Made by a program: the position numbers and the translations under genes. The notes beneath the pieces were generated by a model. The model was not told the DNA's origin. It did no database searches and saw only the letters and a list, made by a program, of their open reading frames with translations. 64,000 nt of DNA. It comes from Pseudomonadota bacterium (GTDB taxonomy: Bacteria > Pseudomonadota > Gammaproteobacteria > Eutrophobiales > Eutrophobiaceae). The DNA lies in contig JABFGI010000001.1 of assembly GCA_013112535.1 (NCBI GenBank), positions 581,243 to 645,242 on the forward strand, read 5' to 3'. Below, one piece after another: positions 1 to 64,000 of the stretch (within the stretch, counting starts at the first letter, position 1; each line of letters opens with the position of its first letter).

Positions 1-804
1 CTGGAACTGCTAGCACGCCAGTCCAGTCGTGCAAATAAAATCCGGACAGGTGAATATAACTTGATGCCTGGGATCTTACCTGACGAGCTTTTGAATATTT
101 TTGTTTCAGGGAAAGTTGTTCAGTATTCAATGATATTAATTGAAGGGTGGCAAATTCATGAAATGCTTGCAGCAATCAAATTAAATGAAATTTTAGTAAA
201 GAAACTAGGTAGTTATAATCCGGATACCTTGATGAAAGAATTAGGTTACCCCGAAAAAAGCGCGGAAGGACTTTTTTTCCCCGATACCTATCACTTTCCC
301 AAAGGAACCAGTGATGTTGAGTTCCTGAAACGAGCTTACGACAAACTTCAGAAAGTATTGGACGAAGAATGGCAGAATCGTGATCCAAACTTGCCTTATC
401 AAAGTCCTTATGAAGCATTAATCATGGCATCCATCATTGAAAAAGAAACCGGTCTGGCTAGTGAACGTAAGACCATTGCCGGTGTTTTCGTACGACGTCT
501 TAACAAAAACATGAAATTGCAAACTGATCCTACCGTGATTTATGCAATGGGAAGCCATTTTAATGGCAACATAAGAAGGAAAGATCTTAAGATTGATTCT
601 CCCTACAATACCTACCGTTACAAAGGTTTGCCTCCCAGTCCTATTTCATTGGTCGGACGTGAAGCTATTCATGCCGCATTACATCCTGAAGACGGAAAAG
701 CTTTATACTTTGTGGCTAAGGGCGATGGCTCCCATTATTTCTCTGAAAGCTTGGCTGAACATAATCGTGCTGTTGTAAAATATCAGATAAAAAAGGGTAA
801 ATAG
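1..804 (+). CDS. mltG: Endolytic murein transglycosylase MltG/YceG. The 5' end is truncated at the window edge, so only the C-terminal ~267 aa are present.
   Basis: Frame is open from nt 1. The YceG-type GEY motif (IRTGEY) lies just before the annotated Met. Synteny with tmk-holB downstream. Confidence 0.8.
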   Translation: MELLARQSSRANKIRTGEYNLMPGILPDELLNIFVSGKVVQYSMILIEGWQIHEMLAAIKLNEILVKKLGSYNPDTLMKELGYPEKSAEGLFFPDTYHFPKGTSDVEFLKRAYDKLQKVLDEEWQNRDPNLPYQSPYEALIMASIIEKETGLASERKTIAGVFVRRLNKNMKLQTDPTVIYAMGSHFNGNIRRKDLKIDSPYNTYRYKGLPPSPISLVGREAIHAALHPEDGKALYFVAKGDGSHYFSESLAEHNRAVVKYQIKKGK

Positions 805-806
805 AA

Positions 807-1427
807 ATGCAACGAGGCTTATTCGTGACGTTAGAAGGTGTTGAAGGCGCAGGAAAAAGCACGCTTATGGCATATATTGCAGAAATATTTACCGATGCTG
901 ATAACAAAGTCATACAAACACGCGAACCTGGCGGAACTCAAACAGGTGAACAAATTAGAGCTATTTTATTAGATAAAAACAATGTCGGTGTTATCGATGA
1001 TACCGAGTTGATGTTGATGTTTGCTGCCCGCGCTCAGCATATCAACGAAATAATAAAGCCGGCTCTAGCATCAAGTAAGGTTGTTATTTGCGATCGTTTT
1101 ACCGATGCCAGTTATGCTTATCAAGGTGGAGGTCGAGGCATAGACCCAGCGCGCATTGAAATTCTTGAAGACTGGGTGCAACAGGGATTAAAACCCGATT
1201 TGACGATATTATTCGATTTAGATGTCGAAACAGGTTTAAGACGTGCTGGAAACAGGAGTGAAGTCGATCGCTTTGAACAGGAAGAAATCAGTTTTTTTGA
1301 ACGAATACGTAGCTGTTATCTTGAACGAGCTAAAAATGAACCAGAGCGTTTTCGTATCATCGATTCATCGCAATCCTTTGATAATGTTAAACAACAAATT
1401 CAAGATATTTTAAAAGACTATCTATAA
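807..1427 (+). CDS. tmk: Thymidylate kinase
   Basis: P-loop LEGVEGAGKST, DRF/DASYAYQG motifs, 206 aa; canonical position before holB. Confidence 0.9.
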   Translation: MQRGLFVTLEGVEGAGKSTLMAYIAEIFTDADNKVIQTREPGGTQTGEQIRAILLDKNNVGVIDDTELMLMFAARAQHINEIIKPALASSKVVICDRFTDASYAYQGGGRGIDPARIEILEDWVQQGLKPDLTILFDLDVETGLRRAGNRSEVDRFEQEEISFFERIRSCYLERAKNEPERFRIIDSSQSFDNVKQQIQDILKDYL

Positions 1428-1440
1428 TGGATATTTATCA

Positions 1441-2445
1441 ATGCTGACATATCCCTGGCAGGAAAAACAAAAACAACGCTTGTTAGAAATGCAACATCAG
1501 GATCGTCTTCCGCATGCCTTGCTCTTATGCGGCCCAGAAGGCATTGGTTTGAACGAGTTTGCCCGTACATTTGCCATGCAAATGCTATGTTTATCGAAAG
1601 ATATTGATTCTGGACATGCTTGTGGCACCTGTCAGAGCTGCCAATTATTCACTGCAGGTTCACATCCTGATATATCCCTCATTGAGCCAGAAGAAGAAGG
1701 TAAACAACTTAAAATTGCTCAAATACGCGAGTTGATTGAGTACGTTACATTAAAAAGTTTTTCCGGAAAATTAAAAATAGCGATCATTGAACCAGCGGAC
1801 GCAATGAATCGTGCAACAGCAAATGCGCTACTAAAAACACTGGAAGAACCCCCTCCACAATCAATGTTGTTTTTGTTGAGTCATAGACCTACCAATTTAC
1901 CGATAACCATAAGAAGCCGCTGTCAACGAGTCGATTTTGAACCTGCATTGGATCAAACAGCAATAAACTGGCTGAATTCACAATCGTATGAATCAAATCT
2001 CCCGGCAGAAGTATTGTTGCGTTTAGCTGGCGGTGGTCCCCTGAAAGCACTATCCATGCTTGAAGACAAACAGTTACAACATCGATATACCTTACTTAAG
2101 GATTTGAAATCATTAACGAAAAAAAAGGTCGATCCCGTTCAGATTGCTTCCAGCTGGCAAGCACTGGGTAGCGAAAATATCTTTATCACATTAATGCGAT
2201 TAATTCAGGATTTGATTCGACTGAAATTGCAACAGGAACGGGCAAATCTGGTGAACCTTGACTTGAAAGAAGACTTGCAAGACCTTGTAAATTCATTAGA
2301 CTTGGTTGCGTTAGTCAGAAATTACGATTTTGTGTTATTTAAATATCAACAATCAACTGGGCCAATGAATTACAATGTTTTGAGCCTGTTTGAAGAAATC
2401 GTAGTTAACTGGAATAAACCCAAAACAGCAAAATATTGTTTGTAG
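1441..2445 (+). CDS. holB: DNA polymerase III delta-prime subunit
   Basis: 334 aa; HALLLxGPxGxG, CxxCxxC zinc module (CGTCQSC), clamp-loader AAA+ fold pattern; follows tmk. Confidence 0.85.
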   Translation: MLTYPWQEKQKQRLLEMQHQDRLPHALLLCGPEGIGLNEFARTFAMQMLCLSKDIDSGHACGTCQSCQLFTAGSHPDISLIEPEEEGKQLKIAQIRELIEYVTLKSFSGKLKIAIIEPADAMNRATANALLKTLEEPPPQSMLFLLSHRPTNLPITIRSRCQRVDFEPALDQTAINWLNSQSYESNLPAEVLLRLAGGGPLKALSMLEDKQLQHRYTLLKDLKSLTKKKVDPVQIASSWQALGSENIFITLMRLIQDLIRLKLQQERANLVNLDLKEDLQDLVNSLDLVALVRNYDFVLFKYQQSTGPMNYNVLSLFEEIVVNWNKPKTAKYCL

Positions 2446-2456
2446 GAGTAACATAA

Positions 2457-2810
2457 ATGGCTGCAGGCCGTGACGCGAGACAAGGTATTTTATCTCTCAC
2501 CATTCGAGATAAAAGTGCACTTTATGCTTCTTATATGCCTTTTGTTAAAAATGGCGGACTTTTTATTCCTACAGCAAAAGATTATAAATTGGGCGACGAA
2601 GTTTTTATGCTGCTAACGCTAACCGATACCAAGGATAAATTGCCAGTGGCCGGAAAAGTTGTCTGGATTACGCCGAAAGGTGCTCAAGGGAACAAAACGG
2701 CAGGAATCGGTGTTCAGTTTAGTGAACTCGATAAAGGTGCGACCAAAAGTAAAATCGAAAAATCACTAGCCGGCGCATTGAAATCTGATCGTCCAACTCA
2801 TACCATGTGA
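2457..2810 (+). CDS. pilZ: Type IV pilus assembly PilZ-domain protein
   Basis: 117 aa; conserved location after holB as in Pseudomonas, Xanthomonas and Legionella; PilZ-like sequence. Confidence 0.7.
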   Translation: MAAGRDARQGILSLTIRDKSALYASYMPFVKNGGLFIPTAKDYKLGDEVFMLLTLTDTKDKLPVAGKVVWITPKGAQGNKTAGIGVQFSELDKGATKSKIEKSLAGALKSDRPTHTM

Positions 2811-2859
2811 TTTTGACAAGCAAACCGTAACCTACTGTTTTCAAATAAATTATCCAGTT

Positions 2860-3633
2860 GTGCCTTCTCTGATAGATTCCCATTGCCATATCCCTTTGCT
2901 TAGCGAGGATATGGCGGTTGAAGAGATACTCAAAAACGCCAAAGAAAACGATATTTCACATCTGCTTTGTGTTGCTATCGACCTTGATGGCTCACCAGAT
3001 ATTATTAAATTAGCCCAAAAGTACGAGATGGTGTCCGCATCCGTGGGAATTCATCCAAATACCGATCTTGTCGATGAAGCATCTATAGAGGATATCATTA
3101 ACCTGGCCAATACAGATGAAGTCGTAGGTGTCGGAGAAACGGGATTAGACTATTTTCGTAGCGAAGGTGATTTGGAATGGCAACGAGACCGGTTTCGTAC
3201 CCATATCACCGCTGCAAAAGAGTTGAACAAGCCGCTCATTATTCATACCAGAGAAGCAAAAGACGATGTTATCAAGATATTGAAGGAGGAGGGAGCAGAT
3301 GAGGTTGGCGGTGTGATGCATTGTTTCGTAGAAGATTGGGAAACAGCACAGGCGGCAATGGATTTAAATTTTCTTATTTCCTTTTCCGGTATTGTTACAT
3401 TTAAAAATGCCAGGGAATTACAGGATGTCGCAAAACAGGTTCCTTTAGAGCAGATGTTGGTAGAGACCGACTCACCGTATCTTGCGCCAATGCCATTTAG
3501 AGGTAAAACGAATCAACCGGCCTATGTTCGTCATGTTGCTGAATTTATCGCAAATTTGAGAAATATAGAGTTTGACGAAGTCGCAAATCAAACCAGCAAT
3601 AATTACAATAAATTATTCAATAAAATCAAATAA
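2860..3633 (+). CDS. TatD-family metal-dependent hydrolase/DNase (YcfH-like)
   Basis: N-terminal IDSHCH metal-binding motif, 257 aa, TIM-barrel TatD pattern (HTREA, ETDSPYLAP). Confidence 0.85.
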   Translation: MPSLIDSHCHIPLLSEDMAVEEILKNAKENDISHLLCVAIDLDGSPDIIKLAQKYEMVSASVGIHPNTDLVDEASIEDIINLANTDEVVGVGETGLDYFRSEGDLEWQRDRFRTHITAAKELNKPLIIHTREAKDDVIKILKEEGADEVGGVMHCFVEDWETAQAAMDLNFLISFSGIVTFKNARELQDVAKQVPLEQMLVETDSPYLAPMPFRGKTNQPAYVRHVAEFIANLRNIEFDEVANQTSNNYNKLFNKIK

Positions 3634-4765
3634 TTGAATATAGTATTTCAAGTCCTTTATTAATACATTTTTGACTAGTATAAAAGTGAGGGGAAAAACG
3701 TAAACCGCCAGCTCGATTTGCACAAATCACATTATTTTTCATTAACTTAGAATAGAGTTGGTTCATATCTTTAGCCTCGATACTAAACGTGACAATGCCT
3801 GCATAGTCAGGTTTTACACTTGGAGAGATAAAGATTAAATTTTCTATATTTTTAATATTATCAATAATATATGAAGTATTATTAATTATATTTCTAGATA
3901 TTTTTTCAATTCCAACTTCTTCAATAAGAGATAAACTGGCTGATAGGGCATGAATTCCCAGCATATTTGGACTACCGCACTCAAAACGTTGAGCCGTATC
4001 AGTCACTTGCCAATCCTTGACGGTATAATTTCCAACATCTTTGACCATGTGCCAACCAAACTGATGTAATTCCAATAAATCTCTTACTTCCTCTTTACAG
4101 TAGAATAGGGCGATCCCCTCTGGCCCCAACATCCATTTATGTGCATCAGCCATAACGAAATCAGCATTGATAGACTGTACATCAAAGGGCAAGGCGCCCA
4201 GACTTTGAATAGCGTCAACACAAAACAGAATGTTATTTTCACTGCAAAAATCGCCTAATTGCTTCAGATTAATCACTTTTCCTGTCCCGTATTGAACTGA
4301 ACTTATTGTGATTAAACGTGTTTTGTTATCGCAGGCATTTATTAGAGCTTGTTCAGGTGAGACATCCGTTGTTAGATCAATTTCCCTAAACTCAACGCCA
4401 TGTCTAGCTTGTGCTAGCCAGGGAAAGCGATTAGATGGAAATTCTTCATTACTACTGACAATGTTATCGCCAGATTGCCAGTTTAAACCTGATGCAACGA
4501 CTGACAACGCTTCTGATGTGTTTTTTAATAATGCAATATCGTTTGACGAAGGAGCATTAATTAAACGCTGTAATTGCCCACGCAATCTCTTTTCCGTGTC
4601 CAGCCAGGTTAGATAATTTCGTGCGCCGAAATAAGTGTTTTCTTCTGAGAACGCTTTGACAGCATGAGAGGTGCGAAGCGGCCAGGGAGATACCGCAGCG
4701 TGATTCAAATAGACTATATCTTCATCTAATGGAAATTCTTCTGAAATTATTTTATCAATGCTCAT
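3626..4765 (-). CDS. Class V aminotransferase-fold PLP-dependent enzyme (cysteine desulfurase / epimerase-like)
   Basis: 379 aa; PLP-lysine context ADAHKWMLGPEG, class V fold signature. Confidence 0.7.
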   Translation of the reverse strand: MSIDKIISEEFPLDEDIVYLNHAAVSPWPLRTSHAVKAFSEENTYFGARNYLTWLDTEKRLRGQLQRLINAPSSNDIALLKNTSEALSVVASGLNWQSGDNIVSSNEEFPSNRFPWLAQARHGVEFREIDLTTDVSPEQALINACDNKTRLITISSVQYGTGKVINLKQLGDFCSENNILFCVDAIQSLGALPFDVQSINADFVMADAHKWMLGPEGIALFYCKEEVRDLLELHQFGWHMVKDVGNYTVKDWQVTDTAQRFECGSPNMLGIHALSASLSLIEEVGIEKISRNIINNTSYIIDNIKNIENLIFISPSVKPDYAGIVTFSIEAKDMNQLYSKLMKNNVICANRAGGLRFSPHFYTSQKCINKGLEILYSII

Positions 4766-4832
4766 GGTATTGACTTGAAGTCTGTTCTATAGTTTATTGA
4801 TTATATACACTATAGATGTAAACGCTAAATAT

Positions 4833-5276
4833 ATGAAAATATTATCTTTTACAATGCTCTCGATTCTATCTTTCTCATTACATGCTGTAGAATTCCATAG
4901 CTGTACTGATAATAACGGTCAGACTCATTTTACAAATTTACCACTAACCAGTCTCAATTCTAACTGTACGCCAAAAGATTATTATTCAGAAATACTTAAT
5001 CAAGACTACCAAAACCTGTCTAATGAGTATGCAAAGTACGATAATCATTCAGAAAAAGAGGGTGACGATACATCCGAACTCTTTGAAATTGGGAAAATTG
5101 ATATTTCATCCGGTACTCTAAGCAATAAAGTTCAGGATATCTTTGACCCAGATAAAGCTTTACAAGAATTAATGGAATCTACTGAGAATCGTGATGATGC
5201 CTTTACCAGAGCTATGAGAGGTCGTGCCAAGGGGATACAATCGATAATCGATCAAGAAAACATTAAAAAGCCATAA
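4833..5276 (+). CDS. Secreted DUF4124-like hypothetical protein (longer ORF from 4797)
   Basis: Signal peptide MKILSFTMLSILSFSLHA, followed by a DUF4124-like motif (HSCTDNNGQTHFTNLP). Confidence 0.45.
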   Translation: MKILSFTMLSILSFSLHAVEFHSCTDNNGQTHFTNLPLTSLNSNCTPKDYYSEILNQDYQNLSNEYAKYDNHSEKEGDDTSELFEIGKIDISSGTLSNKVQDIFDPDKALQELMESTENRDDAFTRAMRGRAKGIQSIIDQENIKKP

Positions 5277-5293
5277 TAATCAAAAAGATAGGG

Positions 5294-5309
5294 CTATCTA
5301 GCTATATAC
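5294..5309. repeat. 16-bp direct repeat CTATCTAGCT(A/G)(T/G)ATAC, copy 1 (copy 2 at 5614-5629), flanking the MCP remnant
   Basis: 14/16 identical, 320 bp apart. Confidence 0.35.
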
Positions 5310-5541
5310 TATTTCCAAATTGCTCGACTAAATTATGCAATCGTTTTATTTCCTGATCCACATTATTGCTAGCTTCAGTAATCATTTGTGTTCCTTTTAC
5401 AGTATGTTCTGAAAGCTCACTGATTTGCATCATATTTACATTTATTTCTTCAGATACAACACTTTGTTCTTCTGCGGCTGTCGAGATTTGTGCTGACATC
5501 TGTGTAATGACATTTACTATAGAAAGAGCATCCTTATTCAA
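5302..5541 (-). pseudogene. Remnant of a methyl-accepting chemotaxis protein (C-terminal signalling-domain fragment only, 79 aa)
   Basis: MCP signalling-domain C-terminal motifs STAAEEQS...EEIN...I(S)EL; no sensor, TM or HAMP region upstream; flanked by 16-bp direct repeats. Confidence 0.6.
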
Positions 5542-5675
5542 TGAATAGACTTAAATATCCTGCATGATCTATCGTCAAACTAAAGAAACACTTTGAAATA
5601 TAAATGCTTAAGACTATCTAGCTGGATACGAATAGAACTTTACTTGTGGGCTATGCTACATTATTAACTGCGCAT

Positions 5676-5696
5676 AATATATATTATGTTAAATAG
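5676..5696. repeat. 21-bp perfect direct repeat AATATATATTATGTTAAATAG (left copy; right copy at 7370-7390), a candidate attL/attR
   Basis: Exact 21/21 identity. The two copies bracket the integrase gene plus one small ORF. Confidence 0.55.
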
Positions 5697-5778
5697 AATT
5701 AATATACACTTTGTAGGATAAAACGAAGCCTAATCAAAGGTTTAGCGGCTCACTAGGAGCACCCATTACTACATTGTT

Positions 5779-6726
5779 ATGTTAAAAAGTCATTATCGTA
5801 AAATTTCTGATAAAGACGCCCTATTATTGTTCGATAAATATCAACAACGAATAGGACGTTCAAACAGCACACGTCGAGGGTATCAATCCCACTTGGTGTA
5901 CTGGTCAACATTTGTCGACGATCTATTACACCCTTCACGCAATGATCTCCATCGCTGGTTGGCCGATCGTCGGTGCCAAATTAGTCAATCGAGTTTGAAT
6001 GGCCAACTGAGTGCGCTTCGTCAGTTTTATCGCTGGCTGTATGAATTTAAATATTGTGTTTCGGATTTCAGTCCATACATCCCTAAACCGGGACGAATCA
6101 AACGCCTGGCAGAGCCACGGCACCTGACACCCTTTGAATTGGGCTGTTTGTTGGCTGCGCCCGATATGACCACTTTGGTTGGTTTTCGTGATCACGTCAT
6201 GATGCGTCTGATGTATGAAACAGGACTGAAATCGTATGAATTGATTACGTTGACGTTCTACAGTATCGAAGAGATCGGATTTATTCGTATTTATACAGCC
6301 GGGCTTCGTGATTTCCGTTATGTCCCGATATCGGAAGAAATGTCGAATTTGATCAAAATATGGGTCGATATACGTCGTACAACTATACCTCGACGCATTG
6401 ATATTTTGTTTGTGACGAATAAAGGCAAGCCCTTTTCGAGTTCGAACAGTATCTGGATCATTGTGAATCGCTATGTTCAAGCCGCTTTGGGACTCAGAAG
6501 AGGTTATGACACCCTGCTTCGCACTCATAAAAATGTCCCTTGGAGTCACGAGTCCCCACATCTTTTTCGTGCGAGTTTTGCGCATCATCTTTTGCAATCG
6601 GGTTGTGATTTGATTGCCGTTCGAGACATGATGGGACACGTCGATGTCAAAACCACGATGACGTATCTGGGGATAGATCTGGATTATATTAAGCAAGAGC
6701 ATGCGAAATTATTTATGAATTGCTAA
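5779..6726 (+). CDS. Tyrosine-type site-specific recombinase / phage integrase family (XerC/D-like)
   Basis: N-terminal SAM-like core-binding domain. C-terminal catalytic box ...LFRASFAHHLLQSGCDLIAVRDMMGHVDVKTTMTYLGI (R...HxxR...H...Y). Confidence 0.85.
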   Translation: MLKSHYRKISDKDALLLFDKYQQRIGRSNSTRRGYQSHLVYWSTFVDDLLHPSRNDLHRWLADRRCQISQSSLNGQLSALRQFYRWLYEFKYCVSDFSPYIPKPGRIKRLAEPRHLTPFELGCLLAAPDMTTLVGFRDHVMMRLMYETGLKSYELITLTFYSIEEIGFIRIYTAGLRDFRYVPISEEMSNLIKIWVDIRRTTIPRRIDILFVTNKGKPFSSSNSIWIIVNRYVQAALGLRRGYDTLLRTHKNVPWSHESPHLFRASFAHHLLQSGCDLIAVRDMMGHVDVKTTMTYLGIDLDYIKQEHAKLFMNC

Positions 6727-7245
6727 ATCGGCTTCACATATATTTTTAAGCTCATCAACTGCTTCATCTAACTTTCTAAGTACCTCTTCTTTTGTTTTAT
6801 CAATTGAAATTCCATCTCTAATTTTTATGAGTAAATCTGACATAGCTAAAATGGTTAAACAATGAAAACCAAAATCATCACTATCATTGAATAAAAACTC
6901 TGCACCAGCAGTCTTAGCCATAAATTCAGCTCTATCATCATTAGTAATGAAATTTGGTATATGTTTAATTTGAAATGCATACGAATTAATAGCGCCATAA
7001 ATTTCATATCGCTTTTCAAACATTTCATACTTTAATCGTGATTGATTAATCTGTAATTGTTTGCGAGCTAAATAGACACCAATAAGTCCAATTATCAATG
7101 GGATAGAAATATTTGATGCAAGCTGAATATAATCAAATACAGATGCACTTGATTGGGGAAAAGAAGTTACCGCGATTTCGTGCGTGACCGTTTCATATGG
7201 TGTCTTCCATTCGTTCGGAAGATATTCAATTGTTTCATAAGCCAT
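6709..7245 (-). CDS. Hypothetical single-pass membrane protein, convergent with the integrase
   Basis: 178-aa ORF with one hydrophobic helix (ISIPLIIGLIGVYLA); no recognisable family. Confidence 0.35.
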   Translation of the reverse strand: MAYETIEYLPNEWKTPYETVTHEIAVTSFPQSSASVFDYIQLASNISIPLIIGLIGVYLARKQLQINQSRLKYEMFEKRYEIYGAINSYAFQIKHIPNFITNDDRAEFMAKTAGAEFLFNDSDDFGFHCLTILAMSDLLIKIRDGISIDKTKEEVLRKLDEAVDELKNICEADLAIHK

Positions 7246-7369
7246 CTAACTTCTCCTTATTATTAGATCCTGTTTTCTTTATATCTGAAAACTTTACTAA
7301 TAATAACTGTTATTGTTAAATAACCCCTTTGAAAGCCGCTAAATATCTAATTTATATAGCAAAAATCCC

Positions 7370-7390
7370 AATATATATTATGTTAAATAG
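7370..7390. repeat. Right copy of the 21-bp direct repeat AATATATATTATGTTAAATAG
   Basis: Exact match to 5676-5696. Confidence 0.55.
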
Positions 7391-8455
7391 CTAATTGATA
7401 TGGTTAAAGAGAAACCCTAACAGTAATATTTGCGGCAAAGTGACCAGCGGTAAGAATAAAGGAATAATCCAACGACCTGTTGTGTCTTTAAGTACCATGA
7501 TCTCGGTGTAATCCGTTGCGACGCCTGCCATAAGAAACGTAAAACTATTACCAGGTGCATTTGCGCGCGTAAGTAAATCTGCAGAGATTGGTACTGACCC
7601 TTCTGAACACACTTCGATGACGGTTGCAGCCAGCAACGTTAATGCTAAACCGATTAAAGATGGCCCAAAATAAGTCTGGAAAAATTCAAGACTGACAAAG
7701 GTTCTGATTAATGATGCCAGAATAATCCCGAGAAATATCCAGCGTAAAACCATGCGTGAATCTTTTACGCCCTGTAAAAGCATTTTTGATAACCATGGAA
7801 ATGTAAAATTGAATCTTTTAAGTGCCAGTTTTGATTGTGCAATTATTTTAAAGTCTTCTGGTATATCAACGCGGTTTGGATTATCTGGTAATACATTCCG
7901 TTTGACCAATAATTCAAAAATTAATCCCGAGATAATGCCTATCAGCATGGATGCTATAAGAAATACAATCATCCATTTAAAGCCAATTAATGCCCAGAGA
8001 ATTAGCGTTAATGAAAATGAGTTCCATGGACTGGCAATTAAAAAAGCCATAACTTGTCCTGTACTAGCGCCTTTTTGGTAAAGTTTAGAACCGACCATTA
8101 ATATGCCGTGGCTACATAGATCGAGTAATACACCGGCAAATGTTGCTCGAATAACCCCACCTATTCCATCTTTACGGCCTAACAAAGCAATAATAAATTC
8201 CCGGGGTATTTGCCCTAAAAGCGCTATAAATAAAATACCAATGAGAATTCCCCAATACATGGTATTAATAAGGGTAAAACTGGATTCTACAAACGACTTT
8301 AAGTAAGGTGATGCTCCAAAAATTGATTCTGGTAATAAATTGAAAAGATAAGCGATGATAATTATCGATGATGTACTAATTAATAAATAATCGCGTTTAT
8401 TACCTGTTTCATGACAGGATTGTTTTGGTTCTTCTTTGTGGCAACAGTTACTCAT
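7391..8455 (-). CDS. Predicted permease (COG0701/DUF318-like multi-TM protein)
   Basis: 354 aa, about 8-10 hydrophobic helices, Cys-rich N-terminus (MSNCCHKE...SCHE), motif EVCSEGSVPI reminiscent of DUF318 permeases. Confidence 0.45.
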   Translation of the reverse strand: MSNCCHKEEPKQSCHETGNKRDYLLISTSSIIIIAYLFNLLPESIFGASPYLKSFVESSFTLINTMYWGILIGILFIALLGQIPREFIIALLGRKDGIGGVIRATFAGVLLDLCSHGILMVGSKLYQKGASTGQVMAFLIASPWNSFSLTLILWALIGFKWMIVFLIASMLIGIISGLIFELLVKRNVLPDNPNRVDIPEDFKIIAQSKLALKRFNFTFPWLSKMLLQGVKDSRMVLRWIFLGIILASLIRTFVSLEFFQTYFGPSLIGLALTLLAATVIEVCSEGSVPISADLLTRANAPGNSFTFLMAGVATDYTEIMVLKDTTGRWIIPLFLPLVTLPQILLLGFLFNHIN

Positions 8456-8525
8456 ATTGGTTAAACAAAATTTATCTTAAGCTATATAATTCGTTCATTA
8501 AAATACAATAATAACACTCCTCAAA

Positions 8526-10013
8526 ATGAATTCATTACCCAGAAACTGGTTTATTGCAGCCTTAATTTGTCATTTATTAGCAGCGTGGTTCAGCGTCGGA
8601 CATTATCATGATGATGAATATGCTCAAATCCTGAATTTTGCCACAGCAAAAGTTGGAATTGATATGCAAAGCCAACTGATGTGGGAATTTGAAGCCGGTG
8701 TACGAAGTGGTTTTCAGCCCTTTGTCGCTTATGTTTTGTCTAAAACCAGTAGTTTAGCTGGAATAGACTCTCCATTCTTTCTTGCATTTATTTATCGGTT
8801 AATTAGCGCGGCTATTTCATTATTCGCAACCATTATCTATATCAAATCAATCGCAAGCGAAATAACGTCTAAAAGTGCGCTAAAGTGGACCATATTTTTT
8901 CTATTCTTCTCATGGCTTGTAATCTTCACTAATGTTCGTTTTTCATCTGAAGGTTGGGCATGTTCCTTCTTTTTAATGGCGGTGGGTTTATATCGCTACC
9001 CTTCTGCCGCCACAAAGACACGATTTCTTCTTGTCGGTTTATGCTTCGGACTCGCCTTTTTAGCCCGTTATCAAATGGGATTTGCCTTATTAGGTTTTGG
9101 TTTATGGATGTTATTTATCAATAAGCAGAAACCGATCAATATAATTTATATATTATTAGCAGGATTTGTAACGTTAATTATTGGCTCTGGTTTTGACTAT
9201 TGGTTATATGGCGAACCAACGATTAGTTCATGGAACTACTTTATCTGGCATTATAATGGATTGGGCGGAGGCATCAGTGAAGCGTTACCAGAGCCATGGT
9301 GGTTTTATGCTTATTATTCTGCTGTACAGATTACCCCTCCCCTGACTTTACTTCTACCTTTTGCCATTATTGGTTTTTGGTTTATGTTTCCACGACACCC
9401 TATAACATGGTTAAGCATTCCTTTTGTTCTATTCCATACCCTGTTTGGTCATAAAGAAATGCGTTATTTATTTCCACTTTTACCATTTGCGCCATTCATG
9501 TTTGCAATGGTGGCAATCAAGTTAAATGAAAGATACCTCTTATTAAAAAGAAACTTCTTCAAATATTTATGGAGATTTATTTTATGGTCTTCAGTTATCG
9601 TAAATGGTCTTTTAGTTATTCTGGTTTTTTCACTGCCTGCCAGTAAAGAAGTTGCTCTATGGCAAAACTGTCTTGGAACATTGTCACAAGATCGCGAACC
9701 GCTGCTGATGGTTCTGGATCAAGATGGTTCGTATTCCGATCCGGCAGAATTAAATATGGATTTTTACAATATAAATAAACTTGAAATTATTTCAGTTAAA
9801 GATGAAAGTCATATCAATGAGTTAATGATTAAGCATCCTCAGCGAGAATTATTTTATGCTTCACGTAAACAAAATCGTAGTCGACAACTTGATGAAGCAG
9901 GCTTGTCACACGAATTAATTTGTCAGGCGTTACCAAACTGGATATTGAAAATTAATATAAACAACTGGACCTCTCGAGCCAGTATGTGGCGAATTTGGGC
10001 AGTTACAAATTAG
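8526..10013 (+). CDS. GT-C-fold membrane glycosyltransferase, Alg9/PIG-B (GT22)-like mannosyltransferase family
   Basis: 495 aa polytopic protein; N-terminal loop motif HYHDDEYAQ matches the GT22 HxDE(H/Y)FQ signature. Confidence 0.5.
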   Translation: MNSLPRNWFIAALICHLLAAWFSVGHYHDDEYAQILNFATAKVGIDMQSQLMWEFEAGVRSGFQPFVAYVLSKTSSLAGIDSPFFLAFIYRLISAAISLFATIIYIKSIASEITSKSALKWTIFFLFFSWLVIFTNVRFSSEGWACSFFLMAVGLYRYPSAATKTRFLLVGLCFGLAFLARYQMGFALLGFGLWMLFINKQKPINIIYILLAGFVTLIIGSGFDYWLYGEPTISSWNYFIWHYNGLGGGISEALPEPWWFYAYYSAVQITPPLTLLLPFAIIGFWFMFPRHPITWLSIPFVLFHTLFGHKEMRYLFPLLPFAPFMFAMVAIKLNERYLLLKRNFFKYLWRFILWSSVIVNGLLVILVFSLPASKEVALWQNCLGTLSQDREPLLMVLDQDGSYSDPAELNMDFYNINKLEIISVKDESHINELMIKHPQRELFYASRKQNRSRQLDEAGLSHELICQALPNWILKININNWTSRASMWRIWAVTN

Positions 10014-10074
10014 TTTAAAGCACGGTTTTCTTTTGCTTTGCCGCTAATTCGGCCTCGTTATTGCATTATGTTGT

Positions 10075-10800
10075 TTGTGTCTTTTACATTTAAAAATAGA
10101 TATTGAGCAATTTAAAATAATGAGTCAGGAAGAATTAAAAAATCCCGGTACGAAAAAAAAGAAAATCATTAACTTATACGATATGTATGAGGAAAAACGT
10201 GAATACCCAAGAATTAAAGTCAATACCCTGGCAGTGATCGAAAAAACGGGGGATTATGAAGTAAATGCCATATTGCATGATATTTCACCCGATGGTGTTC
10301 AATTACGGTGTAATAGAAAAAGTGCGCATACTATCCATCCAACTGGAAAATTTATCTCGGGGAAAACAGCACCTGAAGTTGCATTAAAATTTACTTTACC
10401 CATTGATGGCAAAGATAAAGACGTTATCGTACAGGCTAAAATTTATTACTTCTCAATAATCGAAATCGATGTAGTTGCATTTGGTGCTAAATTTATACAA
10501 TTCGAAAAGTTTACTGAACGTCATGTCGATGACTTCATCATGAAGTCAGTGGTCCCGGTCGAAGAAAAAGTATTAAATGTTTTAGATTCACCTCGAACCA
10601 GCGAAGATATTCTGAACGAACTTGATCTTGATGATGAAAATATTGATCTGAACGCGACGCTTAATCGATTAAGGAAAAAGAAAGCGGTTGTATCATATGA
10701 AGATGATAAAACACGTAAATTTATCAAACTGGAAGCCGCAATAGCGACTATTTTTGAGCGTCTGGAAAAGATAGAAAAAAAACTCAATAAAACAGATTAA
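10075..10800 (+). CDS. PilZ-domain (c-di-GMP-binding) protein; alternative start at 10121
   Basis: RxxxR (REYPRIKV) and D-x-S-x-x-G (HDISPDGV) PilZ motifs; 241 aa. Confidence 0.6.
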   Translation: MCLLHLKIDIEQFKIMSQEELKNPGTKKKKIINLYDMYEEKREYPRIKVNTLAVIEKTGDYEVNAILHDISPDGVQLRCNRKSAHTIHPTGKFISGKTAPEVALKFTLPIDGKDKDVIVQAKIYYFSIIEIDVVAFGAKFIQFEKFTERHVDDFIMKSVVPVEEKVLNVLDSPRTSEDILNELDLDDENIDLNATLNRLRKKKAVVSYEDDKTRKFIKLEAAIATIFERLEKIEKKLNKTD

Positions 10801-10940
10801 GTTCAGGCTATATTTTCACTTCCATCCGAGGTTAAAAATAATAGTGATACAAGCCTCTAAATACCCTCTTGAATACTGAATTTACATTGAAAATGTAATA
10901 AGCTAAATCTAATAAGAAATTACTTAAAAAAGGTGTTTTC

Positions 10941-12977
10941 ATGGGAAAGTTAATCAAGATTCTTGTTGTTCTGGTTCTGCTTGTCGTTGCAGCTATTGCC
11001 GGTATTATTCTTACAACTGATATCAATCAATATAAGCCTCAGATAGTTCAAGCCGTTAAAGACAATACCGGAAGAGATTTTGAAATCAGTGGTGATCTTA
11101 AATTAGCCCCTTCCCTCATCCCTACTGTAGCGATAGAAGGCGTTTCTCTGGGTAATGCCAGTTGGGCAAAAGAAAAGAATATGCTTAGCGTTGGTAAATT
11201 TGAAGCGCAAGTTGCATTGATGCCTTTATTAAAGAAAAACATCCAGGTTGTTCGTTTAATATTAATCGAACCCAATATCCATCTTGAAACTAATGAGCAA
11301 GGCCAGGGCAACTGGGTCTTATCAAGTGCATCAGATAAAAAAGAAAAACAGGCTGCGAAATCTGCTTCAAGTGAATTGCCTGCGCTTGCTGTAAATGAAG
11401 TTCGCATCGAAAAAGCAAACATCAGCTATAAAGATGGCAAAACGGGTAAAATGACGGAATTACTTATCGACGAGATCACGGTTAATTCTTCCAGTTTTTC
11501 CGATCCGATGGCGCTACTTGTTAAAGCAAGCTTTAACAAATCACCTTTAAATATAGAAGGAACTCTGGGATCAGTTAACAACTTGATGGACAACAAAAAT
11601 TACCCGGTGAAACTAGATATTGGTGTAGCAGGAGCTGAGGTATCAGTAGACGGTACAATTGGACAACCGATGTCTGCTAAAGGTATTAACTTACAAACAT
11701 CATTAAACATTTCTAAATTAAGTGACTTAAATCAGGTTGCCGGTTCAGAATTACCTGATGTTGGCCCAATAATATTTAGTGGAAAACTATCCGACACAGA
11801 ATCCGGTTATGCCGTTAAATCGATGGTAGCGCAATTAATGGAATATAAAGTGAACGGCGATATTGATGTCAGTATGGCAGGCGCCCGTCCAAAACTAAAT
11901 GCAAACCTGACTTCTGAGTCACTTGATATCAGTCCATTTCAGGGAGAAGAAAAAGAAAAGGTTAAAAAAGAAAAAATGTTCTCTTCAGATCCACTCCCGT
12001 TAGATGGACTTAAAGCGGCAGATGTTAACTTAACGTTTAAAACGAAAAAATTAATTACAAAAGACCTGATCATAACTGATGCAGCTATTTCCCTGAACCT
12101 GAATAACGGCAAACTAAAATTATCAAAATCAGGTAAAGCTGCTGGCGGCACATTAGCCGTTAATGTAGATCTGGATGGCAGCAATGGTAAGACGGCAGTG
12201 TTAAATAACAGTATTGAAATAAAACAAATAGAGCTTGGCCAGATTCCATCGATTCAGGAGAAAAAATTAATTACAGGTGGAAAAACAGATATAACGATTA
12301 AAGCAAAAGGTACTGGTTCTAGTGTAAGTCAAATCATGGCCGGTCTAAATGGAAAACTATTAGTTCAAGCTGGCAAAGGTCAAATCTCAAATACGGCATT
12401 GGAGTTAGCCAGTGCAGATGCACTGGTCAGTACATTATCCATGTTGACTCCAGGAGCAAAAGAGTCTGATGGCAGTCTGTTAGAATGTGCAGTTGTTAAT
12501 TTTAATATTAAAGATGGACTTGCAACAGCAGAAAACGGTATTGCGATGTCGACTAACCATATGAATGTTATCGGTGCAGGAACGATTGATTTTAAGACAG
12601 AAAAACTCGATATCGGAATAACACCAAAAGCAAAAGAAGGTATCGGCCTGAATCTGGGACAACTGGCAGGATTAGTCAGAGTTGGAGGTACACTCACCAA
12701 CCCCAGTCCAAAAGCAGATGCCGAGGGGGCATTAAAAACAGGGCTTTCAGCCGGTGCTGCCGTTGCAACTGGTGGGCTTTCTTTATTAGCTGAAAACTTT
12801 TTGAGTAATGGTGTAGCTGATGATACAAACCCCTGCGATATTGCTTTAGGCAAAGCACCTGTTAAATCTGCCGCTAAAGAAAAACCTGCAGAAGAAAAGA
12901 ATGCCGTCGAAAAAACAACCGATACTGTTAAGGATGCTGCCGGCGCTATTGGCGACAAGCTAAAAAGTTTATTTTAA
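10941..12977 (+). CDS. AsmA-family outer-membrane assembly protein
   Basis: N-terminal signal anchor (ILVVLVLLVVAAIAGIIL); AsmA N-domain pattern (KPQIVQAVKDNTGRDFEISGDLKL...); 678 aa. Confidence 0.75.
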   Translation: MGKLIKILVVLVLLVVAAIAGIILTTDINQYKPQIVQAVKDNTGRDFEISGDLKLAPSLIPTVAIEGVSLGNASWAKEKNMLSVGKFEAQVALMPLLKKNIQVVRLILIEPNIHLETNEQGQGNWVLSSASDKKEKQAAKSASSELPALAVNEVRIEKANISYKDGKTGKMTELLIDEITVNSSSFSDPMALLVKASFNKSPLNIEGTLGSVNNLMDNKNYPVKLDIGVAGAEVSVDGTIGQPMSAKGINLQTSLNISKLSDLNQVAGSELPDVGPIIFSGKLSDTESGYAVKSMVAQLMEYKVNGDIDVSMAGARPKLNANLTSESLDISPFQGEEKEKVKKEKMFSSDPLPLDGLKAADVNLTFKTKKLITKDLIITDAAISLNLNNGKLKLSKSGKAAGGTLAVNVDLDGSNGKTAVLNNSIEIKQIELGQIPSIQEKKLITGGKTDITIKAKGTGSSVSQIMAGLNGKLLVQAGKGQISNTALELASADALVSTLSMLTPGAKESDGSLLECAVVNFNIKDGLATAENGIAMSTNHMNVIGAGTIDFKTEKLDIGITPKAKEGIGLNLGQLAGLVRVGGTLTNPSPKADAEGALKTGLSAGAAVATGGLSLLAENFLSNGVADDTNPCDIALGKAPVKSAAKEKPAEEKNAVEKTTDTVKDAAGAIGDKLKSLF

Positions 12978-13072
12978 TTGTTGTCATTTAGTCTTAATCA
13001 AATATTCTCAAGGGACTGGGTTTGATTTTTATCTGACAAAACTGAATATCTGAGATAAACCATTTACATCGT

Positions 13073-13094
13073 CATTCCCGCGCAGGCGGGAATC
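13073..13094. repeat. Palindromic hairpin ATTCCCGCGCAGGCGGGAAT (8-bp stem) between convergent genes
   Basis: Perfect ATTCCC-N8-GGGAAT palindrome; no T-tract on either strand, so not a canonical terminator. Confidence 0.4.
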
Positions 13095-13142
13095 CAGTAT
13101 ACGACTTATAGTTAGCACAATTTATTATGTGCCAGATCCCGG

Positions 13143-13988
13143 CTACGGCGTCACAGTGACATCAATCGATAATTCTTTTATCTTTGCTGCAAAATCCTGC
13201 AACCATGAGGCAGGTAATTTTTTAATTATCTTTGCTTCTGGTTGCAAAGACTCCCTCTCAATTCCATAAAGCAATACGCCTTTCAATGGAATATTCCGAC
13301 TAATAACCGCTTTTAGTAAATTCAGGTAGGCATTAATCTCAGAATCGCTTGGTGGTTGACTCTTATAAGAAAATACACATGTTTGAATCAACGTGGGACA
13401 AAGATCAGCCACAATTTTTAATCGTTTTAATGACGATGTATTTGATCCCCTGACCTGATTAATTGTTGCAATACCGGTTGGTGTTGCGCTGTCAATTTTA
13501 AACCAGACTTCACCATTCATTTTGGCCAGCTTTTCCAGTCCTTTTTTGACCTGATTACGGTTTACCATACTTCCGTTCGTAATCAATACACACTTAATCG
13601 AACCAAGTAAGCCATATTCTTTTAATATAAGTTCGATTAAATTAACAACTTGATCAAATTCATTGGCGGTAGTTGGTTCGCCATTACCTGATATGGCGAT
13701 ATCTTTTATAACGCGAAACTCATCAGGTACGGCTTCCTTATCGTAAAAACTGCCGTGAATCACGTCTGCCAGAAAATTACGTAATTCCGAGGCTAATTTA
13801 TCGATATTAACTGAAGGTGCGCTACCGCGTATAAGATCCGGAACCTGACAATATATACAACGCCAATTACAGGCGTTGTTTATATTGAGGTTTACTCCAA
13901 TTGAAAGCCCGCCTGAACGGCGGGATAAAACAGGATAAATGTAAGTGAGACCAGCCTTGTCTCGGCTGTGATCTTGTGTTGTTAACAT
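13143..13988 (-). CDS. Radical SAM domain protein
   Basis: CNWRCIYC (CxxxCxxC) 4Fe-4S/SAM motif and GNGEP glycine-rich motif; 281 aa. Confidence 0.7.
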   Translation of the reverse strand: MLTTQDHSRDKAGLTYIYPVLSRRSGGLSIGVNLNINNACNWRCIYCQVPDLIRGSAPSVNIDKLASELRNFLADVIHGSFYDKEAVPDEFRVIKDIAISGNGEPTTANEFDQVVNLIELILKEYGLLGSIKCVLITNGSMVNRNQVKKGLEKLAKMNGEVWFKIDSATPTGIATINQVRGSNTSSLKRLKIVADLCPTLIQTCVFSYKSQPPSDSEINAYLNLLKAVISRNIPLKGVLLYGIERESLQPEAKIIKKLPASWLQDFAAKIKELSIDVTVTP

Positions 13989-14050
13989 ACTTTTAAATAG
14001 CCAAATTAAAAATAGTTTGGGCCATTTTCAGGCTATTTAAATCAGGCAAA

Positions 14051-14383
14051 TTAGCCTGCCATATCTTTACAACCCTTTAATGCGACTGCACGAACACTGG
14101 TTGAAGCCGGCTTAGCTTTGAACATCATTTCTTCACCTGTAAACGGGTTCGTACCTTTACGTGCTTTTCTAGCAGGCTTCTTAACACGTTTTAATTTAAC
14201 ACCCAATTCAGGCACCATAAATTCACCGCAAGCACGCGCTTTTAAATGACGTTCTGCCTGTTCTGCCAATGAAGCCAAAACAGCTTTAACATTTGCTTTT
14301 GAAAGTTCTGTTGCTTCAGCGATTTCAGCAACGATTTGTGCCTTGGTCATGCGATCTTTAACTGCTGTTGATTTATTTGCCAT
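14051..14383 (-). CDS. HU/IHF-family nucleoid-associated DNA-binding protein with a C-terminal extension
   Basis: HU-like N-terminal helices (KAQIVAEIAE...SKANVKAVLASLAEQ) and arm region; 110 aa. Confidence 0.75.
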   Translation of the reverse strand: MANKSTAVKDRMTKAQIVAEIAEATELSKANVKAVLASLAEQAERHLKARACGEFMVPELGVKLKRVKKPARKARKGTNPFTGEEMMFKAKPASTSVRAVALKGCKDMAG

Positions 14384-14712
14384 GATAATTCCTATAATTT
14401 TAAGTTAGATTATTTCTCCGAAAAATACACCAATCAGCCCAGTGCTTTTCCCCTTTCCGAATTGTTTGCCACTAGCCGTAAAACTGCTAATAACACTATA
14501 AAACTAGGGCGAAATAGTAACACCAAACAGTTTCATTTTCATATTTTTGTTAGTAAAAAAACAAAAGATTTTTTATATTAAGTTGCTTAAAGCTCCAATC
14601 CTTAGCCTCTATTCTCAGGTTTGGCAATCGTCCTGATTAAATATCGGAAATTAACTTTAATCTTTCTGTTAATCCTTATGCTAAAAATTGAAAACGAATG
14701 AAACTCAATACT

Positions 14713-15006
14713 CTAATGATGAGTCGGTATACGCTCCATTTTTTGATACACGCGTTTATTTTCTTGCTCTAATTGCCAGAGTTTCAAGTTTGTTTGCATG
14801 CCTTTCCAGAAACGAGGGCTACTACCCAACACGCGACTTAACCGAATCGCGATATCTTCCGTAACATCACCACGTTCATTCACCACTTTCGACATGGTAT
14901 TACGAGCCACACCGCAACGCTTTGCCAACTCACTAATCGTCAAACCTGTTTCAGGCAAGATTACATTACGAATTAATGCACCAGGGTGTGAAGGTTTACG
15001 TGTCAT
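14713..15006 (-). CDS. higA: HigA antitoxin (XRE-type HTH)
   Basis: HTH ISELAKRCGVARNTMSKVVN, 97 aa; start overlaps the higB stop by 1 nt (TAATG). Confidence 0.8.
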   Translation of the reverse strand: MTRKPSHPGALIRNVILPETGLTISELAKRCGVARNTMSKVVNERGDVTEDIAIRLSRVLGSSPRFWKGMQTNLKLWQLEQENKRVYQKMERIPTHH

Positions 15007-15293
15007 TAGTGATAATCCTCTAAATTTAAATCTATTACATCATTACCATCCATGCGCCAAGTGATTCGCCAATTTCCAGTAACGCGAACACTGTACTCGC
15101 CCTTGCGTTGACCTTTTAATCCATGAAAATACAAGCCAACGATGTCCATTTCTTCCGCTTTTTCAATCGTATCAAGTGCATCCAGAATAACAATCAGGCG
15201 ATCAGCTATGATCGCACTGATACCTCGTTTATCAGTATATCGTGGGTCGTCGAAAAAACGCTTCAATCCTTTGTGGCGAAACTTTTTAATCAT
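15006..15293 (-). CDS. higB: HigB toxin (RelE/ParE-fold plasmid-maintenance killer family)
   Basis: 95 aa, HigB pattern MIKKFRHKGLKRFF...RGISA; toxin-first order with HigA downstream. Confidence 0.8.
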   Translation of the reverse strand: MIKKFRHKGLKRFFDDPRYTDKRGISAIIADRLIVILDALDTIEKAEEMDIVGLYFHGLKGQRKGEYSVRVTGNWRITWRMDGNDVIDLNLEDYH

Positions 15294-15458
15294 AGTTGAC
15301 TAAAGTGTAATCTATATGATTGCACTCTGCAAGCTATATAGATACAGGCAAATTTAGCAAAAAATAAATCAACAGATTAAAAACAAACCTTTCAAACCGG
15401 CCTCCTTCCGTTATCAATTGAGAGTTATAGAAAACTGGAAAGAAACAAGTTTCAACTT

Positions 15459-18400
15459 TTATGCTGACTGCCACGCTGTGGAAATAACCGATTGCACATC
15501 CTCCTGAAGTGCTTCAGGTACATCGAGTGAACCACAGTGAGAAACATTAAAGACAGCCATCGCATCAACAAGTTGCTGCACATTCGTTTCTAACAATACC
15601 GACCCATCCGATAATTCAATACGTTCAATTCGCGTATCCCTATTACTGTGCCATCCCCAACTCCAACCATGACTGTGTTTATACCAGTCTTCTATCGTCA
15701 CTTGATCTTCTGTACCGATAATGCCGATATTCAAATCTTTATGATCGCGCCAAAGCCATAAATCGTCTGCCCCGATACTTTCGCCAAAACGTAATGTGTC
15801 TTCACCCGCGTTTTCTTCTATCTCATCAACATCATCACCGCGGTTAAAGAGGTAAGTATCATTACCACGGCCACCTTCAATAACGTCATCACCAGTACCA
15901 CCGTGCAAGATGTCATTACCGCCATCACTGAAGAGCCAGTCGTGACCCGCTCCGCCTTCGTGTATGTCATCACCGGCACCGCTGTAAAGAGCATCATCTC
16001 CTTCGCCACCACTTAAAGTGTTGTTGCCGTACCAGTCTTCGAGCACATCATTACCACTGCCGCCATTTAGAGCATCATCACCCTGACCACCTAGTATCCA
16101 GTCACGACCTGCATTGCCATTCAGGATATTGTTACCAAACCATTCTTGTAAGTGATCGTTACCATTACCGCCATTAAGTACATCATCACCTGAATTACCA
16201 AAGAGCCAGTCATGTCCATTACCGCCGTTGAGAGTATCATTGCCATCGCCACCATGAAGATGGTCGTTGCTACCTCCGCCATTAAGTATATCATTCCCGT
16301 CTTCGCCAAAGAGCCAGTCAGGACGATTAAAACCATTGATAATATCTTTCTCATCTGTCCCCAGCAGAAAGTTAGAGTGATTATTACCGTTAATGACATT
16401 GGTGATATCGAGAGTAAAGGAATCACTAACACTTAACCCTTCGATATCAGTAACCGTCACTTTAATATCAAGCAGTCCGGATACATCGAATGGGACATTA
16501 CCACTGAAAGTTCGGGTTGCAGCATCAAAGCTTAACCACGCTGGTAAGGCACTACCGTCATTTAAGCTTGCTGTGTAACGTAAGGTGTCCCCATGAATAA
16601 AGTCATCATCATCGAAAATATCAGAGGGAAGTTGGTAACTAAAGCTAACACCTTCTATTGTTGCCTGATCATCAACTGGATTTGCCAACACTGGATTATC
16701 GTTAACATTGTTAATCACCACTCTAAATTCATCATCAGTACTCAATCCAGCACTGTCTGTTGCTGTGACTTTGATATCAAGATTCCCGACATCATCATTA
16801 TCAGGGGTGCCACTGAAGGTTTGGGTTGCCGCATCAAACGTTAACCAACCCGGTAAGTTACTATCATCAGAGAGTGACGCGCTATAATTTAAGGTGTCGT
16901 TTGCATCGTCCACATCATCAAAGGTGTTTGCGGGGATTGTGAAACTGAACGGTGCATCTTCATCGATAACCTGATCGGTAATCACATTGCTCAGTGTTGG
17001 TGTATCGTTCGTCCCGTTAATGGTGATTTGAACGGTGCTCGCTGTACCGTCGACACTGCTTGCATTAAACGTTTCACTAACACTGTCACCGACATTTAAA
17101 CTATCAAACGACTCGTTCGCATTAAACGTCCAGTTACCTGCTACATCAATATCAAACGTACCGATGGCGCCAACGGTATTACTTGCGGTGAACACATTGT
17201 CCTCGTTATCCACATCACTACTGGTTAATGTTCCAGCTGTTGTCAGCACTGCATCAGTTTCATTTAAAGTTTCAACGGCATTGCTGACGGTTGCAGCGTC
17301 ATTAACATTATTAACAGTCAAGCTGAATTCATCGCTGACACTGTGACCGCCTGTATCAGTTACTGTTACTTTGACCTCAATATTATCAACATCATCATTC
17401 ACGGGTGTGCCACTAAAGGTTTGTGTGGCTGCATCAAAACTTAACCAACTCGGCAATGCAGAATCATCACTTAATGTGGCGTTGTATATTAATGTATCGC
17501 CAACATCCGGATCACTAAACGTATTCGCTGGTATTGTAAATGAAAAAACGTGATCTTCATCTGTTGCTTGATCCGATATCCCTGCATCGACGAAAGGGGC
17601 ATTATTGATATTTGTGTTTCCATTAATAGTGAGACGAAATGACTCATCGACACTTAAGCCGCCAGCATCCGTTGCTATCACATTAATTTCAATAACGCCC
17701 ACATCGTTATCATCTGGAGTGCCGTTAAAGGTTTGTGTTGCAGCATCAAAGCTTAGCCAATCTGGTAATACTTCGCCGTTTTTTAATGTCGCTGTATAAG
17801 ACAATGCATTACCTGACTCTGGATCGATAAAGGCATCATCAGGAATAACATAACTAAAAATAGCATCCTCATCGACAACCTGGTTTTCTAGTCCGGTATT
17901 AACACCAGGAGCGAGATTTATATCATTACCACTAATCAGTCCTTCAATATCATCATTATTGAGCGTAAGAGCGTTGTCACCTGTAAATATAAATTGTTCA
18001 ATAACAGCATTGGAATCATCAAACCAGCCCGTCACGGTAACCGTCTGACCAGCGCCAAAAGAAAGAATTAAATCATCGCCCGATTGACTAACATTTAAAT
18101 CAGTTACAGATAATCCTTCCCCAAAGAAAACGCGATCAAAACCACCTACTTCTAATATCGTATCGTGACCATCATTAGCATTAATAATATAGGTGTCATC
18201 ACCAACGCCACCTTCAAGATGGTCATTTCCAGTGTTTCCTATAATTATATCGTTTCCTTCTCCACCTATAACAATATCGTTTCCTTCGCCGCCATCCAGT
18301 TCATCATCGCCTTCGCCACCATCAAGTGTGTCATTACCAGCAAAGCCGTTTATACGATCGACGATTTCTGTACCATTTAATTCATCGTCACCTGCTGTAC

Positions 18401-21400
18401 CATCAAAACCAAAACCTAAATCCAGAACATCCTGATAAGTCAGAGTAAAACTGTCATTAAACGTAATACGTTCAAATAAATCAGGAATACCAGATAAGTC
18501 ATTGGTGTCAACATCAGTAAAATACAATTGAATTTGTCCATCAAAAATATCGATAATTAAAGAACCTCTGTGTATGGAAATATCACTGCGAGTAACGTGT
18601 TTCTTTGTATAAATATCAAACGCATTAATACCGTGAAACGAAGATGGCAGAAGAAGCGTATACCGTCCTTTTGAAGCAGTATAGGGATTAGATTGAGAAC
18701 CAATTTTTACTGTATTTAAACTGCTGCTGGACGTTTGAATAGTATAATTTCGGTTGATGTTTTGTTCCCCGGAAAGATTGATAACATTTTCACCTGAACC
18801 GGCATTAATAATCGCAGTTTCGACATCACCGACATTAATAATGTCATTGCCATCAAGCGTAAAGATTTTTTGATCACTTTCTACTACATCAACAATGTCA
18901 CTTTCATTACTACCCAAGACGTCAATTTCATTTCGAAAATCCTTGCCATAAACCAGGTAGCTTTCACCGTTATTAAGATTAGCTCCCGCAGCACTAACAA
19001 GTAAATCATCAAAACCATCACCATTAACATCTCCGGCAGCACTGACAACGCTTCCACTTTGGTCTCCGCTAATATTACCGGTTAACTGAAACCCGTTTTG
19101 TCCATCTAGTTCATCTAAATTAACAGAAGTCTGAATACCTCCCTGCTTTCCATATACCAGATAAGAAATACCCACATTATTTTCGCTATTGACTGTTTTA
19201 TCTGACATGCCGATTAAAATATCACTCAGGCCATCACCATTCACATCACCTGCCGCGCTTACAGAAGAAATACTGCCGCCTGATAAACTGAATAATGATA
19301 AAGCGCCTGCACCTAAACTATTAGCATTAACATCAGCAGTAAAATTATTTTCCTTACCATAAATGACATGAGCCGTATTACTGTGATGAACAACAAGCAG
19401 GTCATCAATACCATCACCATTAATATCCCCCACACCTTCTGCACGCATAGTTTCAGCATTTGTCTCATACATTCCGTTTAATCGGAAACCATTGCTGCCA
19501 TCTAGTGAATTAATATCAAATGAATTCGAAAAACCTGTTTGACCAAGAACAACATAGCCTAACGGTAAATTAAATCCGCCTAATGGATCGCGCGGATCAG
19601 GAAGACCGGGTACGGCTTCAGGCGCATAAACAAAAAGATCATCCAGACCATCGTTGTTGATGTCACCAATGTCGGTTACGGTTGTGCCTGTTTCACTGTT
19701 GGCAACATTACCGGAAAAACTAAAACCATTACTGCCATCTAAAACATCAATGTCGATGTTATAACTTGAAAAATCAGATCGACCAAAGACAATAGAAACG
19801 TCACCGGTTGTTCCGTTTGTGTCTGGTGTACCGATGATTACATCATCAAACCCATCTCCATTGATATCACCTGCCCCATCCACCTGAATATTACTGTTAC
19901 TGTTAATCGCATTGCCAGTAAGTACAATTCCTTGATCAGCACTAAGGTTATTCAAGTCTATATCACTACTAAAACCACTCTCATGACCAAATAACACAGC
20001 ACTTTGTCCCGGGTTTAGATCCGAACTCATTCCAATGATTACATCATCAAACCCGTCACCATTCACATCGCCTGCACTTTTTATAGAATTAATCGCTAAA
20101 CTGGAAGAAAAATGAACGCCGTTATTGCCATTCAAATTTGTTAAATCGAATGTTGAATTCAGTTGTTCTTGCTGACCAAAAACCAAATAACTTCCCTGAG
20201 TTTGATTACCTTGTATTAAAACATCATCAAACCCGTCCCCATTGACATCACCCGCAGAGGCTACAGCTTGCCCACCATTTTCAAAAATTACTTCCTGGCT
20301 TAATGAAATCGTCCCCACTACTTCGGTACCGCGTATTGTTAGCGATAAAGTGGAGTTTGATATTTCACCACTGTCATCACTCATAGTGTAATCGACCAAC
20401 ACAGTAGCAACATCACCAGCAATTAAATCAGTAAAATCATTGCCCGGATCAAATTTAAGCTGATTGTTCTCGATTGACACGCTGCCTTTGTTGCCTTGAA
20501 GGGTAACAGTGTCTAATGAAAAATTTGAAACATCATCATCCGGATCGAGATCGGTATCATTAGCAAGCACATCAATTAAAAACGCATTGTTTGCAGCAGC
20601 TGGAAATAATCGTGCAGCTATACCGCCATCAAGGTCACCACTACTGCTTGAACTAGTCTGCCAGACTGCTACCAGACCACCATCGCTGAGTAAGTTAATA
20701 GAAGGTCGCTGTTGGTTATTATCAACAAGTTCATTAACAAGAAACGTGGTAACTTGTCCCTGATCATTAAATCTTGCTGCAATAACAGCAAGATCATCCT
20801 GATCATCACCCTGGTCAGCAAAGCTATTCCAGCTTACAATAAAGCCGTTGTTACTATCAGCAACAACGCTGTAATCCCTGCCAAATAATTCAAAATCAGA
20901 ATTAAGTAATATCGCTTGTCCCTGTGAGATACCTGAACTATTAAATCGTTGACCATAGATATTTTCAGTAGCACTGGAATAAATCCAGGTCACCATATAG
21001 TCGTCACCGGATAAAGCCACGACTTCCGGAGAAATCATTTGCGAAGGCTGAATAGCGACGGATAAAGGGATTTCTCCTGTTAGTGCATTACCTTGATTAT
21101 CATAAAAGCGAGCACTTAAAGGCGTTTCATCTTGTAGTTCAACTGAGATTGGACGATTGTGATCATTCGATTCCCAAACAATGGCAAAGCTGCCATCTGT
21201 TTGCACAGCAACTTTAGGCATATCCTGGTTATCAAATGAAAACGTATTAACTTCAAATTCATTACCCACTTTTACTCCATTCGCATCAAAACGTTGACCG
21301 GCTATTTCACTTTCGGTAGTTGCTCCACCTTCATGTTCTGTCATCCAAACAGCAATAAAACCGCCATCAGGTAAACCAGCAATGTCGATTGATGTTTGAA

Positions 21401-29954: not shown

Positions 29955-29979
29955 AATTCAAGATTCAAGACCTGACCCC
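29955..29979. repeat. IR copy R4 (reverse orientation; AATTCAAGATTCAAGACCTGACCCC), the left-end IR of the element. It also supplies the stop of the upstream lipase-like ORF.
   Basis: Exact reverse-complement core. Confidence 0.7.
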
Positions 29980-30512
29980 GTTTGCTTAAATTCATTAAGT
30001 CTATCATTGCTTTCCCAGGCTCCTTTCCCATCATTTGCAGTCGCATTCCAACTTTCGCCATTTTGTAAATGAGAATAATACTCTTCCATATCATGCAACT
30101 GGGCATAGGCAAACCCATGAAAACCTATCTCCAAATCAGCACCAAACGCATCACGTTCTTTATCACCTCCTTTACTACTTGGCTGTGACTCAGTGCTTCG
30201 AAATGAAAGGGTAAATTCACCCGTGTTTTTATTCTTTAGAACAGTCGCAGAAAAGCCACTATTGGTATTGGATAAATGATCAATCACTTCCCAGGTGGCA
30301 AAGAAGTCATCGATCATGACTTCTGTCATTTGGGTAGGGCCTTTAGTCAGTTCATCGAACTTTTGCAGATGGTCATAATGATTGCTGCCGTTAATTAATC
30401 TTTCAATAAAGTCATCATCACTTTCATTTGTAAAATCTACGCCATCCAGATAACTTTCTGCTGCATATTGTGCCAGAACAAATTCATATGTTGTGCGTAT
30501 ATCAATCGCCAT
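29958..30512 (-). pseudogene. N-terminal fragment of a class 3 lipase-like (Lipase_3 / DUF2974-type) protein, truncated by the IR/IS insertion before the GxSxG nucleophile
   Basis: Lipase_3-like blocks LAQYAAESY, SGFSATVL...FTLSFRSTES and LEIGFHGFAYA are present. There is no serine-elbow region. The ORF runs into R4. Confidence 0.4.
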
Positions 30513-31257
30513 TATCCTTCTCCTCCATTAGTGATCTCAGCTGGAATGAGCACTTTGCTTATAAAATCAACAACCATCGTGTCGTTTTTACCTTTCGGAC
30601 AGATTGTCATATCGCCTGTCTGTTCGTTTTTATAAAAAAAACCTTTTTTGATACCTAATATCTCATCAGTCTTTAATTCTTTAACAATGAGTTCGCCTTC
30701 CCACACACCATAACGTTTATCCTTTTCACTTCTGATTTCGCGCCAAGTAAATGCATATTTACTCTGCAAATCTGATATCTGCTTAGTAACATAAAGACTA
30801 CCCCAATCACTAGCAGGGCCAAAATAAGAATAACGCCAGTATTTTTCTCCTGTATCTTTAGGTTCTTCTGCAAGTTTCGTTGTAGGGAATCGCCTATCGT
30901 AAAATTTCCCCGCATTTGGTGCACGTGCTGTTTCAAGATATTGATAATAATTTCTATTTTTAGATGGATACACGAATAAACTTTCTACTTTACGTGCTTC
31001 ATAGTTCGTATGCCCATAAGGATCTTCCGGCAAATCTCCTTCTCTTAATCGTGTAAAATAATCTCGTGGATCACGCGGCCGCATCTGAAACAGCCCTTCC
31101 ACATTCTCCACCGTACGATAAATAAACTCCCCCGCATCCTGCTCACAACGAGACTGAAAATAATCCATTGAGGTTTTATTCCAATACCATCGATAAGTTG
31201 GATAGATAGCAATCAATATTCCTATAACAATAATGAATTTATTTTTGGTTAACATAA
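30512..31257 (-). CDS. Hypothetical membrane-anchored (signal-anchor) protein. The longer ORF to 31420 is an artefact of overlap with the duplicated fragment.
   Basis: Start at MLTKNKFIIVIGILIAIYPTY (signal anchor) followed by about 220 aa of hydrophilic domain; no family recognised. Confidence 0.4.
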
Positions 31258-31316
31258 ACTGGTTCCTTTTTGTGTTCCATGTATTAAATTTTTGGTCTAA
31301 GACACCACCTTGAACA

Positions 31317-31631
31317 TCAAGCCCCTTTCCCATCATTTGCAGTCGCATTCCAACTTTCGCCATTTTGTAAATGGGAATAATATTCTTCCATATCATGCAA
31401 CTGGGCATAAGCAAAACCATGAAAACCTATCTCCAAATCAGCACCAAACGCATCACGTTCTTTATCACCTCCTTTACTACTTGGCTGTGACTCAGTGCTT
31501 CGAAATGAAAGGGTGAATTCACCCGTGTTTTTATTCTTTAGAACAGTCGCAGAAAAGCCACTATTGGTATTGGATAAATGATCAATCACTTCCCAGGTGG
31601 CAAAGAAGTCATCGATCATGACTTCTGTCAT
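31317..31631 (-). pseudogene. Duplicate (about 98% identity) of the 3' two-thirds of the lipase-like fragment gene at 29958-30512; its 5' end is cut by IR copy R5
   Basis: 104 aa identical to residues 62-165 of the 184-aa ORF; about 325-bp direct DNA repeat. Confidence 0.55.
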
Positions 31632-31651
31632 TTGTCTCTAGGGTCTCTCTA

Positions 31652-31868
31652 GGGTCAGGTCTTGAATCTTGAATTTATTCATACCATCTCTTCCTCATAT
31701 TTTTTTATAATTTTACTCACGGTGCTGTAATGCAGTCCAAAATAGTTAGCTATTTCTTTTTGGGAGTATGTGTCATCTTTATAAGCAGCAAAAATATCTT
31801 TTTTATAAATTTTTATCATTCTTAAATACCTTCTTAATAGTTCAATTCAAGATTCAAGACCTGACCCC
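31652..31868 (-). mobile_element. Deleted (MITE/REPIN-like) derivative of the IS/REPtron. Inverted IR copies R5 (31652-31682) and R6 (31846-31868) flank a 46-codon remnant of the transposase C-terminal HTH (31686-31826).
   Basis: Remnant encodes MIKIYKKDIFAAYKDDTYSQKEIANYFGLHYSTVSKIIKKYEEEMV. The same ATACCATCTCTTCCTCATATTTTT tail follows R3 and R5. Confidence 0.55.
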
Positions 31869-32181
31869 ATAGAGACCCCATAGATTGTTCTGTAAAGGCA
31901 TAAGGTGGATAACGCCGACCGCCGCGTTGACTTGAGATCCCAAAATGGGATCTCAAACTTTCGTGTTCTTCTTCGCTAAGCTGAAACATAAAATCTTCCG
32001 GAAAACGTTCTATATTTCTTTTCACGGCTCTGGTTAGAATTCTAGTTTCAACCTCATATAGACTTGCCAAATCAGCATCTAACAAAACTTTTTGACCACG
32101 TATAAATAAAATGCTGTTGGCTATACTTTGCAAAGGTATCAGCTTAGTTGTTGAAGTGATTTTCTTTTTCTTAGCCATCAT
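31834..32181 (-). pseudogene. ORF6N (KilA-N-like) DNA-binding domain protein, C-terminally truncated and fused to IR copy R6
   Basis: ORF6N core [42 protein letters not shown]...[14 protein letters not shown]. The last 10 codons ([11 protein letters not shown]) are encoded by the IR. Start overlaps the hlyD stop. Confidence 0.6.
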
Positions 32182-33518
32182 TACCTCTCCCTGACACTCT
32201 CATCCTTATAACGAAGCAAAGGACTTAATAGATATTCTATTAAACGTCGTTTACCAAGATTAACTTCGACTGTTACCGCCATGCCGGGCGTTAGGTTGAC
32301 TATCTTTTCTTTTACTTGCATTGTTGTTTGATGCATCTTGACACGCATGGCATAGACCAGCCCCAGGTTTTCATCCGGTGTTGCGTCATTTGAAACGTTT
32401 AATATTTCCGCATCGACTAATCCGTACTTAGTAAACGGAAAAGTTTCGACTTTAATGGCAGCTGCCTGTCCTTCTTGAACGAAACCAATGTCTTTATTCG
32501 GCAACCATGCTTCGACTTCAACCGGATCATCATGCGGTATAATGTGCATGAGTTCTTGTGCAGGCGTGACAACACCACCAATCGTATGTATCGCCAACTG
32601 GTGCACTGTGCCTGTAACAGGAGATGTTAAATTTTGTAAGGTAACGCGTTTATCAGCTTTAATGACTTCCTGATTAAATGCCGAGATACGATTTTCGATA
32701 TCAGTGAGTTCGGTCAATAGTGTTTTTTCAAACTCGGCTTTTTGTGCGGCGAGTCGTTGATTGATATTAGCTATAGCTGAATCCACCATGCGTGAATTAT
32801 TTTTTTGTACATTACGTTCTTGTACTTGTTCGATGCGTTCTTGCTCTAACTCCAGCCACTGCACACGTGGCACCATGTTGTCTTTTAATAAATCTTTGAG
32901 TGATTTTGCTCTTTCTGTAATAAGCGGGATGGTTGAATCGAGTTGTTTGATACGTTCGGCTGTTGCGCTGTGCTCTGCCTGGCGTTGTTTTTTTTCGTCT
33001 TTTAGGGCTTCAAGTAAGGAATAATATTCATGCAATTGTTTCTCAACTCTGTCTTGTTGTAATTTTATTTGTGCTGGAGTTGCATCACTTAATTCCGAGA
33101 ATGTATCTTTTTCTGCTTTACCATCTACTTTATTAAGAATGGTTTGTATACGTGCCCGATCCAGTTTTAATGCAAGCTGTTGATCTTTAGTCTGCATTTG
33201 ATCAGCATCCGTTAAGGTTGGATCAAGTTCAATTAACACGTCACCGGCTTGAACATGGTCACCTTCTTTAACATATATCTCTCTGACGATACCTGTTTCG
33301 AGCGGCTGAATAATCTTCACACGACTACTTGGGACAATCTTTCCCATCGCTACGCTGACAATATCAATTTGACCGATGCATGCCCATGCAACGCCAATAC
33401 TAAAAAAAGTCACTATCGCCCAGACAATATAACGTGCCATCGGTAACGGTGGTGTTTGCTGGATTTCTAACGCAGCAGGTAGAAATTCAAGTTCGTTATT
33501 TGTAATTTGGCTTTTCAT
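32181..33518 (-). CDS. Type I secretion periplasmic adaptor (HlyD family)
   Basis: 445 aa; N-terminal cytoplasmic and TM segment, long coiled-coil, lipoyl and beta-barrel motifs typical of HlyD. Confidence 0.85.
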
Positions 33519-33583
33519 ATTATATGGCTATATTTATGTATTTTTATATTGCTATTAATATGGCTATTTACTAGACTCAAACT

Positions 33584-33868
33584 ATGGGCAAGGAAAGCTT
33601 TGAATGGGATACGGAAAAGGATCTCAAAAACCAGTTGAAACATGGCGTTTCGTTCGAAGAAGCGCAATTGGTCTTTAAGGACCCAAATAAAGTAATTTTG
33701 CGAGATAAAACACACAGTATTAATGAAGAGCGACATTTTTGCATTGGTAAAACAGATGAAATTATTCTGACTGTTAGATTCACCTATAGAGAAAACAGAA
33801 TACGAATTATTGGCGCCGGGGCATGGCGTAGAGGTAAAAAACTTTATGAAGAAAAAAATAGAATATAG
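33584..33868 (+). CDS. brnT: BrnT-family ribonuclease toxin (DUF497)
   Basis: FEWDxxKxxxNxxKHGVSFEEAxxVFxDP motif; 94 aa; overlaps the brnA start. Confidence 0.75.
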   Translation: MGKESFEWDTEKDLKNQLKHGVSFEEAQLVFKDPNKVILRDKTHSINEERHFCIGKTDEIILTVRFTYRENRIRIIGAGAWRRGKKLYEEKNRI

Positions 33869-34094
33869 TGATCTTCCTCCTGGAGATGAACCGATCGGTG
33901 AGTTAGAAATTATCGAAGATTTTCTACCTCCACCTGAGGAACTCGTATTTAAAAAAGATAATACTAAAATTACCATTGCTTTAAGTCGCTCCAGTGTTGA
34001 GTTCTTTAAAAAGGAAGCAAAAAAACATCACACGCAATATCAAAAGATGATTCGTAATCTTCTTGATGAGTATGTTGCTCGCCATGATTCTTAA
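33846..34094 (+). CDS. brnA: BrnA antitoxin (RHH/CopG-like); start at internal Met MKKKIEY
   Basis: C-terminal ITIALSRSSVEFFKKEA...YQKMIRNLLDEYV matches the BrnA pattern; toxin-first overlapping arrangement. Confidence 0.65.
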   Translation: MKKKIEYSDLPPGDEPIGELEIIEDFLPPPEELVFKKDNTKITIALSRSSVEFFKKEAKKHHTQYQKMIRNLLDEYVARHDS

Positions 34095-34114
34095 ATAGTT
34101 TATCAATCTTGAAT

Positions 34115-36256
34115 TCATGTTGGCGCCACCATGCCTAATTGATGAGAATAAAGCTTGTTGTAATACCCTTGTAACTCCATTAACTCAGCATGTGTTCCAC
34201 CTTCAACGATCTGCCCTTTATCGATCACAATAATATTGTCGGCTTCTCGAACAGCACTAAGTCTATGTGCAATAATAAAAACCGTTCGCCCTTTACAGAT
34301 GTAACGCATGTTTTGATGAATGATATGCTCGGATTCATAATCCAATGCACTGGTGGCTTCATCAAAGATTAAAACTTTGGGATTCGTAATCAGTGCGCGC
34401 GCAATAGCAATGCGCTGGCGTTGGCCACCGGAAAGATTACAGCCGTGTTCGCCAACTTCATTGTCATAGCCTTCAGGTAGTTCGAGTATAAATTCATGTG
34501 CGCCTGCCATCTTGGCTGCTTGTACGACGCGCTCCATTGGCATGGCCGGATCGCTTAATGAGATATTTTCGCGAACGGAACGATTAAAGAGAAAGTTTTC
34601 CTGTAGAACGACACCGATATTGCGTCTTAACCAAACGGTATCGACCATGGCGAGATCTACACCATCGACTAACACGCGGCCACTTTGCGGAACATATAAA
34701 CGTTGAATGAGTTTAGTTAAGGTACTTTTACCCGAGCCCGAACGACCAACAATACCAATCACTTTGCCCGCAGGCACATGCAACGACACGTTGCGTAAAA
34801 TTTCCGGACTATCAGGACGGTATCGAAACGTTACGCCTTCAAAAGTAACTCGTCCTTCCAGCTCTGGTAAGGAGGCACGACCGGGACTATACGCAGGTTC
34901 AGGTTGCGCATTTAAAATATCGCCTAATCGTTCAACTGATATTCCTGCTTGCTGAAACTCTTGCCAGAGTTGTACCAAGCGCAATATAGGACCACTGACA
35001 CGACCGGCTAACATATTAAAGGCAACTAATTGTCCAACTGATAACTCGCCATTAATAACTAAACGCGCACCTACCCACAATATAAGGAGCACTGTCACTT
35101 TATTAATAAAGGAAGCTATCTGACTGGCAATATTACCCAGGTTAGTTGCTTTGAAACTCGATGAAACATAACCGGCAAGTTGTTCTTCCCATTGTCGCTG
35201 GCTTTGTGGCTCTACGGCACTGGTTTTAATTGTTTCAAATCCATTTACGGATTCGACTAAAAAGGATTGATTTTCTGCGCCGCGATTAAATTTCTCATGC
35301 AAACGTGCTCGCAAGATGGGAGTAATGATGATTGCAAGAATAATATAAAACGGAATAGCGCCGAGCACGACATAGGTTAAGACAGGACTATAAAGATACA
35401 TGACGGCAAAAAAGACAAGCGTAAAAAATAAATCAATCACCAGCGTTAACGCTGAGCCCGTAATAAAGTTTCTAATACTATCCAATTCCCTGACTCGTGC
35501 GACAATATTACCGACTCGCCGAGCTTCAAAATAACTTAAAGGGAGACGCATCAGGTGCCGAAACAAATCGGCGCCTAACGTCACATCGATGCGACTGGTG
35601 GTATGAGAAAACACATACGTTCGTAACGCATTCAATATCACATCAAATAATGAAACAACAAGTAAACCAAAAGCCAGCACATCGAGCGTGGTTAATCCTC
35701 GATGAACTAATACTTTATCAATAACAACTTGGAAGAATAGCGGAGTAATCAGTGCAAAAATTTGTATAAAGAATGAAGCTAATAAAACTTCTAGCAGGAG
35801 CTTCTTATATTTAAGTATCGCCGGAATAAACCAGGAAAAATCAAACTTCTTTAACTCAGCAAGAATCCCGGCACGCTTTGTAACCAGTATAAGATGACCA
35901 TTCCAACGCACTTGAAACTCTTCAACAGTTAAACTTTCCGGACCTTGATTAAGCGGGTCTTGAATAAGAACTTTATCTTCTACCTGTTGCGCCAGAATAA
36001 AGTAATGGCCGTCCTTGTGCTGGGCGATAGCGGGAAGCCGGGTTTTGGCAATTCTTTCTTGAGTACTGGATATGGCCTTTGCCTTCAGGCCGACCGATTT
36101 TGCCCCGCGCAGAATTTCTGACTCGGTAAAATGCTGCCCTGATTGTCCGTAATGATGTTTGAGCTGCCCCGGATCGGCTGGCATACCATGCAGTCGCGAC
36201 AGCATGACTAGACAGACCAATCCTGAGTCTACCTGCTCAGGAACTTCCTGATCCAA
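34115..36256 (-). CDS. Type I secretion ABC transporter (HlyB family) with N-terminal degenerate C39-like domain (CLD)
   Basis: 713 aa. N-terminal CLD with DSGLVCLVML, where Ser replaces the catalytic Cys of the C39 CG motif as in RTX exporters. 6-TM domain. Walker A GRSGSGKST, signature LSGGQRQR, Walker B ILIFDEATSALD. Confidence 0.9.
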   Translation of the reverse strand: MDQEVPEQVDSGLVCLVMLSRLHGMPADPGQLKHHYGQSGQHFTESEILRGAKSVGLKAKAISSTQERIAKTRLPAIAQHKDGHYFILAQQVEDKVLIQDPLNQGPESLTVEEFQVRWNGHLILVTKRAGILAELKKFDFSWFIPAILKYKKLLLEVLLASFFIQIFALITPLFFQVVIDKVLVHRGLTTLDVLAFGLLVVSLFDVILNALRTYVFSHTTSRIDVTLGADLFRHLMRLPLSYFEARRVGNIVARVRELDSIRNFITGSALTLVIDLFFTLVFFAVMYLYSPVLTYVVLGAIPFYIILAIIITPILRARLHEKFNRGAENQSFLVESVNGFETIKTSAVEPQSQRQWEEQLAGYVSSSFKATNLGNIASQIASFINKVTVLLILWVGARLVINGELSVGQLVAFNMLAGRVSGPILRLVQLWQEFQQAGISVERLGDILNAQPEPAYSPGRASLPELEGRVTFEGVTFRYRPDSPEILRNVSLHVPAGKVIGIVGRSGSGKSTLTKLIQRLYVPQSGRVLVDGVDLAMVDTVWLRRNIGVVLQENFLFNRSVRENISLSDPAMPMERVVQAAKMAGAHEFILELPEGYDNEVGEHGCNLSGGQRQRIAIARALITNPKVLIFDEATSALDYESEHIIHQNMRYICKGRTVFIIAHRLSAVREADNIIVIDKGQIVEGGTHAELMELQGYYNKLYSHQLGMVAPT

Positions 36257-36521
36257 ATCCTTTCCCCGTATTCCCTAATTATTATTAAGCCCTCTTTCTT
36301 GAAGGCCTTTCAAACCACAAACTGTATCAGATTAACGACAGAATACATATCCCCTCAGATATCATATTAAATGTGTTTTTGACTACTTTAGTGGAGGTAT
36401 ATATAAGGAGAAATATTCTTATAAAGAAGCTATATTTATTTGATTTTATTGAATAATTATGAGCTTCAAATATCAGAGCTTCTGAGGTAAACGATTTTTT
36501 ATTTAAAAACTCAAATAACGA

Positions 36522-36543
36522 TTATGTGATGCACATCACATAA
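36522..36543. promoter_or_regulatory. CRP/Vfr-type palindrome TTATGTGATGCACATCACATAA (TGTGA-N6-TCACA) about 270 bp upstream of the T1SS ABC gene
   Basis: Perfect 10-bp inverted arms with a 2-bp centre; matches the CRP half-site consensus. Confidence 0.35.
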
Positions 36544-36640
36544 CTTGTTCTAATGTTGAGTAGTACTCGATATTAGATAGATTTAGGCAAGCAAGAGCCA
36601 TCCTTACATATACTTGATCAAAAAAACGTTTTTCTACAAA

Positions 36641-36971
36641 TGGTGCCCGGGGCCGGAATCGAACCGGCACGCCTGTTAAGGCGAGGGATTTTCTTACCAA
36701 CTACTATTTTCATAGCTGCATTACTTAAAACGCATTTGTGGTCTGGACTTTCTCTTTACCTTATTTTAAAAATCAAACGTAGGCAGGAGCCGTCAAGTCT
36801 CTACACTTTACTTAGCATCTATAAATCTAAACTAAGGCTTAGCTCGGGATTGCCACCACCATTTTCATGCTGAGGTTTCCCCGAATTTGACTCCATTCAC
36901 ACCAAGCGTTTCCGACCTGGGTGCTCAAATTATTCTAAGTCCCTTGCGTCTACCAATTCCGCCACCCGGGC
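36641..36971 (-). tRNA. leuZ: tRNA-Leu(UAA) interrupted by a 244-nt group I intron between anticodon positions U34 and A35. Exon 1 is 36937-36971, exon 2 is 36641-36692, and the spliced tRNA is 87 nt.
   Basis: Exons give GCCCGGGTGGCGGAATTGGTAGACGCAAGGGACTT|AAAATCCCTCGCCTTAACAGGCGTGCCGGTTCGATTCCGGCCCCGGGCACCA, with a long Leu-type variable arm. The E. coli-like order pgsA-glyW-cysT-leuZ is preserved. Confidence 0.75.
36693..36936 (-). ncRNA. Group I (IC3-like) self-splicing intron within tRNA-Leu(UAA)
   Basis: Conserved cores GTCAAATTCGGGGAAACC, GGCAATCCCGAGCTAAGCC and GTGTAGAGACTTGACGGCTCCTGCCTACG, closely resembling the Azoarcus/cyanobacterial tRNA introns. The 5' exon ends in U and the intron ends in G (omega-G). 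Confidence 0.7.
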
Positions 36972-37005
36972 TAATGGGTGATATTACATTAAGAAAGATA
37001 AATTT

Positions 37006-37079
37006 TGGAGGCTGAGCCCGGAATTGAACCGAGGTACACGGTTTTGCAAACCGCTGCATAACCACTCTGCCACTCAGCC
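37006..37079 (-). tRNA. cysT: tRNA-Cys(GCA)
   Basis: GGCTGAGTGGCAGAGTGGTTATGCAGCGGTTTGCAAAACCGTGTACCTCGGTTCAATTCCGGGCTCAGCCTCCA. Confidence 0.9.
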
Positions 37080-37125
37080 AGACTCGCTTAAATTTACTTT
37101 TTTAACGATTCTTTTTTTAGAATAT

Positions 37126-37150
37126 AAAAACCCCGGAATAGCCGGGGTTT
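37126..37150 (-). terminator. GC-rich hairpin CCCCGG-CTATT-CCGGGG followed by T5 (minus strand) between tRNA-Gly and tRNA-Cys. Possibly a terminator, attenuator or processing site.
   Basis: 6-bp GC stem plus U-tract on the transcribed strand. Confidence 0.4.
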
Positions 37151-37158
37151 CCAAATTC

Positions 37159-37233
37159 TGGAGCGGGAAACGAGATTCGAACTCGCGACCCCAACCTTGG
37201 CAAGGTTGTGCTCTACCACTGAGCTATTCCCGC
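37159..37233 (-). tRNA. glyW: tRNA-Gly(GCC)
   Basis: GCGGGAATAGCTCAGTGGTAGAGCACAACCTTGCCAAGGTTGGGGTCGCGAGTTCGAATCTCGTTTCCCGCTCCA. Confidence 0.9.
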
Positions 37234-37288
37234 AAAAAAGAGCGCCTATTGTAGCCACGGCGATTGTTCTGTCAATCAAATTACGGAT

Positions 37289-37837
37289 TTATTCTTTCAG
37301 CTTTGGCCATGCCGCTAAAAGGTACTGAAACATTGAGATTAAAGTTAAAAATGCGGCGATATACAACAGAATCAGTCCAATTTGGTAAACCGGTAGTCCA
37401 AATACCGAATTTTCAAAAATCAAAAAGCCGAGCGCCACCATTTGGGCAATCGTTTTTATCTTTCCCAGAACAGAAACCGCGACTTTACTTCGTGCTCCAA
37501 CTTCAGCCATCCATTCACGAAGCGCTGAAACGGTAATTTCTCGTCCAATAATAACTGCTGCGGCTAAAGCCAGATAAATATTCGGGTTTTGCTGGACTAA
37601 TAGTACCAGAGCGGCAGCAACCATTAATTTGTCTGCGACCGGATCAAGAAAAGCGCCTAATGATGAGGTCTGGTTTAACTTTCTTGCCAGATAGCCGTCC
37701 AGAATATCGGTCACGGCGGCCAAAACAAAAATGATACAGGCAACTAAATTATTCCATTCAAATGGCAAATAGAATACCAGTACAAATACGGGAATAAGCA
37801 AGATGCGTAACAGTGTTAATTGATTAGGTATATTCAT
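37289..37837 (-). CDS. pgsA: CDP-diacylglycerol--glycerol-3-phosphate 3-phosphatidyltransferase
   Basis: CDP-alcohol phosphatidyltransferase motif D-x2-DG-x2-AR (DILDGYLARK)...DPVADK; 182 aa; follows uvrC. Confidence 0.85.
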   Translation of the reverse strand: MNIPNQLTLLRILLIPVFVLVFYLPFEWNNLVACIIFVLAAVTDILDGYLARKLNQTSSLGAFLDPVADKLMVAAALVLLVQQNPNIYLALAAAVIIGREITVSALREWMAEVGARSKVAVSVLGKIKTIAQMVALGFLIFENSVFGLPVYQIGLILLYIAAFLTLISMFQYLLAAWPKLKE

Positions 37838-39660
37838 TAATTATGGAATGTGTCATATATTTTTTTAGCGAGACTCTTGTTTATTCCCGAAACCATCGCA
37901 ATATCATCGACGCCCGCTCTCGCTACGCCTTGTATTCCGCCAAAATGTTTTATTAGACTTTGTCGTCGTTTATTACCAATACCTTCTATTTCTTCGAGTT
38001 TTGATCGCCCACGCTTCTTTTTACGTCGCTGTCGATGTGCTGTTATGGCAAACCGATGTGCCTCATCCCTGATATGTTGAATTAAATGCAACGCGGGTGA
38101 CGAACTATCACAGTCTATCGTTTTATTTTCAAGTGCGAGGATTAAATTCTCAAGTCCTGGTTTTCTTGATGGACCTTTTGCCACACCCAATATGGGAATA
38201 TGAGTCAGTTGCAATTCATAGAGCTCTTTTTTAGCAACACCAATCTGGCCTTTACCACCGTCTATCAATATCAGATCAGGTAATCTCGCATTTTCTTTGA
38301 CCAGCCGAGTATAGCGACGTCTTATTACCTGGGACATTGCTGCATAGTCATCACCCTGGGTTATATTTTCAATATTGAACTGGCGATACCTGGAATTCAC
38401 CGGGCCATCCGGGCCAAACACAACACATGAGCCGACTGTTGCTTCACCCTGAGTATGACTGATATCAAAACATTCCATATGTTCTATAGGTTCTTTGAAA
38501 GACAACAATTTTTGTAAAGCATCAAAGCGTTTATGCTGGCTCTTGCTGCCTGCTATTTTTTGTTTAATAGTCAGATCAACATTCTCTTTTGCCATCGTTA
38601 ACCACTTTAACCGTTCCCCTCTTACCTTCGCTTTTAACTTTATTTTCTTTTCTGCTTTTTCTGAAATAACATTTTCTATTAATTCTGAATCATCAAAATC
38701 ATGACTAATAAATATTTCAGCAGGAATTTTTTGTTGCGAACCATCATTTAAATAAAACTGTGTGATAAAAGCTTTCACTAATTCTGATTCGGTTTGTCCT
38801 TCACTATTTTTTGGATAAAAGTTTCGGTTTCCAAGATTTAGTCCTGAACGAATAAAGACTAACTGTATGCAAGCCTGACTATCATTGATGGCACAAGCAA
38901 TAATATCTATATCACCACCTTCAGACGTTATATGCTGTTTCTCCTGAACATGGCGTAATGATCGAATTTGATCGCGCAGTCTTGCTGCAACTTCAAACTC
39001 CAATGCATCAGATGCTTTTTGCATAGGCTCGGTTAAAGCTTTAATTACAGCTTCGTTCTTTCCTTCAAGAAATAACGTCGCGTTTTTAATATCGCGTTGA
39101 TAATCTTCTTGCGAGATTGCGCCAACGCAAGGTGCTGTACAGCGTTTAATCTGGTATTGCAAACACGGTCGGGAACGATTGGCAAACACACTGTCTTCAC
39201 AAGAACGGACTAAAAATAATTTTTGCAATAAGTTTAATGTGCTTCTGACAGAACCTGCACCGGGATAAGGGCCAAAGAACTTGCCTTTACCTTTTAATGC
39301 GCCTCGATGATAGCGAAACAAAGGATATTCATGATCAGTCGACAAATAAAGATAGGGGTAACTTTTGTCATCACGAAAAAGAATATTGTATCGAGGTTTG
39401 TAACTTTTTATTAAATTGTTTTCGAGTATTAAGGCTTCGTTTTCTGTATGCGTTACTGTGACTTCAATATTTTTAATCTGTTTCACCATAACTTGCGTCT
39501 TGGGCGAGTCTGATTGACTACGATTGAAGTAACTTGAAACGCGTTTTTTTAAATTTTTTGCTTTACCAACATAGATGACTTTACCTTCTTCATCCTGCAT
39601 GCAATAAACACCAGGACGACTGGTAAGATTTTTAAGAAAAGAGTCTAAATCAAAAGACAT
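37837..39660 (-). CDS. uvrC: Excinuclease ABC subunit C
   Basis: N-terminal GIY-YIG (GVYCMQDEEGKVIYVGKAKNL), UvrB-binding and C-terminal HhH regions; 607 aa. Confidence 0.9.
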   Translation of the reverse strand: MSFDLDSFLKNLTSRPGVYCMQDEEGKVIYVGKAKNLKKRVSSYFNRSQSDSPKTQVMVKQIKNIEVTVTHTENEALILENNLIKSYKPRYNILFRDDKSYPYLYLSTDHEYPLFRYHRGALKGKGKFFGPYPGAGSVRSTLNLLQKLFLVRSCEDSVFANRSRPCLQYQIKRCTAPCVGAISQEDYQRDIKNATLFLEGKNEAVIKALTEPMQKASDALEFEVAARLRDQIRSLRHVQEKQHITSEGGDIDIIACAINDSQACIQLVFIRSGLNLGNRNFYPKNSEGQTESELVKAFITQFYLNDGSQQKIPAEIFISHDFDDSELIENVISEKAEKKIKLKAKVRGERLKWLTMAKENVDLTIKQKIAGSKSQHKRFDALQKLLSFKEPIEHMECFDISHTQGEATVGSCVVFGPDGPVNSRYRQFNIENITQGDDYAAMSQVIRRRYTRLVKENARLPDLILIDGGKGQIGVAKKELYELQLTHIPILGVAKGPSRKPGLENLILALENKTIDCDSSSPALHLIQHIRDEAHRFAITAHRQRRKKKRGRSKLEEIEGIGNKRRQSLIKHFGGIQGVARAGVDDIAMVSGINKSLAKKIYDTFHN

Positions 39661-39667
39661 GCTTAAA

Positions 39668-40312
39668 TTATAATTTCAATTCAGTTTTGATTTTTTTAAA
39701 TACATCGCTAAACATTTCTTCGGTTAAGCGTTTTGTATTGGTGTTGTAACGACTGCAATGATAGGAATCCATTATTTGCCTTCCGTCATCAAGCTTATGA
39801 CGTTTGCCATGGACGAAAGGAAAATCAGATTGCTTTAAGCCTAATGCTTTAATTACTGCTTTGTGAGAGATTAAACCCAAACAAAGAATGATAGCTTTTT
39901 TGTCTATCGTTTTTAATTCTTCATGTAAATAAGCATTACAGGTATTAATTTCCTTTCCAATTGGCTTGTTTTCAGGCGGTAGGCATTTAACGGCATTGGT
40001 TATTCGTGCATGTTTTAATTTCAAACCATCTTTCAAGTCAGTTGATATTGGTTTATTACTAAACCCATATTGATACAGCATCTCATAAAGAATAATGCCA
40101 GCATGATCACCAGTAAATGGTCTGCCGGTTGCATTTGCGCCGTGCATTCCCGGAGCAAGACCGACAATCAGTAGCTTTGGTTTGCTTACACCAAATGGAG
40201 GAACTGGCCGTGCATGATAATCAGGGTATTTCTTTCGATTATCTATTAAAAAGTCGTTCAAGCGTGGACAAAGACTACAATCCAATTCGAATTGTGAGGG
40301 TGTATTTGGCAT
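39668..40312 (-). CDS. Uracil-DNA glycosylase, family 4
   Basis: Motif A-like GLAPGMHGANATGRPFTG and family 4 4Fe-4S Cys pattern (CSLCPRL...); 214 aa. Confidence 0.8.
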   Translation of the reverse strand: MPNTPSQFELDCSLCPRLNDFLIDNRKKYPDYHARPVPPFGVSKPKLLIVGLAPGMHGANATGRPFTGDHAGIILYEMLYQYGFSNKPISTDLKDGLKLKHARITNAVKCLPPENKPIGKEINTCNAYLHEELKTIDKKAIILCLGLISHKAVIKALGLKQSDFPFVHGKRHKLDDGRQIMDSYHCSRYNTNTKRLTEEMFSDVFKKIKTELKL

Positions 40313-40467
40313 CTATATGTAATGTAATTTTGCTAGCATGGAGATTAATTATATTTTCTAGCTTAATTTATTAAAAATTTTATAACTAATTTCAATTAGT
40401 GATATGAGTAAATGATGCCGGAAAACGAGATCTGGCAAGTATGAAAATGACACGGAAAGTTAAGAAA

Positions 40468-40557
40468 TGGCGGAGAGGGTGGGATTCGAACCCACGGGAC
40501 CGATAAAGGACCGCTGGTTTTCAAGACCAGTGCATTCGACCACTCTGCCACCTCTCC
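40468..40557 (-). tRNA. tRNA-Ser(UGA)
   Basis: GGAGAGGTGGCAGAGTGGTCGAATGCACTGGTCTTGAAAACCAGCGGTCCTTTATCGGTCCCGTGGGTTCGAATCCCACCCTCTCCGCCA, with a long variable arm. Confidence 0.85.
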
Positions 40558-40705
40558 GTCAGGTGCGAGAGGATACATGAACATTTGCCAGCGGAAAAGA
40601 GATATAAGTTAATTGAATTTAAACAAAATTTAATGAAACAATACTTGAATTTTATCGACTAAAGCATTACATATTAGTAACTCATTAATTAAAGGTGAAA
40701 AATAA

Positions 40706-41380
40706 ATGAATGAATCTCCAACTGTAGTAACTCGTAGATCGGAAGAATCAATACTTTCTACCAATAAAGTATTGAAAAACACGTACTTACTGCTGTCTAT
40801 GACGCTGATTTTTAGCGCAATTATGGCTGCCGTTTCAATTCAGCTTAATTTTCCCCCTATTCATTGGGCAATTCAGCTCGGTGGCATGATCGGCTTATTA
40901 ATGTTGACAAATGTCTTTAAAAACAGTGCGATGGGCTTAGTCTGTGTTTTTGCTTTTACCGGTTTTTTGGGATTAACAGCCGGACCAACCATTAATGCCT
41001 ACCTTACTTTCTTCAGTAATGGTGCTGAATTGGTTATGACCGCCGCAGGTGGAACAGGCGTGATATTTCTTGCTTTGTCCGGTTACGTTTTAACCACACG
41101 TAAAGATTTCAGTTTCATGGGCGGTTTTCTGTTTGTCGGACTTATCGTTATGGTCGTCGCTTCTCTGGCGAATATCTTTTTTCAGGTTGCCGCGCTACAA
41201 CTAGCATTATCAGCAGCGTCTATTCTATTGTTTTCTGGTTATATTTTGTATGACACCAGTAGAATCATACATGGTGGTGAGACTAATTACATAATGGCAA
41301 CAATCACACTTTTTCTGGATATTTATATTATGTTTATGAATCTATTACACCTTCTCGGTGCGTTATCAGGCGATGATTGA
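40706..41380 (+). CDS. Bax inhibitor-1/YccA family membrane protein
   Basis: 7-TM, 224 aa, BI-1 family pattern. Confidence 0.75.
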   Translation: MNESPTVVTRRSEESILSTNKVLKNTYLLLSMTLIFSAIMAAVSIQLNFPPIHWAIQLGGMIGLLMLTNVFKNSAMGLVCVFAFTGFLGLTAGPTINAYLTFFSNGAELVMTAAGGTGVIFLALSGYVLTTRKDFSFMGGFLFVGLIVMVVASLANIFFQVAALQLALSAASILLFSGYILYDTSRIIHGGETNYIMATITLFLDIYIMFMNLLHLLGALSGDD

Positions 41381-41402
41381 TAAATATCAAATAAAAACTT
41401 TG

Positions 41403-41432
41403 AAAAACCCGACTTAATGTCGGGTTTTTTTA
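41403..41432 (+). terminator. Rho-independent terminator AAAAACCCGACTTAATGTCGGGTTTTTTT
   Basis: 8-bp stem plus T7 after the yccA-like gene. Confidence 0.6.
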
Positions 41433-41616
41433 TTTACAGTGACGTAATGTCAAGATTATGTTCCAGACAAATCCTCCCCTTTCCCCAACGCAGGTGCAAC
41501 ATTATTCTCCTACTATCACTTATATAGAAAATCGTGATAGCATCGACAGCGGTATATTATAAGAATAATTATTCCTGAATTAACAATTCAATATAAATTA
41601 AAAGGGGGGTCACTCC

Positions 41617-43158
41617 ATGAAGATCGGTGTGCCTAAAGAGACATACGAAGGTGAAAAACGCGTAGCGACGACACCTGAAGTTATCAAATGGTTACAAAAA
41701 TTAGGATATAGCGTTTCAGTTGAATCTGGCGCAGGATCCGAAGCCAATTTTTCAGACGAAGCTTATACGGAGGCAGGTGCTGAAATAATTAGTGATACTA
41801 AAACGTTATGGGATTCGTCGGAGATTATATTTAAAGTCAGAGCTCCTGATGATAATGAAGTAGAACTACTACACGATGGACAAACATTAATCAGTTTTAT
41901 CTGGCCTGCCCAGAATGAAGATTTAATGAATAAACTTTCTGCCAGGAAAGTAAACATTCTTGCGATGGACAGCGTTCCACGAATTTCAAGAGCACAAAAA
42001 ATGGATGCGCTTAGTTCCATGGCTAACATTGCCGGTTATCGCGCAATCGTCGAAGCATCTCATCAATTTGGTCGTTTCTTTACCGGACAAATCACGGCTG
42101 CAGGTAAAGTTCCTCCGGCAAAGGTTCTTGTTATTGGTGCCGGTGTTGCAGGCCTGGCCGCAATTGGTGCAGCGAATAGTCTCGGTGCAATTGTTCGATC
42201 TTTTGATACCCGTCCTGAAGTAAAAGAACAGGTCGAAAGTATGGGCGCAGACTTCTTGCTACTTGAATTTGAAGAAGACGGTAGCGGTGAAGGCGGTTAT
42301 GCCAAAACGATGAGTGATGAATTCATTGCAGCAGAAATGGCCTTATTTGCAGAACAAGCAAAAGAAGTCGACATCATTGTAACGACTGCACTTATTCCTG
42401 GTAAACCAGCGCCAAAATTAATTACTGCCGAGATGGTTGAATCCATGAAAAACGGTAGTGTTATTGTTGATTTGGCAGCAGAACAAGGTGGTAACTGTGA
42501 ATTAACGGTTCCACATGAGTTAAGTGTGACTGATAACGGCGTAACCATTATTGGCTACAGTGATTTACCAAGTCGTTTACCAACACAAGCAAGTCAACTC
42601 TATGCAACAAATCTTCGACATCTATTAACGGATATGACGCCTGAAAAGGACGGCAACATGGTTATCGATATGGAAGATGAAGCGGTGCGTGGTGCAACAG
42701 TCATAAATGCCGGTGAAATCACCTGGCCACCACCTGCACCAAAACTTTCAGCAGCGCCAGCAGCGAAACCTGCTGAAACTCCTGCGGTTGTTGAGAAAGA
42801 AGAACCAAAACCACCAACTTTATTAAAACAAATGATGCCCATGATTATTGGCGGACTTGTTTTATTCGGACTAGGTTCAGTAGCGCCACCTTCTTTCATG
42901 GCGCACTTTACTGTCTTTGTCTTAGCGTGTTTCGTTGGATACATGGTTATTTGGAATGTCACCGCTTCATTACATACTCCGTTAATGAGTGTCACTAACG
43001 CGGTCAGTAGCATCATTATTATTGGTGCACTAATACAAATATCCTCTTCCGGATCGTTGTTAGTCGGACTCGCAGCCTTTGGCATCCTTATAACCAGCAT
43101 TAACATCGCCGGCGGCTTTGCCGTTACTCGACGCATGTTAGAAATGTTCAGAAAATAA
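41617..43158 (+). CDS. pntA: NAD(P) transhydrogenase subunit alpha
   Basis: Alanine-dehydrogenase-like dI domain with GAGVAGLAA Rossmann motif and a C-terminal 4-TM segment; 513 aa. Confidence 0.9.
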
Positions 43159-43168
43159 GGAGAATAAA

Positions 43169-44581
43169 ATGTCAGAAGGTTTAGTAACAGTATCTTATAT
43201 TGGAGCGACGATTTTATTCATCCTGACTCTGGGTGGATTAAGTAATCAGGAAACGGCACGTAGAGGTAATCTTTACGGCATGATCGGTATGGCAATTGCG
43301 ATTATAGCAACAGTCTTCGGTCCTGAAGTTACCTCTAATGTTCATCTCATCATTATTATGATGTTAATCGGTGGCACGATAGGTATCGTCCTTGCGAAAA
43401 AAGTCGAAATGACACAAATGCCGGAACTTGTCGCTATCTTGCATAGCCTGGTAGGTCTAGCAGCAGTGTTAGTCGGTTATGTTAATTTTATGGATGAAAC
43501 CATTTCTTTTCCAACAGAGGTTGAAAAGACAATTCATGAAGTCGAGATTTATATCGGTATCTTAATTGGCGCCGTAACATTCTCGGGTTCAATTATTGCC
43601 TTTGGTAAATTAAGTGGAAAGATTGGTGGTAATCCATTGATGTTACCTGCTCGACACTGGTTGAATCTTGGCTTACTCATTGCCGCAATCTATTTTGGCT
43701 ATGATTTTGTTCATCAAGGTCATATCGATGGCGGTAATGCTTTGATGCCATTAATGATTATGACCTGTATCGCCTTACTCTTTGGTATTCATATGGTGAT
43801 GGCAATCGGTGGTGCAGATATGCCAGTCGTTGTATCCATGTTAAACAGTTATTCCGGTTGGGCCGCATCTGCAACAGGCTTTATGTTAGGTAACGATTTA
43901 TTAATCGTTGTCGGTGCATTAGTTGGTAGTAGTGGTGCTATCTTGAGTTACATCATGTGTCGCGCGATGAACCGAAACTTTATTTCAGTGATTGCCGGTG
44001 GTTTTGGCACAGACTCAAGTAGTGCTGGTTCAAGTGATGCAGGAGAAGACCAGGGTGAAGTTATATCAGTAGAAACAGATGATGTAGCTGGCCTTTTACT
44101 TGATGCTAAAGAAGTGATGATCATCCCGGGTTATGGTATGGCCGTGGCCCAGGCTCAACACACGGTGCACGAAATCACCCAGGTCTTACGTGAAAAAGGC
44201 GTTAATGTTCGTTTTGGTATTCATCCGGTTGCCGGACGCATGCCGGGGCATATGAACGTTCTTCTTGCAGAAGCGAAAGTCCCATACGATATCGTTTTCG
44301 AAATGGAAGAGATCAATGACGATTTCCCTAATATTGATGTCTCTATGATTATTGGTGCAAACGACATTGTTAATCCTTCAGCATTGGATGATCCAAACAG
44401 CCCAATCGCGGGTATGCCCGTTCTGGAATGTTGGAAAGGCAAAACCACGATAGTCATGAAGCGCGGTATGGCAACGGGTTATGCTGGTGTACAGAATCCA
44501 CTTTTCTTCAAAGAGAATACACGAATGTTCTTTGGTGATGCCAAGCAACGTTTGGATGAGGTATTAAAAGAATTGTTGTAA
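43169..44581 (+). CDS. pntB: NAD(P) transhydrogenase subunit beta
   Basis: Multi-TM dII domain plus NADP(H)-binding dIII ([11 protein letters not shown]...); 470 aa. Confidence 0.9.
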
Positions 44582-44603
44582 AAGTGTTTTGTTCTTGTTG
44601 TTG

Positions 44604-44637
44604 AAAAAAGCGCCCTACTTGGGCGCTTTTTTATTTG
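44604..44637. terminator. Bidirectional Rho-independent terminator AAAAAAGCGCCCTACTTGGGCGCTTTTTT between convergent pntB and prpF-like genes
   Basis: Stem GCGCCC/GGGCGC with flanking A and T tracts. Confidence 0.65.
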
Positions 44638-44655
44638 TTTATAAAATTCATTAAA

Positions 44656-45798
44656 TTAATTAATGCAAGCATCTCCTCTCAACAAAGTTCTTGCCGTTCT
44701 TACTAAACTTGCTTTCTCAGTTATCCAGTTTTCATTATTTATAGAAACAACGGCACTGCATTCTAATGTGCCAGCCGTATGTCCTATTCTTAACGGTTGA
44801 CTTTGTTTTTGTGTTTTTAATAAACAGTCTGCAACGATAGTATTCGGAATATTTGCTGCAACGGCTATGGCAATTGCTCCGGTACCGGTAAATGCATGAT
44901 GAAGCTTCCCCATCGAAAAAATTCTCGCATAGACATCCATTTCATTTGCTTTAATCTTTTCTCCTTGAGAATTAATATAGTTACGTGGCTTATTCACAAA
45001 AGCTAACTTGGGTGTACCGGGACGTTGCTTTGCTTCTTCTATAGTTTTAGTTAATCCCATTTTTACAGAAGCACTACAACGGATCGCTTCGACTTTTTTT
45101 AATAATTCATCATTATTATTAATTTCATCATAGATTTCTTTACCTGATAAACCTAAGTCAAACTCACGAACAAACACTGTTGCATTGCCAGCTTGGACAA
45201 GGCTGACTTCAAATGAACCGTAGTAATCAACTTCTAATAATTCTTTTACTTTGCCTGTTGGCAGCACAAGACTTTCATCACCATTCCCTGGTTTGATGAA
45301 ATCAATAACAATCGGCGCGCCCTTGCCTGTTACTCCAGCAAGTTTTGTATCCCCTTTAGTAATAACCTGCTTTTGTTCATCAACGGGCACGTTAACAATA
45401 ATGGTTTGCCCCAGGTTTTCCTGCCAAACACGTACCTCGGTAATGGGTGATGTAACGTTCTCGATTAATCCTTGTTCAATAGCAAAGACGCCAACAGCAG
45501 AAGTCAGGTTTCCACAATTACCTGAGTAATCGATAACAGGTTCTTTAATCGCGACATGACCAAATAAATAATCTACATCAATATTTTGTCTGTTGGATTT
45601 ATCGACAACAACAACTTTACTGGTACTGGACGTTGCGCCACCAAGCCCATTGATTTGTTTACTGTAAGGATCAGGACTACCTATCAATTGTAATAATATT
45701 TTATCCCGTTCTGTGGTGTCATCAGGTAAATCACTGCGTAGCATAAATACACCTTTACTGGTGCCGCCACGCATGAGTGAGACAGGAATGGACTTCAT
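44656..45798 (-). CDS. PrpF/AcnD-accessory family isomerase (methylaconitate cis-trans isomerase-like). The start is most likely the internal Met MKSIPVSLMRGGTSKG; the longer ORF runs to 45816.
   Basis: PrpF N-terminal MRGGTSKG motif; about 380 aa. Confidence 0.7.
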   Translation of the reverse strand: MKSIPVSLMRGGTSKGVFMLRSDLPDDTTERDKILLQLIGSPDPYSKQINGLGGATSSTSKVVVVDKSNRQNIDVDYLFGHVAIKEPVIDYSGNCGNLTSAVGVFAIEQGLIENVTSPITEVRVWQENLGQTIIVNVPVDEQKQVITKGDTKLAGVTGKGAPIVIDFIKPGNGDESLVLPTGKVKELLEVDYYGSFEVSLVQAGNATVFVREFDLGLSGKEIYDEINNNDELLKKVEAIRCSASVKMGLTKTIEEAKQRPGTPKLAFVNKPRNYINSQGEKIKANEMDVYARIFSMGKLHHAFTGTGAIAIAVAANIPNTIVADCLLKTQKQSQPLRIGHTAGTLECSAVVSINNENWITEKASLVRTARTLLRGDACIN

Positions 45799-46043
45799 TA
45801 AGGTAAGTTTGGACAAACCTTTCTTTTCGAGTGAGACTTTAATGAGTTAGCAATTTGGTCCATCAAATCTGTATTTTGTAATACATATAGAGTTTCTTGC
45901 TCTCTTTCCCAATCATTGGCGTTGATAACAACAAAGTCATTACCATTTCTACACGTTACCTTGATAGGTAAATGTTGGTTAACTACTTGGTTTATATAGT
46001 TTTTAAAATTACCTTTAAATTCATTAAAGCCAACCTTGTTCAT
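45798..46043 (-). CDS. Phd/YefM-family antitoxin-like protein (orphan; no YoeB/Txe partner present)
   Basis: YefM pattern ...KVTCRNGNDFVVINANDWEREQETLYVLQNTDL...; stop overlaps the ATG of the prpF-like gene (ATGA). Confidence 0.6.
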   Translation of the reverse strand: MNKVGFNEFKGNFKNYINQVVNQHLPIKVTCRNGNDFVVINANDWEREQETLYVLQNTDLMDQIANSLKSHSKRKVCPNLP

Positions 46044-46044
46044 T

Positions 46045-47331
<1,287 letters not shown>

Positions 47332-47344
47332 TTAATCCTAAGTT

Positions 47345-47534
47345 TGAGAGCTTTTGCACGAATGCTATTTTGCTCTCAGACGAGACACAAAAGCGCGCAG
47401 AAGCGGAGTTTATAAATAATAAATGAGCAGAGCCTTCCCCTCTTTTTCGGGTATTCGAGCACATTTTCACCAACAGTAGTAGGCGCTTTAGGCGACGAAG
47501 TTGAGAGCAAAATAGCATTCGTGAAAAGTTCTCT
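47345..47534. repeat. Inverted-repeat element: two 32-34-bp arms (47345-47378 and 47501-47534, about 94% complementary) separated by 122 bp, between the DUF190 gene and serS
   Basis: Arm A TTGAGAGCTTTTGCACGAATGCTATTTTGCTCTCA pairs with the reverse complement of TTGAGAGCAAAATAGCATTCGTGAAAAGTTCTCTA. Each arm is also internally palindromic (GAGAGC...GCTCTC). Confidence 0.5.
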
Positions 47535-47838
47535 ACATATTTATTCTTGCTGGCCAGTATACAATTTGTCCTGGCTTAATTTTCTTATTTAATTCTTCAA
47601 CAATAGAAGTTACTTTTTCCGGTAGATCAAAAAATTCGATCACAATGGGTAAATCCAGTGACATATCGATTAACTTTGACGAATGTATTTCTCCGGAAAC
47701 ACCAAAGCCGGTAATGCCCCGAAAAACCGTCACACCTCGAACTTTACTTTCATCATGTAAATACTGAAGCAGCTCTTCCAAATGCGACTTGGCTTCATGC
47801 AAATAAATTCTGACTACAGTGACTTCTGTCTCGTTCAT
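47533..47838 (-). CDS. DUF190 (PII-like) protein, commonly co-transcribed with crcB; start MNETEV overlaps the crcB stop (ATGA)
   Basis: DUF190 pattern VVRIYLHE...RGITGFG; GGGAGG RBS within the crcB 3' end. Confidence 0.6.
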   Translation of the reverse strand: MNETEVTVVRIYLHEAKSHLEELLQYLHDESKVRGVTVFRGITGFGVSGEIHSSKLIDMSLDLPIVIEFFDLPEKVTSIVEELNKKIKPGQIVYWPARINM

Positions 47839-48209
47839 AATTGCCTCCCAAGTATCATTCCTAACCAACAGCCTGATACACATAAGGTCACACTTAGTAA
47901 AATATTTAATCCGGCTTTAAGTGTCTCGCCTGATTCAAGTAGATTTAATGTTTCAATTGAAAAGGTTGAGAATGTAGTAAATGCACCAAGTAAACCAATC
48001 GTAATACCTGCCCGTAATTCAGGACTGACATCCATTCTTTCAATCAGCAATACATAAGCCGATCCCATAATCACTGAACCAAGAATATTTACCGCCAGTG
48101 TTCCGTATGGAAAGCTTCGCCCAAGTAATAGATAAACACCGTTAGACATTCCATAACGGCATAGTGCACCTGTGGCACCACCAATTGCGATTGAAATTAA
48201 TTGCATCAT
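47835..48209 (-). CDS. crcB: Fluoride ion channel CrcB/Fluc
   Basis: 124 aa, 4-TM, CrcB motifs GGATGALCRY and GAFTTFSTFS. Confidence 0.85.
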   Translation of the reverse strand: MMQLISIAIGGATGALCRYGMSNGVYLLLGRSFPYGTLAVNILGSVIMGSAYVLLIERMDVSPELRAGITIGLLGAFTTFSTFSIETLNLLESGETLKAGLNILLSVTLCVSGCWLGMILGRQL

Positions 48210-48222
48210 TATTATTTACTGT

Positions 48223-49533
48223 CTATTTAGCTTTTCTTGCTTCTTTGTCCATATTACGCAACATCGCGAGCTTTTCAGCAATTTTTATTTCCAGCCCCCT
48301 GTTTACAGGATGGTAATATTCTCTATCACCCATGTCATCGGGAAAATAATGCTCTCCCGCCGCATAAGCATCATCTTCATTATGGGCATAACGATAATCT
48401 TTACCGTAATCAAGCGACTTCATTAATTTAGTTGGAGCATTACGTAAATGTAATGGGACTTCCAATGACCCCGACTGTTTAGCATCCTGCATTGCTGTAT
48501 TAAAAGCAGAATAAACAGCATTACTCTTGGCTGCGCAGGCAAGATAAACAATAGCTTGTGCAATTGCCAGTTCACCTTCGGGTGAGCCTAAACGTTCCTG
48601 TGTTTCCCACGCATCAAGAGCTAATCTCAAGCCTCTTGGATCAGCATTACCAATGTCTTCAGATGCCATGCGTACGACACGACGCGCAACATAAAACGGA
48701 TCTACACCACCATCAATCATTCGGACAAACCAGTATAATGCAGCATCAGGATTTGATCCCCTGACTGACTTATGAAGTGCGGAAATTTGATCATAAAATG
48801 CTTCGCCACCTTTATCGAAACGTCTTAACGAGCCATCAACTAATACTTCATTTAATAAACTTTCAGTAATAATTCCGTCTTCGGCTAAATCAGAAGCAAT
48901 TTCAAATAGATTCAATGCACGACGTGCATCACCATCGGCGACGTCAGATAGTTTTTTTAATGCATCATCTTCCAGTTTTAATTTCTGTTTACCCAATCCA
49001 TTTACATCATCGTCCAATGCCTGCTGTAAAATCACTTTGATATCTTCAGACTTAAGTGATTTTAAAACATAAACTCTGACACGTGATAACAACGCATTAT
49101 TTAATTCAAAAGACGGATTTTCTGTCGTCGCACCGATAAAGGTAATGGTTCCATCTTCAACAAACGGCAAAAAAGCATCTTGTTGCGATTTATTAAAACG
49201 ATGTACTTCGTCAACAAACAAGACCGTATCTTTGTTGTAAACAGCACGATATTGTTTCGCTTGCTCAATCGCCGCACGTATATCTTTAACGCCGCTCAAA
49301 ACAGCAGAAACAGATAAAAACTGGGCATCGCATGATTTAGTAATCAATCTGGCCAGAGTTGTTTTTCCTGTACCCGGAGGCCCCCAAAAGACCATTGAGT
49401 GTAACCTGCCCTGCTCTATTGCAAGTCTTAAAGGTTTTTCATTACCAAGTATATGTTCCTGACCGATATAGGCATCGATCGTCGCCGGACGCATACGATC
49501 AGCTAATGGACGAAATTCTTCAATGTCAGACAT
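48223..49533 (-). CDS. rarA: Replication-associated recombination protein A (AAA+ ATPase RarA/MgsA)
   Basis: Walker [10 protein letters not shown], Walker [13 protein letters not shown]-terminal MgsA domain; 436 aa. Confidence 0.9.
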
Positions 49534-49551
49534 TAGTGCGTAAAAGAAAAC

Positions 49552-50241
49552 TCAAGGATTGTTTTCTGTTTGAGATGCAATTTCCCTTTCATCAATCACA
49601 TCGATACCTTCAGGAATTTCAAATTCAAATAGTGATGCTGAAAACTTCGCATTTTTTTTCACATCAAAAAAATCAATCCGTGTTGTTTGTCCCAGATTAT
49701 CAATAATAATCATCATACCTAATTTATTTTTTTCAAAACCCAGGCGAATATTCTGGTATTGAGCTTCCAGGTTCCTTGGCGTTAACTCTATCCAGTCATA
49801 CCCTTCTATCATGCCCATGTTTACCTGGACAAAATGCTCTGAAATATTATTGTTCCCGAGAATAATACCAGCAGGTGTTTCATCAATTGCATTACCCATT
49901 TCTCTAATCGTGAGTTGCTCTAAATCTTCATCAAATACCCAAAGCACATCACCATTGGAAATTATTTTTTGCGTATAAGGAACTTCATATGACCAATGAA
50001 ACTTGCCTGGTTGTTGTAAACGAAGAACACCTTCTGTTCTTTCCAACTCTTCACTATTTTCGTTGATTAATTTTTGCACAAAGTTTGCTTCAAGAGATTT
50101 AAAATCAACAAGAAAATCTTGCAGGGGATCAGCAGATACGTTGAACGTTAAAAGTGAAGCTTGAAACGCCAATATTGAACAAACTAATATTTTTTTGCAG
50201 GTATTCATTAGAATTACTTTTCTCATATATGTTTTTATCAC
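49552..50241 (-). CDS. lolA: Outer-membrane lipoprotein carrier LolA; probable true start at MNTCKKIL (50208)
   Basis: Signal peptide plus LolA fold pattern; conserved ftsK-lolA-rarA synteny. Confidence 0.75.
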   Translation of the reverse strand: MIKTYMRKVILMNTCKKILVCSILAFQASLLTFNVSADPLQDFLVDFKSLEANFVQKLINENSEELERTEGVLRLQQPGKFHWSYEVPYTQKIISNGDVLWVFDEDLEQLTIREMGNAIDETPAGIILGNNNISEHFVQVNMGMIEGYDWIELTPRNLEAQYQNIRLGFEKNKLGMMIIIDNLGQTTRIDFFDVKKNAKFSASLFEFEIPEGIDVIDEREIASQTENNP

Positions 50242-50266
50242 GCTTCACATTTTTACGCTTCAGATA

Positions 50267-52588
50267 TTAATCCATCGGCGGCGGTGGCCCGGCTAATACC
50301 TCGCGACTTCCATTTGACTCTAAAGGTCCAACCAGTCCACTGCGTTCCATTTCTTCAACAATTCTGGCTGCCCGGTTATACCCCACTCTTAATCTTCTCT
50401 GTATATACGAAATAGAAGCCTTGCGAGTTTCAGTCACAATTTGTACTGCTTCATCATAAAGCGGATCCATATCATCCTGAGGTGCATCAATACCGGGGAT
50501 AGCATCGGCTCCACCTTCAGCGGGGCCACTTAAAATTTCATCAAGGTATTCCGGTTCTCCACGTGATTTTAAATCCGCAACAACTTTATGCACTTCATTA
50601 TCTGAGACAAACGCACCGTGAACTCGTTCAGGAATACTTTGACCACCCGGTAGATATAACATATCACCATGACCCAGTAATTGTTCTGCACCCATTTGAT
50701 CCAGTATGGTTCGTGAATCAATTTTTGAGGAAACCTGAAATGCAATTCGACTAGGAACATTCGCTTTAATTAAACCGGTAATCACATCAACAGAAGGTCT
50801 TTGTGTTGCCAATACCAGGTGCACCCCTGCCGCTCTGGCTTTTTGCGCCAATCGTGCGATTAACTCTTCTACCTTCTTTCCTACTGTCATCATCATATCG
50901 GCCAGTTCATCAATAATGACAACGATAAAAGGAAGTTTATTTAAATAACGTGGTTCATCATCTTCGCCAAATGGAACGTAAAATGGATCAACGATAGGAT
51001 TTCCTTTTGCTTTTGCATCCATTACCTTCTTATTGTAGCCGGTAATATTTCTAACCCCCAGGGCCGACATTAATTTATAACGTTTTTCCATTTCAGCTAC
51101 ACACCAACGTAATGCGTTAGCGGCTTCTTTCATATCAGTTACAACTGGTGCCAATAAATTCGGAATACCTTCATAAACAGATAACTCAAGCATTTTTGGA
51201 TCAATCATGATCATGCGCACGTCTGTTGCTGTAGATTTATAAAGCAAACTTAAAATCATTGCATTTAGTGCGACTGATTTACCTGATCCGGTTGTCCCAG
51301 CCACTAATAAATGCGGCATCTTACCCAGGTCTGCAACAATCGGATGACCACTTATGTCTTTACCCAGGGCAATTGCCATAGGCGACTTAATCATTTCGTA
51401 TTCCGCCGTGTTTATAATTTCAATCAGGCTAACAAGTTCACGGTTCTCATTTGGAATTTCCAAACCGATATAAGGCTTACCTGGAATCACATCGACCACA
51501 CGAACACTAATTACCGATAAAGAACGCGCCAGATCTTTAGACAAATTTATTATTCGACTTCCTTTAACACCAGGAGCCGGATCCAGTTCAAAACGTGTAA
51601 TAACCGGTCCGGGATGAACCGCTACAACTTCAACCGATACTCCAAAATCTTTAAGTTTTATTTCTACCTGGCGCGAAATTGCTTCCAGCGCTTCTTTTGA
51701 ATACTGGTATTTAGCGGGGACAGGATCATCCAGTAAGCTTAAGGCCGGCAATGCTGTTTCTATATCAGGCTCGAACAGGTTTTCCTGCTTTTCTTTTATC
51801 GCCCTGACACTAGGTTTAACTTCAGGAACGGCTTCCTGAATTTTTGGTGGAATTCGTTGCTCGACAATTTCCTGTTCCTGTTTTAATAAATGTTCTCTAT
51901 CTTTTTTAGCTTTGCGTCCTTCAGCTTCATCTTTTAATGAAGATGTTCTGTTACGGATATTAGTTATTGAGTTCAGCGTAAATTCACCAATGGTATCCAT
52001 TAACCAAAGCCAAGATAATCCGGTATAGAGTGTTAAACCGATTAGCAGCATGGACAGCATCAACAGTGTACTGCCGATATCACCTGTCGCATCAAGTAAA
52101 AGTGAACCAACAGCGTCACCCAATATCCCCCCCGCACCACTACCACCAGCACCACGGACTTCATGTGGTAAGGCACTTCCGGCATAAAAATGCATCCAGG
52201 CAATGCCACAACCACCAATTAATCCAAGCAGTATACCGACACCGCGAACAGTAAAGATTACCTGGTTAAAAGGCTCTTTCTTGCGACGTAATTGAAACCA
52301 ACGCCAGCCACTGGCCAGAAACATCAGCGGAATGAGATAACCAAAATAGCCAAAAACGTAGAGCATAATATCGGCAATCCAGGCCCCGATTGTGCCTGCA
52401 CTATTATGAACTTCAGTCACAGTTACAGAGTGCGACCAGCCTGGATCGTCCGGATGATAGGTAATTAGTGCGATGAATAAATAAATAGCCACCATCAAGG
52501 ATGCAAACACCAATACTTCTCTGAGATTGGTAATTACATGCCCGGTTATAGGTTTACTCTCTTTTTGTTTACGGGAAGCTTGACTCAC
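50267..52588 (-). CDS. ftsK: DNA translocase FtsK
   Basis: N-terminal 4-TM, linker, motor with Walker A GTTGSGKS, gamma domain; 773 aa. Confidence 0.9.
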
Positions 52589-52762
52589 ATTAAATCTTTT
52601 TATTAGAAAATATCGGTAATTATATGTTTATAAAGGAAGTATTAAAACAGTAAATCAGCAATATTTCAGTTTTTTTACTCACTGAAGGCCTTTGCTGATC
52701 ATACTTGTTTAACGTACCATAGCCCAATTTTTACGATAAATAATATTCAATTGAGGTAATGA

Positions 52763-53716
<954 letters not shown>

Positions 53717-53718
53717 AA

Positions 53719-54711
53719 ATGAAAGCGATTCAACTTTCAGAATATGGGGGTTTTGAATTACTCAACCTTACTGAGATAAAAACCCCTGAAATAAAAAAAC
53801 CGAACCACATAAAAGTCAGGTTAAAAGCCGCCGGAATAAATCCTGTCGATACAAAAATACGTTCGGGCGCTTACCCTATCGTGACTTTCCCGGCTGTGCT
53901 CGGTTGTGATGGCGCAGGTATTATTGAATCTTGTGGCACAGATGTCACAAAATTCAAGCAAGGCGACGAAGTTTATTTTTTTAGTGGCGGCCTTGCTTCT
54001 GTACAAGGCAATTACGCAGAATACAAAGTGCTTAATCAACGTTTCGCAGCGCATAAAGCAAAATCACAAAGTTTTATCGAAGCCGCTGCCTCACCTCTGG
54101 TTTTACTAACTGCTTGGGAAGCCTTGTTCGAACGTGCTCATCTTGCAAAAGGCCAAACAGTTTTTATTAATGCTGGTGCCGGTGGCGTTGGTCATGTTGC
54201 AATACAACTTGCAAAATATATCGGCGCAAAAGTATGCACCACTGTTAGCAGTAAAGAAAAAGCTGACTTCGTAAAAAGCCTTGGTGCTGACCTTATCATT
54301 AACTATAAAGAAGAAGACGTTGAACAGGCCGTTATGCAATGGACTGAAGGTAAAGGCGTTGATGTTGTTCTGGATAATATTGGCGGTCCAGAAATACAGA
54401 AGCTTTTCCCTCTTGTAAGATACTACGGTGAATTAGTGACCCTTTTACTGCCCGACAATAATATTGACTGGTCTGTTGCTCGTTTCAGAAATATTCGTTT
54501 TAGTTTTGAAGTAATGTTGTCACCCATGTTATTCGATTTAAAAGAAGCACAAAATTATCAAACAGAAATACTTGAACAATGCGCCATATTAATTGATGAA
54601 GATAAATTAAAAGTGCACGTTAGCGAAGTATTGTCATTAGAAGAAGCAGCGATAGCACACCAACATATTGAACAAGGTCATACCGTTGGTAAAATCGTTC
54701 TTGAAATATAG
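53719..54711 (+). CDS. Zinc-binding alcohol dehydrogenase/quinone oxidoreductase (MDR superfamily)
   Basis: GroES-like N-domain and Rossmann GAGGVGHVAIQLAK; 330 aa. Confidence 0.75.
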   Translation: MKAIQLSEYGGFELLNLTEIKTPEIKKPNHIKVRLKAAGINPVDTKIRSGAYPIVTFPAVLGCDGAGIIESCGTDVTKFKQGDEVYFFSGGLASVQGNYAEYKVLNQRFAAHKAKSQSFIEAAASPLVLLTAWEALFERAHLAKGQTVFINAGAGGVGHVAIQLAKYIGAKVCTTVSSKEKADFVKSLGADLIINYKEEDVEQAVMQWTEGKGVDVVLDNIGGPEIQKLFPLVRYYGELVTLLLPDNNIDWSVARFRNIRFSFEVMLSPMLFDLKEAQNYQTEILEQCAILIDEDKLKVHVSEVLSLEEAAIAHQHIEQGHTVGKIVLEI

Positions 54712-54913
54712 ATTGGCTGTCAAAACACAAAGAAATCATTTGGTTTGTAGTGTTTTATAACAATTAAATGCATGGTGGACATCGATTAAAAAAAAATTCT
54801 GTTTTAATTCCATTACAAATACACGTAGTTTTTTGATTAACATCAATTTGACCCTTTGTTCAATTGACTAAAAAATGAACTAAATTGAATTAATTTGTAC
54901 TATAATTACGGCT

Positions 54914-55351
54914 ATGTTGATGCATCTAAAAAATAAACAGCGAAAAATCGCGTCTATAACCTTATCCTTTTTTATGGGAAGTTGGTTGTTATTATTGTGT
55001 CAAACTTGTTTCGCAACTAATGATAATATTAAAAGTCATCACGAATCATCAGATGAAACCCCCGTTTCTTGTCATATACCTGAAAATATTGCATTAGAAG
55101 AGATAAATATCATAGATGATGATCGCTGTTTGGGTGTTTGTGATTGTGATTGTGATGCAATGACCATAACATTCAGCTCAGACAAAAATTCTGAATTAAA
55201 AGAAAAGACAAAATATTCATCCGATTTATATAGTTATATCTCACTTGAAATAATTATTTCTACGCGGGCTCCTCCAGGTTACCGGATCTTTACAATTCCC
55301 GAACGAGCAATATTCCTTCCTCTTCAAACCTATAACGTTCTTCTGATTTAA
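54914..55351 (+). CDS. Small secreted Cys-rich protein upstream of the metal-efflux operon (possible metal-binding or CzcI-like accessory protein)
   Basis: Signal peptide, CLGVCDCDCD cluster, His-rich SHHESS; 145 aa; function unassigned. Confidence 0.3.
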   Translation: MLMHLKNKQRKIASITLSFFMGSWLLLLCQTCFATNDNIKSHHESSDETPVSCHIPENIALEEINIIDDDRCLGVCDCDCDAMTITFSSDKNSELKEKTKYSSDLYSYISLEIIISTRAPPGYRIFTIPERAIFLPLQTYNVLLI

Positions 55352-55424
55352 ACACACTGCTACCTTGTTTTCGTTAATTGATTGCGAGATCAATTGTCGT
55401 TTTTATTTGTGTTAGAGGTGTGTT

Positions 55425-56687
55425 ATGTGTATTCATAAAAGTTATAAAGTTTTAATTGCTTATTTACTCGTAGGCTTGTCAATCAATTCATTTTCAAATG
55501 AGTTAACTTTGTCCGAAGCAGAACAACTTGCGTTAGATGCCGACTTTGTTGTTAAACAATACAACACAAAAGCAGAAAGCCTGAATCAAATTGCTATAGC
55601 CGCAGAGCAGTTACCTGATCCCAAAGCCAGGTTTGGCGTCATGAATATTCCTGTTAACAGTTTTGATCGTTCTCAGGAACCCATGACGCAACTTCAGTTT
55701 GGTGTTCAACAGGCGTTCCCAAGAGGCGATACACTACATTACAAACGACTTCGAACAGAGGATATGGCTGATGTTGATAAAGCAAAGGCATTAGAACAGG
55801 AAAAGAAAGTATTGCGTTCATTGCGTAATAGTTATCTGGATTTGTTCCTCAATGTAAAAACGGAAGCAATTCTCCAGCAAAATCGTACTTTATTTACACA
55901 ATTACTGGATATAACTCAGCGTCAGTATGCCGTCGGCAGAGATAATCAACATGATGTGCTACGTGCTCAACTTGAGTTGGCTTTGATAGACGATCGTGTT
56001 GCTGAAATTGTTGGTGCAAAAGAAATTTCATTGGCCGAATTATCCAAATGGATAGGTAATGACTCTGCACAAAGACCACTGCCTGAAACATTTCCGGAAT
56101 TATCATCGTTTACAAATGAGAAAGAAATAATTACAAATTTAAACTTTCATCCGATGATCAGGATGGAAGACGCTGTGATTAATGCTAATGAAAAAAACAT
56201 CAAGATAGCCGAGGAGCAATATAAGCCCGGCTGGATGATCGATCTTAGTTATGGACAACGTTCCGGAAGTAATCTGGATGGTAGTAGCAGGGATGATTTT
56301 GCTTCTGCCATGGTCATGGTTGATTTACCTTTTTTTACCGACAAAAGACAAGACAAACAATTGTCTGCCAGGAAACTTGAGCATCAGGCGTCTCAATTTG
56401 CTCGCACCGATCGTTTATTGGAACTTAAACGACAAGTTGAGAAGGAACATGCAAACTGGGTGCGTTTAGGTAAACGGCTTGAATTATATGAAACACGAGC
56501 TGTTGTTGATGCCGAGCAAAATTCAGAATCCACATTAAAAGCGTATCAAAATGATCTAACCGATTTTACAACGTTGATGCGTGCCCGATTAACTGAGTTA
56601 AATACGCAATTAGATATGTTGAAAATTCGTATTGATCGTGCCAAGTCACAAGCCAACTTATTGTATTACACAAGAGAAACGCTATGA
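55425..56687 (+). CDS. Outer-membrane efflux protein (TolC/OMF family; CusC/CzcC-type)
   Basis: 420 aa OMF pattern; stop overlaps the start of the MFP gene (ATGA). Confidence 0.8.
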   Translation: MCIHKSYKVLIAYLLVGLSINSFSNELTLSEAEQLALDADFVVKQYNTKAESLNQIAIAAEQLPDPKARFGVMNIPVNSFDRSQEPMTQLQFGVQQAFPRGDTLHYKRLRTEDMADVDKAKALEQEKKVLRSLRNSYLDLFLNVKTEAILQQNRTLFTQLLDITQRQYAVGRDNQHDVLRAQLELALIDDRVAEIVGAKEISLAELSKWIGNDSAQRPLPETFPELSSFTNEKEIITNLNFHPMIRMEDAVINANEKNIKIAEEQYKPGWMIDLSYGQRSGSNLDGSSRDDFASAMVMVDLPFFTDKRQDKQLSARKLEHQASQFARTDRLLELKRQVEKEHANWVRLGKRLELYETRAVVDAEQNSESTLKAYQNDLTDFTTLMRARLTELNTQLDMLKIRIDRAKSQANLLYYTRETL

Positions 56688-57991
56688 AAAAAATAATTCT
56701 AATATTTATTTTACTAATCATTGGGCTTTCAGTTGGTGTCTTATTTGAAAAGAACTTCGACATCTCGCAATTAGTGCAAAAGTCGGATTCAGGCATGAAC
56801 TCGAAAGAATATGCTGACCATTCAAATTCTGACAGAAAAGAGAAAAAAGTTATGTATTGGGTTGCACCAATGAACCCGGGTTATCGTCGAAATAAACCTG
56901 GCAAGTCTCCAATGGGCATGGATCTAATCCCTGTATATGAAGGTAATGAAAAGAACATGTTTGAGGAAAGTTCTATTGTAAAGATAAGTCCAGAAGTTAT
57001 TAATAATCTCGGTGTACGGACGACCAAGGTAGAACGCGGGCCATTATGGAAAAGGATTGGCACAGTGGGTTATATAGATTATGACGAAACACGAATCACT
57101 CATATACATACAAGAACAGAAGGTTGGATAGAAAAGCTACAAGTTCGTGCTGAAGGGGAACAAGTTAATAAGGGTCAGCTTTTATTCGAGCTTTACTCGC
57201 CACCATTGGTAAATGCACAGGAAGAATACTTACAAGCATTAGCGAGTGGCAACCGGTTATTGGCTGAAGCATCGAAAGAAAAACTTTCTGCATTAGGTAT
57301 TTCAAAATCACAGATTGACAGATTAGAAAAAGATAAAAAAGTAACTCAGAACATTCGTTTTTATGCGCTTCAATCAGGCGTGTTAATCAATCTCGGTGTA
57401 CGCGAAGGGATGTATATCAAACCGGAAACACAGGTTTTAAGTATTGCCAATCTTGATACCATTTGGTTATTGGCTGAAGTATTTGAACGACAAGCAAACT
57501 GGGTTGAGGCGGGTCAAAGTGCTGACGCTACATTACCTTCAATGCCGGGTACTATCTGGAAAGGAACTGTCGAATATATTTATCCCGATCTTGATCCTGT
57601 TACACGAACTCTACGCGTTCGATTGCGTTTTGATAATTCGAAAGAAAAATTAAAACCCAATATGTATTCACATGTCACTATATTTGCTGGAGAAAAAAAA
57701 GATATCATAAGCATTCCACGTGAAGCCTTGATACGGGATTCCAGTCAACAACGGGTCATTAAAGCGCTTGGTAATGGTCGTTTTAAAGCACAGGAAGTTG
57801 TTGCTGGCATGGAGAGTGGAGATCGAGTAGAAATTATTTCGGGATTAAACGAAGGTGATGATATTGTTATTTCTTCACAGTTTCTGATTGATTCTGAGTC
57901 AAACCTCAAAGCAAGTCTTAATCGTATGCAATCTGTTGATGAATCTATGAAGACTCATCAAATGGATCACTCTGAAGTGAGAGAGGAATAA
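56684..57991 (+). CDS. Heavy-metal efflux RND periplasmic adaptor (CusB/CzcB family)
   Basis: N-terminal Met-rich metal-binding segment YWVAPMNPGYRRNKPGKSPMGMDLIPVY (CusB-like) plus MFP barrel-sandwich and beta-barrel domains. Confidence 0.8.
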   Translation: MKKIILIFILLIIGLSVGVLFEKNFDISQLVQKSDSGMNSKEYADHSNSDRKEKKVMYWVAPMNPGYRRNKPGKSPMGMDLIPVYEGNEKNMFEESSIVKISPEVINNLGVRTTKVERGPLWKRIGTVGYIDYDETRITHIHTRTEGWIEKLQVRAEGEQVNKGQLLFELYSPPLVNAQEEYLQALASGNRLLAEASKEKLSALGISKSQIDRLEKDKKVTQNIRFYALQSGVLINLGVREGMYIKPETQVLSIANLDTIWLLAEVFERQANWVEAGQSADATLPSMPGTIWKGTVEYIYPDLDPVTRTLRVRLRFDNSKEKLKPNMYSHVTIFAGEKKDIISIPREALIRDSSQQRVIKALGNGRFKAQEVVAGMESGDRVEIISGLNEGDDIVISSQFLIDSESNLKASLNRMQSVDESMKTHQMDHSEVREE

Positions 57992-57992
57992 C

Positions 57993-60900
57993 ATGATTAA
58001 GCAAATCATAAAATGGTCAATTAATAATCGATTCCTGATTATTTTAGTCACCGTTATCGTCATGATAAGTGGCGTGTATATTATCAAGCAGACACCGGTA
58101 GATGCGATACCGGATCTTTCAGATGTGCAAGTCATCATAAAAACACCTTTCCCCGGGCAAGCACCACAGGTAGTGGAAGATCAAATAACCTACCCTCTAA
58201 CAACAGCAATGTTATCTGTTCCTTACGCGGTTACAGTCAGAGGTTATTCATTTTTTGGCGACTCTTATGTTTATGTCATTTTTGAAGAAGGCACGGATCT
58301 TTATTGGGCACGATCTCGAGTACTTGAATATTTAAGTCAGGTGACAAGTAGATTACCTCCAGGAGCAAAACCTGAACTTGGACCAGATGCCACCGGGGTT
58401 GGCTGGATTTATGAATATGCATTGGTTGATCGGAAAGGTAATCACGACTTGTCACAACTACGTTCGCTGCAAGACTGGTTTCTTAAGTATGAGTTACAAA
58501 CTGTTCCGGGGGTTGCTGAAGTCGCTACCATTGGTGGGATGGTTAAACAATACCAGGTGGTTGTCGATCCTGATCAATTACGTGCCTACGATATACCCAT
58601 ATCAAGAATTAGTAATGCCATAAAAAAAGCTAATCAAGAAGCAGGTGCTTCCGTTATTGAAATGGCAGAAGCCGAATATATGGTCAGGGTTACAGGTTAC
58701 ATTACCGGACTTGAACAATTGCGTAATACTCCGATAGGCGTCAATGTAAGAGGCACACCGATCTTGCTTAACGATGTCGCACAAGTACGAATTGGTCCTC
58801 AATTACGCCGTGGCATAGCTGAACTCAATGGTGAAGGGGAAGTTGTTGGTGGTGTTATTGTCATGCGCTGGGGTGACAATGCCAAAAAAGTAATTGATTT
58901 AGTAAAAGATAAATTAAAAGAATTAAAACAAGGCTTACCTGATGGTGTTGAAATCGTTGAAACCTATGATCGTTCCGGTTTAATAGAACGAGCGATTAAC
59001 ACTTTAAAAGAGGCATTACTGGAAGAACTGGTTCTGGTAACACTGGTTTGTTTCTTTTTTTTACTGCATCTACGATCTGCTTTGGTTGTTATTATCAGTC
59101 TTCCTCTCGGAATATTGATGGCGTTTATTATCATGAATATACAAGGCATCAATGCCAACATTATGTCTCTGGGGGGAATAGCTATTGCGATTGGTGTTAT
59201 GGTCGATGCTGCTATTGTTATGATTGATAATGTTCATAAACACATTGAACATAAAAATGTTAATACGGATCATTGGAAAGTAATTGCCGCAGCAACAACC
59301 GAAGTTGGACCACCATTGTTTTTCTCGTTACTGATAACCGGGCTGAGTGTATTACCCATCTTTACATTACAGGCACAGGAAGGCCGTATGTTTTCGCCAC
59401 TGGCCTTTACCTGGATTTATGCAATGATATCGGCAACCATTCTTGCAATTACCGTTATTCCTGTATTGCTTGGATGTTTTATAAAAGGTCGTATTACTTC
59501 CTCAGGGAAAAATATTATTTCTCGATTATTAATTTCTACATATAAACCAATTATAAGTATCGTGCTTCGCTTTCCAGTTGCGACAGTATTCATCGCGTTA
59601 ATTATTATGCTTGTCGGACTTTGGCCTTTCACAAAATTGGGTAGTGAATTTATGCCCGATTTGGATGAAGGTGATTTGATGTATATGCCAACAACATTAC
59701 CCTCTATCTCAATCGGTAAAGCACAACAAATATTACAGCAAACAGATAAATTAATTCGTACTGTTCCTGAAGTTGATACAGTATTTGGAAAAATTGGTCG
59801 TGCTGAAACTGCAACTGACCCAGCTCCCCTGACAATGATTGAGACACTGATTCGGTTTAAGCCACGCGATGAATGGCGCGAAGGAATGACGATGGAGAAG
59901 CTTAAAGTTGAATTAAACAGTGTGGTGGAATTACCTGGAATTACCAACGCATGGGTAATGCCAATCAAAACGCGTATCGATATGTTAGCCACAGGTATTA
60001 AAACACCCGTCGGTATTAAGATAGCAGGCAGCGATCTTAAAATGATTGAAAATATTGGCCTGCAGATTGAAAAAGTACTAAAAAATGTTCCCGGCACCGC
60101 ATCCGTCTATGCTGAACGTGTTGCAGGTGGACGATATCTTACAGTTGATATTGATAGAGTTAACGCCGCTCGGTTAGGACTTAACATCAATGATATCCAG
60201 AATATTGTACGTACAGCAGTGGGTGGAATGAATGTCGCCGAAACAGTAGAAGGTCTGGAACGTTATCCGATTAATATTCGTTATCCACGTGAGCTTCGTG
60301 ACTCACTGGAACAGTTGCGTTTGTTGCCCATTATTACGCCTGCAGGTGCAAGAATACCTTTGGGAGATGTTGCATCTATTAATGTAACAGATGGCCCGCC
60401 GATGATTAAAAGTGAAAATGCACGTATTAACGGCTGGATATATGTTGATACCAGGGATCGTGATCTGGGCAGTTATGTGAATGAAGCACGAGAACATGTT
60501 GTGAAGACTGTAGATTTACCTCCAGGTTACTCAATCAGTTGGTCAGGTCAATATGAGTACATGTTAAGAGCAATGGAACGTTTAAAAATAGTCGTGCCCA
60601 TTACTTTTTTTATTATATTTTTATTGCTCTATTTAAACTTTAAAAAGTTAGGAGATGTAGTATTAATCATAGGATTTCTGCCATTTGCTTTAGGCGGAGG
60701 CGCATGGTTTTTATATATATTAAATTACAATCTATCAGTAGCTGTAGGCGTTGGTTTTATTGCTCTGGCAGGGATTGCAGTTCAAGATAGTGTCCTGATG
60801 GTCGAGTTTCTTAATAAAGCCGTAGCACGATTAAAATCTTCAGAAAAAAGACTAACTGACCTTATCACTGAAGCAGCAAGTCAACGAATACGACCCATTA

Positions 60901-61085
60901 TAATGACAACCTGTTCTACTATTGTAGGACTGTTACCCATAATGTTTATAAATGGTTCAGGATCAGAAATTATGACTCGAGTTGCTGCACCAATGATTGG
61001 CGGAATGGTCAGTTCAACATTATTAACACTCATTGTTATTCCTGCAGTATTTTATGTCTGGAAACGACTGCCTTCGTCTAATTAA
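57993..61085 (+). CDS. Heavy-metal efflux RND pump, CusA/CzcA (HME-RND) family
   Basis: 1030 aa, 12-TM with two large periplasmic loops, HME-RND signature regions. Confidence 0.9.
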   Translation: MIKQIIKWSINNRFLIILVTVIVMISGVYIIKQTPVDAIPDLSDVQVIIKTPFPGQAPQVVEDQITYPLTTAMLSVPYAVTVRGYSFFGDSYVYVIFEEGTDLYWARSRVLEYLSQVTSRLPPGAKPELGPDATGVGWIYEYALVDRKGNHDLSQLRSLQDWFLKYELQTVPGVAEVATIGGMVKQYQVVVDPDQLRAYDIPISRISNAIKKANQEAGASVIEMAEAEYMVRVTGYITGLEQLRNTPIGVNVRGTPILLNDVAQVRIGPQLRRGIAELNGEGEVVGGVIVMRWGDNAKKVIDLVKDKLKELKQGLPDGVEIVETYDRSGLIERAINTLKEALLEELVLVTLVCFFFLLHLRSALVVIISLPLGILMAFIIMNIQGINANIMSLGGIAIAIGVMVDAAIVMIDNVHKHIEHKNVNTDHWKVIAAATTEVGPPLFFSLLITGLSVLPIFTLQAQEGRMFSPLAFTWIYAMISATILAITVIPVLLGCFIKGRITSSGKNIISRLLISTYKPIISIVLRFPVATVFIALIIMLVGLWPFTKLGSEFMPDLDEGDLMYMPTTLPSISIGKAQQILQQTDKLIRTVPEVDTVFGKIGRAETATDPAPLTMIETLIRFKPRDEWREGMTMEKLKVELNSVVELPGITNAWVMPIKTRIDMLATGIKTPVGIKIAGSDLKMIENIGLQIEKVLKNVPGTASVYAERVAGGRYLTVDIDRVNAARLGLNINDIQNIVRTAVGGMNVAETVEGLERYPINIRYPRELRDSLEQLRLLPIITPAGARIPLGDVASINVTDGPPMIKSENARINGWIYVDTRDRDLGSYVNEAREHVVKTVDLPPGYSISWSGQYEYMLRAMERLKIVVPITFFIIFLLLYLNFKKLGDVVLIIGFLPFALGGGAWFLYILNYNLSVAVGVGFIALAGIAVQDSVLMVEFLNKAVARLKSSEKRLTDLITEAASQRIRPIIMTTCSTIVGLLPIMFINGSGSEIMTRVAAPMIGGMVSSTLLTLIVIPAVFYVWKRLPSSN

Positions 61086-61086
61086 T

Positions 61087-64000: not shown

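What the first reader, a model, noticed from the sequence alone, without database searches (positions are those of the whole stretch)
5676..7390. 1.7 kb tyrosine-recombinase mini-element bounded by 21-bp perfect direct repeats
AATATATATTATGTTAAATAG occurs exactly twice, 1694 bp apart, enclosing only an XerC/D-like integrase gene and one convergent 178-aa membrane ORF. The repeats are not next to a tRNA. An integrase with only one passenger ORF and perfect att-like repeats is either the smallest form of an integrative element or the residue of a larger island after deletion. The outer flank carries a chemoreceptor gene fragment (5302-5541), suggesting the element landed in or deleted part of an MCP gene.
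Basis: seen in the sequence. Interest (0 to 1): 0.55.

Follow-up and report, generated by a model that had tools for sequence, protein, structure and literature searches.

The report
Mini integrase element parked at dif
The 21-bp repeats are the chromosome's dimer-resolution site (dif) and a half-copy of it, and they bracket a 1.7-kb remnant of a rare family of phages that integrate at dif carrying their own Xer-like recombinase, which here has lost two catalytic residues yet is still kept by selection.

Summary
The 21-mer occurs exactly twice (5676-5696, 7370-7390), against 0 expected by chance. The interpretation needs revising.

- **Left copy:** it lies inside a complete XerCD-type dif site (5667-5694, 25/28 identical to E. 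coli dif).
- **Right copy:** it keeps only the central region and XerD arm. This is the footprint of an element integrated at dif, as with IMEXs.
- **Difference from IMEXs:** this element encodes a Xer-like tyrosine recombinase (5779-6726).
- **Family link to dif:** all ~22 loci examined that encode relatives of this recombinase have a dif-like site 57-400 bp upstream on the same strand. They include 40-kb phage contigs, phage MACPNOA1, and prophages at dif in Xanthomonas, Stenotrophomonas and Luteimonas.
- **Catalytic residues:** the window's protein has Lys for catalytic Arg-I and lacks the beta-hairpin Lys, yet dN/dS is 0.15 against a related mini-element (L006).
- **Third host (L029):** the integrase, the half-dif and a 92%-conserved non-coding arm have all decayed together.
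- **Chemoreceptor fragment:** it is real, but the element did not split it.

Most likely this is a long-resident, miniaturised dif-integrating element. Any movement probably depends on host XerCD. No empty site was found.

The parts
5667..5694 (+). Chromosomal dif site, which is attL of the element. XerC arm ACTGCGCATAA (5667-5677), central region TATATA (5678-5683), XerD arm TTATGTTAAAT (5684-5694).
   Evidence: 25/28 identical to E. coli dif GGTGCGCATAATGTATATTATGTTAAAT (E. coli sequence from PMC3603311). Orthologous full dif sites occur in related hosts L006 (90-117) and L029 (5818-5845, minus strand). GC skew and gene orientation change sign between about 4 and 14 kb.
5676..5696 (+). Left 21-bp direct repeat: the last 2 nt of the XerC arm, the central region, the XerD arm and AG.
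5697..5778 (+). Left (integrase-proximal) arm of the element. It contains the conserved block TTTAGCGGCT...GAGCACCC (5741-5764), whose first 10 nt are the inverted partner of AGCCGCTAAA at 7334-7343.
   Evidence: Inverted repeat I3. The block is conserved in L006 while the rest of the arm is 67% identical.
5779..6726 (+). Int*: a 315-aa Xer-like tyrosine recombinase with no arm-binding domain. Catalytic Arg-I is replaced by Lys151 and the Lys of the beta-hairpin GKG motif is missing. His-II, Arg-II, His-III and Tyr296 are present.
   Evidence: Pfam. Alignment to XerD 1A0P. Family alignments. NCBIfam XerD 137 bits against cutoff 330 and XerC 137 against 335. dN/dS 0.145 against the L006 copy.
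6709..7245 (-). ORF178: a small membrane-anchored protein with one TM helix running into a four-helix bundle. It is the conserved cargo of the mini-element. Function unknown.
   Evidence: Homologues in L006 (182 aa plus a truncated 132-aa copy) and L029 (188 aa). 151 remote relatives, none annotated. AF2 model pLDDT 86. No significant PDB fold match. No Pfam, PHROG, PADLOC or NCBIfam hit.
7246..7346 (.). Highly conserved non-coding right arm. It holds the Shine-Dalgarno sequence and a promoter-like site for ORF178 (7319-7291, minus strand), the palindrome GTTATT-GTTA-AATAAC (7309-7324) and AGCCGCTAAA (7334-7343). It is a candidate regulatory or recombination-accessory region.
   Evidence: 92% identical to L006, against 76% for int, 58% for ORF178 and 76% for the host flank gene. 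Only ~50% identical (no detectable similarity) in L029, where Int* is dead. Promoter-like hit. No Rfam family.
7361..7388 (+). Half-dif (attR). A non-XerC left arm AAAAATCCCAA (3/11 matches to the XerC arm), followed by a central region TATATA and XerD arm TTATGTTAAAT identical to those of dif.
   Evidence: The equivalent site in L006 is CTTTTCCCAAA-TGTATA-TTATGTTGAAT.
7370..7390 (+). Right 21-bp direct repeat. It abuts the stop codon of the ArsP permease gene (7391-8455, minus strand).
5302..5541 (-). Chemoreceptor C-terminal fragment. It lies outside the element, 125 bp to the left of dif, and the element did not split it.

Best explanation
The 1.7-kb unit is a miniaturised, long-resident integrative element sitting at the chromosomal dimer-resolution site dif.

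How it arose: site-specific recombination between dif and a dif-mimicking attP. That attP had a non-XerC left arm, then a central region and XerD arm identical to dif. The product is an intact dif on the left (attL) and a half-dif on the right (attR) that XerC should not bind. Chromosome dimer resolution is therefore preserved and FtsK/XerCD should not readily delete the element. This is the IMEX logic.

Where it differs from IMEXs: the element carries a Xer-like recombinase gene (Int*) right next to the att site. Int* belongs to a rare clade of phage-borne recombinases that are always linked to a dif-like attP.

State of Int*: in this lineage it has lost catalytic Arg-I (now Lys151) and the beta-hairpin Lys, yet it remains under purifying selection. 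Int*, the half-dif and a conserved non-coding arm are kept or lost together. I therefore infer that Int* now works mainly as a site-specific DNA-binding or architectural subunit at the dif-like sites, and that any strand exchange is done by host XerC/XerD.

Shown: site identities, the family-wide link between Int* and dif, the residue losses, the selection signal and the co-decay pattern.
Inferred: who catalyses recombination, and whether the element still moves.
For: 1. dif identity. 5667-5694 is 25/28 identical to E. coli dif. The right copy shares only the central region and XerD arm.
2. Family link. About 22 distinct loci encoding relatives at >=30% identity all carry a dif-like site 57-400 bp upstream on the same strand. 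Integrated copies show a XerC arm (..GCGCATAA). Phage and viral contigs show a different, partly conserved left arm (ACCTAAAACAC, ACCTAAGCCAC, GCCTAAACCAA). Three more distant XerC/D-like loci (24-29% identity) have no such site.
3. Phage origin. Relatives sit in ~40-kb phage-like contigs and prophages, alongside tail, lysis, Mor, SSB, pol III beta and CI genes, and in the isolated phage MACPNOA1.
4. Residue loss. K151 aligns with XerD Arg148 and the GKG motif is absent.
5. Selection. dN/dS is 0.145 against L006.
6. Residence. The L006 element lies beside the ortholog of the window's GT22 gene, with similar divergence (int 76%, host flank gene 76-78%). L029 is syntenic (AsmA, radical SAM) and has dif, a decayed int remnant and an intact ORF188.
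7. Co-maintenance. The right arm is 92% conserved where Int* is present and ~50% where it is dead, and the half-dif has decayed there too.
8. Matching central regions. Both copies in the window carry the lineage-specific central region TATATA, whereas L006 and L029 have TGTATA.
Against: - No empty site and no circular junction was found, so mobility is unproven.
- Because dif is the only target, sharing the same position in related hosts does not by itself prove vertical inheritance.
- The L006 copy carries a 1-nt frameshift, which may be real or an assembly error. L029 has lost the gene. The protein is therefore dispensable in some lineages.
- Host xerC and xerD are not in the window, so their presence is only inferred from the canonical dif.
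- The skew evidence for a terminus is weak, because only 5.7 kb lies to the left of the site, and KOPS counts are too low to use.
- A non-canonical but active catalytic site cannot be excluded.
Confidence: 0.6

Rival explanations
1. Dead relic. The unit is just what a deletion left of a dif-integrated prophage. Int* is a decaying gene with no function, and the repeats persist by chance or because they are young.
For: Two catalytic residues are missing. There is a frameshift in L006 and a near-complete loss in L029. Relatives are 40-kb phages. The element is fixed in all four sequencing runs examined, with no empty site.
Against: dN/dS is 0.145 across a divergence with dS about 1.2. A 101-bp non-coding arm is 92% conserved, more than any coding part. 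The half-dif is 21/21 identical to dif and shares its lineage-specific central-region base. His-II, Arg-II and His-III are kept in all 25 full-length family members that lost the Lys (Tyr in 23 of them; P0347 is a truncated fragment).
Confidence: 0.17
2. Autonomous mini-element. Int* is still a competent recombinase with a non-canonical active site and moves the element by itself, using dif only as a conserved attB.
For: Tyr296, His-II, Arg-II and His-III are retained under selection. There is precedent: in the CTnDOT integrase the missing first Arg is functionally replaced by a downstream Arg (PMC8138268). Int* has Arg177, 26 residues after Lys151, in the hairpin. The repeats are perfect and the central regions match.
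Against: The beta-hairpin Lys is missing as well, and no Lys replaces it. Two family members (P0307, P0315) have also lost the Tyr nucleophile. P0315 lies in a phage-like contig beside a non-XerC dif-like attP. P0307 lies in a prophage integrated at a full dif. In those, catalysis must come from elsewhere. Every attP retains a near-perfect XerD arm, which is more than a self-sufficient integrase would need.
Confidence: 0.13
3. Domesticated dif-associated factor. The host keeps Int*, and perhaps ORF178, for its own benefit. One possibility is that it occupies or modifies the dif region to block other dif-integrating phages or IMEXs. Another is that it modulates Xer recombination.
For: Divergence similar to host genes in two comparisons. 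Purifying selection. Fixed in all four sequencing runs examined. ORF178-type proteins persist even where Int* is lost.
Against: There is no functional evidence. PADLOC gives no hit. Int* was lost in L029 with no visible replacement. The conserved arm plus half-dif looks like a maintained recombination substrate rather than a simple binding site.
Confidence: 0.1

Closest known systems
IMEXs (integrative mobile elements exploiting Xer: CTXphi, VGJphi, TLCphi, dif-type DJR vibriophages, gonococcal genetic island)
   Same: Integrated at chromosomal dif. Flanked by one functional dif and one dif-like site. The attP mimics only part of dif; 'right-armed 17-bp' attPs are described in PMC12715192. A functional dif is regenerated on one side.
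   Different: IMEXs are defined as lacking an endogenous integrase (PMC12715192). This element and its phage relatives encode a Xer-like recombinase next to the att site. The relatives include 40-kb phage-like contigs with tail and lysis genes, not filamentous or DJR phages.
XafT, the Xer activation factor encoded at the end of TLCphi and related IMEXs
   Same: By position and by my proposed role: a small element-encoded factor next to attP that lets host Xer act at dif without FtsK (PMC6744903, PMC9226527 abstracts).
   Different: There is no homology. XafT is not a recombinase fold, whereas Int* is a full Xer-like protein. An activator or adaptor role for Int* is only inferred.
Classical phage integrase/attP modules (lambda, P2, HP1)
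   Same: The integrase gene lies adjacent to attP, and the prophage is bounded by direct repeats of the core.
   Different: Int* has the simple Xer architecture (SAM-like core-binding domain plus catalytic domain, 315 aa) with no arm-binding domain. The target is dif rather than a tRNA or protein-coding gene. About 30% of the family lacks catalytic residues.
Single-recombinase Xer systems with the gene next to the site (XerS/difSL, XerH/difH) and XerT of H. pylori TnPZ
   Same: A Xer-family gene sits immediately beside a dif-type site. XerT is a mobile-element-encoded Xer-like enzyme (PMC5357621; PMC8138268).
   Different: Here dif is the classical two-arm XerCD type. Int* scores far below the XerC, XerD and XerS equivalog cutoffs. 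It is bracketed by duplicated sites and has decayed in a related host, so it is not the host's dimer resolvase. TnPZ does not target dif.
CTnDOT-type integrases lacking the canonical first arginine
   Same: A natural tyrosine recombinase without Arg-I at the usual position (PMC8138268).
   Different: IntDOT keeps the hairpin Lys and has a proven substitute Arg. Int* lacks the Lys too, and some relatives have also lost the Tyr.

Membership tests
IMEX | Integrated at the chromosomal dif site | tested here: met
   The left repeat lies within a 28-bp site 25/28 identical to E. coli dif. Orthologous dif sites occur in L006 and L029.
IMEX | Flanked by dif and a dif-like site in direct orientation, with a functional dif regenerated on one side | tested here: met
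   attL has both arms. attR has only the central region and XerD arm (3/11 matches in the XerC arm).
IMEX | No element-encoded integrase | tested here: not met
   A 315-aa Phage_integrase ORF lies inside the element. The definition is from PMC12715192.
IMEX | Integration and excision catalysed by host XerC/XerD | not testable with these tools
   Only inferred, from the loss of Arg-I and Lys-beta here and the loss of Tyr in relatives. It needs genetics or biochemistry.
XerC / XerD proper | Reaches the NCBIfam equivalog cutoff | tested here: not met
   TIGR02225 XerD 137.3 bits against cutoff 329.6. TIGR02224 XerC 137.1 against 335.15.
Tyrosine recombinase superfamily | Catalytic-domain and core-binding-domain HMM matches | tested here: met
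   PF00589 E 1e-21 and PF02899 E 8e-11. XerD structure 1A0P E 2.9e-21.
Tyrosine recombinase superfamily | Complete catalytic set (Arg-I, Lys-beta, His-II, Arg-II, His/Trp-III, Tyr) | tested here: not met
   Arg-I is Lys151 and the Lys of the GKG motif is absent. His261, Arg264, His287 and Tyr296 are present.
Integron integrase | Reaches the IntI model cutoff | tested here: not met
   TIGR02249 48 bits against cutoff 265, matching only residues 258-296.
tRNA-targeting genomic island | att repeat overlaps the 3' end of a tRNA or tmRNA gene | tested here: not met
   The nearest tRNA genes are at 37.0-40.6 kb.
dif-linked phage Int* clade (defined here) | Clusters with P0003-P0007 apart from XerD, shares the ~16-aa insertion before the HxxR box, and has a dif-like site upstream on the same strand | tested here: met
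   Tree and alignments. Site scans.

The most novel reading that the evidence does not exclude
The Int* clade defines a new class of dif-integrating phages and elements. In this class a phage-encoded Xer paralog, often a pseudo-recombinase lacking Lys-beta, Arg-I or even the Tyr nucleophile, binds the non-XerC arm of a dif-mimicking attP and recruits or activates host XerD/XerC to do the chemistry. It would be a recombinase-fold counterpart of the XafT activation factor. The window's 1.7-kb unit would then be the minimal form of such an element: adaptor, att arms and one cargo gene.
Probability: 0.3. Interest if true: 0.8.

Novelty: new variant of a known kind. Interest (0 to 1): 0.62.

Why it matters
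- dif is known as a landing site for elements that have no integrase. If a whole clade of ~40-kb temperate phage-like elements targets dif with its own Xer paralog, the IMEX concept extends to a new kind of phage and to a new kind of helper protein.
- The family offers a natural series running from fully equipped recombinases to proteins without Lys, Arg or Tyr. That makes the question of how Xer recombinases are activated or partnered directly testable. Culturable hosts are available: X. arboricola, Stenotrophomonas sp. MMGLT7, Luteimonas terrae and Thioalbus denitrificans.
- These genes are annotated as 'XerC', 'XerD' or 'integrase' in databases. That can mislead reconstructions of dimer-resolution systems and prophage boundary calling near the terminus.

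Tried and rejected
- **Empty site.** Look-ups of both flanking proteins found only occupied junctions, in four sequencing runs.
- **Excised circle.** An exact search for the predicted attP junction in viral contigs found nothing.
- **Right-arm motif.** A search of viral contigs gave two hits with no other similarity to the window, taken as chance.
- **Metagenome scans.** The single-protein scan found no relatives. The alignment scan found only phage-type or distant relatives and no further K-type mini-element.
- **ORF178 function.** No hit in Pfam, PHROGs (one weak hit, E 0.004), PADLOC or NCBIfam, and no PDB fold match above noise. The afdb50 library was unavailable.
- **Non-coding RNA.** Rfam gave no hit across 5000-8000.
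- **KOPS polarity.** Only three GGGNAGGG motifs occur in 64 kb, which is uninformative.
- **Second att site of the larger prophages.** Not found within the 10-kb flanks.
- **Integron integrase, true XerC/XerD and tRNA island readings.** Rejected on scores and context.
- **Element split a chemoreceptor gene.** Rejected because the other flank is an ArsP gene end.
- **Literature.** Seven full-text searches found no description of a dif-targeting integrase clade or a dif-adjacent pseudo-recombinase. The library is incomplete, so this is absence of evidence only.
Full report
**1. The observation**

The 21-mer AATATATATTATGTTAAATAG is present exactly twice in the window, at 5676-5696 and 7370-7390. 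Both copies are on the + strand, 1694 bp apart. This holds even when three mismatches are allowed, and no shuffle produced a match. Between the copies lie:
- a 315-aa ORF (5779-6726, +) with Pfam Phage_integrase and Phage_int_SAM_1 domains;
- a convergent 178-aa ORF (6709-7245, -) with no Pfam match.

No tRNA gene is near; the closest are at 37-40 kb. The same structure or its junctions occur in independent assemblies from four sequencing runs.

**2. What the repeats are**

Read with its 5' flank, the left copy is ACTGCGCATAA-TATATA-TTATGTTAAAT (5667-5694). This is 25/28 identical to E. coli dif, GGTGCGCATAA-TGTATA-TTATGTTAAAT (E. coli sequence quoted in PMC3603311). The three parts are the XerC arm, the 6-bp central region and the XerD arm.

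The right copy is AAAAATCCCAA-TATATA-TTATGTTAAAT (7361-7388). Its central region and XerD arm are identical to dif, but its left arm matches the XerC arm at only 3 of 11 positions.

One intact dif plus one half-dif in direct orientation is the signature of elements integrated at dif (IMEXs). The IMEX literature also describes 'right-armed' 17-bp attP mimics (PMC12715192).

GC skew is positive over 1-4 kb and strongly negative from 14 kb. Gene orientation flips from mostly + to uniformly - over the same stretch. This fits a replication terminus but is weak, because only 5.7 kb lies to the left of the site. KOPS motifs are too few to help.

**3. The integrase family is tied to dif**

A word-based search found only six close relatives (40-71% identity) before a drop to ordinary XerD-like proteins at 33%. 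A profile search raised this to 84 clusters at E <= 1e-40, among 5.8 billion proteins. I examined the DNA context of about 22 distinct loci from several sources:

| Source |
|---|
| Assemblies |
| GTDB genomes |
| JGI metagenomes |
| IMG/VR viral contigs |
| Isolated 'Microcystis phage MACPNOA1' |

Every relative above about 30% identity has a dif-like site 57-400 bp upstream of the gene on the same strand. Three more distant XerC/D-like loci, at 24-29% identity, have none.

The sites fall into two groups:
- **Phage or viral genomes.** The left arm is not XerC-like but is partly conserved. Examples are ACCTAAAACAC, ACCTAAGCCAC, GCCTAAACCAA and CCCCGAACAAC.
- **Copies beside host DNA.** The left arm is a XerC arm (..GCGCATAA or ..TCGCATAA), so these are attL junctions of prophages integrated at dif. 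They include X. arboricola, at 2.11 Mb of a 4.58-Mb contig, and also Stenotrophomonas sp. MMGLT7, Lysobacter, Luteimonas terrae and Novilysobacter.

The neighbouring genes are phage genes: tail tape measure, lysis, Mor, SSB, pol III beta, CI repressor, a DGR, further integrases and a resolvase.

The recombinase clusters apart from XerD and shares a ~16-aa insertion before the HxxR box. It scores 137 bits against the XerC and XerD equivalog models, whose cutoffs are 330-335. It is therefore Xer-like but is neither XerC nor XerD. I call it Int*.

**4. The window's copy has an incomplete active site but is under selection**

Aligned to E. coli XerD (1A0P), Lys151 of Int* occupies the position of catalytic Arg148 (YETGLKSYEL against YATGLRVSEL). 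The hairpin reads TAGLRDFR where relatives and XerD have GKG(R/Q)..R, so the catalytic Lys is missing. His261, Arg264, His287 and Tyr296 are present.

Across 87 family sequences:
- the GKG Lys is missing in 26 (25 full-length, plus the truncated fragment P0347);
- Arg-I is replaced in 12 (7 Thr, 3 Lys, 2 Gln), always together with loss of the Lys;
- the Tyr nucleophile is Phe in two (P0307, P0315);
- His-II, Arg-II and His-III are almost invariant.

The tree puts the K-type (window, L006) and a T-type pair (L013, L026) in separate subclades, so the loss was independent.

P0315 lies in a ~40-kb phage-like contig next to a non-XerC dif-like attP. P0307 lies in a prophage integrated at a full dif.

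Between the window and the related mini-element L006, dN/dS for int is 0.145 (dS about 1.2). The K-type protein is therefore maintained by selection. This pattern looks like stepwise pseudo-enzyme evolution rather than random decay.

One caveat applies. In the CTnDOT integrase the missing first Arg is functionally replaced by a downstream Arg (PMC8138268), and Int* has Arg177 in the hairpin. Residual catalysis therefore cannot be excluded.

**5. Comparison across three related hosts**

| Feature | Window | L006 (2.8-kb contig) | L029 (2.85-Mb contig) |
|---|---|---|---|
| dif | intact | intact | intact |
| Int* | intact, K-type | K-type, with a 1-nt frameshift (real or assembly error) | ~240-bp remnant of the 3' end, with a nonsense codon and indels |
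| Cargo ORF | ORF178 | 182-aa homologue plus a truncated 132-aa copy | ORF188, intact |
| Half-dif | 21/21 identical to dif | present, one mismatch in the XerD arm | decayed (best match 6 mismatches in 17) |
| Right-arm block vs window | (reference) | 92% identical | ~50% identical, i.e. no detectable similarity |

Supporting calls: 17, 20, 35, 49, 61, 64, 65, 109.

The L006 right flank is the ortholog of the window's glycosyltransferase-22 gene (76-78% nt identity). Int is 76% identical, so element and host divergence are similar. The ArsP gene that abuts the right repeat in the window is absent from L006. L029 is syntenic with the window through AsmA and radical SAM genes.

In the window-L006 comparison the 101-bp non-coding right arm (7246-7346) is 92% identical. 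It is better conserved than int (76%), ORF178 (58%) or the host flank gene (76%).

Int*, the half-dif and the arm block are thus kept together or lost together.

Both copies in the window also carry the lineage-specific central region TATATA, whereas L006 and L029 have TGTATA. This implies either selection for matching central regions or gene conversion between the two sites. Either would be expected if the sites still recombine.

No empty site and no circular junction was found, so present-day mobility is not shown.

**6. The cargo ORF and the chemoreceptor fragment**

ORF178 models confidently (pLDDT 86) as one TM helix continuing into a four-helix bundle. It has 151 remote relatives of about 150 aa, none annotated. 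It has no Pfam, PADLOC or NCBIfam hit, only one weak PHROGs hit (E 0.004), and no PDB fold match. Its function is unknown. It is not found next to the phage-borne relatives in the flanks examined.

The ORF at 5302-5541 is a genuine C-terminal chemoreceptor remnant. The element did not split it, because the DNA beyond the right repeat is the 3' end of the ArsP gene. An imperfect 21-bp repeat (17/21) brackets the fragment. I did not explain this.

**7. Mechanism and comparison with known systems**

The shown facts fit integration by recombination between dif and a dif-mimicking attP, leaving a working dif and a XerC-blind half-dif. That is how IMEXs work. However, IMEXs are defined by having no integrase (PMC12715192). 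This element therefore fails that membership criterion while behaving like one.

It also differs from classical phage Int/att modules. It has no arm-binding domain, its target is dif, and the family often lacks catalytic residues. It differs from XerS- or XerH-type systems because dif is the two-arm type and the gene decays in a related host.

My best reading (confidence 0.6): this is a long-resident, miniaturised derivative of dif-targeting phages. Its Int* now serves mainly as a DNA-binding or architectural partner, and host XerC/XerD would have to do any strand exchange.

Rivals:
- dead relic (0.17);
- autonomous enzyme with a non-canonical active site (0.13);
- host-domesticated factor (0.10).

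The most novel reading not excluded (about 0.3) is that the whole Int* clade consists of Xer adaptors or activators built on a recombinase fold, defining a new IMEX class among ~40-kb temperate phage-like elements.

Seven literature searches found no prior description of this. A 2021 survey notes only 'a few isolated examples' of element-borne simple recombinases in the Xer subgroup (PMC8138268).

**8. Verdict**

The feature is real. I rate it a new variant of a known kind, with interest 0.62.

Noticed in passing
window 5289-5309 and 5609-5629: An imperfect direct repeat (17/21; TAGGGCTATCTAGCTATATAC and TAAGACTATCTAGCTGGATAC) brackets the chemoreceptor C-terminal fragment. It could mark an older insertion or deletion next to dif, or it could be chance.
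   Followed up: no
window 7391-8455 compared with L006 2402-2544: The ArsP-family permease gene, whose stop codon abuts the right repeat, is absent at the orthologous place in L006. There the half-dif is followed after about 140 bp by the glycosyltransferase-22 gene.
   Followed up: partly
window 5777-5787; L006 about 199-209: A XerD-arm-like 11-mer (TTATGTTAAAA; TTATGTTGAAA in L006) overlaps the int start codon, in the same orientation as the core XerD arm. It may be an accessory or autoregulatory site, or it may only reflect the conserved MLK N-terminus.
   Followed up: partly
L002/L003, L004, L026, L033, L034, L037: The phage relatives share a conserved layout: Mor, a 365-390-aa integrase, a DnaT/HNH or DUF1376 replication gene, the dif-like attP, Int*, small ORFs, pol III beta (sometimes CsrA), a third 315-331-aa integrase, a resolvase and CI. 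That makes up to three tyrosine recombinases plus a serine recombinase per phage. One of the others could be the catalytic partner of Int*.
   Followed up: partly
L018 (KY697807.1, Microcystis phage MACPNOA1) 1954-1981: This isolated phage carries a proteobacterial-type dif mimic (ACCTAAGCCAC-TGTATA-TTATGTCAAAC) upstream of its integrase, which is 46% identical to family member P0005 (31% to the window's Int*). This raises the question of whether its lysogenic host is really a cyanobacterium.
   Followed up: no
L015 (Stenotrophomonas sp. MMGLT7) 16542-18343: The prophage integrated at dif carries a diversity-generating retroelement (reverse transcriptase plus Avd) and a large DNA methyltransferase.
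   Followed up: no
L006 1302-1697 and 1713-2258: The ORF178-type gene is tandemly duplicated in L006, and the int-proximal copy is truncated to 132 aa.
   Followed up: partly
window 14713-15293 and 15459-26705: A HigB/HigA-like toxin-antitoxin pair lies next to a 3748-aa ORF on the minus strand. Both are about 7-9 kb to the right of the element's right end (about 9-10 kb from dif).
   Followed up: no
L029 5856-6030: Beyond dif on the XerC-arm side, L029 has a long AT-dinucleotide-rich tract, followed by genes including CoiA_N and an ANT antirepressor domain. This may be another mobile element abutting dif.
   Followed up: no

What the first reader, a model, noticed from the sequence alone, without database searches (positions are those of the whole stretch)
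36641..36971. Group I intron in the anticodon loop of tRNA-Leu(UAA) in a gammaproteobacterial glyW-cysT-leuZ cluster
The leuZ-position tRNA is split into 35-nt and 52-nt exons by 244 nt inserted between U34 and A35. This is the classic cyanobacterial/plastid tRNA-Leu(UAA) intron site. The insert contains the conserved group I catalytic core: GTCAAATTCGGGGAAACC, GGCAATCCCGAGCTAAGCC and GTGTAGAGACTTGACGG. It follows a 5'-exon U, and the intron ends in a 3' terminal G. Outside cyanobacteria, bacterial tRNA group I introns are sporadic (Agrobacterium tRNA-Arg, Azoarcus tRNA-Ile, a few others). One in tRNA-Leu(UAA) of an AT-rich gamma-proteobacterium is notable for the intron-early versus horizontal-transfer debate.
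Basis: partly seen in the sequence, partly recalled or inferred. Interest (0 to 1): 0.7.

Follow-up and report, generated by a model that had tools for sequence, protein, structure and literature searches.

The report
Self-splicing intron inside a leucine tRNA gene
The leucine tRNA gene (anticodon UAA) of this marine gammaproteobacterium is interrupted by a complete 244-base group I intron, but the same intron occurs at the same site in well over a hundred bacterial species, so this is an ordinary new example of a known mobile element.

Summary
On the minus strand, a 35-nt exon (36971-36937), a 244-nt insert (36936-36693) and a 52-nt exon (36692-36641) together make a tRNA-Leu(UAA) split between U34 and A35. 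The evidence for a group I intron:
- Rfam Intron_gpI scores 62.4 bits (E = 2e-13).
- ARAGORN in intron mode reports the same boundaries.
- The joined exons fold as a canonical class II tRNA-Leu with CCA.
- Across 30 homologues, 88.6% of pair cells are standard pairs, against 30-45% in slid controls.

The claim that this is notable does not hold. One pattern scan found the same intron and site in at least 120 species, including Alpha-, Beta- and Gammaproteobacteria, Acidobacteriota and Bacteroidota. Another found at least 120 viral contigs. The literature already lists this class in Pseudomonadota and in Beggiatoaceae.

The closest introns are gammaproteobacterial (about 80-90% identity). A cyanobacterial reference is 67.5% identical.

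At the same uvrC-pgsA-Gly-Cys-Leu locus, close relatives carry no intron, a different short intron, or a 692-nt version with an antisense HNH endonuclease gene. That patchiness marks a mobile element.

Verdict: a real, probably functional new member of a known kind, of low novelty.

The parts
36937..36971 (-). tRNA-Leu(UAA) 5' exon, 35 nt. Covers the acceptor 5' strand, the D arm, the anticodon-stem 5' strand, and C32 U33 U34. U34 (36937) is the U(-1) of the 5' splice site.
   Evidence: ARAGORN with introns allowed. The exon is identical in relatives L123-L126.
36693..36936 (-). Group I intron, 244 nt, with no open reading frame. The terminal (omega) G is at 36693.
   Evidence: Rfam RF00028 at 62.4 bits, E = 2e-13, over 36946-36729. 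ARAGORN gives the intron boundaries. Helices are mapped and covariation is counted. tblastn with the relatives' HNH protein finds nothing in the window.
36641..36692 (-). tRNA-Leu(UAA) 3' exon, 52 nt. Covers A35 A36, the anticodon-stem 3' strand, the long variable arm, the T arm, the acceptor 3' strand, discriminator A and an encoded CCA.
   Evidence: The variable-arm stem keeps its pairing through compensatory changes among WINDOW, L123, L125 and L126.
36924..36939 (-). P1, the helix that holds the 5' splice site. Exon CUU plus intron AGA (36939-36934) pairs with the internal guide UUUGAG (36929-36924). The U•G wobble is 36937•36926. U 36929-36927 could also pair with the first three A of the 3' exon to form P10 (inference).
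   Evidence: The U•G, U-A and C-G pairs are invariant in 30 of 30 homologues.
36902..36920 (-). P2 hairpin, 7 bp with one bulged U, closed by a GAAA tetraloop (36912-36909).
   Evidence: Six of 7 pairs show double (compensatory) changes across homologues.
36889..36894 (-). P3 5' strand (GGAGUC). It pairs with 36791-36786.
   Evidence: P3 is paired in 100% of cells, and 5 of 6 pairs show compensatory changes.
36844..36884 (-). The P4-P5-P5a domain. P4 is 36884-36879 with 36849-36844. P5 and P5a span 36875-36853, with a GAAA loop and one G·G mismatch.
   Evidence: P4 is 99.4% paired. The P5a extension varies among homologues.
36805..36843 (-). P6 (GCU at 36843-36841 with AGU at 36807-36805) and the P6a hairpin (36836-36811). 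In relatives L123 and L124, the P6a loop is where a 154-aa HNH endonuclease gene sits on the opposite strand. The window has only a 16-nt loop there.
Evidence: The innermost P6 pair covaries cleanly: U-A in 17, C-G in 11 and G-C in 2 sequences.
36796..36801 (-). P7 5' strand, G(A)GACU with a bulged A. It pairs with 36749-36745 (AGUCC) and contains the presumed guanosine-binding G-C pairs. Together with P3 it forms the core pseudoknot.
   Evidence: The two G-C pairs are invariant in 30 of 30 and the outer two pairs show compensatory changes.
36786..36791 (-). P3 3' strand (GGCUCC).
36757..36785 (-). P8 hairpin (UGCCU with AGGUA). It is followed by J8/7, AAGAGAA (36756-36750).
   Evidence: Three of 5 pairs show compensatory changes.
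36745..36749 (-). P7 3' strand (AGUCC).
36696..36742 (-). The P9 domain. P9 is ACCA (36742-36739) with UGGU (36699-36696). P9a is 36734-36717. P9b is 36716-36703 with a GAAA tetraloop.
   Evidence: The window departs from the >=90% consensus only at three P9b positions, and those changes are compensatory.
37006..37079 (-). tRNA-Cys(GCA), the middle gene of the cluster, 34 nt upstream of tRNA-Leu.
37159..37233 (-). tRNA-Gly(GCC), the first gene of the cluster.
37248..37275 (-). Promoter-like site, TTGACA-16-TACAAT (11 of 12 matches), 15 nt upstream of tRNA-Gly. It is the likely start of a Gly-Cys-Leu precursor transcript (inference).
   Evidence: This is a consensus match only; the number of sites found in the region is no higher than in shuffled sequence.

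Best explanation
This is a functional tRNA-Leu(UAA) gene interrupted between U34 and A35 by a complete group I intron with no open reading frame. The intron has the architecture of the bacterial tRNA-intron type (IC3-like).

Proposed mechanism, inferred from the established chemistry of group I introns:
1. The Gly-Cys-Leu cluster is transcribed as one precursor.
2. The intron folds into P1-P9 around the P3/P7 pseudoknot.
3. Free guanosine bound in P7 attacks the phosphate after U34, which lies in the U•G wobble pair of P1.
4. The terminal G (36693) then occupies the same site, and the freed 3' OH of U34 attacks the 3' splice site.
5. The anticodon loop is ligated to CUUAAAA, and normal end-processing yields mature tRNA-Leu(UAA).

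Evolutionary reading (inference). The intron belongs to a mobile lineage circulating among Gammaproteobacteria and other phyla. Some members of that lineage carry an HNH homing-endonuclease gene, antisense, in the P6a loop. The window's copy is the form without that gene, either because it lost the gene or because it never gained it.

Shown here: the boundaries, the structure, its conservation, and the distribution across species. Inferred: catalysis, co-transcription of the cluster, and the direction of endonuclease-gene gain or loss.
For: - Rfam Intron_gpI scores 62.4 bits, E = 2e-13.
- Every helix P1, P2, P3, P4, P5/5a, P6/6a, P7, P8 and P9/9a/9b forms in the window sequence, with one G·G mismatch in P5a.
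- On 30 homologues, 88.6% of pair cells are standard pairs against 30-45% when partners are slid. Thirty-nine of 65 pairs carry double changes, and 0 of 500 shuffles reach the observed values.
- U•G at the splice site and the P7 G-C pairs are invariant. The terminal G is present in 101 of 102 homologues.
- The window departs from the >=90% consensus only at three P9b positions, and these are compensatory. The ribozyme is therefore not decayed.
- UUA makes up about 40% of leucine codons in the window's genes, so this tRNA is heavily needed.
- Among relatives the exons are identical except in the variable arm, which keeps its pairing through compensatory changes.
- Mobility, from the same locus in relatives: a 692/691-nt intron with an HNH gene in L123 (UvrC 96% identical) and L124 (89%); a different 238-nt intron in L125; no intron in L127 (91%), L126 (84%), L132/L133 (82%), L135 (75%) and L136 (72%).
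- The window intron is 96/101 and 107/115 identical to the L123 intron on either side of that gene.
- The HNH protein family is 55-74% identical across Gammaproteobacteria and Acidobacteriota and matches Pfam HNH_3.
Against: - No transcript or biochemical data exist, so splicing is inferred.
- Only 64 kb of the genome is visible, so a second, uninterrupted tRNA-Leu(UAA) gene elsewhere cannot be excluded.
- P5a has a G·G mismatch, and the base of P6a has a C·U mismatch where most homologues have C-G.
- The minimum-free-energy fold alone is only moderately better than shuffles (z = -2.26) and does not reproduce P7, as expected for a pseudoknot.
- Subgroup assignment (IC3) rests on resemblance to the Azoarcus and cyanobacterial seed sequences, not on a subgroup-specific model.
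Confidence: 0.9

Rival explanations
1. A dead relic. The intron no longer splices, this gene is a pseudogene, and an intact tRNA-Leu(UAA) elsewhere in the genome does the work.
For: Only 64 kb of the genome is visible, and no expression data exist. In one related lineage (L128-L131, UvrC 87% identical) tRNA-Leu is absent from this locus. The gene can therefore lie elsewhere or be dispensable at this position.
Against: The catalytic core is intact. The window departs from the family consensus only at three compensatory positions. The exons are perfectly tRNA-like, and their variable arm evolves by compensatory change among relatives. UUA is about 40% of leucine codons. No other tRNA-Leu is found in the window.
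Confidence: 0.05
2. An ancient, vertically inherited intron shared with cyanobacteria and plastids. It would be a relic of a pre-divergence tRNA-Leu intron and so bear on the intron-early idea.
For: The insertion site (34/35) and overall architecture match the cyanobacterial intron. The same uvrC-pgsA-tRNA context carries the intron in several distant Gammaproteobacteria (L018, L028, L032, L062, L063, L065, L086, L089, L109, L112).
Against: - Among close relatives (UvrC 72-96% identical), presence is patchy: five sampled lineages have no intron and three carry one, in three different forms.
- The window intron is closer to that of a distant gammaproteobacterium (L032: 89.6% intron identity, UvrC only 54%) than to that of a near relative (L125: 79% intron identity, UvrC 89%).
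- L124 and L125 are 100% identical for 6702 nt and diverge exactly at the first bases of the intron.
- An HNH homing-endonuclease gene travels with the intron across phyla at 55-74% protein identity.
- Identity to the cyanobacterial seed sequence is only 67.5%.
Confidence: 0.05
3. The intron is real, but in vivo splicing depends on a host protein or is conditional. It would then act as a regulator of tRNA-Leu(UAA) supply rather than as a neutral passenger.
For: Nothing specific. The mismatches in P5a and at the base of P6a and the AT-rich peripheral loops could lower stability. Some group I introns need chaperones (general knowledge).
Against: The core and the GAAA tetraloops of L2, L5a and L9b are conserved as in self-splicing relatives. 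No adjacent gene suggests a maturase.
Confidence: 0.08
4. An assembly artefact or chimera that joins a tRNA half to unrelated DNA.
For: Many relatives are metagenome assemblies. L124 and L125 diverge exactly at the intron.
Against: Both exons flank the insert precisely and splice in silico to a perfect tRNA. The same arrangement recurs in independent assemblies from NCBI, JGI and ENA, in more than 100 genomes and in 102 viral contigs.
Confidence: 0.01

Closest known systems
[quoted passage not shown]
   Same: It has the same host gene and the same insertion site (U34/A35). It shares U(-1), the terminal G, the P1-P9 architecture without a P5abc extension, and the conserved core motifs. The Nostoc intron self-splices in vitro (used as the positive control in PMC13011429).
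   Different: It is only 67.5% identical over aligned positions to the Synechococcus elongatus seed sequence. The 3' domain differs: here it is ACCAC...UGGUAAG with P9a and P9b, as in non-cyanobacterial members. One P6 pair is U-A rather than C-G. The host is a heterotrophic or chemotrophic marine gammaproteobacterium.
Proteobacterial tRNA-Leu(UAA) introns. These include 'Ncf2.Leu.3Ug' and the 72 'Leu.3Cg' introns of Williams 2020, the Pseudomonadota 34/35 introns of PMC13011429, and, from my memory, the gamma-proteobacterial subsurface isolate of Vepritskiy et al. 2002 (J Bacteriol 184:1481), which I could not retrieve.
   Same: It has the same site, the same 3' domain and the same length class. 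In the genome scan, the introns most similar to the window's among the loci returned are gammaproteobacterial: L032 at 89.6%, L117 (Methylobacter) at 83.6% and L112 at 81.5% over aligned positions. In several of these hosts (L032, L112, L018 and others) the intron sits in the same uvrC-pgsA-tRNA context.
   Different: This is a different host lineage, whose nearest named relatives are MAGs labelled 'Thiotrichaceae bacterium'. It has U, not C, at position -1.
Interrupted tRNA-Leu-TAA of Beggiatoa 'BOGUAY' and Candidatus Thiomargarita nelsonii Bud S10 (Flood et al. 2016, PMC4853749, citing MacGregor et al. 2013)
   Same: These are putative group I introns in the same tRNA gene, in organisms of the same nominal family (Thiotrichaceae/Beggiatoaceae).
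   Different: The Thioploca and Thiotrichaceae introns recovered here (L078, L057) are only 76-78% identical to the window's over aligned positions. In the alignment they have a much shorter P5/P5a region. The window's intron is therefore not simply the family's vertical copy.
Azoarcus tRNA-Ile(CAU) intron (structural archetype of subgroup IC3)
   Same: It has the same compact architecture and conserved J3/4, P4, P6, P7 and J8/7 sequences, and GAAA tetraloops on P2 and P9 (seed alignment).
   Different: It sits in a different tRNA at a different site (36/37). Identity is 63%. The window lacks the canonical CCUAAG...UAUGG receptor in P5.

Membership tests
Group I intron (Rfam RF00028) | Covariance-model score above the curated gathering threshold | tested here: met
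   62.4 bits against a threshold of 50, E = 2e-13, with the full model 1-253 matched.
Group I intron (Rfam RF00028) | [quoted passage not shown] | tested here: met
   U 36937 pairs with G 36926. The pair is U•G in 30 of 30 homologues.
Group I intron (Rfam RF00028) | Terminal (omega) G at the 3' end of the intron | tested here: met
   G at 36693. A terminal G is present in 101 of 102 homologous split tRNA-Leu genes.
Group I intron (Rfam RF00028) | Conserved core (P3-P8) with the P3/P7 pseudoknot, supported by covariation | tested here: met
   P3 is 100% paired with 5 of 6 pairs compensatory, and P7 is 98% paired. For the whole structure, 88.6% of cells are paired against 30-45% when slid, and 0 of 500 shuffles reach the observed values.
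Group I intron (Rfam RF00028) | Guanosine-dependent self-splicing | not testable with these tools
   This needs an in vitro transcript with GTP and Mg2+, or RNA data from the organism.
Bacterial tRNA-Leu(UAA) intron, class Leu.3Ug (IC3-type) | Insertion between positions 34 and 35 of a UAA anticodon, with exons that splice to a canonical tRNA-Leu | tested here: met
   ARAGORN -i reports gactt-intron-aaaat. The 87-nt product is a class II tRNA-Leu(taa) with CCA.
Bacterial tRNA-Leu(UAA) intron, class Leu.3Ug (IC3-type) | Homology to catalogued members of the class | tested here: met
   The window aligns along its whole length with 29 other split tRNA-Leu(UAA) introns. It shares the P9 domain and 3' end with seed Ncf2.Leu.3Ug of Williams 2020.
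Bacterial tRNA-Leu(UAA) intron, class Leu.3Ug (IC3-type) | Formal subgroup assignment (IC3) with subgroup-specific covariance models | not tested
   Subgroup models (GISSD or Group1IntronDatabase) are not available here. The assignment rests on resemblance to the Azoarcus and Synechococcus seed sequences.
Cyanobacterial/plastid trnL intron lineage | Nearest relatives are cyanobacterial or plastid introns | tested here: not met
   The nearest relatives among the loci recovered are gammaproteobacterial (79-90% identity over aligned positions). The one cyanobacterial reference is 67.5% identical. Only a single cyanobacterial sequence was compared and no tree was built.
Mobile group I intron carrying a homing endonuclease gene | Endonuclease open reading frame inside the intron | tested here: not met
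   The window intron is 244 nt with a 16-nt P6a loop, and tblastn with the relatives' HNH protein finds nothing in the window. Relatives L123 and L124 carry a 154-aa HNH gene, antisense, at that loop.
tRNA pseudogene | Disrupted cloverleaf or decayed intron core | tested here: not met
   The cloverleaf is perfect after in silico splicing. The intron departs from the >=90% consensus only at three compensatory positions.

The most novel reading that the evidence does not exclude
Among close relatives, this one locus preserves several stages of the homing-endonuclease life cycle:
- an empty site (L127, L126, L132/L133, L135, L136);
- an intron with an intact antisense HNH gene (L123, L124);
- two different introns without that gene (the window and L125).

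The same antisense HNH gene family is shared at 55-74% protein identity between Gammaproteobacteria and Acidobacteriota. Split tRNA-Leu(UAA) genes also sit in phage tRNA arrays. If these observations reflect real, recent events, the tRNA-Leu(UAA) intron is an actively homing element that crosses phyla, possibly carried by phages. That would be evidence against treating it as a slowly evolving vertical marker. The window's allele would be a fresh endonuclease-gene loss or a gene-free invasion.
Probability: 0.5. Interest if true: 0.35.

Novelty: new member of a known kind. Interest (0 to 1): 0.2.

Why it matters
For annotation, standard tRNA finders miss this gene. ARAGORN in default mode did, and Rfam at its gathering threshold missed several clear homologues. 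The genome would therefore appear to lack tRNA-Leu(UAA), even though UUA is its most used leucine codon.

For biology, the instance itself adds little, because the intron class, its site and its presence in Pseudomonadota are already documented. The modest added value is comparative. The patchy distribution and the co-travelling antisense HNH gene at this conserved locus give a clean natural series for studying intron homing, gain and loss in uncultured marine bacteria.

Tried and rejected
- **Default ARAGORN** did not see the split tRNA. The intron option was needed.
- **Exact-protein look-up of pgsA** to identify the organism returned only two short Logan contigs that end before the tRNA cluster. 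I inferred the organism only from UvrC homologues. The nearest named one is a 'Thiotrichaceae bacterium' MAG at 87% identity. Genus and species remain unknown.
- **Literature searches for accession numbers** (JAOQFC, GCA_025491055, SRR7904088, DRR538836) found nothing.
- **Vepritskiy et al. 2002** could not be retrieved. I cite it from memory only.
- **Rfam at gathering threshold** did not report the introns of L123, L124, L125, L032 or L112, although alignment shows them clearly. I therefore did not use the Rfam model to score presence or absence and relied on ARAGORN -i plus alignment.
- **A repeat of the tRNA 3' end**, which would mark a classical integrase-type island: none found within 3 mismatches.
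- **Terminator scan** around the cluster found none.
- **Minimum-free-energy folding** is only weakly informative (z = -2.26) and cannot represent the pseudoknot. The structure rests on comparative evidence instead.
- **Pseudogene, ancient-vertical-relic and assembly-artefact readings** were considered and rejected. See the rival explanations.
Full report
**1. The observation.**

On the minus strand, 36971-36937 reads GCCCGGGTGGCGGAATTGGTAGACGCAAGGGACTT. Positions 36936-36693 are a 244-nt insert that starts AGAATAATTTGAGC and ends GTTGGTAAG. Positions 36692-36641 read AAAATCCCTCGCCTTAACAGGCGTGCCGGTTCGATTCCGGCCCCGGGCACCA.

ARAGORN in default mode reports only tRNA-Cys(GCA) at 37006-37079, tRNA-Gly(GCC) at 37159-37233 and tRNA-Ser(UGA) at 40468-40557. 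With introns allowed it calls tRNA-Leu(taa) c[36641,36971] with a 244-nt intron after base 35. The in silico spliced 87-mer folds as a flawless class II tRNA-Leu with a long variable arm, discriminator A and CCA.

Rfam Intron_gpI matches 36946-36729 (-) over the whole model at 62.4 bits, above the gathering score of 50, with E = 2e-13.

**2. Context.**

Upstream on the same strand lie a family-4 uracil-DNA glycosylase (39668-40312), uvrC (37837-39660) and pgsA (37289-37837), followed by Gly-Cys-Leu. From my own knowledge, pgsA-glyW-cysT-leuZ is the E. coli order.

A promoter-like TTGACA-16-TACAAT site sits 15 nt upstream of tRNA-Gly. It is a consensus match only.

The window is about 39% G+C. 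UvrC homologues reach 96% identity (an NCBI MAG, GCA_025491055.1). The nearest named one, at 87%, is labelled 'Thiotrichaceae bacterium'. Relatives come from marine and Tara assemblies. The host is therefore an uncultured marine gammaproteobacterium whose genus I could not determine.

UUA is about 40% of leucine codons in the window's genes, so this tRNA is in heavy demand.

**3. Anatomy of the intron.**

I mapped helices by comparison with the seed alignment of Williams 2020 and checked every pair in the window sequence.

| Helix | Window coordinates (minus strand) | Notes |
|---|---|---|
| P1 | 36939-36934 / 36929-36924 | exon CUU + intron AGA with UUUGAG; U•G at 36937•36926 |
| P2 | 36920-36902 | GAAA loop |
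| P3 | 36894-36889 / 36791-36786 | |
| P4 | 36884-36879 / 36849-36844 | |
| P5/P5a | 36875-36853 | GAAA loop, one G·G mismatch |
| P6 | 36843-36841 / 36807-36805 | |
| P6a | 36836-36811 | |
| P7 | 36801-36796 / 36749-36745 | bulged A |
| P8 | 36785-36757 | |
| P9 | 36742-36739 / 36699-36696 | |
| P9a | 36734-36717 | |
| P9b | 36716-36703 | GAAA loop |
| terminal G | 36693 | |

U 36929-36927 could pair with the first three A of the 3' exon to form P10 (inference).

I aligned the window with 29 homologous split tRNA-Leu(UAA) introns and counted this structure, writing P7 as a pseudoknot:
- 88.6% of 1858 pair cells are standard pairs, against 30-45% when partners are slid by 1-3 columns.
- 39 of 65 pairs carry changes on both sides.
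- The covariation score is 0.444 against 0.159 in shuffles, and 0 of 500 shuffles reach the observed value.
- P3 is 100% paired, with 5 of 6 pairs compensatory.
- The U•G splice-site pair and the two P7 G-C pairs are invariant.
- One P6 pair covaries cleanly (U-A 17, C-G 11, G-C 2). This explains the window's unusual GCUAAG...AAGUGUAG spelling.

The window departs from the >=90% consensus at only three positions, all in P9b and all compensatory. The ribozyme is not decayed. The minimum-free-energy fold alone is weakly informative (z = -2.26).

**4. How common is it?**

I scanned one genome per species for a pattern that joins the P9 start, the intron's 3' end and the first bases of the 3' exon (CCAGACCACRAA-N20-50-GGKAAG|AAAATCC). 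The pattern is unique in the window.

They include:
- Alphaproteobacteria: Bradyrhizobium, Rhizobium, Sphingomonas, Caulobacter.
- Betaproteobacteria: Achromobacter, Variovorax, Bordetella, Burkholderia.
- Gammaproteobacteria: Pseudomonas jinjuensis, Stutzerimonas nosocomialis, Lysobacter concretionis, Salinisphaera, Methylobacter, Thioploca, Xanthomonas, Rhodanobacter, and Thiotrichaceae and Thiotrichales MAGs.
- Acidobacteriota, Bacteroidota, Bdellovibrionota and Planctomycetia.

ARAGORN -i finds tRNA-Leu split at the same position in 101 of them: 94 with U(-1) and a terminal G, and 7 with C(-1). At least 11 of the gammaproteobacterial loci have pgsA, and usually uvrC, directly upstream, as in the window.

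The same pattern also hit at least 120 IMG/VR viral contigs. Of these, 102 have a split tRNA-Leu, some inside arrays of 9-20 tRNA genes.

The literature agrees:
[quoted passage not shown] It treats Leu.3Ug as a classical class and reports 72 Leu.3Cg introns, all in Proteobacteria.
- PMC13011429 (2026) in tRNA-Leu a well-characterised site, found mainly in Pseudomonadota and Cyanobacteriota. It reports HNH endonuclease genes in tRNA-Leu(UAA) introns of Bacteroidota.
- Flood et al. 2016 report an interrupted tRNA-Leu-TAA in Beggiatoa BOGUAY and Thiomargarita.

**5. Relatives at the same locus.**

I used UvrC homologues at graded identity to fetch the orthologous locus, then scanned it with ARAGORN -i.

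| Locus | UvrC identity to window | State of tRNA-Leu(UAA) |
|---|---|---|
| L123 | 96% | 692-nt intron with HNH gene |
| L127 | 91% | no intron |
| L124 | 89% | 691-nt intron with HNH gene |
| L125 | 89% (UvrC protein identical to L124's) | 238-nt intron of a different variant |
| L128-L131 | 87% | no tRNA-Leu at the locus |
| L126 | 84% | no intron; phage-type integrase next to the tRNA |
| L132/L133 | 82% | no intron |
| L135 | 75% | no intron |
| L136 | 72% | no intron |

The long introns differ from the window's by an insertion in the P6a loop. The insertion encodes, on the opposite strand, a 154-aa protein with an HNH motif. It matches Pfam HNH_3 at 26.8 bits for L124. Outside that insertion the window is 96/101 and 107/115 identical to L123.

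Homologues of this protein lie antisense in the introns of Salinisphaera, a Thiotrichales MAG, several gammaproteobacterial MAGs and Pyrinomonadaceae (Acidobacteriota), at 55-74% identity to the L123 protein. The window holds no trace of it.

The window's intron is more similar to that of a distant gammaproteobacterium (L032: 89.6% intron identity, UvrC 54%) than to that of near relative L125 (79% intron identity, UvrC 89%). It is 67.5% identical to a cyanobacterial seed sequence and 63% to Azoarcus.

L124 and L125 are 100% identical for 6702 nt and diverge at the first bases of the intron, with unrelated DNA downstream.

Among WINDOW, L123, L125 and L126 the exons are identical except in the variable arm, which keeps its pairing through compensatory changes. 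L125 also has one T-loop change. Together these are the signatures of a mobile, horizontally moving intron with flanking recombination. They are not those of an ancient vertical relic.

**6. Mechanism.**

The best-supported reading has confidence 0.9. This is a functional tRNA-Leu(UAA) gene whose precursor removes a group I intron by the standard two-step, guanosine-initiated transesterification. Established group I chemistry supplies the mechanism. Structure and conservation are shown here, and catalysis is inferred.

The window's copy is the endonuclease-free form of a lineage that also exists with an antisense HNH homing-endonuclease gene. Whether the window lost that gene or never had it is not resolved.

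The rivals are unlikely, for the reasons given in the rival explanations: a dead pseudogene with a second gene elsewhere, an ancient vertical relic, protein-dependent or regulatory splicing, and an assembly artefact.

**7. Comparison and novelty.**

The intron works like, and passes every sequence-level membership test for, the bacterial tRNA-Leu(UAA) 34/35 group I intron class of the IC3 type. I did not run formal subgroup models. It is not a member of the cyanobacterial/plastid sub-lineage by similarity, although I compared only one cyanobacterial reference. It does not carry a homing-endonuclease gene.

It is a new member of a known kind. Interest is low (0.2). A specialist would not be surprised, and it opens no long-standing question.

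The most novel reading still open has probability about 0.5. The locus series would document an active homing cycle that crosses phyla, possibly carried by phages and driven by an antisense HNH gene. That would be of moderate interest.

Noticed in passing
L123:6828-7292 (-) and L124:6796-7260 (-); the equivalent site in the window is the P6a loop, 36831-36816: Close relatives (UvrC 96% and 89% identical) carry a 691-692-nt version of the same intron. It holds a 154-aa HNH endonuclease gene on the strand opposite to the tRNA, inserted in the P6a loop. Homologues at 55-74% protein identity sit antisense in tRNA-Leu(UAA) introns of Salinisphaera, Thiotrichales, other gammaproteobacterial MAGs and Pyrinomonadaceae (Acidobacteriota).
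   Followed up: partly
L124:1-6702 versus L125:1-6702, and downstream: Two assemblies are 100% identical for 6702 nt, covering UDG, uvrC, pgsA, tRNA-Gly, tRNA-Cys and the tRNA-Leu 5' exon. They diverge at the first bases of the intron. After that they have different introns (691 nt with HNH versus 238 nt), a different variable arm in the 3' exon and unrelated downstream DNA. This is either a recombination boundary at the intron or strain mixing in a metagenome assembly.
   Followed up: partly
window 14600-36640: About 22 kb lies between the 3' end of tRNA-Leu and the conserved HU/radical-SAM/AsmA backbone, and it is absent from relatives L124 and L127. It holds a type I secretion HlyB ABC transporter (34115-36256), HlyD (32181-33518), a 3748-aa open reading frame (15459-26705), two Ig-domain proteins and an IS200-like transposase with an HTH domain (29015-29944). 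L123 shares only small pieces of it. L126 has a phage-type integrase island at the same tRNA. No repeat of the tRNA 3' end was found. tRNA-Leu(UAA) looks like a hot spot for variable islands.
   Followed up: partly
L139-L258 (IMG/VR viral contigs), e.g. L227, L253, L177: The same intron-plus-exon pattern occurs in at least 120 viral contigs, and 102 of them have a split tRNA-Leu(taa/caa). Some lie in arrays of 9-20 tRNA genes, as in large phages. None is close to the window's intron (at most about 83% identity over fewer than 100 nt). Phages may be vectors for this intron class.
   Followed up: partly
window 37128-37153 (-), between tRNA-Gly and tRNA-Cys: A G+C-rich hairpin, AAACCCCGG-CTATT-CCGGGGTTT, followed by T-rich sequence, sits between the first two tRNA genes. 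A similar hairpin is present in relative L129. The terminator scan did not call it. Its role is unknown; it could be a processing signal, an attenuator or a repeat element.
   Followed up: no
L128-L131 (UvrC 87% identical, 'Thiotrichaceae bacterium' MAGs): In this lineage the cluster ends after tRNA-Cys. Neither tRNA-Leu exon is found in the locus (up to 5 mismatches or indels allowed), and a 234-aa open reading frame follows.
   Followed up: partly
L088 (CAYMJZ010000082.1, labelled Candidatus Woesearchaeota archaeon): A 3-kb contig binned as an archaeon carries a bacterial-type tRNA-Leu(UAA) with a 656-nt group I intron. This is probably a mis-binned bacterial contig, like the case Williams 2020 describes.
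   Followed up: no
L005, L021, L056, L058, L083, L113 and others: Seven of the recovered split tRNA-Leu genes have C instead of U before the 5' splice site. ARAGORN therefore reads their anticodon as caa. This matches the 'Leu.3Cg' class that Williams 2020 flagged as needing a splicing test.
   Followed up: no
L123, L124, L125, L032, L112: Rfam Intron_gpI at its gathering threshold does not report these clear homologues of the window's intron. It does report the window, L057 and L078. The public model is insensitive for bacterial tRNA introns, so surveys based on it undercount them.
   Followed up: no
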